Positions 1-64,000 of a DNA stretch of 64,000 bases are shown one piece after another (position 1 is the first letter of the stretch; each line of letters starts with the position of its first letter). The notes beneath the pieces are model-generated. The model made no database searches, was not told the origin of the DNA, and was given only the letters and a program-made list of their open reading frames with translations. This DNA is from Bugula neritina. Its lineage: Eukaryota > Animalia > Bryozoa. The translations under genes were made by a program, and so were the position numbers. The DNA is taken from positions 30,954,628 to 31,018,627 of the forward strand of contig OZ037767.1 in NCBI GenBank assembly GCA_964035545.1, read 5' to 3'.

Positions 1-1051
1 AGGCCCAGGAATGCCCGCAACTCAGGGAGGTCCCGGGGGACAGTCCACTCCTTCACAGCTTGTACCTTCTCCGGGTCAGCAGCAACCCCATCATGGCCAA
101 CCACATGGCCCAGGTACGTGACTTCCGGATGTAGGAGTGCACACTTGAAGGGCTTCAGCTTCAGTCCAGCTGCCCGGAGGCGGTCAAAGACCTCCCGCAG
201 ACGACTGACATGAGTCGCAAAGTCTGGGTAGATAACAATGACATCATCTAGATAGATGAGGAGGGTCTTCCATTGTAACCCACTGAGGACCTGCTTCATG
301 AGTCGTTGGAAAGTTGCCAGGGCGGACGTAAGCCCGAATGGCAGTACTTTCCATTTCCAGAGCCCATCGTGGGTGATGAATGCTGCTTTGTCCTGTTCAT
401 CAGGGCTGAGGGGCACTTGCCAGTACCCGCTAAGCAGATCCAAAGTGCTGAAGTACTTGCTCCCCGCGAGGGCATCCAGAGATTCATCTATCCGAGGGAG
501 AGGGTAAGCGTCCTGGATGGTAGCACTGTTGAGCTTGCGGTAGTCCACGCAGAACCTCCAACTACCATTCTTCTTCTTGACCAGGACTACTGGAGAACTC
601 CACGCACTGTGGGCAGGCTCAATCAGGTCCCGATCGAGAAGATCCTGCACCTGCCGGCTTACCTCCTTCTCCGGGCCTAGACATCGGGTTGGCTGCCTGA
701 TAGGGGTGGTGCCAGCTGCCAGGGGTATCTCGTGGGAGATAACCTTGGTCAGCCCCATGTCCCCATCTCCGCGACTGAAGACATCACTGTACTCCATGAG
801 TAGTTGAGCCAGTACTTGGTGTTCAGTACTACTCGTACAGTTGTCACACGCTCCACCATACAGATCAGCCAAGTGCTTCGGGACTGCTCCTCGACTGGTA
901 CGAGGGAGGTTTCCCTGGGTGTCAGCCACTGTCTCTAGTGCCGGCCCCACATCCATTTCCTGGATGGAGTGGTACTTCCCCACCAGCGCCCCAGCCGATA
1001 ATCGGACCGGTTCCGTGAAGGGGTTGATACACTGCACGAGGAGCTCTCTCA
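1..1051 (-). mobile_element. Gypsy/Ty3 LTR retrotransposon pol fragment (reverse transcriptase), 5'-truncated, runs off the window
   Basis: Hand translation of the minus strand is open from ~1050 to 1: ...SAWSSPVVLVKKKNGSWRFCVDYRKLNSAT..DAYPLPRIDESLDAL..FSTLDLLSGYWQV..VLPFGL..LIYLDDVIV..KLKPFKC..YLGHVV..ELRAFLG. These are the canonical Ty3/Gypsy RT motifs (YLDD). GC-rich relative to the host DNA. Confidence 0.95.
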
Positions 1052-1230
1052 CCCACTTATATAGCAACAAATTTTCCCGCCGCCGAAACCGTCTGATGTT
1101 CGGCCGAAGTTCGAAGTTCCGGTTGCCAAAACTGTCCGATATCGGACAGAATCGCGCTTCCGGACTCTGATTTCAGCCGAACATCGGCTCACACAAATTA
1201 TTAAGATTAACACAAAAAATTGGCGGGAGA
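1052..1230. mobile_element. Probable terminus of a CMC/EnSpm-like DNA transposon interrupting the Gypsy element
   Basis: Gypsy-like coding sequence ends abruptly at CCCACTTATATAGCAACAAA (CCC..TAGCA resembles animal EnSpm termini). Subterminal inverted repeats follow: GATGTTCGGC/GCCGAACATC and the palindrome CTGTCCGATATCGGACAG. The partner end was not found. Confidence 0.45.
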
Positions 1231-1689
1231 ATACAACTCATAAAAAAATACAAGAATACTAAGTAAGGATATTAGTTTATATAACTCGCAATTTTACCAC
1301 AATAACTAATGTCACCTCTGTGAATACCAAGTGTATCGAGAATTATAAAATTAAAAAGAAGATTAAATGCTTCCGCGGATTGAGATACTTTTGATATTTG
1401 GCCAACAATTGGTCTAAGATTGGCCAATTATTGGACAGTTTTGTGCAATGATGTGAATCTTTTAACCAGTTCAACGGTGCTCCGCGATCACCGACCTTGC
1501 AGGGTGAGGTGTTTACTTTGGATCACGTACACTTTATATAACTTGAATTTTATTATTCGACCGTGGTTGTTTGAAAAATTCAACAAAAAGCAGGTCATTC
1601 GGCCAAACTCATTTGTTTTAAAATATTAAACAAAGTAAAAACAACGTTTCAACTACTAGGCTGTGGTTGTTTACTAAAAGTAAGTAAAT

Positions 1690-2220
1690 CTAATACTAGA
1701 GTCTAGTTACTAGTAGACGTAGTAGCCGTAGGTGGCGTACTGATTGTAAATTACTAAAAGTAAATCACTGTAAGTCACTCTTAGTAAGTGTAAGATTAAG
1801 TGTAAGACCTACAGTTACTCTTAGACTCACTCTAACAGTAAGAGTAAGATTCACACTGACAGTGACACTCACACGGATACTGATAGATATACTTTTTAGT
1901 CATATTGATATTGATATTCATAGTGATACTGATCACTAATACTAATAGACAATAGTGTATGGTACACAAAGTTAAAAATAAAAGTTATTATAATTATAGT
2001 TTAAATTAAATCTTGTGCTTGTATTTGTAAGTTGTATGTATTCACTGGGACTAATTATTTGTTGTACTTGTAGTAAATGACTAAATCTCCAATTACATTG
2101 AGTTTGATACTATAACTATAAGTATAAGCATAAGCATAAATACTAGTAATACTAATACTAATACAGTAATAGTAATAATAATAATATAATAATAAATAAG
2201 ATAATCATAATATATACGTT
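1690..2220. repeat. Patchwork low-complexity tract of short local direct and inverted repeats
   Basis: Successive patches of TAGTAG/TCTAG, TAAGTG, ACTGAC/GTGAC, GATATT, TAAGCA, TACTAA/TAA motifs. Confidence 0.7.
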
Positions 2221-2385
2221 TAATTGCTACTGGTACACATTGTTGAGACTGAGGTGGCTAAATTGACTGCTAAATTTATTGTTTCAACACTTAGCAAGGC
2301 GTGGAAATGTTCCTACAGAATGTCTTCGTTTTTAGCTAACTAGAACACTTCAACTTGTTTAAGGCAGGACTCTGATTTTTCACTT

Positions 2386-3080
2386 GATTGGCCATATCTT
2401 GAAAAATAATAGCCCTACTGACCTCAAATTTTGATGTGTTCCTAACCATGGGCCTACCCACACCCCCCCACAATTTCAGAGGTCAAGGTTAAATTATAGC
2501 GATTTTGGCCGGAGTGCACTAAAGAGTTATCTCCTCCTAGAATAATATTTCAATTCTGCTCCAACTCCACAATTTGAAGCAAAACATATTTATCTAGAAC
2601 CCCTACCACATTTAGCCTTCTAGGTTTACTAGATAACAAGATCTATGCACTTTTCGCCGGAGTTCTAGATTTTTAGCAGGTACCATGTATTGAGATGACC
2701 ATATCTTGAAACCTATTACATGCACATGCCCAATTCTGGTAGGGTTGCTAGATATACATTTAAGCATATTATGTTCCAAATTTCATATGGGTAGGTCAAA
2801 AATTGTAGGAGGAGATAGAATTTTACTATCGTAGCAACCGAAAAAACATACAAATGAGAAAATTGAGGACGAAAATTCAATAAATTGAAATGACTATATC
2901 TTGAAACCTACAAGTTAAATATATATTATTTTGGCATGGTTGTTAGAAGCACATCTCATCATATTATACTCCAAATTTCATAAAAATAGCATAAAACCTA
3001 TAGGAGAAGCAATAATTTTACTACTGTAACAACCGAAAATACACAAATAAAAAATTCAATGACGAAAAATTTATCAATCG
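2386..3080. repeat. Kolobok subterminal repeats: two ~195-bp diverged direct copies plus an inverted copy
   Basis: 2690-2885 and 2886-3080 share GA.(C/T)ATATCTTGAAAC, CCAAATTTCAT, TAGGAG, CAACCGAAAA, GACGAAAA. 2528-2650 (TATCTCCTCCTAGAAT..ATCTAGAACCCCTACCAC..CAAGAT) is an inverted copy of ~2695-2820. Confidence 0.8.
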
Positions 3081-3149
3081 ATATGATCTCATTTCAAAAT
3101 CTTAGTTGTATTTGCATGATTTCAAAAGAAATTACAGAATAAATTATAA

Positions 3150-3421
3150 ATTCAGTGAAGTTCTATCTCCAGAAAACTCCAGTCTTGTAATACTTTGGCC
3201 AGACTGCTGGGCTTTGTGGCGGGAACTCACTATTATTAGAAGATCTTTTTGTGGGTATAAATGGCAAACTGCTTCACAATCAGTGTTCCTAAAACAAAGT
3301 AAACAGGTACAAAATCAGTACTATTATCATTGAATTATACGACAGAACAGCTGACAACAAAAATAAACTTAGGTTTTTGCAAAATTTTCACTTTGGGGGC
3401 GAAGTAACAAAGTTAACTTAT
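3150..3421 (-). pseudogene. Degenerate tandem copy of the 3' end of the transposase CDS
   Basis: Aligns to ~3440-3731 (about 109/150 nt identical by hand count). Translates to LLLRP.KVKILQKPK..VVSCSV*FNDNST versus the real WLLCPKVQFVQKPRLELAVNCAVLQFNDGST, with a frameshift and a stop. Confidence 0.85.
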
Positions 3422-3454
3422 CTTCAAAGTTGAGGGTTTATTGAAATTTCATCT

Positions 3455-5443
3455 CTAAAAAGCTCCAGCTTGGTAGTCACTCCGGTCAGGTCGTCTGGCT
3501 ATTGTTGCTCTTTGATAGGTGGCCCGTCTCTTGGAAGCCTTTATTCTCTGCAGATCTTTTTTGTGGGTGTGCATTACCAGCTGTTTTCCAATCGTTATTC
3601 CTAAAATATCATAAACAGCAGCAAGAGCAGTACTACCATCATTGAATTGTAAGACAGCACAGTTGACAGCAAGTTCTAACCTAGGCTTCTGCACAAACTG
3701 CACTTTAGGGCAAAGTAACCAAATTATCCTATGAAAAGACTCGTTATTATTTTGTGTACCCCCATGCAAGCATTTTGAAAGCAGAGAATCGGCTGTAAGA
3801 GCTTCAAAAACCGGTTTTATCTCTTCTAGTACAAAAGGTGGGAGACTATTCGAATTACCATCACCACTACCATTTACTGCCGGGCAAGAATTATCACATG
3901 AGCTATGATTCCTATTCCTATGATGCCATATTCTCCAAATGCTTGCTTTCATACCCTCTAAGTTTCCTACATTATTCCTAATAGCTGCTCCATAATGACC
4001 CTGAATTCTCTTTATAGCAGCTTTATGCAACTTACCACTACCTCCTATACCTTTATACTTACGGCCTTCCCAATAAAACTCTTTTCCCTTACATTGCTGC
4101 ACTTTATCTAATAAAAGCTTGCCCATTCGCTTTTGCACATGACCTACGCATTCAAGTTTCTCAACAACAACATCTGGGCCATAGGGTTGGGCCTTACTTA
4201 CAGCACTATAAGACTTGGAGTCTCCATCCCCTAAATATTTTACAAACCGTACTCCTCTCTTCTCGACTGACCTCCTGAAAATTCTAACCATACCTACCGG
4301 CTCCATACCACCAGCTGAACCCTCATGATTTTTGACACAACTATGCTCTGGTGGTATACTATCTTTATGACTGGCACATGTAAAACAATAACTAGAGAGA
4401 ACTTCAGTATCAACTACTTTACCTGGTTTTCCTACTGAATGGGTAATAACAGTAGCTACCCCATTCTTACTACTAAAGCCCCTACGCTGCCAGGTACCAT
4501 CACAAGATACTGTTATATCACTACTGTTACTCATACTAGCAGCTTCCCTGGCAGCCTGGTCCATTGACTTACTAGCTAGCTCCTTAGTAATGTTACCAAG
4601 TCGCTCTACATCCTTGGCCCACTCACTAAAAGCGACAGGTGGGGGCAAACCTAGATGAGCAGAAATAGTTGCAGCAGTACTTCTATGCCCACCTGCCAAG
4701 GTTGTACCAAAAGCCAACCGAGTATTCAAAGAAAACCTATGATCTACATCACGATCACTCATTACACTACTTTCAATAAGAACACCACAAACAGAACAGG
4801 TAAAATCAAAAGCTGGTACAATTCCACTATGGCATTTTACACTAATTCGCAAGGACATAGCAGGGTGATCTTTACAAGCAATACTACCAGATGACAACCT
4901 ACCCATAAGTTCTAAAACTAACTTAGTCTGCACTATAATACTGTCAGGCTGAGAATTTGCAGAACTAAATAAGAAATTTGAAGTACTTAGCTGATCATTT
5001 AGTTTAGCAGAGCTGGCAGTTGCAGCAGGAGTAGTGCCGGTAACTGTAGGTGTAGCATCACTAGTCAGACTCAAAGAGCTGGAGGCAGTCGGTGGTATAA
5101 GTTGATGGTCAGATGCAGCAGACTGGGGCTCCAATTGAAAGTCCATAGTACTAACTGAAAAGCTTGTAGATGCACTTAGATGTGCAGTAGAGTTAGTTAC
5201 ATTAGTGTTACTAATAGTAGTAGCGATAACTGGCGTAGCGGTGCCGGCAATAGTAGTAGTAGTAGTAGTAATCGTCATGGGTGGTCTAGTAGTAGGCGTA
5301 GTTGTGGGCGTCGTTGCACTTGCAGTTGAAGGCGTCGTAGCACTTGCAGGCGTCGTAGTAGTAGTACTAGTAGTAATATCTAGTACTGGGTCAGCTTTTC
5401 TGTACTGATTTCCTCGAAACTGCCTTTTTTTAACCTTAGGCAT
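3455..5443 (-). CDS. Kolobok-type DDE transposase (domain often labelled 'Mutator-like transposase'), 662 aa, intronless
   Basis: Motifs: N-terminal KKRQFRGNQY, CxxC, SCDGTWQRRGFSSKNG (D), YLGDGDSK (D), KLECVGHVQKRMG, CLHGGTQNNNESF (E), FNDG. Lies inside the TIR/TTAA-bounded element. Confidence 0.92.
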   Translation of the reverse strand: MPKVKKRQFRGNQYRKADPVLDITTSTTTTTPASATTPSTASATTPTTTPTTRPPMTITTTTTTIAGTATPVIATTISNTNVTNSTAHLSASTSFSVSTMDFQLEPQSAASDHQLIPPTASSSLSLTSDATPTVTGTTPAATASSAKLNDQLSTSNFLFSSANSQPDSIIVQTKLVLELMGRLSSGSIACKDHPAMSLRISVKCHSGIVPAFDFTCSVCGVLIESSVMSDRDVDHRFSLNTRLAFGTTLAGGHRSTAATISAHLGLPPPVAFSEWAKDVERLGNITKELASKSMDQAAREAASMSNSSDITVSCDGTWQRRGFSSKNGVATVITHSVGKPGKVVDTEVLSSYCFTCASHKDSIPPEHSCVKNHEGSAGGMEPVGMVRIFRRSVEKRGVRFVKYLGDGDSKSYSAVSKAQPYGPDVVVEKLECVGHVQKRMGKLLLDKVQQCKGKEFYWEGRKYKGIGGSGKLHKAAIKRIQGHYGAAIRNNVGNLEGMKASIWRIWHHRNRNHSSCDNSCPAVNGSGDGNSNSLPPFVLEEIKPVFEALTADSLLSKCLHGGTQNNNESFHRIIWLLCPKVQFVQKPRLELAVNCAVLQFNDGSTALAAVYDILGITIGKQLVMHTHKKDLQRIKASKRRATYQRATIARRPDRSDYQAGAF

Positions 5444-6388
5444 GTTTACTGTGTCTGTAGTATACGTGCTGCTATGTTAGAGACTTATATAACGAGTCGG
5501 TACGAATATAAATATTATGTAATATTACTAATGTCAAAATAAGTAAATCACGGCACTTCGTAAAACAAAATGTTGATAAATATAAAGTCAAATATGTCTT
5601 CTCTTTATTTTCACCGGTTGTAGAAGATCTAGATGAAGGATTGATGGTAAATTATCAGATTGTTTTGGCAGTTTGGAATATTACGTGTAGCTTCTTTGTT
5701 CGTTTTGGCAAACAGGATGTGCGTCACAGATCACGCGATAAGCACAGCCAATAAATGAAGTGAATCGCGGGTCACGGGGTCAGGGTAATAAAATCCGACA
5801 AAACTATGCTAAATCAATTATCTTTGTTTTGCCTCAATGCGCTTACTGAGAGGTGTTATACACTGCCCATTAGTAAAGTAGGCTTTTCTGAAACTAATGC
5901 TGTACAGTGCAACTGAGAATGCCGAGTTGAAAACAGTTAACAATGGTGCTAAAGTTAGTGATTATGGCTGCATTTTTTTTGTTTTTCACACCAGTTGCAA
6001 CAAAGGGGTAACTTTAAATACACAATTTTAATAGAAAGAAAAGTAGAATATCAAAAAGAATCACATCACTCGAATCTGGAAATTTTAGAGTTTTTATGCA
6101 TAGTAAAATCCAAATATGGCCAAATTGACCACAATTTCTTAATTTTTAATCATAGTCCAGCCTTAATTTAAATGATAGGCATACTTGATCCTAAAGTAGT
6201 TCATCTTCTAAGACAACCAATCACAAACGGCTTTATAGATCGGCACTTTTGATTTGCTAACTGAAACTCTTGTATAATCATATCATATTGGGTATATATA
6301 TGAATGCAGCATATGGTTATAGTCATTTAGTTTATTGCTATCCACCGAAGCTGCACTCTTAAACAAGGATAATTTTGCAGGTGAAAAT

Positions 6389-9217
6389 ATGTCGAAGTCT
6401 GTCACAGCCGGTTCTTGTTGCACTGGAGTACTGATTGTTGGGTCACTTCTCTCTTATATCCTGTGTATTGCTATTAACGCTGTCTTTAACATTCCTAGCA
6501 TCAGTGAGTTTACTAGATGACTGTATGTTACTACTATATGATATGTAACTTGATGGTCATTGTTTGGTAATTAGTGGCAATTTCTCTAGTTAATAATAAT
6601 TACTTAGAATCTATGCATAATATTATGTTTATATAGCCTTTTTGTAGTTTGTCTGCAAGTTGTGTTGGTCATCTCATAATATTTTTTATTGGGCAATAAA
6701 GTTTGTCATGGCTTACCATTTCATATCCATATAAAATATTCAGTGGATATATGATATATATCCACTGATATATAGGTCTATTTAATGAATATACCATATG
6801 TGATGTATGCTATAGGATATATTTAATGGATATATCATATGTAATGTATGATATATGATATATTTAATGGATATATCATATGTGATGTATAATATATGAT
6901 ATATTTAATGGATATGTCATATGTGATGTATTCAGTAAATATGTGGTATACCATATGTGATGTAATATATATTATATATTATACATTCAGAGGATATGCC
7001 TATCTTTCTGATTATGTCTGATAATGAATAATAATTTATTCCTGCTATGTTATGTCAATGCAAACACAAATTACTATTAAAACAACCTCCTATGTAGGTC
7101 CGTTCAACACTACTATTGCAAACGTAAGTCACAAGTACAACACTGGAATCACACCTTCTGATGCTACATTCTCAATATGGGGTAAGGTTTCCGTTCTCCT
7201 CTACTTCCTCTTTGTCATGCTGGTTAACCAATCAGCTGCTCCATTCTATCAGTTCATTATTTTGTGCTGCCAAAGGTCAAAGTTATTCAAGGTCAAAAGT
7301 TACTCATGTGTTGTGCGAACATAAATAGACAAGTTTAACTCCTACTATTAGTAGTTTGTATTAGTAAATACTGGAAGCTAATCATTTCTATTACTTTTGG
7401 CTAAGTAGAGGGAGGTAATTACCAAGTGTTTTTTTCATAGATTGTGCAATGATTTCAGTTATTAATGCTATAGCACTTGATATATGCTATTTGTATTGAT
7501 ACTATAGCACTTGATATAGGATGTTTGTATTGGTGCTATAGCACTTGATATATGCTATTTGTATTGGTACTATAGCACTCAACCTGCGCTATTGTATCGT
7601 GTAAGTATAATGTTGCATACTATTATGAGACGTGAATATGTACCTACAGTGTTGATATACCTCTGGCAGCTGGCACTAGTAGTGTACGTCAGCACTCTCT
7701 TGTGCAGGAAGGCTGGAAACAAACCACTATACATCTCTCCTGGATTCATCCCCGCCTCGTTTCTACTCTCCTACATTGTAAACTTGCTGGGTCAGTTTGT
7801 ATAACTGGATTATCATATCTAATGTAACCTTGGTACTTTGTCTGCTGACCCATAAACACTGATTAGACACTGTTTACATAACTAAAAGATTAGCATAGAG
7901 CAGTTTAGCTGTAGGCTCGATATTTACAGCCGTGAATTATGACATTGCATAAAGTCAGGTATATTAATTTGACGTCTGGTTTGTCAGAGTATATCACTAA
8001 TTATTGTTATTGTTGCCAATCTCAGTGACACACTCAATATGTTGAGCAACCACGTTGCCTTGGTGATATTCTACTAACTCTAGGTAACCCGGCCTGGATA
8101 TATGTGTTCTTCTTGGAGGACAACGTCAAGGCTCTGGGACTGCTTCTCCTCGGAGTTGTCACCCTTGTTATATGTCTGGTGAGTTCCTGCAGTCAGCTGG
8201 AGCAGAGCGGTGCTGAGATGGAGATGAAGGGGCTTCTGGGAGATATCTGGTGCACTCGGATCATTGTGCAGAATGGTAATACATTCGGCATAATGACTTT
8301 ATAATACTGTAATGTGTAATAGTGTATAATAATAATAATATACTGTATAATACTGTATAGTATATGTATAATACTGTACACTGTATAATACTGTACATTA
8401 TATAATACTGTATAACACTATATAATACTGTATAGTTTACTGTATAGCACTGTATAATACAGTATAGCACTATATAACACTGTACTGCAGGTATTGCGCT
8501 GTACTTGGCCTGGGCGACCTGTGCCACGGCCATCAACACTGTAGTTGTCCTCACCTACATTCTCGGCGTCAGCATGAGCTCAGCCTGCTTTGGAGCTCTC
8601 GCTGTGATCAACGCCATCATCGTTAGTTGGTTCGTTTTGGAGACATTCCTGTACGACAGGCAGCTGAGGTGAGCGGCAGCAATGAGTCTACAGTGTTGCT
8701 GAGGCAGCAGTCTTTAATTGGCCTTCAGTCTAGTTTTGGTTGTGATTTGAGCTTCAGGATGAAATTAAAGATGTGTTTGGAATAATATGAAATACAATCA
8801 AGCAAGATAGAATGTTTGTGATGTGAACTTATGAACCACCAGTCCCACGCTAGTTTCAACCTTCATTTGTTTATGTCATCCATTTTTGTTATGTTGTCTT
8901 CTTGTGTGTACATAATTGTTATGCTATTTACTTGTAGATACATATTTGTCACATTATTTACATGTAGGTATGTGTTTGCCCACTACATCTCATACATCAT
9001 TGCTTTCGTTGGCGTCTACAAAGCTCAGTACGACCCCAGCATTCCTTACACCATCTACGAGGTCGTCCTATTGGCTATCGTCTCTGCTCTAGCCCTCGCT
9101 AAACTCATCATTATGATAGTTCGGGCCGTCAAAGACCCCATCCACTATTCTAAACTTAGTGACGGCATCAGTTCAAAGGAAGTGCCATTTGTGAAAGTTA
9201 TGCAAGTTCACTATTAA
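6389..9217 (+). CDS. Uncharacterised multipass membrane protein, TspO/MBR-related (about 319 aa, 6 coding exons)
   Basis: Exons 6389-6503, 7098-7181, 7650-7790, 8084-8275, 8491-8668, 8968-9217, all GT-AG with consistent phases. Motifs VSHKYNTGITPSDATFSIWVLIYLWQ and QNGIALYLAWATCATAIN resemble tryptophan-rich sensory protein-like families; many hydrophobic helices. Confidence 0.8.
6740..6965. repeat. Intronic ~41-bp AT-rich minisatellite
   Basis: Repeated ATATATCATATGTGATGTATGATATATGATATATTTAATGG. Confidence 0.75.
8276..8490. repeat. Intron made almost entirely of a ~10-bp TATAATACTG repeat
   Basis: Repeat runs from donor GTAATAC to acceptor TGTACTGCAG. Confidence 0.8.
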
Positions 9218-9739
9218 TCTTTAAGCAAAGCACGAGTTGCTTGACCTTTATATAACCTTCCCCATCTTAATATAAGTGTACTAGCCACTTTTCTTCTTTT
9301 TTCGGTGATTATTACTATTAGAGTATTTTTATTAATATTACAAATATTAATCTCTTACATGTTATAGAATTTCTGCTCCATAAACTCTTTTCTATGATTA
9401 TTTTTGTTAAAATTAAAGGCTGCATCACGAATCCGTTACATAATTTGCATTTTGGTCATACATTTTTACAATCTGAATAATTCTTATTTTTATATATCTA
9501 ATCTTGCAATTGAATAAATATTTCTCTATTTGACCCATATTGTCACTGTGACCCTGGTTTCTATGTCAATACAGATATGATGCAGTTGTTACCTCCATAA
9601 ATCCATTTGTCAAACACTTGCTGTTAAAGTTCAATCTAATGACATGTAACTGTCAACCATGTCATCAGCCTTGGTTATGGTTATGTGAGTGTCAACATGA
9701 TGATAAGCCATGTTAATTTATTTACCAGTTGGTCTACTG

Positions 9740-9810
9740 CAGTAGTTCCCAACCTGGGGGAATTCCCCCCTAGGGGGGAATTTGTACATTTTAGGGGGGA
9801 ATTTGGATTT
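9740..9810. mobile_element. hAT (Charlie/Buster-like) MITE terminus, partner end not seen
   Basis: CAGTAGTTCCCAACCTGGGG resembles the hAT TIR CAGTGGTTCCCAACC. It is followed by the perfect palindrome AATTCCCCCCTAGGGGGGAATT (9761-9782). Confidence 0.6.
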
Positions 9811-11650
9811 TGAAAAACTCACGCAATATATTGATGGATTTTTGAGCTCTTGCAAGTTACATGTATATCTATAAATCTTCATCTTAGTTCATCTGTTTAA
9901 CCAAACCATATTCTGCAATCTCAGTTTACTTCTACATGAATGAGTTTATTAATTACTCGCCATCTAGCTGTGATGCAATTTTATGCAAAAAAATATCTAG
10001 ATTGAGTTTCTTAACACAGCTGATTATTTGTTATACATAAAGAAAGCTTGCTACAGTTAAAATTTTTGTTCAGCTTGAAATTACAACTTACAGGCATATA
10101 GGTAATCTAAATTCCATGATATACAATCAAGAGAAGATAATTCCTTTAAATACAAACAAAGATTAGTTTTTGCAGGGTATTAAACAGCTAATAGCTGTAC
10201 ACATAAATACTATAGTTACATATCTGGACATTTTTATTAAGCAAACAGAAACTAAGGAATGTCCAAATTTTTGCCCTCAACATCTGTAATTATTTTACCT
10301 GCATGTTTACCTGCAAACAACTGCTTTATGTTTCAGCAACTGTCATTTTCAATGCTAAAACAATGCAACATATAATATTTATATTAATTTATCAGATATA
10401 TATAAAGTCATCAATACTTTTGTTTTGCTTTAGTGCAGTAAAAATTGTGTGCTTAAAATAATTGTAAGAATTAATAAATTGTTGTTCGGACTTCAAATTC
10501 TGTCTAAATAATATGTGTAGCATATTTTTACATGCATAACATATTCTGATTTAACACTTGCAATGATTTTCTAACAATTGAAGTCAAAAACAACTGGAAT
10601 GGTCTTACTACTCATTGAGATTTACATTTAAAAACCGCCACATATACTGGAGTACGCTATGATGAAAGAAGTATGATCAATATGAAGTACATTTCATACA
10701 TTAGCCATTTACTTCATACAACTGTAGCCTATGTAATGTCCTAATCATACTATAGCGGTTTCATCACGCACTCACAAATATATTATGTTTATATCTAATT
10801 AATATAAATGTGTGAAGGTAAAATGCATTAGTATAGTAAAAGGCTGCTCACACCCAATAGAGCTTTGTCTAATATAACAGGTGTACCACATTGTGGTTAG
10901 CTGTGTGAACCTCCCAGCCTATTGCAGTTGGTTACATAAACCTTCCAGCCTATTGTAGTTAGTTCACAAGGTCGATGCACTACTTCCATAGCACGCCCAG
11001 TTCTAGTTTTTAGCCCTAATTTGCAACATGACAAGAATAGGTGGAGCTTTTCTGTACAGAAATTACTTTCTAAAGTAGACTTTAAAAACAAGCTAATTAT
11101 ATTTTTATTTCTCACTCGGAGTCAATTTTAAGTTGGGTCTATTTTTGAAACTAGATTCAGATAACTCATGCACATGATTTTAGCATATTATTTCAAAGGG
11201 CCATTAAAATAATATCTTCTTACATGAATTTAATGTATAGGGACTGTACACAATGAGGTCTCTATCATGTAACTGTCACAATTGTCATTATTATGATAAT
11301 TATTAGATATAAAAGCTATTAATGATCGCAAAGCCAAATAAAAAGTTTTTCCCATTATTACTCATGTATCAAATAATTTAAACAGTATTTTAAACTAAAT
11401 CAAACCATGAATTTGAAGACATCATAATTATTTTTAAAATTGATAACAATAAATGCAACATAATGTAACTATTAAATTAAAAAACAACAGTTGTAAACTG
11501 GTTATAATCAACATAGACATTAACTGACTTTTTCACAAGTGTTATAAAATTTTACTGCTTTTAGCACAACAGACCAGCTATTTGAAGTGTCAGAACATAT
11601 CTTCTTCAGCGTACCAGCGCTATTGGTGGTTACTTGGTATTACTTCAGAC

Positions 11651-14600
11651 TCAATGTAAAGAAAATCCATTTTCGTCTCGATGAAGAGCGGAGTATTGCC
11701 GAGTTGGGTTAGAGACTTCTGCGGCGCCTGGAACCTCATACGTCTGCTGGGGCTCTCCCGGATGAACTGAAGTCAAGGTTTGCTCAGGATCTTGATAGGT
11801 ACCGCCATATATGTCATTACCGGCTGCAAATGTTGTCATTGGTGCAGTTGTCCTCCCCTGTAAGGCTGGATCTTGATAAGTATCACTGTAGATACCATTG
11901 TTGACCCGAGACGTAGCTAGCGTGTTGCGTGCGTTCAGTGAAGGGTCTTGATACATAGCGTAGGTGTTGTTGGAAGACTGAGTGAGGCTGGCTGACCTAG
12001 TTATTTGACCTACTTTCTGGGTGTTTTCAGGGTCTTCATACTCGTCACTTCCCCAGTCCGCTGGAGGTTTAGACGATATCATAGTAGATTTCTGAAAGGA
12101 ATGCATAGCTGGTGGCATCGGTTTCAATGTTTTGCCATTGATTTCGTAGTCGACATGAGAAATGGCTTCGTAGATCTCGCCGTCGGCACCAGGACTGTAC
12201 TCAGTTTCTTCTGTTGGTATCTTCACTTGGGCTCTTGGAGGTGGCAAAGTCTGTTAAGAGAAAGTTGTGATTATATCTTAGAAACATGTTTGAAAGGAAG
12301 CTTTTAACCAAGTGTCCAATTACATCATTTATAATACTTGATAGAACTACAGTTTGGAGTCTCTTCTTATACAATATTGAAAACTTTAAACATTATAGAT
12401 TGTCATAGAAATATCTAAGTAAGCCAAAAGTTTGAATGGAGCTAGGCTTTATAAAGTAGAACACACAGTAGGAGCATAATTTATAAAAAAAACTGCAGTG
12501 TTAAAAGTTGTCGCCTAGAAGTTACGGCAAGCATAGCAACGATGCATGGCTGTAATCATACCACACCCTATGTAACGCTCAGGAGAAAAGCAGCCATACT
12601 TGCTCACAGACAAGCCAACCTAAATTCTGTACATCATCTATACATCCAACATTAGTTCAAAGTGCATTTATTAAAATAATTAATTCATATGAAGTATTAA
12701 AAAATTACTCATGTTAATATATTTAAATTTAAGGGATGTTGACTTGAATTAGCATAAGAGACTCTACATACTGGTTGCTGGTTCCCAGGTATAGCCATGG
12801 TGGAGTTGTAGTTCATGTTGTGGAAGACTTGTTGGTAAGGGTCTACCTCCCCCCTGTTGGCTCTTCGGCTGTAAGAGTAAATAGAGTGCTAACTAGACTA
12901 CAAGCACTTGCTTCAAGCTGTCATGCAATAACTAGACTTATACTGTGTGACAAGCACTTGCCCCTGACTGTCATGCAATAACTAGACTTGTACTGTGCGA
13001 CAAGCACTTGTTCCAATCTCTCATGCAATAACTAAACTTGTACTGTGACAAGCACTTGTTCCAAACTGCCATACAATAACTAACAAACTAGTTTATTCCA
13101 ATAATTAGATATGTTTATGCATGGCTATGATATTTATAATATAGTTATAAAGTTTAAATATTAATCTAATGTAAACTTACTTTTTAACTACAATTGTGAC
13201 TATAATGATGAGTCCGACCATAACCACAGCAGGTACAGCTGTCGCTACTATTACTGTCGTCATATCCAGTTGATTGCTGCTCCCAGAACTTCCTCCTTGA
13301 AGGTTGGACAGGTTACCTCCGTCATTGGTCGTCCCTTTTGGTATGTGACCAAGTCCAGCTACATAGAAAATATCTCAAGTATAAAATGTACATGTTTTTT
13401 ATACCTTATCATAAGTGATTCAAGATTCATAAACAAAATTCAAATTATAATTTATAGCTACATGGTATATACATGTTAGCTAATAGTAAAGTGTAATGGA
13501 AGGGAAGAATTTTTTTATATGATGCAAAAACATGATAATGGTCCTAAAACGCTGTAGGTGTCAATAATTCTATTTTCCACCACTGAACAGATTACAAAGT
13601 TTGAAAGCTAATTAGAAAAAAAGTGACGCCTAAGATTACAAAATTATAAGGTTTATTTTAATTAAAAATCCATCTCCTATTTATTTTATGCATCTTTATA
13701 AGCTCGGTATTAAAATTGCTAAATAAATAAGTGTTGTGTAATCAAATGTGCTGTAATGCTATAATTTCAAATGTATATTATTATGTTTTCAAATAGAATG
13801 TTATATTTCCAATTGTATTACGGTAGTTTCAAATGTGGAGTTACAAACAAAACCTCACAGAGATTGGGAGTTGGGTGGAATATTAAGGAAGGTTCACACT
13901 GCATGGTGGAAGGACAAACAAAGAAGGTATATAATGGTGCTGGAGCTATTCCAATACTTTTTAATTTGTTTCGGTTATAATTTCAGCAAATGATGCTACC
14001 GTTTTCATGGTATTTTAATTATCATAATTTGCATATAAATTGAATCTCATATATGCTCATTTGCTGCAAATTAGTTCCCTATCTAAATATTTTCCTCAAT
14101 AAAGTTGTTGAATTAACTCACTTCCATGCGCATCATGCTGAATGCCTGTTTTCAATCCGCCTGACAGAGTCTTGACGGAATTGCTTGTTGAAGACTCTGT
14201 TGGTGTGGAAACCGACGAAGAGATAACTGTTGTAGTGGATGGTGTATGTTTTTGTGTGACTCTTGTAGTAGCTGTTGTTGGAACCTTTCTTCTAGGAGAA
14301 GGCCTAGTAGTTGTACGAGTAAATCTGGTTGTTGTAGGAGTGGATCTAGTAGTGGTAGGGGTGGATCTAGTGGTTGTAGGAGTGGATCTTGTAGTGGTAG
14401 GGGTTAATCTGGTAGTCGTAGGAGTGGACCTTGTCGTGGTAGTAGAGGTTGTAAGGGTGGATCTAATGGTGACCCGTGAAACAGGTCTAGAGGTTATTAG
14501 AAGAGTAGGGCTAGATGTGGGAGAAGGAGTTCTTCTAGGTGTGGGACTGGGGGTTGGTGGGTGAGTGGATACAGTATCAATCTGTGTGATGGGGGGTTGT

Positions 14601-17600
14601 TTTCTTGTAGTAGTGGTAGTAGGTTGACCAGTTGTTCTTCTTATTTGCGCCGTACAGTTTGAAAAACTGAGGAACATGGTGTTGACTAAGCAGTTCCGTA
14701 AATCTACAAGAAACACACAACTTGATTGGTGCGTTTCTTTAATTCTCTTGATTAATTGGATAAGCTTGATTCTCTGTTAGATGAGCGAGAGGTCCAGTGA
14801 TCAGTTCAGTTCTATTATGTTGCATGGTTAGAAGGGGTTTTAAAGTTAAAATCTTCTATAATTTTTATTATAGAAAAGCTGTAGATTGCAATAAATGTAT
14901 CTATACCTAGTTATTTGATAAGGTTAACTATCTTTTAAATATAGTTTTGAGCAAAAAAATTAGCTCCTAAAAATTGTTGAGTTTTTTTGTTAAACCAAGG
15001 AATTAGGTTTTCAAGGATTGTTTTAAAACTTGATTTTCTTGTAAATTTTACCTATTTACATTTTATGAACGCTTTTAGAGCTACACCTATGTTCAACGAA
15101 GGCAGGTGATTGCAGGTTAGTATTAGCAAGTGTGTTAGTATTCAGATACATTGCTAGAGGTGATCAAAGGAGCTAGTGCAAGTTGATATACCTTCATTCC
15201 AATACTGAGTGTTAGCGTAATCCACCTCATCAGAGTCTGAGTCTGACTCATCCCTAAGCACTCTGCTCAAACCCCCTACACACAAAATCATATTCATTTG
15301 TAGGTTTTAGTTTGTTGAGTTTTTATTAAACATTGACAGATAACTTGCGCTCTTTGGTATGAATTAAATTAATTTTTTTTGAACTTGGAAAAATAAATAT
15401 TGTTTTATCTCTAGCATCAGTTTACTGGCTATTTTGAAAAAAAAAACAGGAAAAAATTTGTCCTTATTTACTGATTTGGTGACTCTATGCAACGGCTGCT
15501 GTTGTTTTGAGAATAAATTATGTAAGTTTGTGTTTATTAGTTTCAGCTGATGTCAGATAGAAGGAAAGCAAATAGGTACTATATAAGACAATCACTGTAC
15601 AGTAAGAGGTGTTAGCAAGAACTAACCAACAGCACAAGACAACTGACACTGGACTCTACACTCTCCTAGACAGACTAAACAATTCAGAGCAGTTGTGATG
15701 GCCCAGAGTATACCCAATACACCAATGTTATCATTCTGAGCTTCAGAGACACAACATTGCATACTTCACAAGTTGTGCATAGCCTAGGGCAGTTTAATTT
15801 GAGTTTGCGCCCAGACAATTTCTCTTTACCAAAAGCATTTTACTTATGTCAGCTTTTAGCAGTTATTTACAGCATATATGCTGTACTCAAGACTAAATAG
15901 GAAAAGTATGCAATAATGTGCCGGAGAGATTAGGTTGGTTATGTCTAAAGTTATCTCTCTACTCACGTGTAATTCCTGACAGCAGGTCGTCGACTGGCCG
16001 TAGAGTAGTCGTGGTTGCTGAAGGGCGTGTCCTAGGTGGTCTGGGCGTGACTCGACTTGTACTAGGTACAGCTGATGTTTTTGTAGTTGGAGTTCTCGGT
16101 TGGTTGTTCAGGGCCGTAGGAACAACTCCCCCTATTATGTAGCGATGTTCAACACTCCTAAGCCATATGTTGTTGACCTTCACCTTTAACCAATAGATCA
16201 TCACATCTCCAGGCCTTACATCTTCGTCAGAGTACTCGTGGAACCAGATATGCTCAGCTACATACAAGAAAGTTACAAGATATAAACAAAAGTATGTGAC
16301 TCAAACCTATAGCAATGGCAGAGCTTTAGAATGCAGTCGTGTGCTTAAAACTTTTAGCTATGAGGTAAAGTTTCTACAAGGTTGTCAAAACTATTTTATT
16401 TTTGTACTCATGTGTGGCGGATGTATGTCACAGCTATAGGCATTTAGGGCTTGGCTTTTGACTAACCTTAAATTGCAGGTACCCTATCAAGTTCAAATAC
16501 TCATACAGATATAAGTTTACTTGAATCAGGAGAAACACAATGCAGGTTAAATAGTTGTATTATTCTTAAGTGTAATTTTATTAAAACTGCAGTACCTTAA
16601 ATACTACTTAAAGAGTATATGAACATTGCTTTAGTTCCAAGAGATATTTTACCCTAAATCTTGCTGGCATTACACGCGAGGGTTCATTTACAAGTCTCAG
16701 TGTTTCATAACCAAAGTTGTAAACATTAGACTGTGGCAAAGGCATGATGGTGACGTGCTTTATGATTTCATTAAATGGTCAATTAGAAGGAATTCGATTC
16801 CCACTCAGGATAATTAAAGATTGCAAAACACGCATGAAAATAGAAGTACAGCCTGGTAGATGGTGCCCGCTTCCCTGTCAATAAGGAATCTGCCGAGAGA
16901 TTATCCCATCCCTACCCTTAGGGTGATTCAAACACACTAACAAATAAACATAAAATGTCAATTTGATGAATTGTCAAGGCAACATACTTCTTGTATCATC
17001 AGTTTGGGCTGTAGCTTAGTAACCACGTGACATGTGTACACATAAGTCTCACAGCAATGTCCTCTGATTGAGTCATTAGATATAATCTTATATTTGTTAT
17101 TGTGTCTTCCTTAAAGATTATTATCAAAGTTGAATGGGATTGTGATCCTCTGTTTGTAACATTATTTAATAAGTTAATTTTGAAATATGAAAATTTTGAT
17201 GGCTCAAGTTTATACTGGTGATGGTAAAAATATGCAGCCATTGATGAGGTCATCACATACCAACAGGACGAGTGCTGGAGGAGCTCTCGGATCCCGAGCC
17301 AGAGTTGGAGTAGTGTTCCCCATGAGCAAAGCCAGTGATGTTGTAAGAGAGATAGGAAGATGTAGAGCCCTGGACGTCTAAAGTATAGAACAGCAAACTT
17401 TATAATAAAATTGAAAGACTTGCTGAGTGTTTTCAAATCTATAATATAATTATAAAATAATAAAATCTGCAGCATTTTTAAAAACAATTTAATAAAAACT
17501 CTCATATTAATAAACATATGCTTTTTATATAATTACTTGCCTAAGTCTAAAAAATGCTGTTTATATGTTATATGCTTTAGTTAATAAATCAGTTTCCGAC

Positions 17601-19689
17601 TCAAACATCTGAATTTGTTTATAAAAATTGCATCTAACTGCAATTCGAAAATTCAGTTTTGTATTCAAAATATTTTCTAACCACTTTTAAATGTACTGCT
17701 AACTGCTTATAAATAAAATGTTATAAATCAGTACCTTTCTTGATCTGCTTGAAAAATTTTAAGTTAAGAATGTTTAGATGCAAATTAAAGCAATGAATGC
17801 AAACTAAGGATCAGTACCATATAAGAAATAAATAGCATTCAAGTATTACGACAGTGCATTTGTACAGCTAAAGCTCTGCTTTGTATCGTGCTAACTAAAC
17901 TAGGCTTTACGTGCATAAAATAAAATATTCACCTAAATAAAACAGTATCACGAAATGCAGTTCAATGCTTTTCTTTGTTTAATGAAGCTTGATTTTGCTT
18001 TATATGCAAACAATAAATCTACATGCAACTATGTTATGCACATAAAGTTAATTTGAAGCCTATTTTTATTTTGAATCATATTTAGAAAAAATACAGTATT
18101 TGTGATGTACTGATGTGGCGTAAGGCAGCTAAGAAAGCTGATGGCGTTTAAGTCACAAGACTATTGCGTTACTTATAAATACAATTATGATAATTTTACA
18201 TCAGAATATTTTATTAATATAATAATTATACAAATATATTCATTCTCCCAAATTTCACCACAGCTATAGGTGTATGAGACTCATTATAATACGTTGTATT
18301 GTGTTGAAACCATAATCTTTTGTTTGCAACCAACAGAATAGAAAATTATGCAAATAAAGGGCGTGGAAAAGCCATCAGTTGGCATAGATCTAGTTAGTGT
18401 TTGATCTAATAGGGTATCAGTATAGAGGTATGAACTTAGTTTAAATGATGTAGCCTCACTTCCATGTTGACACCCAGTTAATGCATTGTCACAGAAAGGA
18501 AATGAATATAAGAGCTGGCATCTAGCAAACTGCACGCAACCTGCATCTAATTGTAATCATGGTGAAGTATTTTGCTTGTTGCCAAAACTCTAATTGGTTG
18601 GACTGAACAGGCTATAGTTGCCAACTCTTAGGTTTGGGGAGAGTCTGGCCATGAACTGTGGTTAAAGTTCTTGTAAATGTCAAATTAGTCTAATTATAAT
18701 GTAGTAAATCAAACCTAATCTCTTTAAATAAGAATATTTGAGCTTTGCTTTACAGAACATTTTCAAAGTTGTTTTTTAGTAAATTTGAGATTTTTTATTA
18801 TAATGATGCAATATTGCGGAATTTATGTTTGGGAGAGATTTTCAAATACTCACATAATGTTACTATACAATTTCAGCAGCTAATCAGATCAAAGAGTTTT
18901 GGAGTGGAAGTCAATGATAAAAGTTTCAATAATTTCATATTATGTAAGTCTGATTTAAAATGAATACTTCATCATCTGTATTACATTATTACTTCAATGC
19001 TGTTTTTTAAATGTTATGCAAGCACTTTGAAAAAATTAATCTTCAGGCTGTAGAACGACAGATCTATGTTGCCTAATACTTCCATGTTGACACCCTGACA
19101 TCTTATTATATAATCTTATACATTTTTAATACTAGAATTTCTGTGCACAAAACACGTGCAATTTCTTCTTGTTTTATTCAGGCATTAAATAATACGCTAA
19201 AATTTGAAAGACTCCATTAATAGTATAATACAATATAATTTGTTTGTGTTAAAGTTGAAATCAACTAACAGAGTAGAATGAGGACTTTTTCCTTGCACCA
19301 TCTCCAATATATGGTCTAAGGTAGAACTTATAATGGTGAACCTGACTAGCAACCCTATCTGTACAGAGTACAGACCAGTTAATAAACCTACTATGTGTTT
19401 GATTGAGTTAATCTGCATAAGTATTGTTTGACTGTTTAGCCAACTACAAGAGGACTATTACAGGTTTTAAAGAAATTCGTGACGCAGTGAGAAGTAGAGC
19501 AGCTGCTATACTGCAACAGGTAACCGACTTACAAGTTCTCACAGTGAAGTAGAGGATAGGATCTTCGTTGGGAACTTGCTGGTACAGGATGTCAATGTCG
19601 TAGTCATCTTCTTTCAGAGTATTGGCAGCGCCGAGTGCTGCCAGAGACAGCGTATGCGCTGTCAGCAGTAATGTCTGTATCCCAACCAT
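11651..19689 (-). CDS. Type-I single-pass receptor-like protein (about 701 aa, 8 exons): signal peptide, CBM39-like domain, Thr-rich mucin stalk, TM, Tyr-motif cytoplasmic tail
   Basis: Exons 19689-19533, 17377-17261, 16257-15967, 15275-15192, 14703-14122, 13358-13181, 12868-12772, 12250-11651. All GT-AG, phases consistent, 2106 nt open. TM VIVATAVPAVVMVGLIIIVTIVV followed by KNRR. Tail has YEDP, YQDP x3, YEVP, YEAI, YSAL. Confidence 0.85.
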
Positions 19690-19880
19690 GATTCTTTGTG
19701 CAGGTATAGCTCTCTAGTTACTCTGTAGTTTGTGCAGGGATGAGTCAGTCTCATATTCCAATGAAGGGTAAACTTGCTAATCCCGATGACGGAGTGCAGG
19801 TGGTAAAACTGCTCTCATTGCAGATTCACTCTCCCCACTCATAGATCCAGCTTTCTAGTTAACTGACATAATTTTCTAAG

Positions 19881-19915
19881 GTATTTATATTTAGTAACAT
19901 ATGTTCATCCAATGA
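19881..19915 (-). promoter_or_regulatory. Candidate TATA box for the receptor gene
   Basis: TATAAA on the minus strand (19884-19889), about 200 bp upstream of the ATG, with a CCAAT nearby. Confidence 0.35.
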
Positions 19916-20859
19916 GAAGCTGTTTTAGTCTTGGCTATTTACGTATTGTCTTAGTGATGAATATTCAAATATTGCTGTTGCCATGACGATGCCCCAACCC
20001 AGTTTTGAATATTGCTTTAAGAATTATATACTCAATGGAAGTAGATTGGCTACAATTTTTATATATTAGTTTGTGTTACGTATTTCAGTGGTTAGTTATG
20101 TACTCAGGACGTTATTATAAGTCACTATGACATCTACAAAGTTTACTAATTGAAGTTATTTGCATAATTATTCTAATAACATGGGTTGTGCTCAATAATA
20201 CTCCATAATTAAAGAATTTCAAACAACTTCCTTTCTCTTGTAATTTTTTCTTTATATGAATTAGATAATTAGACTGTAGATAATATTTTATTTAATAACT
20301 CATACAAGGGGCCGGCACAAAAATACTTCCCAATATTTTACATATTTTATTTGAATTCCAACAATTTCCATTTTAACATTTTTTGCCTTTTTAAAACATT
20401 GTAGTTGCCCTTTCTTTATTTCAGTTGTAGACTATACAATGATAAGTATTATGATGCTACAAATTAAACAAGTTGTTGTTTCAAATAGACTGTAGCTAGA
20501 TATATACTGATTGTTACTACAATTAACAGGTGGTTTGAAGTGTTTTATAAATATATCCACTTTTTATTTTCATTGTCTATTGCGAGTTGTTATTTAGAAT
20601 AGCAGTTTTCATATATATACTATAAGTTAGTCTTGTTACTGACTATTCGTTGCTTACCTGATCTGGAGAGTATTAACACTATTGATAACTTTAGCACATT
20701 GGGGTCGGTGCAGTAATGGAGAAATTGAGAAAAGCCTGTGTTCTAGATTAGAAATGTAGCAATTTCAACCTGAGCCCCAAACCAAAATTTAATAGTAAAA
20801 TTAAAGAACTTAGGTTATCTTAATTTCTCCACTACTGCTTCTAAATGACCACATCTTAT

Positions 20860-21585
20860 AAGACCCAGTCAGTATGTTCTAGTGAGACCCAGTCAATGTA
20901 ATATCTAAGACTCAGTCAGTATAATATGTAAGACTCAGCCAATATGATATCTAAGACTCAGTTAATATAATATCTAAGACTCAGTCAATATAATATGTAA
21001 GACTTAGTTAATATAATATCTAAGACTCAGCCAATATAATATCTAAGACCCAGCCAATATAATATCTAAGACCCAGCCAATATAATATCTAAGACTCAGT
21101 CAATATAATATCTAAGACTCAGCCAATATAATATCTAAGACCCAGCCAATATAATATCTAAGACTCAGCCAATATAATCTAATAGACTCAGCCAATATAA
21201 TATCTAAGACTCAGTCAATATAATATCTAAGACTCAGCCAATATAATATCTAAGACTCAGCCAATATAATATCTAAGACTCAGCCAATATAATATCTAAG
21301 ACCCAGCCAATATAATATCTAAGACTCAGCCAATATAATCTAATAGACTCAGCCAATATAATATCTAAGACTCAGTCAATATAATATCTAAGACTCAGCC
21401 AATATAGTATCTAAGACTCAGTTAATATAATATCTAAGACTCAGCCAATATAATATCTAAGACTCAGCCAATATAATCTAATAGACTAAGTAAGTTGAAT
21501 CTAGTAAGACTCAGTCAGAATGCTTTGGTGAGACTCAGTCAATATAATGTCAGAGACTCAGTAAATATTATCTAATAGACTCAGA
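20860..21585. repeat. 23-bp minisatellite, about 30 copies
   Basis: Unit AGACTCAGCCAATATAATATCTA, homogeneous in the centre and degenerate at the edges. Confidence 0.95.
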
Positions 21586-23602
21586 GTTAGTCTGGCATGT
21601 GTTTTTATTGTATCAGACTATATTGTAGTATATTAGTCAACTTGGTCTATGAAAAAAGTGCTCTAATTTTTTTTTCCACTCCTTTACAAAAATCATATTT
21701 CCTTTTTAAAGTGTTTTATTAACTTTTTGAAAATTATTATATGCATTTCCATATTTATATAATTTATATATTCCATAATAAAGAGTTACATGCCTTTGAA
21801 ATACTCCATGCAATGATCGAGTCAATGACTAAATTTACTATCTTATAGTAGTCGGTATTTTACTAATTTAGGGAATTATCCAATCATGCAAATAAAATAT
21901 CTGGAGGTTTCAACAAATATGGCCTTACATGAAAGGTCACAGGTTAAAGTTAAGGTTCAGAATAGCCTATCTAGAGTAGTGGTTTTATAGATGAGCTAGT
22001 CAACTTACTGTAATAAATAAAATATGTGGGTTACAAGTACAAATATAAAACAGTTTATTAATATCATCTACCTGCTATTTAAAAGCCAAAACATGATGAA
22101 TTGTGGGCATGTAAAGACAACTTCACAAATGGCTTCAAACTTCCAGTTATTGACTAAATAAACGATTGCATAGAATTGATGTCATATCTCATAAAAAAAG
22201 TGTGGGGGGAAAATAAAACAAAAACTGTATTATTATAGATTATAAAGCCCAAAATTCTTTCATTCATCAGCCTAAGAATATAGTTATTTTTCTTTCCATT
22301 GAGTTGATCCCTGCCATTCCATTTTATTCCTGTTAGACTATTTACACAAGGCTGCTTCATTATTTAAAAAATAGGTAAGACGTTAGAAGACACAAAAGGA
22401 AATAAAAAGCTTTATTATTTTGACCGATTTTTTTGACTTTAATTTACTCAAGTACATGTATATTTAGAATTTCACATTTTTATCCGTAAGCCCTATTTCT
22501 AGCTATGGGGCTTATGGTGACAGTTTTATTATATAACATCAACAGTTGATCTGGAGGCCACTTGCAGGCGTCTTGGTGCATATTCTGAAGAAGCTCAAGA
22601 ATACAATAATGAGTACTCTGTTATTACTCTCTTAAGAAATCAAAGAAGAATAGGAACTTTGCCCAAAGCCTAAAATTTCAAAATTTCTACTAAAATTTTT
22701 TGCTTTTTAAAGAAGTAACGTAATTTCACGTTTATTCCATATTGCATAAATTGTTTTGAAATTAAAGGAAGTTTTACAATGTTAACTGATGCAATAGTAT
22801 ATCATCAGTAACATGAACTCAAGTAACCATGGGCAGGCAATTACTGTAAAACTTTCCTACAAAAATATATAATGTAATATATTGTTAAATAATATAATGC
22901 AATATTATAATACATTATGAAGTTATAATATAATGTAATAGAATACGAAATAATATAAAATGATGTAATACAATGTATACATGTTATGCCATTGTAGCAT
23001 TTAGGGAAATATATTTATAACATAATGCTATAATTAGTACCACACAATTACTATATTGAGAGCGTATAGAGAGCATAGCAAAACTGCTGAAGTGACATAA
23101 CTATATAACATCTATAATTATTTTAAAAGATGGCCATCAAATAGAGCTGCCTGGTGGAAAAATGCAGAAAAGTACAACTAAATTTAAATTTTATCAAAAC
23201 TAAGAGACTTGAATGTCGGTTTACTCTGATTATACGTATTGCATAAGTTCTCCCTGCTCAGCCCATAAATGGTAGAGTTAGTTTTGTTAATCAACTGCTG
23301 CTTGAAGTACCCTGCAAGGAAAATCAGAATAAGAAATTAGTAGTTATCTTCCCACTAAGTCATGCGTAATCTTTTTTAGCTGCTATAAGAATGAACTTAT
23401 AATCTGAGTACTGTAACTTACTAGTCTACCCTCTAATGCAACTATATGGTCCCCAAATTATTATATAATAAAATTGTCTTTTACTCAAAATAGAGGTCCG
23501 CTTACTGTATATGACAAAATTTTGAGTATTGCATATAAGATTGTTGGTTTACATGCAATCATCAATAAAATAGCTTCAAACAAAACATCTTACATCTTAC
23601 AA

Positions 23603-23608
<6 letters not shown>

Positions 23609-23658
<50 letters not shown>
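23609..23658. repeat. (TA)n microsatellite
   Basis: Uninterrupted TA run of about 50 bp. Confidence 0.95.
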
Positions 23659-23662
<4 letters not shown>

Positions 23663-26369
23663 CCTCTAAAACTTAAGTAAATCTTATATTATAAAGTAAC
23701 TATAAAACTTATGAATTAAAAGTATAAAGCAGCGCAAAAATAACTGCAATTTTATCCATTAATTGAAATTTCTCTTCCTTATTATTTTAATTGCGATTAG
23801 AACTGGTAAAACACACTTCTATATAACCCACCTTTACAGTTGATAAATACCATATACTAATCATTAATTATATTGTCTTATTCATTGTTTATCATGAATT
23901 GTTCTAATTAAAACGTCTCAGATAGTTAATGATATGGTCTGATATTAGTCTATCAGTTATAGATTAAATAGAAAAGTTAAACTGGTTATATCTAGTTATG
24001 AGTGTATGGAAAGCAGAAGAAGTTTAATTCAGTAAAGAATGCAGACAAAGCTGAATTAGGTTAATATCTCATTATATTTGAGGTTAAAAGTTCATTACAA
24101 TAACTTACTAGCCTTACAGCGTCTTTCATCTGGTAATTCTCTGTAGTCAGAGAACTTCCAGCTTTTCAATGTTCATCATTATGCATGCTTTTAACTAGCA
24201 ACTTTATCATACAACAGGCAACTTTATCATACAACCAGCAACTTAAACATACAACAAGAAAATTTACCTTACAACTAGCAATTTTATCATCCAACTAGCA
24301 ATTTCATGGTAAAGCTAGAAATTTTAGTTTACTATAGTTGACAAACTGAATAGAAAACATTGCACAAATTGAGATAGAAATACATCTGAAGAAATCATGC
24401 ACCTGGTGTTGGTACATGTTTCAGCTCACCTCAGGAGAGTGTGTTGAATCAGTGTTATTGTGAATACTAGCACTAAACATTAGCATAAACATAATTCTGT
24501 ACAATTCTATGCAACAAAGAGACTGACTTGACTAAAACCTTTTTATAATCTAAGCTGAAAATTTATTTTTCTAAACTGGTGCAAGTTCTATAATTATCAT
24601 GATGGTAAAAGATCAAAATGATGTTATTAGTTTTAAATTAGGGCATTACTTTATTAATGATACAAAGACTTAACTATTCAGCTTTTAGCAAAGGGAAAAG
24701 ATGTTCTTTGAGGAAAAGCAATTATTTTTGTTTTCTATTATGCTAAGTTCTGTGACACAGCAAATTTATAATCACTTCAACAACTTGTGGTTTAATTTGC
24801 ACTTTCGTATCTCATTCAAAACAGAAGAATTTCTAGATCATAACACAAATGAAAAATCCCCAACACATAAATTATAACAAGGTGTTCCACCTAATGACCC
24901 CAACAACCAAGACCATTCAACTGGAAAGATATTATTTTGAGCTCAAGACTCAGACTATATGTAAAGTCTGGCTTCTTGCCAGAATAGCATATGCCGTACA
25001 CCAGTACATCTGGGTTTCCAGACTGCAGTGGAAATTGTCACATCCTGAACCTGTTTGCAAGATGCTCATATTTGATTTGTCGCCAACTTTTAGAGACACT
25101 GACTTTGGAAGATTGCCAGTTCCTATTGTAGTTAGAGGGTAAAAATGCTGGCTTTTTCTTGATTACATGACAATGCACCAGGATAACCTTTTGCAAAAGA
25201 GGCACTGCGTTACAAGCATATTTAAAATATGCATTTCATTAAACTAAAAGTTTTGTCCGAGTTTATTTCACTTCAAGATCTTATTAATAAGATGACAAAA
25301 CATATCATATAAGATATATCAATAGGAACCCATTTACTCTAATATAGATGTATTCACTCTTTATCTAAAACAATTTTTGTACTAAAATCAATCTGTGAAA
25401 TTGTTGCACTAACTACAAAATACATTCAGTAGCCTACTAAGAATGATAGCTATTAGGTCCACTTCATTGCTATTCTAAAAACTTCCATTCGGCTGTTGGC
25501 CAATTTAAGAAAATACAGCCAAATAGTCTTTCAGCTGACTGACACCCCTGCAGTTATTGCTTACCCATAATACATTCTGTCTGTTCGTCTGCTTATTGAA
25601 ATGGTTACTCCTTCGGCAATCCAGCAATCTGCATACTGCGCACAATATACCATCTAATTCATAATACTAAGACATAGATGTCCAATGTTGCCTTTAGAGG
25701 GATGGGACAAAATAGTTGACATATATGCAAATATTTAATATCTAAGCACCATTAAAGTAGAGGTGATTCATAACTTTCAAGGCTGTAGAAATAGTAAGTA
25801 GAAAATTGGAAATGAAAACATTTATGTTACACTAATAGCTGATATTTGTTTTAGCCCGAGCCTGTTTTATTTCAAGTTTTTAGTCTTTAGTGAAATAACT
25901 TGTGTATGGGTAACTTTTTTATATTTCAAGAATTTTGAACGAGCAAATGACATGTTTTGGACAGACCAAACTCTTACTTCTGCTCGTTAGTTTGAAAATT
26001 GTAAAACTTGCATTATACATAAACTGTGTAAAAATAGTTTCACAAAGTTGGTTTTGGTTGAGATGTGAAACTAATACTTTTACGACCAGAAACCTACTTT
26101 AGCCAAAGCTTGTGTAAAGCCACCAGGGCAAGCAACTGTGTATACCTCATGGTTTAAATCATTCATTGCACAAGCTATTAAACTTAAAGATGTAAAGCTC
26201 TTTTTTCAAATTGTAAATACTTTTCAGTTCCCCTGTTTAGCATTCGAACAATATATTCTTATTAACTATTGAAACATTTCATCACAAAAACAATTGCAAT
26301 TGTTGGGCTATATATGCTTTACTACACTCTAGTTATAATGTATAGGGTTTAGTGCGTACAAGGAGCTCC

Positions 26370-26480
26370 CTCATTGGCTGTAAACACGCAATATATAAAG
26401 GTTATCTCGGTGCACTGTAGCCTGCATTTGGTGTTAGTTGTTGCCTGAGTTGGTTAACTTCTGCAGTACTCTTTGAGTAA
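26370..26480 (+). promoter_or_regulatory. Candidate promoter and non-coding first exon of the racemase gene
   Basis: Inverted CCAAT (ATTGG ~26373), TATATAAAG ~26392, donor GA|GTAAGT ~26477. Confidence 0.4.
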
Positions 26481-26835
26481 GTGTATCTTCTTCTACTAAA
26501 TCCTCATCTAGTATGTAAAATAGTTTTAGTTAAATGATCAAAATCACTAGATTTAATTGTGCTGGTATCGCTTAATATTCATATTGCCAGTTTACATATA
26601 GTTATACAGTATAGGTACTAGTTGGTTATGCACAGGCTTGTCTTAGAATAGTTGTCATTAGAAGGAATAAGTAATATAATATTTAGTTCACTAGTTGTAA
26701 TATAGTATGTCTTTGTAATATATTATGTAGTTGTATAATTTTCAGACATATAAATCATTACCAAGTAAAGCTTGGCGTGCTGCCAGGTTTATTGAATCGC
26801 TGCCACTGAGAAAGCTGCCTCCAGACTACAGAAAA

Positions 26836-29800
26836 ATGAGGTAAATTGTTAATACACATTTAATTGTAATATTATAATTTAATCTATATTATTATATCAT
26901 ATTACACTATAATATAATGTTATAAAATATTATATTGTATTGTATTGGTTTGTACAATTACAACCTATTCTACTTTGTTAAACCAGAATTCTATATTACT
27001 GTCATCAAGGTTGTATAAACCTATCAACATGGCAAGTGGAGATAACTTTATTTATTCTTTATTTTCCCTCGACTTCCACAGAGAATTTAACTCATGAAAT
27101 GTAAAAGTTTTTTATTTTATGCTGCAGTTAGACTTTCCTCCAATTGAAAATATCTTGCACAGTAGTTTGAGATTAGAATAGGTTGCGGCAGCTTTTGAGT
27201 TCTTCTCTAGAAGTTGGTGCGCTATACATAGCCAAGTTTTAGCTTGAATATTTAGTCACTACTAGCCAAGGCTAAACCAGAAGTTACAAACCCAGGCTAA
27301 GCAATATTTTACCTTTCTGCCATGTTATATCATAGTGCTGTCTTAGCTAGGCTAGCAACTCTATACTAAGTCAGCAGTAAATTCTGAGAAGCTGAGGTCA
27401 ACAACAGATAATTTATTTGCATTGTGAAATTAAGCAGTGAGTTTTTATTAAACTGTTACTGAAGTGTAGTGAATGTAGATTTGGTACTGTACATTGCTAG
27501 CCATTATGCTCAATTAATTCACCTTCTAGCAGTATTATACCCATTGAATTTTATAAGAATGATATAATAATAATATATAAGAATAATATAATATAATAAT
27601 ATATAAGAATTATATAATAATATGTAGGAATCATTTGCTATTAAATCAGGAAAAATTTACAATTTTTGAATACACTTTGTACTGTGCTACTTTACAGCAA
27701 ACGAGACATAAACCACTCATTTGGTGTTTAGCCTATGAAATTGTTGTTTATATGATTTAGTACCCACAATATTATATAATAGTTGAGGAAAGTTTAGTTG
27801 ATAATACATATAACCACAGCATATTCTCTTAACAGTTCTAGTAAGTGCCTCATTACTAACTGTTTATCATTAAACCAGTTTATGCCTAGCTATAAAAAGT
27901 ATCATTGTATACTGGAATAGTCTTTTCTTTGTGTGGTACAAATTCTTAGACAATTACACTGAGGTGAAATGATTGTTTGGGCTGCACAATGCAATACTAT
28001 TGTTATTATGCTATTTGCACATTATAATTAGACTGGCCACTGCCTTAGAGTTTGTAAAGGCCATTTACACATTCTAGCAGTAGTCCAGTGTGAAATCTTA
28101 TAAAATATGTCTTTAAAGGATATCTTACTGTATTTTTGCATCACATGTTTTATTTATAGAACATTCTAGAATGTATTTGGTATACAGACTGCTTACAGCA
28201 CGTGTTATAAAGCACTAAGTGATACATTAACCCATAGTGTAGCTGAATACTAAATCCTAACACACAGGTGCTAAGTGTTAACAGCCGATAATTATTTTTC
28301 AATAATTGCTCAGTCAAATGTTACGTATAGCCTATAATACATAAACACAATAGCTTAATAATAGCATGTTTTTTCTATTACACCGCATCTGTTTTACCCA
28401 CAATGCATTGCTACATGCTATCATATTTATCTGGCAAATCTACAGGCAAATACGGTTACCTACATGTTTCAGATTAATAATCTAGTATAATATAATATAA
28501 TATAATATAATATAATAATATAATATAATGTAGTATAATATAATAATATAATATAATAGTATGATATAATATAATATAATAATATAACTTATAAAATATT
28601 ACAGCCAATGATATCTCAGCTATTTGACTATATGATTTAGTCTGCCCGATCTACTGACCCTACAAGATGTCGAGGAAGCCTATGAGCGAATCAGAGAGCA
28701 CATAGAGTTGACTCCAGTCATGAGGTGTGCCGAGGCTGATCGCATCACAGGGCGGGAAATCTACTTCAAAGCTGAGCAACTCCAACTAACAGGAGCTTTC
28801 AAGATCCGAGGGGCTTTGAGCTCGGTTAGTGGGAAATCTCTAGTCTACAGTCTATTGGAGTTGTCATCCTAAATACTCAGAACTTCAAGGCACTGTAACC
28901 TCCCTATGGATTTGGCAAAACAATACATGTGGGAATTTACAAACAAAAAATACAAAAATGTTTGCCTGTTATGTTAATTCAACTATGACTGTCAAATATT
29001 TGATTTAATTACTACAAAAAAACAACAAAGCCACTCCCTGCATGTTCACATCCTTTATTCTAATCACTTCAACAGATTCGGAATAAAAAACAGTTTGCTG
29101 GGTGCATAGTGGCAACCTTAGCTAGTAGTTTATCAGCAGGAAATCTCATTTTGACTCAATTCACTAATGACTCTAAATCCTAAACATGAATGAAACCCAG
29201 ACAATCATTTATGGCCTTGTGGTGGGCTTTGACGTAGTAACTCTGTCTGCTGTACTTGTCATTAGATTACGCAATAACCTGCAATGGTGAGTCTTCAGGT
29301 GGTACAGCATTCTAAGCCCCAACATCCAGTTTGATATATGACCTTCAACCCTTTGCCAATACCACTCTCAGCTTCCACTTAGTTATATTAAATTATCCAT
29401 TACCTGCAGTTTGCAGCTATTAGTAATGGGGTATATACTTGCAGAGCTGTGATAGCTATTTATATCTTTAATACACACAGCTGATAAACATAGTTCAACC
29501 CAGGGTGATCTATTACTTCAACTGTTTGGTTCAACTCGTTGAATAGTATAAATGTACAGAAAGTTTAAGCTGAATAGTATTATTACTAGCTTTAGTATTT
29601 TATTATATTAACAAAATTATATTAGCTGCTGATATAACATTTCAAAGTATTTTAATTTTTTTCAGGCAAAATTGTTGAAAAGTAAACAAGAAGCCGAGGG
29701 TGTCACAGACCCTCCTGGAGTGGTGGGTGAAGTTATATCTACTTTATAATAGAGTTTAGTTATTGGTTAGTGAATGGCAACAGCAGCGATCTAGTGGCCA

Positions 29801-32800
29801 GAGTACTGACTTAGATGTTAGTGATTGCAGATAGTAAAATATTTAGTGGAACTGTGCCTATTTACCAGGTGACTCACAGCAGTGGTAATCATGGACTAGC
29901 TCTTGCGTGGGCTTCTAAAATTATCGGTTTCCCATGCACAGTGATTGTCCCGAAGGGCACCCCACCTTGCAAGATTGAGGCTGTTAAGAACCTGGGAGCT
30001 GAGCTTATTGAGTCGTATCCCAGCGTCACTGGCAGGTGAGTTAATTATACCCTCCCTACCCTCCTCCCCCCTATACCCTCCCTACCCTCCTCCCCCCTAT
30101 ACCCTCCCTACCCTCCTCCCCCCTATACCCTCTATACCGTAGGACTATACCCTCTATACTATAGGACTATACCTCTCCCCCCCCCCCCGTACCGTAGCAC
30201 TATACCCTCCCCCCCGTACTGTAACACTATACCCTCCCCCCCCCCGTACTGTAACACTATACCCTCCCCAACCCCCCCCCCCCGTACTGTAACACTATAC
30301 CCTCTGTACTGTAGCACTATACCTCTCCCCCCCCCTACTGTAGCACTATACCCCCCCCCCCCCCCCGTACTGTAACACTATACCCTCCGTACTGTAGTGT
30401 TATGTTCTGCGGTAGAATAACATGGTGTAAAAGAGTGATATGACTAAAGTATTACTTCAGAGTTCATTCACTTTCAATATTATCTATTTCAGTATTTCAT
30501 ATCATAGTTTCATATATCTCATATATACCTTAACACAACATTGTAAACTTGTGAAATGCAAAGTTTTTATTATTATAGTTTGCCTAGTCTTGTTTCCAAG
30601 CTGCAGTTTGGGTGCAAATTGTTTGGTTATATTCATTCTGTATTCTATATAATATTTTTGAAACAGAATTGAAGCCATGAAGAAAGTGTGTGCAGAAACT
30701 GGAAAAGTTTACATTAGTTCCTGTGAGAATGTCTCAGATATAGCTGGGCAGGTATGATGCTACCCCCTCCTATGCAGGGAAAAAATAGTTTAGAACTCGG
30801 GCTCATAAAGATCCAGCAACCAATTACAGTAACATACAAGTGTTTATTCTCACATCAAATGTTATATAAATACTGAAAGTTTAGTTGATTTAAAAGAAAA
30901 TTTTGTATAACAATTAAGTGCAATACAAATTGTGCAAACTGTAGTTTTTACCAAGTTTTGATCTTGCATCTTGCAAATTGAATCTAACAAACTCTCCTGG
31001 ACTATTAGTTTATTGCCCTGGACTATAGCATGGCTTAAACCGGCAGATTTAAAGTTGGTCACTGTTATAACATTGTATAAATATTATTTTATCAAAATAG
31101 CTATTGGTATGCAGTTTAAGTTATAATCATATGGTTACTGCAGATATAAATATCTGAAAATATGCAAAGATTACATTTAATGGTTCCACTTTTATACTGT
31201 GTTGCACTAAAGCTACTGTTTTAACATAAACTAGAAGCTATCCAGGGTTGATATATTTTAGGACTTTTAAACAATAAACTAGTAAAATTTATAAACATTT
31301 GAAGGCATGAGAAGTTGAAACTATAAATGTTTCATCAAAGATTTGGTATACTTAGTTAGAAAATGTCTAGTTTGATCAGCCAATAAATTTCAATTTTACA
31401 AACTTTATACTAGTAGAACTGCTTCACAATACTTAATCTTTTAAAGTTATTTCCAATGAGTTGAAATAAGCAGACTAATTATTTGATGAATTTTATAGTA
31501 TTTTTGTGTGATAATCTTTAATACTTGTACTATTGCCAGGGTACATGTGGTTTAGACTCATTGATACTTGTACTATTGCCAGGGTACATGTGTTCTAGAC
31601 TCATTGATACTTGTACTATTGCCAGGGTACATGTGGGCTAGAGTTGATTCGCCAAGTACCAGATCTTGATGCTGTTCTGGTCTCAATCAGTGGAGGGGGA
31701 CTGTCTGCCGGCATCGCTGTCGCCGTGAAGGCTATCAAACCTGACTGTAAAATATATCTAGTCACCCCACGTGGTAGGTTTATATGTCTAGTCACTCCAC
31801 GTGGTAGGTTTTAGTATAATATATCTAGTCACTCCACGTGGTAGGTTTATATGTCTAGTCACTCCACGTGGTAGGTTTATATGTCTAGTCACTCCACGTG
31901 GTAGGTTTTAGTATAATATATCTACTAGCCACAACTCATAGTAACTAAGATTACAGGATGCACATTTAATGGCATGCAATAATATGTTGCAGTAGTAAAA
32001 AGCAATTGCATTGCACTTGTTTTACTGCACGACTGAGTGTAGAAACATTATCCTGGTACTGGTAATAACTTACATGTAAACAAGGAAATATATGGCAGTA
32101 AATTATAATATTGTTTGGTTGTGACAGAACTAGAGAACTGTGCTCTAAACTGTGGTTCATGTAGCTCTATATTGACAGGGAAAATGATGGAACAATGCTT
32201 GCGCTCTGGAGAAAGGGAGTGGCCCAACCCGCCCCGATTTCTGGACACAATTGCAGAGGGAATCCGGCTACAGCAGACAGGGCAAAGGGCATTCAAAATC
32301 CTGAGAGAGTTGGCCGAGAAAGAAGTCATCGAAGTTGTGAGTTTAGATTAAGGATGTCACAATATGGTGATGACTTACAGACATGGGGCAATAACTCTTG
32401 GAATTTAAGTTTTATTGCCAGAAAATATTAAACAAGACTGTTTGAAGTTGTCTTCCTTATGCTAGTAAATCTTATTTTAGCTGCTGGTGTTTATTGTGTA
32501 CTCAATATTTTAGAGCGATGAGGAAATCATAGCTGGAATGAAGTTTACTTTTAACCATATGAAGGTGGGGATAACTAACTAGACTTTAATATTTTGCTAA
32601 CTAGACTTTATAAAATAATTTATACTATCAATTAAAACCTAATACTGCTGTTTAATTTGTAAAATAACAGGTTATCTTTGCTGATTGCTATAGAATATAC
32701 ATACTTATTGTATTATCGTATGAATAACATGTTATTACCATAACAATAACACATTGAATAATATAATAATGATATAGATTCCAATCATATCATATTATAT

Positions 32801-33151
32801 AGTAGTATAGATTATGTATTTACAAACCAACACACAGAAAACAGTCTTTTGCTAAATAGAAATTTTGCTATATCTGTAAAATGAGAGTTGTGTCACCCTA
32901 GCAATGGGATGAGCAATGTCATGCGATTGTCAAACTACCACAACCTAATTTCTCTTTGTAAAAACTTGCAGCAAGTGATTGAAGCTGCAGCTGGAGCGAC
33001 TGTGGCAGCTCTGTTTACTGAGAAAATGGCCGCACTTCCTGCGAGTATCAAGAAGGTGGCGGTTATTTCCTGTGGAGGCAATGTGGATATTGATAATCTC
33101 CCCTGGTATGAAAGCTACGTCAACCCTTTCAAGATGGGAGACATTATCTAA
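26836..33151 (+). CDS. PLP-dependent serine/aspartate racemase family enzyme (fold type II), about 344 aa, 9 coding exons
   Basis: Exons 26836-26840, 28641-28824, 29666-29722, 29869-30035, 30667-30751, 31626-31773, 32179-32336, 32514-32564, 32972-33151. Motifs FKAEQLQLTGAFKIRGA (PLP Lys), VTHSSGNHG, IAGQGT, SGGGL, DTIAEG, CGGNVD. Confidence 0.92.
30045..30395. repeat. C-rich intronic repeat (G-runs on the minus strand)
   Basis: CTATACCCTCCC... and CCCCGTACTGTAACACTATA units starting just after the exon-4 donor. Confidence 0.85.
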
Positions 33152-34389
33152 ACTCGGCAGCTACTTACCATAACACGCTCAAGCTACTCATGACATGCAT
33201 TGCTTACTAGTTACAATATGCAGTCATAAAAGATTATATTAGGAGTTGCGATTCCGGATAAAAAGATTATTAGGTGGTACAACTCCCTACAGTAGAGGAT
33301 TACCAGTACATATTATTAGTATCTAATAATTATATTTTATACTTTTTATTATTTTATCACAAATTGTACTACTAGAAACTAATTTTTTCATGCTTTTAAC
33401 TTTTATGTACTAAAATAGACTTTTTATTGCAGCTTACTTTAGCAGTTATGAAATTGCATTTTATGCTATTGTTATTCCATATAATATATTTGCTAATTTT
33501 GTACGTTTTTGTATAAATAAAATTCTGCATACTTTTTATAACTAATAAAATATGATTATTTTATTAAAACAAAGTTATACTACATAAGTTAAACATAAGT
33601 TAATTGCTATAGTATAATTTTGACATGATTTTATATAAGAAAGTCAATCTACTGTATGTATATTACATATCTTATTTTATTCAATGCAATGATATACTAT
33701 AGCTAATATTTGCGAATGGAAAGCTTTAACTGAATCTACTTCGGTGCAGTCTGAGGCTTGAATTGTTGTAAACTAAAAAGAGAAGGTACCTTTCAAAGCT
33801 ACCACAAAACTGTGTCTTTGTACTAAAAGCTGTGAAATCATTACTCCAATCAATTTTCTATTGTATAGTATAATATATCATAGTTAAATGCAGTAGCAAA
33901 AAAGTGTAGCTACACAATTTTGTCAACAAAAAACACATTTTCTCAAGCAAAATCATTGCTAGTGTTTCATCTCATGCTACCTATTGTTGAATTTTTACAG
34001 TTTTCTATAAAAAGTCTAAATGCGGGAGACAACAGCTTTCAACTCATGCAGTTTGGAAAGCATACTGTAGTCGTTCTAAATGCATTATTTCACCATATAT
34101 ACCTTAACGATCCTTTTTAGTAGAACTAGTCGAAATATTGCTAGAGCAAAATAGATTGCACTCAGCACACACTATCTTATATAGCAGATTAATTACAAAA
34201 TTTACCTGCAGTTGGTACATTTCATAATCCTTCATACTCATAGATATAATATATACTTCAAGTGCTATATAAGTGTCGTATCTTTCTGCTTAATAATTGT
34301 GTTATCAACAAACCTTCAAGTTTTTTATGACTTCAATTTGTATTTCTACGAGTTGCAACTACACAATTATTAAAGCTAGGTCACCTGCA

Positions 34390-34645
34390 GCTAGAGTGTC
34401 ATGTGGGCAAAGTGGCCTGTAGAGTGTCATGTCAGGCAAGGTAGCCTGTAGGGTGTCATGTTAGGCAAAGTAGACTGCAGAGTAGAGTGCCATGTTAGAT
34501 AAGGTAGTTTGTAGACTGTAGGGTGCCCTATTGGCAAGCTGGTCTGTAGAGTGTCATGTTAGGCAAGGAGGCATATATGATTTTAGACTTTATTGCACTG
34601 CTATACAAGCACCTGCTATACAAGCACCTGCTATACAAGCACCTG
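34390..34645. repeat. Intergenic short tandem repeats (~27-bp and 15-bp units)
   Basis: TGTAGAGTGTCATGTTAGGCAAGG-like x5 and CTGCTATACAAGCAC x3. Confidence 0.75.
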
Positions 34646-36129
34646 TGACTAATTGTTTGTATGATTCTTTAGTTATAATATTCACTAGTCTTATACTAAA
34701 CTGCAGCTTTTGAAATAAAATGTAGACAGACACCTTCTGTACTTTGAGTGATCAATACTAGTTTAGTGATAAACTGGAAACTTGTCATTACATTTAAATA
34801 CTCCATCTTCAGTGATGCAATACTACAAACAGGTTGTGGTAATTTATCACTTACTTGTTTACATATTTATCTTAGTGCAAACTCCTCTTATATTCAAGAT
34901 ACACACCCACTATATGGGTTAGTTCCTTTCAATGAAAGTTTTCCTGTTAATTAATGACTGGTTGGTGGTACAAACCTCTAATAAAGTTGTAGTGATTAAA
35001 TCAAAACACTATTACTATCCACTTATATTATATAATGCAAAGTCATTTAAGCAATCCTAGTAGCTACAAATCAAAGAGTTGATAACTCATAATAAGAATA
35101 GTGAATTCAAGTTTTTCTATCTTTATAAACTTTTTTTTTTGTAAAACAATATGTTGCAGTGCTTTGCTAAGCGTTGTGGCCTTGTTACAATACATAATAT
35201 ATTACATATTTTTATAAATTATATAAACATTACACTATGTAATGTACTAGATACCATTATATTACTATATTGCTTATTATATAATGAAAAATGTATTATC
35301 TAATATATCATTGTGACAGCAGCAGCTATTTGCAGAGAAGAGGCGAAAGCTCAACTCTGCTAAAGTTTATATAGCAGAAATTGTAAAGGGCTATAATTTT
35401 TAGTCTTTTTCTAAAGTTCCAGAATAATTCTGAGACATAGTTACATTAAATGCACAATAAGTAGCCACTACCAAGTTCAAAAGCTTATATCATGGTAGAT
35501 AACATGTCTATAACAACACATGAAATAGCATCCATCTAGTATAAACGGCACTGTGCATGTGCTGTGCATTCATCAACCGAATTGGTATCAATATCAGCTT
35601 GAGTGCTTTTTTAAATAAAACTAGTGATTAACATGAAGTTTGTATTTTATTACGCATGCGCAATAAGGTAGAACGTAGATATCAATATATAAACAGACGT
35701 AATTAGTGTGTATGTGTCACTAGTTAGGGGGTATAATTTCATGAACTTTATATCTATATATTTTGTTACATATAAATATAAATATGTATCAATAATATAG
35801 AATGTTATAACGGATTATTCGCCATAAGTGTGTCTCCTTAGAATTGCTGGACTAAATAAGATACTAAAGGATGGACACAATAATGTAACATAATGCAATA
35901 CTGTAACATAATATAATACATGCATTCATATAATATACAACTATAACAATAAGATATGTAACAGTATATTGCTTTTTGCATGATTATCTTAGTGTTCGTA
36001 TCATATTTGCATATTTTGCAGAATAGACAATAAAAAGTATTTAAAGTAACTACAGAAATCAGAAGCCTGGTATCTGCATTTGAATGGCTATAATAAGGCT
36101 AAAGTCTTCAATATAGTCATGAAACCCTT

Positions 36130-36360
36130 TGATAACATTTCAAGAAGCTTGAGTGTTTTTATCAGCTTTATTAACCCTCTTAAGATGGGAAACTCTGCAT
36201 TAGAAGTTTATGATGGTGAAGCCGTTTTATCAGTCTGAATTTAGATATTAGGAAATTAAACGTTTATCTTTGAAAACACTGATAAAGCGTTGGGCTTTAG
36301 TTACTGCCTATAAGCATAGCAGCTACCTACAACTACAGAAGTCTTTCTTATAAGGTAAGC
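36130..36360 (+). promoter_or_regulatory. Candidate GATA-rich promoter and short non-coding exon of the glucosidase gene
   Basis: Five WGATAA sites on either strand (36130, 36159, 36227, 36264, 36280), TATAAG at 36309, donor AAG|GTAAGC at 36355. Confidence 0.5.
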
Positions 36361-36893
36361 ACGGTATGTTTTCTTGATATTCTGATGTCAAGTTATCGTA
36401 TAGATTTTGACAAGGCACTTTTTACCCTGTTTAATTTAATTTAAAATAATTATGTATGTTCATAAAAGTGGAGGACAAAAAAAACAATCAACACCAAATA
36501 TTTGAAAAGCTTCAAAGCTACTTTATAATCATATTAGTCACTAGGAGGCTTTAAACATGATTTGGAAGAAACATTCTTCTGGAAATAAACATTATAATTC
36601 AAGCCTAGTGGAACAGGAGCTTGTTTGACCCCAAAAGGTCAAGTCAACAGTTACATATGCTAGCCCGTGTGTTAAACGACCACTGTCACATCCATAGTGA
36701 TAGTAGGTTAGTCTAGATGGGTATTGAATGCAGTTAGAGTTCTAACTGGGTAGCTTAGTTAGTACGAATGACGTACAAGCTATATAACTAAACGAGCTTT
36801 TAGCTTTTTGCTTCTCTATCAGTGGTCCATAAACATTAGTGATTAGTGTGAAAACATTTTAGGAATGGACAGAATATAAGGTTAGATAGAGAA

Positions 36894-53759
<16,866 letters not shown>

Positions 53760-54149
53760 AAGATTTATAATTTACACAAAGAATCACATAAATAATACTA
53801 TTAATTATTTGTTATCGTGATTTAATTATTTTTATTTACTTGAAAGTATCAAAGATAAAAATAGTTGATTTCTACTGAGTTACATGATTGATTTCGTTAT
53901 GAATATTTTACTACAATCATTCCAAACATGAGAATAAATTAATAATTATTATACCATATGATATATTATTCAGAGTGAGATGTTATGTAGAGCATAATTT
54001 CAGTATTGTAACTAACAAACTCGAAAATCCCACGAGCGTTCGGCAGCAGTTTGTTTGGCCAATAAACAAGCTTCACATGATGCCAAAGCTCTACTCCGCC
54101 GCTGCTAGAAGTTGGCAGCACTGTGCAAGTGAGTGACTGAGTGGGAGGG

Positions 54150-54935
54150 TCACTTCGATATAGATATACTGGTCTGTAACTGCTTCAGGGATTGCTTCCC
54201 TTGCACTACTAGCATCCGTATGGCTGCCTAGAATTTAGAATGAACACACATTTAGTAGTAAAATACAAAGTTTAAACTCTAAAATATTAAACAAGAGTTA
54301 ACAGAAGCTATTAGGAAAAATTAGAACTTGAATGCTGGTTTGGTTAACTTATTAAAGTAATAAAATTTCCACTAAAATTACTATTTATTGCTGATATTTT
54401 GACTTTATACTCATACTTCAGTAAAAATTTGTACAAGTTATAAAATATTGACTAGAAATAAACTTTCAGCACAACCCTCGATCAACAAGAAAGTATTTTT
54501 TTACATTCAAATCATTTGACAAATGTACTAGAAAAACACAAATTAAGTTATAAAATATATATAGTTTTAAAGTTGAACTTAGAATCTGAATAACTCTGAA
54601 ATCACCTCATCTTCAACTCTCATATTCTTCTTGAAGTCATGTCTAACCCATTCTATCATTTCTTGACTAGTAGTTTTGTCACCAATTTCCTTGCAAGCTT
54701 TGATCAAATCTTTATATAGTAGCTTTACTTCTTTTCTCAACATAAACTAGCAGAAAGCAAGACTTTTTCAACAATGCATAATTTATAAAGAAAAGATTAG
54801 GCAATGTACGCAGTAACGAACAGCAATGCTTTACACTAAATTAACCATTGACATACAACCGACAAAAATATCATCAGTGTGCATATAAATAACAGTCACC
54901 TGCCGTAAAGACATGAGTTTCTCTACTGGAGACAT
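54150..54935 (-). CDS. LYRM2: LYR motif-containing protein 2 (mitochondrial), 84 aa, 3 exons
   Basis: Exons 54935-54900, 54746-54606, 54227-54150 give MSPVEKLMSLRQFMLRKEVKLLYKDLIKACKEI..WVRHDFKKNMRVEDEAAIRMLVVQGKQSLKQLQTSISISK, matching the LYRM2 pattern (L.L.QF..R..V..LY(R/K)..W.R..F..N..IRM...QG). Missed by the ORF track. Confidence 0.88.
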
Positions 54936-55109
54936 GATGCACCAACCAGTGTCAGCTCAGTGGCATTCCACACCAATTTCCTGTCACCACAATGAAGAAA
55001 CTGCAAATTTCCAAGTGTTTGCACATATGAAACTGGACACTGGTGTAAAGACATACATAATACATACATACAAACTATCATACATTTGAAAAAAGTTTCT
55101 CTTAAAGTT

Positions 55110-55740
55110 GTTTGACTAATAGTAATACTAATGGATAAATAATAAAATACTAAATAGTCAATATAAATATTAAAGTAAAATTATTAATAGACAATAGTTA
55201 TAGTAATAGTTACACTAACAGTATGAGCAATACTATTACAGTAATACTATTAGTAATAGTAATACTAATAGTAAATCTTATTCAAAATTTTAAAGTAAAA
55301 TTAAAAGTAAATAAAAATAAAAATGTATTAGTATTACAGTAATACTAATAGTATTAGTATTAGACTATTAGTATTGCTAGTACTTTTTAGTTTTACAGTA
55401 TTACTATTAATATTATAAATAATAATACTAATATTAATAATATTAATAAAAATACTAATACAGTAATACTAATAGTAGGGCTAATAGTAACACTAATTTG
55501 TCTAATAGTATTACTATTAGTATTAGTATTACAATTAGTATTAGTAAATTACTAATACTAATTGTAATACTAATACTAATAGTAATAGTATTATAACTAT
55601 TTGTGCTAATTAAATCCTTATGGCTAGGTTTATTAAAATAGTAATGAATAAATAGTATTGCTTATTATCATAATTAATTATTTAATATTATTAATTATAA
55701 TATAAATAGTATTATAATAATTATTATTATTATTATATAC
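55110..55740. repeat. Very AT-rich TAGTAA/TTACTA patchwork, probably in the LYRM2 5'UTR intron
   Basis: TAGTAATACTAA motifs in both orientations, between a minus-strand donor at ~55750 and an acceptor at ~55002. Confidence 0.7.
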
Positions 55741-57157
55741 CCACACTCACACCGACAGTGACTTTTGAAGACGGAAACGTCAACAATAAACTATACAGTT
55801 GAATCGCTAGCAAATCTTTCATTTATGCGAAAGACAACTCCAAAGAGATTCTATGCTAGTATCTACTTTATTATGATACCCTTTCCAATATCATATAGTT
55901 TTATTAGTTGGTATAGTATTAGTATATTATATAAGAAGTGGAAATAGATTATGTAAACATCAGTGTGCATTTGCTTTGTTTGTTGGTATGTGAAGGTGGC
56001 GGATGCATGCATGCACACATATTATGTTACTAATTAAATTTTTCTTTATATAATTCGAGTGTAAATTATATGAACTTTACAAGTAAGTGAAGATGTTGTT
56101 GTTCTGTACTGTGTACAAGGTTTAGCAGATTGTCTAGAAAATATAAAGGCTTTAATTTCGTTACATGACAGTATTTTATAAAACCAATTACTCTTGAAAC
56201 TATGTAACAAAAAGCTATGAAAGTTGTTGCACAACCCTTTTAACAGACATTTTAGTGAATCACACAACTGCAAAGAAAGTTGTTATGAATAATGTTATTT
56301 GGTTTGAAAGCTAATAATACCGTAAGAGAGCTATACCAAACAGCTATTTGCATTTTACATTGTATTTATACATTTATCTTATATTATATTTTTGCATTAT
56401 AACTATGCATTTACCAAAATATTTTAATTGGCCTTTTGAAATTAATTTATTTTTAGTTTCAAATATCTTGCAAAGACAAATCATCAATGTGTATCTACAT
56501 GTGTGTATAACAATCAAAATATTTCTATAACACATTATACTAGTATAACTAAGATGAGTTATAAATACAAATGCTATGGTGGCTAAGAAGGATTGCCTAT
56601 AGATTCAATACTGCTAATAGAAAAATATGTATAGAAAATCAATAACTTTTTAAAATAATATTGAAATGTATAGAAAAACAGGAAAAATATTTCTCATCTT
56701 TTATACAACAAAAATAAAATCAGCAGGAATTATAATATAGAAACTATGTTAGTGATTGCCATCGTTGAGTCGTATATATGTTATAGCAGCTTGAAAAATA
56801 ATGATTAATATAATAATTTATGTAATTTCAGAAGATCCAATCATAAACTATATCTTCAAATGACTCACCAGCATAAGTATATTACATAATATATTTGCTT
56901 AAACATATAAATGTTAAAAGAAATTTAAGAACTAATCACAAAATTTCAAATAATATTTATTTATTTTATTTTTACAAAGTCATGCCTAACAGTACCTATA
57001 AAATTTAAAACTTATTTGAATTACTTTGTGGCCAACAGCTAAGTTGCTGTACCAGGATGACTGTAATAAGATAAGATACTTAGACAGCTGCATATAACTT
57101 CAAACTAATTTGCAATTATAAACGTTTGGGGTATGTAGAAGGCTGTAGAAATATTGT

Positions 57158-60100
57158 TTACCACAGTTTACATTTTTTAACAGGATTCATATATGAGCCA
57201 GCTGGACACTGGAAAATCTCGGGGAAGTACAAGGAATTCTGGAACATTCCATTTACCCGAGCCTCTTTTTGAGAATGAGACAGAGAGCTTAGTGTTATAT
57301 CCAGACCAGCCTTTGTGTACTTACTGCACCAGATCTATGAAATAACATAATTAAGATAATAATACAATAAAATAATACAGATAATATACAATAAAATAAT
57401 GCAGGTAGTAATACAATAAAACAATGCAGGTAGTAATAAAATAAAATAATACAGGTAGTAATACAATAAAATAGTACAGATGATACTACAATAAAATAGA
57501 ACATATAGTATTACAATAAAATAATACAGGTAGTAATTCAATAAAATAGTAAAGGTAAAACTATAATAAAATAATACATATAGTATTGCAATAACACAAA
57601 AAGAGAGCTTGCTACATCTAAAAGGGAGTTGTTATCACTCTTCAGTAGGAAATAAAATATATGGACAATGCTACGATAGTTATAATGTACTCTGTATTGT
57701 GATACAGTGTGTAACACTCAGTGTGTAAAACACTGACATGATGAGATTACAAAAATTTGCTATGCTATATGAAATTGTTATTGAATTACTATTCATTATT
57801 AAAACATCAGCATACATGTAGAGAAAGCATTGTCAGTAACTTCATGCATTGTCTTTATGATACAATACCATAATTTACACACTATGTTCACGGAAGTCAC
57901 AATGCTATAAGTATAATTCTTGTATTACTAATATAGATATACAAAGAAATGTTATTAGTGATTATTTCATATAGAATTGTTAATTATGTATTTTACAATA
58001 TATTAAAGATAGTTATAATTATACTCTTATATACAGTATCAGACTAAACATTATTAACATAGCAACTATAAAAACATTGGAAATATAGTAGAGACCTGTG
58101 CTTGAGCCACGTAGTACTGTTTCTCCCAGGAGTCAAGGTAGGGTGATGGTAGAATCATCTCCTCTTTGTTGTCCTTCAGCCAAGTCTTGTAGGCCTGTGT
58201 ACAAATCACATGGCAGAGTTTTAGTTACACAGCACAGTGATTATATTACCTAGTAACAAAATAGTGAATAATGCCAGTTGAAGGCGTAACAAATTTCTTT
58301 TTTGTAAGAACTGAACTAGAAGATTACATTAGCAGGTAGTTTTTACCCAATATGTGCCCTTTAACTCATACATGATGCAAGTAAACATTTTCAATCACGC
58401 GCACGCACACACTGTAGGTCAGCTATGCTATAAGCAGCAGCTAATGACCTAGATGAGAGTAAGAAAACTAGAGAATCATGAACTAGTCAAACTGACAACT
58501 CAAAATAACTCAATGAGCGCTAACCTGATATACCACTTTCTCAGCTCCGTTGTCTGCAATATTCTCATCTAATGTTTGGTTTCCGTCACTCTGAATATTA
58601 GAAAACAAATTGCTAATTTAAGTTAATGCATAACTTGTGTGAGCAACAGTTAAGCTAGTTGACATAAAATTTTTTGTGTATTTCAATTGTTTCAAATAGT
58701 AAAAGCAATTATTTATGCTTCTAGTAGTTGAATAAAGCAATTAAAACTAATCAAGCATGTATGTATGTCTTGTAATATATGACTGAGGTACAGAAGCTAG
58801 TTTATTTTTATGGAGAAACATTTCTTTTTGTTATTTACTAAAATATAATTTTTCAATTTTTGAGCTTTTTTAAAATCTTTACATGATGCTATTTAGAATA
58901 CAAACTAAATTTTGCATCATCTTAACTATCAATAGACATTGAACCTTAGTTACCAACTGCACATTCTATATGTACCCCAGTACTGGTTGCTATAGACTCA
59001 AGCACTGGTTGCTATGCACTCAAGTACTGGTAACTATGCACTCAAGTACTGGTAACTATGCACTCAAGTACTGATATCAACTTACATAGAATGTGTCGTT
59101 GGTGTCATGGGGAAAGATTTCAATGTTGCTGTACTGGTTCTGGTAGCATTGCTTAGCCTTGGAGTAATTCTCATTTGATTTGTTGGTCCACCAAGAGTTT
59201 AGTAAGCCATTAATACCAAAATGCCGGCCTGGAACACAGGATATGGTATTAGACATGTGCGGTATAAAATATATTACCTGCTTGATATAGAAATTATGAA
59301 ACATTTACCTGTGTTGACAATTTTAACATATACTTATTAGCTATACTGAACTAGGAGTTTTACGTGAAGAATATTGGGTTTTTAAAAAGTGCAGCCATAA
59401 GGCAGTTTAAACAGACATCAGACTGGTTATCAACACATAATTTAGCAGTTGGCTATCTATCAGTATGTTTTAAATTTCATAGCTGCAAAACATATACCAA
59501 GTTAAGTAGCAAGCAAAATCAATCAAATAGCTGAATGTATGTTTCCATTGTTCATTTATTATACTACACCTGATATATAATAGAAACGTGTACATAAACA
59601 GATTTTAGTCTGGTGTTTAAGTTACAACTATTGTTACCTGTGTCATCAAAACCGTGTGTAAACTCATGTCCAATGGTGAAGCCCATAGAGGCAAAGTTGA
59701 TGAATGCAGGATTGTTTAAAGTGTAGAAAGCTTTCTGGAGAATTCCTGCCAGAATTGCTAAATAAAAGTAACATAAGATATTTTGCTTATATATTTTTCA
59801 TTATATAATATCTCATTTATTGTATATATTACATTTTTTATAATCTACTGCATTTTTCAGCCGTAACAAATAAGAGATAATACAGCAGACTTTTACTGTA
59901 TGTCAACAGAGTAGCAAAAACTATTCATCTAAATAATGCACACAATACAACTGTAGCATTGCGTTACTAATGACAACCATATAACAACATGTCTGCCAAC
60001 AGCTTATCTAAAACAGCTTTGCAACACAATTGTGCTGAATATTTGCTGCTTTCCTAGAGCAATATTTTACAAACAATTCAAAAATTTTAATTAAAAAAGC

Positions 60101-63100
60101 ACGAACAAAAATCCATAGTATTATACAGAAACTGTTTAAACATTCCAACACATAATTCTTTAATATATTGCAAGTTAAGTTTTCTATTATGATTATAAAT
60201 CTGCACAATGCTACATGCATTTAGATAACTAGTAGTTAGTGTACTTAGATAGCTAGTAGTTAGTGTATTTAGATAGCTAGTAGTTAGTGTACTTAGATAG
60301 CTAGTAGTTAGTGTACTTAGATAGCTAGTAGTTAGTGTATTTAGATAGCTAGTATAGTTAGTGTATTTAGATAGCTAGTAGCTAGTGTATTTAGATAACT
60401 AGTAGTTAGTGTATTTAGATAGCTAGTAGTTAGTGTACTTGGATAGCTAGTAGTTAGTTTATACTCACTGAATCTGTTCATGTTGGATGAGTAATAACCA
60501 TTTATTACATAAGAATAGTTCAACCACCTGCAGTAAACAAGTTCAGTGTAGAATTTAGTAGGCAGTATAAAGGTACATCAGACACATTATATGAAATATT
60601 TATTATAGTTGGCATTTCATACTGCATATGTTCTCATTAGAATATCAATAATACAAACTTAATATTGGTAATATAAAACACTATTTATGCTATAAAGACA
60701 TAGAAAGTTAAAGTTTAAAATATATACTTAGGTCTGACGTTTCTAGTTCATAGAATTGACTTTAATCTTGAAAAACAAAAAATCAAAAATGTAATGTACT
60801 ATATGCTAAAAACTTCCATGAGTATAAAGTACTATATCTTTCTAGCATATTGTGTCACACACCATAGCATAGTACACTACATTATATAATGTATACTACA
60901 CTATACTATATTGATATACTATAACGTATAATATAGCATAGTATACATTACATAATGTACTATATTTACATAGTATATTGTGTCACACACACCAAAACCT
61001 TCACACAAGTAATGTCAAAGACTTACAAGTCATCCCAAGTCTCAGCAGTCTGAGGTCCAATAAAGACATCTCCGAATGGGTTTCCTGTCCGAGTTTCAAT
61101 GATGTTCATGAAGAAGGAAAGACTCTCATTGGCCACAACCTAATAGAGTGGAAAAGGGTACATAGATATAATAGCCAGTCAATTCAAATAACTGGGTAAG
61201 TGGGTATAGTCCTTAAGAATCAGCTACTATTTGCCCGTGATCTGCTATAGATAGGTAAACTCCAGTGTTTTTGATGCATAGTAGTGTTTGCTTTTCATAT
61301 TTTTAGCAGCTAATTTACTAATATTGTTGTTTAAAGCATAGCAAAGTCAATCAAAATTTGATAATTTCAATTCTTTACTCATGTTAATGTTAATTACTAA
61401 TATTATTTGATTTTCACTATTTTAGTATAGTATGCTTTAACATCATTGTTGATATTTGTCCGTAAGCATTCATAACTTTTTTAAAAGTATTAAACCAACA
61501 CAAAAGATTGTTTGTATGGTTTAAAGCTGTGCGACATAAATTTAGTAACACTCATTATATAAATGATATCAGAAACAACATATAAATTATTATAAACTCT
61601 GATTGTCATGAAATAAATATTAGATACCACAAATGATAGAATACGTAAATACCCCAAAGGTTAGATCTAATAGTGTCATAGCACTATAGTTGGCATGTAT
61701 ATTTGTAGTACTAAAATGAATAGCTAAATGTATTATACTGTAAAATCCATAGTAAGTAAAGAATGGTAGAAGAATTAGTATAGTAGCTGTTATATAGCAA
61801 GTAAATTATTTTTGAAGTCCTATAATCTCATTTTGAATTGTATGCATTTACACAACCCTGTTCTTTGCGTTGGCAGAAAAGCTTGTTGAAATATGACTCA
61901 TTTACTTAGAATTATTTATAAAATATTGTATGGCGTAAGATTTTAGCAGCCAACTTTAGCTAATTTATATGTTTAAATTCTAGTTGCACCAAATTTTATG
62001 GTAACAATGTTTGAAGGCTTACATAACTTGATATATAGACTCAAGTGTAGCAAATGACATGGGAAGAGGGGAGGTAAAGTAATCGTATCTACCAAAAAGT
62101 AAGACCAACTGATATCTTACTGGATTTGTTATGTTTTCCAAGAACTCTGGGTTCTTTATGTAGTCCGGGTAGACAACTTGCGTCTCCATAGCCTTGATCT
62201 TCTCAACAGCAAACTGGCTGGTTTCCTCGTCCAACAGATCTGTCTCTTCCAGGACGGTGATGTAAGTGGCTCGTATCTTCTCTATCATCTTCTCAATCTA
62301 ACAGAAATATAGCAACATTTCATTCAGCTTCTGTATGCTGAGTGTTTATGACAATAGTCTGGCTTTGATAGTATATTTGGAGAAGTTTAAACTGCAATAA
62401 TAGACTATAAACATTTTCGAAAGTCACTTAGCAGTTAAATTAAGAATGAGTCAGTGAGTCAGTTGTAGTTACTTTATATTGTATTGTATATTGTATTGTA
62501 TATTGTATTGAATTGTATATTGTATTGTATAAATGTATTATTAACATGCAATGCATTGCAGTAATTTGTGCTGTGCATCATATCCTTTTAAAATCCTAAC
62601 GCGTTGTTTACTCTCAAGGAACAACACGAAGAGTAAAAACTACAGTCACATTCTATTCAGATAGAATCGTATATATAGCTCATGACTATTACACTCACGT
62701 CGCTAACAATGGCATCTTCATCTTGCACGTAGTCCTCTATGAACCATTTAGACAGAACGTAAGATACCTGCAGCTTGAGCTGCTCCACACAGAACTGCCA
62801 TCTTGGCATTGGCTGCCAGGTTGTACGCTGAAGCTGTAACACCAGCAGAATTTAACATCACCTTATAATCAAATGTAAACAGTTTAGGACAAAAATCTTG
62901 ATAATTGCCAAGTTCTCTGAAGGTGAAGTCCCCTATATAAGGTTGTAGAACCTCAAATTATTCAAAGTGTAAAAAAATAAAATACAGATAGTTTTGTACA
63001 AATTACAAGTTGCAACTAGGTTTGTGGTCTGCAAGTTGGAATGAGAATCTTCCAACCATATCACACTAATCAAGAGATAAAACTATCACCAGTTACTATA

Positions 63101-63994
63101 CTACAGAGTATAGAGTTTGTCAGCTAATGTATAACGCTCACACAATATAGGAAATGCTGCTTAATAACTACAAATTCGAGAACTCTTGCAACAAAAAACT
63201 AAAAATTAGTAACTACTATGTGCTTACTTATATAGTTGAGTTAGTTTTGAAAATAGCAGTGTCCATTGTAAAGATTAGCACAAGCTATAAGTTAGGCAAA
63301 CTTACCACGAGTCTGTTTAACAGGTTATCAAGGAATGATCTGTATTTATAAGGAAAGTACTGCAAGTTTTGAAGCACCATGGCGAACTTGAGAAAGTTGT
63401 CTAGCGATCTAAAAGTGTAGTAGGTAATGAAAAACATTAAGCAATTTGTGAGTTGCTAACCAATAGTTTTATGAAAAATAAACAATATATTATCTTGAAA
63501 TTTTATTAAAAAGCAAAAAGGGGAAGTTAGTGATGTAAAAGTTTTTTAGCCAAAGCAGGAAAGAATATAAATTTCATAGTTCAAGATTGTGTGATCTATT
63601 TAAATGCTAGTATTCCTTCTATGAGAAATTAGGTTTAAGATGGTATACGAGGTGACGTTTTGAGAACAGAAGCTCTGCCTTCATCAACTTCTTAGCAGTG
63701 TGAGATAAACATTTTTCTCAAATGTGTTGCTAAACTGAGGCTATATAATTACAAAAGTTATTGGAAAAGGTTATGTGGTCTACCCTGTTATGAGACATAA
63801 TGTTGTGAAGTTTAACTGTTAATGCAAGTAAAAATATTTTCAACAAATAATGGGATAGCTGTATAATAATACCTGTTGTTCCAAGTAGGGAGAATTGTTT
63901 CTAAAGCTAATATATAAGCTTTGTTATTCACTGTTATGGCTTTTGGTGTCTCTTTACCATCTAAAACAGCCTCAATCACTCTGTGCCAGTCAAT
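57158..63994 (-). CDS. M13 zinc metallopeptidase (neprilysin/ECE-like), 3' part; gene continues beyond the window
   Basis: Eleven visible exons with RWQFCV, INGYYSSNMN (VNAFY-equivalent), LAGILQ, IGHEFTHGFD (HExxH), ENIADNG, HSQKEARV and C-terminal FQCPAGSYMNPVKKCKLW*. Confidence 0.93.
57340..57595. repeat. ~25-bp intronic minisatellite next to the last acceptor of the M13 gene
   Basis: AATAATACAGGTAGTAATACAATAA-like units. Confidence 0.8.
58975..59072. repeat. Short intronic tandem repeat next to an M13 donor
   Basis: GCACTCAAGTACTGGTAACTAT x4. Confidence 0.8.
60222..60458. repeat. 24-bp intronic minisatellite, about 10 copies
   Basis: TTAGATAGCTAGTAGTTAGTGTA(C/T) units starting about 10 nt inside an M13 donor. 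Confidence 0.9.
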
Positions 63995-64000
63995 CTGTAA

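Follow-up and report, generated by a model that had tools for sequence, protein, structure and literature searches.

The locus raises the question of whether a carbohydrate-binding module, CBM39, can serve as the head of a membrane receptor that signals directly into the cell. In arthropods, CBM39 proteins are the textbook example of soluble sensors for fungi, with extracellular protease cascades as their signalling route. Bryozoan immune receptors are, to our knowledge, hardly characterized. The gene in question lies on the minus strand of the window, i.e., the whole 64,000-nucleotide stretch of Bugula neritina contig OZ037767.1 that was analysed. The original prediction held that a clean eight-exon reading frame here encodes a signal peptide, a CBM39-like head, a Thr/Pro/Ser-rich stalk, one transmembrane helix, and a tail of about 230 aa with 14 tyrosines.

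An exhaustive scan for GT and AG sites around the open frames left two open models of 701 aa, which differ only at the exon 1/exon 2 donors, and one of the two was kept because it agrees with the transcript joints. The gene so defined runs from 19689 to 11651 in eight exons and encodes a product of 701 aa; its introns are all GT-AG and consistent in phase. RNA-like contigs (run X1) reach a depth of 170-1250 over exon bins, as opposed to 0-47 over intron bins, and they contain skips bounded by GT..AG at 17261/16257 (exons 2 and 3) and at 15192/14703 (exons 4 and 5). RNA-like contigs of this run also map inside exon 5, and we read the loose contig ends at 17368-17371, 14122, and 13181 as running on into neighbouring exons, the first into the 3' end of exon 1 and the second into exon 6. 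The gene is real and transcribed, and the predicted eight-exon model proved right, with the splice-site scan and the transcript joints in agreement. Since the published B. neritina annotation breaks the gene into fragments, and its full-length, colinear orthologue in Watersipora subatra (XP_067945933.1) is annotated as an "uncharacterized protein", the corrected gene model is useful by itself. Database searches were run with single Bugula exons or with the Watersipora orthologue as a stand-in for the joined product, and the joined 701-aa sequence was used for length, hydropathy, composition, and tyrosine counts.

The predicted layout likewise held, with feature counts that match exactly. Exon 1 (19689-19533, ending in phase 1) opens with the start codon and a hydrophobic N-terminus, the predicted signal peptide, and goes on into the initial strands of the head, a domain of about 115 aa (residues ~23-140). 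Exon 2 (17377-17261, phase 1-1) encodes the middle of the head, in which a sequon for N-glycosylation (N-I-T/S) is conserved and one loop is rich in Ser and Gly. Exon 3 (16257-15967) completes the CBM39-like head with its C-terminal half (16112-16255) and then supplies the first part of a Pro/Thr stalk. Exon 4 (15275-15192, phase 1-1), a short acidic exon of 84 nt and a putative cassette, forms a two-Cys module together with the start of exon 5; the Watersipora counterpart of this module, 57 aa long, is present in isoform X1 and absent from isoform X2. Exon 5 (14703-14122) is, by composition, a mucin-like Thr/Ser/Pro stalk and includes a Thr-rich tandem repeat (14304-14442; 6.6 copies of 21 nt, or 7 aa, by Tandem Repeats Finder), and over residues 140-450 the stalk as a whole is 27% Thr, 13% Ser, and 10% Pro. 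The hydropathy profile has one strong peak only, at about residues 440-468, which points to a single transmembrane helix, encoded by exon 6 (13358-13181) along with a juxtamembrane Gly/Ser segment. A long, Thr/Ser/Pro-rich, tandemly repeated extracellular region adjoining a transmembrane helix is the arrangement of a membrane mucin. Exon 7 (12868-12772) contributes the basic residues of the stop-transfer signal and a conserved block in which two tyrosines lie, one as YxxV, and exon 8 (12250-11651) encodes a Tyr-rich cytoplasmic tail of 199 aa plus the stop codon. In all, 228 aa follow the transmembrane helix, and they contain 14 tyrosines, the number originally counted.

Partial orthologues were found on three further contigs (L009, L010, and L014). 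Exon 1 and its Watersipora counterpart are 64% identical; the transmembrane segment is near-identical in Watersipora, L009, and L010, and the exon 7 block with its two tyrosines recurs in the same three. Exons 1 and 2 of L010 were not found in the available upstream sequence of 713 nt. An exhaustive HMMER search with the exon 8 tail retrieved seven clusters, of which the two with a species name are both bryozoan (Bugula and Watersipora), and searches for homologous proteins using the Watersipora head, Bugula exon 3, and a mixed alignment returned Bugula and Watersipora proteins only. A second copy of exon 8 is present in the Bugula genome. Apart from this duplicate, searching that genome with the head profile, the transmembrane exon, and the tail brought up no paralogue. 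As judged from the sequences retrieved, the protein family has so far been seen in bryozoans only.

Does the head descend from CBM39 (Pfam PF15886, gathering cut-off 25 bits)? The head piece of exon 3 alone matches CBM39 as its sole Pfam family (E 3.9e-4, 20.6 bits, profile positions 58-95 of 107). CBM39 is also the sole match for the Watersipora head and the top match for longer queries, with scores for Bugula exon 3 and the Watersipora head of 20.2-21.2 bits (E 2.5e-4 to 5.2e-4), which lie below the cut-off, and of 18.3 bits (E 2e-3) for the whole Watersipora protein. Exon 3 of the third orthologue (L010) is without any Pfam match. The Bugula genome contains four genuine CBM39-GH16 (GNBP) genes, and their exons score 32-40 bits against the same family. 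A weak PF15886 match at another locus (L007) was discarded, with stop codons adjoining it. The profile searches thus name the family that the original prediction had named, as sole or top match in two orthologues, at 20-21 bits where 25 would be required.

Support for homology came from the animal's own GNBP genes. When the orthologue profile was aligned by hhalign to exon c of the four CBM39-GH16 genes, a probability of 92%, an E-value of 6e-7, and a score of 36 were obtained, compared with a mean of 9.7 (SD 2.3, maximum 20) for 300 column shuffles. The exon-c sequences themselves match the insect CBM39 structures 3AQY, 3IE4, and 2KHA (E 7e-7 to 2e-5), and by ESM-Atlas features the two clusters nearest to the head are CBM39 (0.94 and 0.92, with 193 and 186 features in common). 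Intron 1 falls in the same codon and phase (phase 1) as in the Bugula GNBP genes, 11 residues before the conserved Y-x-I-N/T, and intron 2 shares phase 1 with those genes at a position one codon off. The hhalign score and its shuffled controls support homology for the core strands, i.e., the W-x-F/H ... G-D-x-I/V-Y-Y/F-W block. Over its N-terminal two thirds, the head showed no significant similarity to exons a and b in hhalign (E 0.18 and 0.46). A PDB sequence search with the head sequence gave no match, and the orthologue profile, run against PDB sequences, did not retrieve the insect CBM39 structures and returned only non-significant Ig V matches.

Structure prediction, to which the original prediction had also looked, does not discriminate CBM39 from other sandwiches. 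CBM39 folds, over some 100 residues, into an Ig-like beta-sandwich with one sheet of three strands and another of five. The AlphaFold2 models of the head show eight strands in an Ig-like sandwich at low confidence (pLDDT 60.7 and 62.3, the small gain being all that the addition of paralogue exon-c rows to the alignment achieved). VIA-align matched the low-confidence model over its full length, 89-90 residues, to 3AQX and 3AQZ with Z 7.9, which ties CBM39 with the FN3, Ig, and GH2 sandwiches that match as well (top Z 8.5-8.8). Foldseek, VIA-align, and ESM-Atlas fold searches with two AlphaFold2 models returned generic sandwiches only and did not single out CBM39.

Such results leave room for the view that the head is an Ig/FN3-like domain of other descent whose CBM39 likeness is a motif due to chance or convergence: the Pfam scores are sub-threshold, the similarity is limited to about 30-40 residues, CBM39 does not stand out in the fold searches, and the PDB profile search met immunoglobulin V domains alone, none of them significantly. 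We nevertheless consider coincidence very unlikely, given that the hhalign score stands 7 SD above the best of the 300 shuffles, that CBM39 comes first in two methods and in two orthologues (42% identical in that region), and that the gene shares two intron positions and phases with the genuine CBM39 genes that Bugula has. Very probably, then, the head is homologous to CBM39, the N-terminal domain of betaGRP/GNBP, and has diverged from it; the original CBM39 claim is largely supported, with Pfam scores that stay under the cut-off.

Turning to the putative ligand, beta-glucan, we took the roles of the contact residues in moth and fly proteins from reviews; they comprise Trp76/77, Asp49, and aromatic residues on their flanks. 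The residue aligned with the ligand-contact Trp76 is Trp in Bugula and Watersipora and Phe in L010, so that two of three species keep it. Two positions after this key Trp, Lys takes the place of the Tyr, and where the moth proteins have the C-C' loop with Asp49, a loop rich in Ser and Gly is found, with no clear Asp49 equivalent. The known contact set is recognizable in part only, and this, along with the change of Trp to Phe in one species, would suit a head of CBM39 ancestry that has lost beta-1,3-glucan binding and now takes another ligand, for example a protein, a self glycan, or a polysaccharide of the zooid-wall matrix such as chitin. The product would then be a sialomucin-like receptor for adhesion or matrix anchoring, with its Tyr tail coupled to the cytoskeleton. 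The conserved N-glycan sequon in mid-domain would fit such a change, as would the restriction to bryozoans seen so far, which is expected of a lineage-specific structure, and the four orthodox CBM39-GH16 genes that remain in the genome for glucan recognition. Nevertheless, the best-conserved block of the head is the very strand pair with the insect glucan-contact Trp, and beta-1,3-glucan is, according to reviews, the only known CBM39 ligand. We regard a switch of ligand as rather unlikely and retain beta-1,3-glucan as the first candidate.

The tail was examined in an alignment of five species, in which all 12 tyrosines of exon 8 are invariant, compared with only 48 of its 199 residues overall. 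All five prolines of the five YxxP motifs are invariant, too, as is a G-x-I-Y-E-A-I block, and a YxN is found in three of the five species. By this measure, constraint on the tyrosines of the tail is striking. A canonical ITAM (YxxL/I-x(6-12)-YxxL/I) and an acidic DEDG-YxxL hemITAM were both sought in the tail and are absent: the nearest pair of tyrosines (YEAI and the next Y-E-I/L) is 8 residues apart with no L/I at +3 of the second, and the invariant D/x-G-D/E-I-Y-E-A-I block merely resembles a hemITAM. Queried with the tail, ESM-Atlas returned no match that could be used. Motifs can be assigned to SH2 classes by established specificity rules. Under these rules, the conserved tyrosines stand in recognizable SH2-ligand contexts, and the motifs (five YxxP, YEAI, YxN, and YxxPhi) point to Src/Crk/Nck/Grb2-type docking or endocytic sorting rather than to Syk. 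Tyrosine phosphorylation and SH2 coupling are putative properties of the tail.

Three of the conserved motifs, YEAI, YS(A/V)L, and the YQQV of exon 7, are YxxPhi and as such plain sorting signals too. Their invariance would suit a receptor that binds beta-1,3-glucan for feeding, not defence, capturing algal laminarin/chrysolaminarin or food particles on an intracellularly digesting gut epithelium and relying mainly on YxxPhi (AP-2) endocytic signals; bryozoans do suspension-feed on algae rich in beta-1,3-glucan. However, sorting leaves nine further invariant tyrosines unexplained, of which five are followed at +3 by a Pro that does not vary either, and we think a role mainly in feeding quite unlikely.

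The reading that we favour, and to which we give about half our confidence, is that of a type I membrane glycoprotein with a CBM39-derived head, a stalk, and a Tyr tail, signalling upon contact with carbohydrate. The head (residues ~23-140) would be an Ig-like beta-sandwich that goes back to the CBM39 encoded by the animal's own GNBP/betaGRP genes and has since diverged; the stalk of ~300 aa, probably heavily O-glycosylated, would space it from the membrane, and the 228-aa tail would form a disordered, conserved array of tyrosine motifs. Once the head bound a polymeric carbohydrate such as beta-1,3-glucan, the multivalent ligand could cluster the receptor, and a Src-family kinase might then dock at or phosphorylate the invariant YEAI block and the paired I/V-Y...Y-Q-D-P units. 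The five YxxP and the YxN site would in turn recruit Crk/Nck/Abl- and Grb2-class SH2 adaptors, with actin-dependent uptake or a cellular response as the putative outcome. If the proposal is true, a CBM39-type recognition module can also be wired straight to signalling or uptake by the cell, and bryozoan cellular immunity or glucan uptake gains its first concrete candidate receptor. Our literature search found no description of a CBM39-like domain that is membrane-anchored via a mucin stalk and joined to a Tyr tail.

Among known systems, the N-terminal domain of betaGRP/GNBP3 (CBM39; 3AQX, 3AQZ, 3IE4, 2KHA) is alike in its ~100-115 aa at the mature N-terminus, in its all-beta sandwich (predicted here, at low confidence), and in the conserved W-x-(F/H)-E ... 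(P/Q)-G-D-x-x-x-Y-W block, and the CBM39 exons of the Bugula GNBP genes share intron positions with the receptor head. In contrast to the secreted betaGRP/GNBP3, the Bugula protein is membrane-anchored by a mucin stalk and lacks a following GH16-like domain, and its head scores under the Pfam cut-off with the Asp49-bearing loop replaced. Where those proteins feed a serine-protease cascade, it would signal cell-autonomously, as a direct-signalling counterpart of the soluble GNBPs. Drosophila GNBP1 has a GPI-anchored form, which likewise places a CBM39-family protein at the cell surface, but with a lipid anchor, no cytoplasmic tail, and the GH16-like domain kept. Dectin-1 (CLEC7A) resembles the Bugula protein in proposed logic only, as a stalked membrane receptor for beta-glucan whose tyrosine-based cytoplasmic signal is set off when particulate ligand clusters it. 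Dectin-1, a type II protein, has the fold of a C-type lectin and recruits Syk through its one hemITAM, whereas the Bugula protein would be type I and have a CBM39-like fold, with YxxP as the dominant motif among its 14 tyrosines. The two share no homology. The analogy is functional and speculative, and we put forward as a tentative, rather doubtful possibility that cheilostome bryozoans re-used the GNBP glucan module for a cell-autonomous, directly signalling beta-glucan receptor, inventing the Dectin-1 principle independently in a lophotrochozoan. On this possibility, the receptor may also belong to a wider Bugula repertoire pairing different ectodomains with tyrosine-motif tails. In MUC1, an O-glycosylated repeat stalk and a single transmembrane helix are joined to a short, disordered tail that is tyrosine-phosphorylated and has motifs of the Src and Grb2 types; in p130Cas, YxxP sites recur as docking places for SH2 domains of the Crk/Nck class. 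The Bugula tail has repeated YxxP sites like the arrays of the p130Cas type, and the protein shares with membrane mucins of the MUC1/sialomucin type the repeat stalk, the single transmembrane helix, and the tyrosine-motif tail, predicted to be disordered here. Unlike MUC1-type mucins, it has neither a SEA domain nor similarity in tail sequence, and its stalk is capped by a discrete, carbohydrate-module-like head.

Between positions 19689 and 11651, the minus strand carries eight open pieces. When each AG or GT within 4 nt of every exon edge was tried, only two open models survived, both of 701 aa and differing by a single donor pair. The model we kept, with all exons on the minus strand (E1, 19689-19533; E2, 17377-17261; E3, 16257-15967; E4, 15275-15192; E5, 14703-14122; E6, 13358-13181; E7, 12868-12772; E8, 12250-11651), has GT..AG at every intron, and its phases agree. 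A script applied to the modelled protein reported a hydrophobic N-terminus, a stalk consisting of 27% T, 13% S and 10% P, two cysteines (Cys 221 and Cys 233), five N-x-S/T sequons, a single hydrophobic peak at residues ~440-468, and a 228-aa tail with 14 tyrosines. The stalk includes a 21-nt (7-aa) repeat present in 6.6 copies at 14304-14442. The splice scan and the composition and hydropathy script thus bear out the original prediction of an eight-exon ORF encoding a head, a Thr/Pro/Ser stalk, a transmembrane helix and a 14-tyrosine tail. Intron 6 also holds a 50-bp tandem repeat (3.7 copies, 12900-13082).

For transcript evidence, two public runs with the same organism label, X1 and X2, were compared over 11651-17650, a region that ends short of E1. 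Run X2 has even coverage throughout and behaves as DNA. Run X1, labelled merely "RNA?", has word depths of 170-1250 in the seven exon-bearing bins versus 0-47 in the intron bins, and skips exactly at 17261/16257 (E2/E3) and 15192/14703 (E4/E5), where the borders are CT..AC on the plus strand, i.e., GT..AG on the gene strand. In our reading, its loose ends run on into the neighbouring exon: that at 14122 reaches the start of E6, that at 13181 the start of E7, and that at 17368-17371 the 3' end of E1. Support for the E3/E4 and E7/E8 joins consists of exon-confined depth and colinearity with the orthologue. The run X1 contigs are 90-95% identical to the window and so derive from a divergent strain or a sibling type. 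Both the structure of the gene and its transcription are established by these data.

With E8 as the query, an exhaustive HMMER search of 1.84 billion representatives yielded only seven clusters; beyond these and the orthologues on contigs described below, nothing related was detected. The clusters include a Bugula neritina tail fragment, KAF6037925.1/EB796_003774. Since this entry, EB796_003773 (a mis-framed head piece) and EB796_018711 (E1 read through past the first donor) each cover a fragment, the published B. neritina annotation splits the gene into at least three pieces. A full-length colinear orthologue is present in Watersipora subatra as a 569-aa "uncharacterized protein" (XP_067945933.1). 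The Watersipora isoform X1 (626 aa) has an extra 57-aa two-Cys module at residues ~268-324, which matches Bugula E4 together with the beginning of E5; the module is alternatively included (isoform X1 versus X2). Further orthologues were found on L010, L009 and L014, which are contigs of metagenome or run assemblies; L010 carries E3, the Cys module, the transmembrane exon, E7 and E8. The two-Cys module (15192-15275 and 14640-14703 in the window) separates the mucin repeats from the head-proximal part of the stalk, is kept in Watersipora, L009 and L010, and in Bugula is partly encoded on a symmetric 84-nt exon of phase 1-1.

When exon 8 was aligned across five species, identity to the Bugula sequence was 47-55%, and 48 of 199 Bugula positions were invariant, among them all 12 tyrosines, which at the sequence level demonstrates constraint on the tail tyrosines. 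The aligned motifs are E-x-Y; an invariant G-(D/E)-I-Y-E-A-I; V-D-Y-E-(I/L/V), with YxN in three of the five species; W-G-S-D-E-Y-(E/D)-D-P; three paired (I/V)-Y-x-x-x-Y-(Q/R)-D-P units, the first with a shorter T-Y-x-M-Y spacing; Y-E-(V/I)-P; and Y-S-(A/V)-L. Exon 7 contributes a conserved block with two further tyrosines. The tail has no canonical ITAM. By established SH2 specificity rules, Src-family SH2 domains are suited by pY-E-x-I, Crk, Nck, Abl and RasGAP by pY-x-x-P, and Grb2 by pY-x-N, while YxxPhi is an AP-2 sorting signal as well. Neither the exhaustive HMMER search with E8 nor an ESM-Atlas search detected relatives of the tail elsewhere. When the Bugula genome was searched with the head, the transmembrane exon and the tail, no paralogue of the gene emerged, and the only other copy of the tail there is a duplicated exon.

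That copy belongs to a segmental duplication of ~7 kb (window 6163-12727 and C3:30940758-30947804, the latter 7-14 kb before the window start) which takes in exon 8 and what follows the gene downstream. Identity is 81-85% in the flanks, and 69-78% in two short blocks, whereas the 600-nt exon 8 copy is 99% identical (6 differences, 3 non-synonymous), with its frame intact and its 20-nt acceptor context identical. No other exon of the gene was found upstream of the copy. These features suggest either that gene conversion has acted or that the copy serves as an alternative terminal exon. The gene and the duplicated exon are separated by an intact 662-aa ORF (3455-5443, minus strand) that has a Thr-rich N-terminus and encodes a Mutator-like transposase domain (Pfam PF20700, E 2e-59). 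Elsewhere in the window, a 15-bp minisatellite of ~45 copies (37561-38241), with several open frames on either strand, coincides with the strong GC skew of the 36-40 kb region. Another array, with a 23-bp unit, lies at 38482-38613, and the plus strand has, at 41772-42209, an exon belonging to a GH31 alpha-glucosidase gene (Pfam PF01055, E 2e-17).

The original prediction had likened the head to CBM39. CBM39 was the sole Pfam family matched by the Bugula E3 head part (20.6 bits, E 3.9e-4) and, in Watersipora, by the head (20.7 bits, E 3.6e-4, profile positions 30-96) and by the C-terminal half of that head (21.2 bits), and it topped the few sub-threshold matches of longer queries; L010 E3 had no Pfam match. 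Every head score nevertheless falls below the 25-bit cut-off, and the head is not a formal member of the family. When the Watersipora head was compared by language-model features, CBM39 clusters ranked first and second (0.94 and 0.92; 193 and 186 shared features).

Above the cut-off, the Bugula genome itself has four orthodox CBM39 exons, which belong to GNBP/betaGRP-type genes (L002-L005, L008): C1 carries a tandem of three at 5.41-5.43 Mb (C1:5413165-5428237), and C5 carries one (C5:278480-278881). The domain is divided over three exons in each gene, and these exons match the insect structures 3AQY, 3IE4 and 2KHA. A GH16-like exon follows in L002, L003 and L005, the loci whose downstream sequence was read, and L004 likewise has such an exon downstream. 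Aligned by hhalign, the orthologue head profile and the last CBM39 exon of these genes matched with a probability of 92% (E 6e-7, 30 columns), at a score of 36 versus a mean of 9.7 (SD 2.3, maximum 20) over 300 column shuffles of the head profile and 14 for the reversed alignment. Two phase-1 introns split the domain both in the GNBP genes and in the putative receptor gene, the first at the codon 11 residues ahead of a conserved Y-x-I-N/T, with Gly at +3 in all Bugula genes, and the second at the codon 3 (GNBPs) or 4 (receptor gene) residues ahead of a conserved Trp. The first two head exons gave no significant hhalign match to CBM39 (E 0.18, though its register is the expected one; E 0.46), and a sequence search with the orthologue profile did not retrieve the insect CBM39 structures. 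Two AF2 models of the head (pLDDT 60.7 and 62.3) are eight-strand sandwiches that match CBM39 at Z 7.9 (89-90 of ~100 residues) and CBM56 at Z 8.0, but FN3, Ig and GH2 sandwiches score level with these. The CBM39-type ancestry of the core strands is demonstrated, and the head as a whole is very probably a divergent CBM39 homologue.

Reviews describe Trp76 (Trp77 in fly GNBP3) as crucial, Asp49 as contacting two glucan chains, and a Tyr-Trp-Tyr platform in GNBP3. We traced these residues from the receptor head to 3AQX by way of the GNBP exons of Bugula. The equivalent of the key Trp is kept in Bugula and Watersipora and is Phe in L010; the Tyr that follows it is Lys in all three; and the Asp49-carrying loop is swapped for a Ser/Gly-rich loop, which is possibly glycosylated. 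Because the Trp is partly kept, the Tyr is changed to Lys and the Asp49 loop is replaced, glucan binding by the head appears plausible given the homology but far from assured, and we would put it at slightly under an even chance.

A ligand, phosphorylation, adaptors and a biological role for the putative receptor are what we infer, and by analogy the protein would work like a membrane pattern receptor. The literature searched on CBM39 with transmembrane segments and on bryozoan glucan recognition describes no such architecture. Compared with known systems, the receptor stands formally outside Pfam CBM39 and would be analogous to Dectin-1, although it lies outside the C-type lectins.
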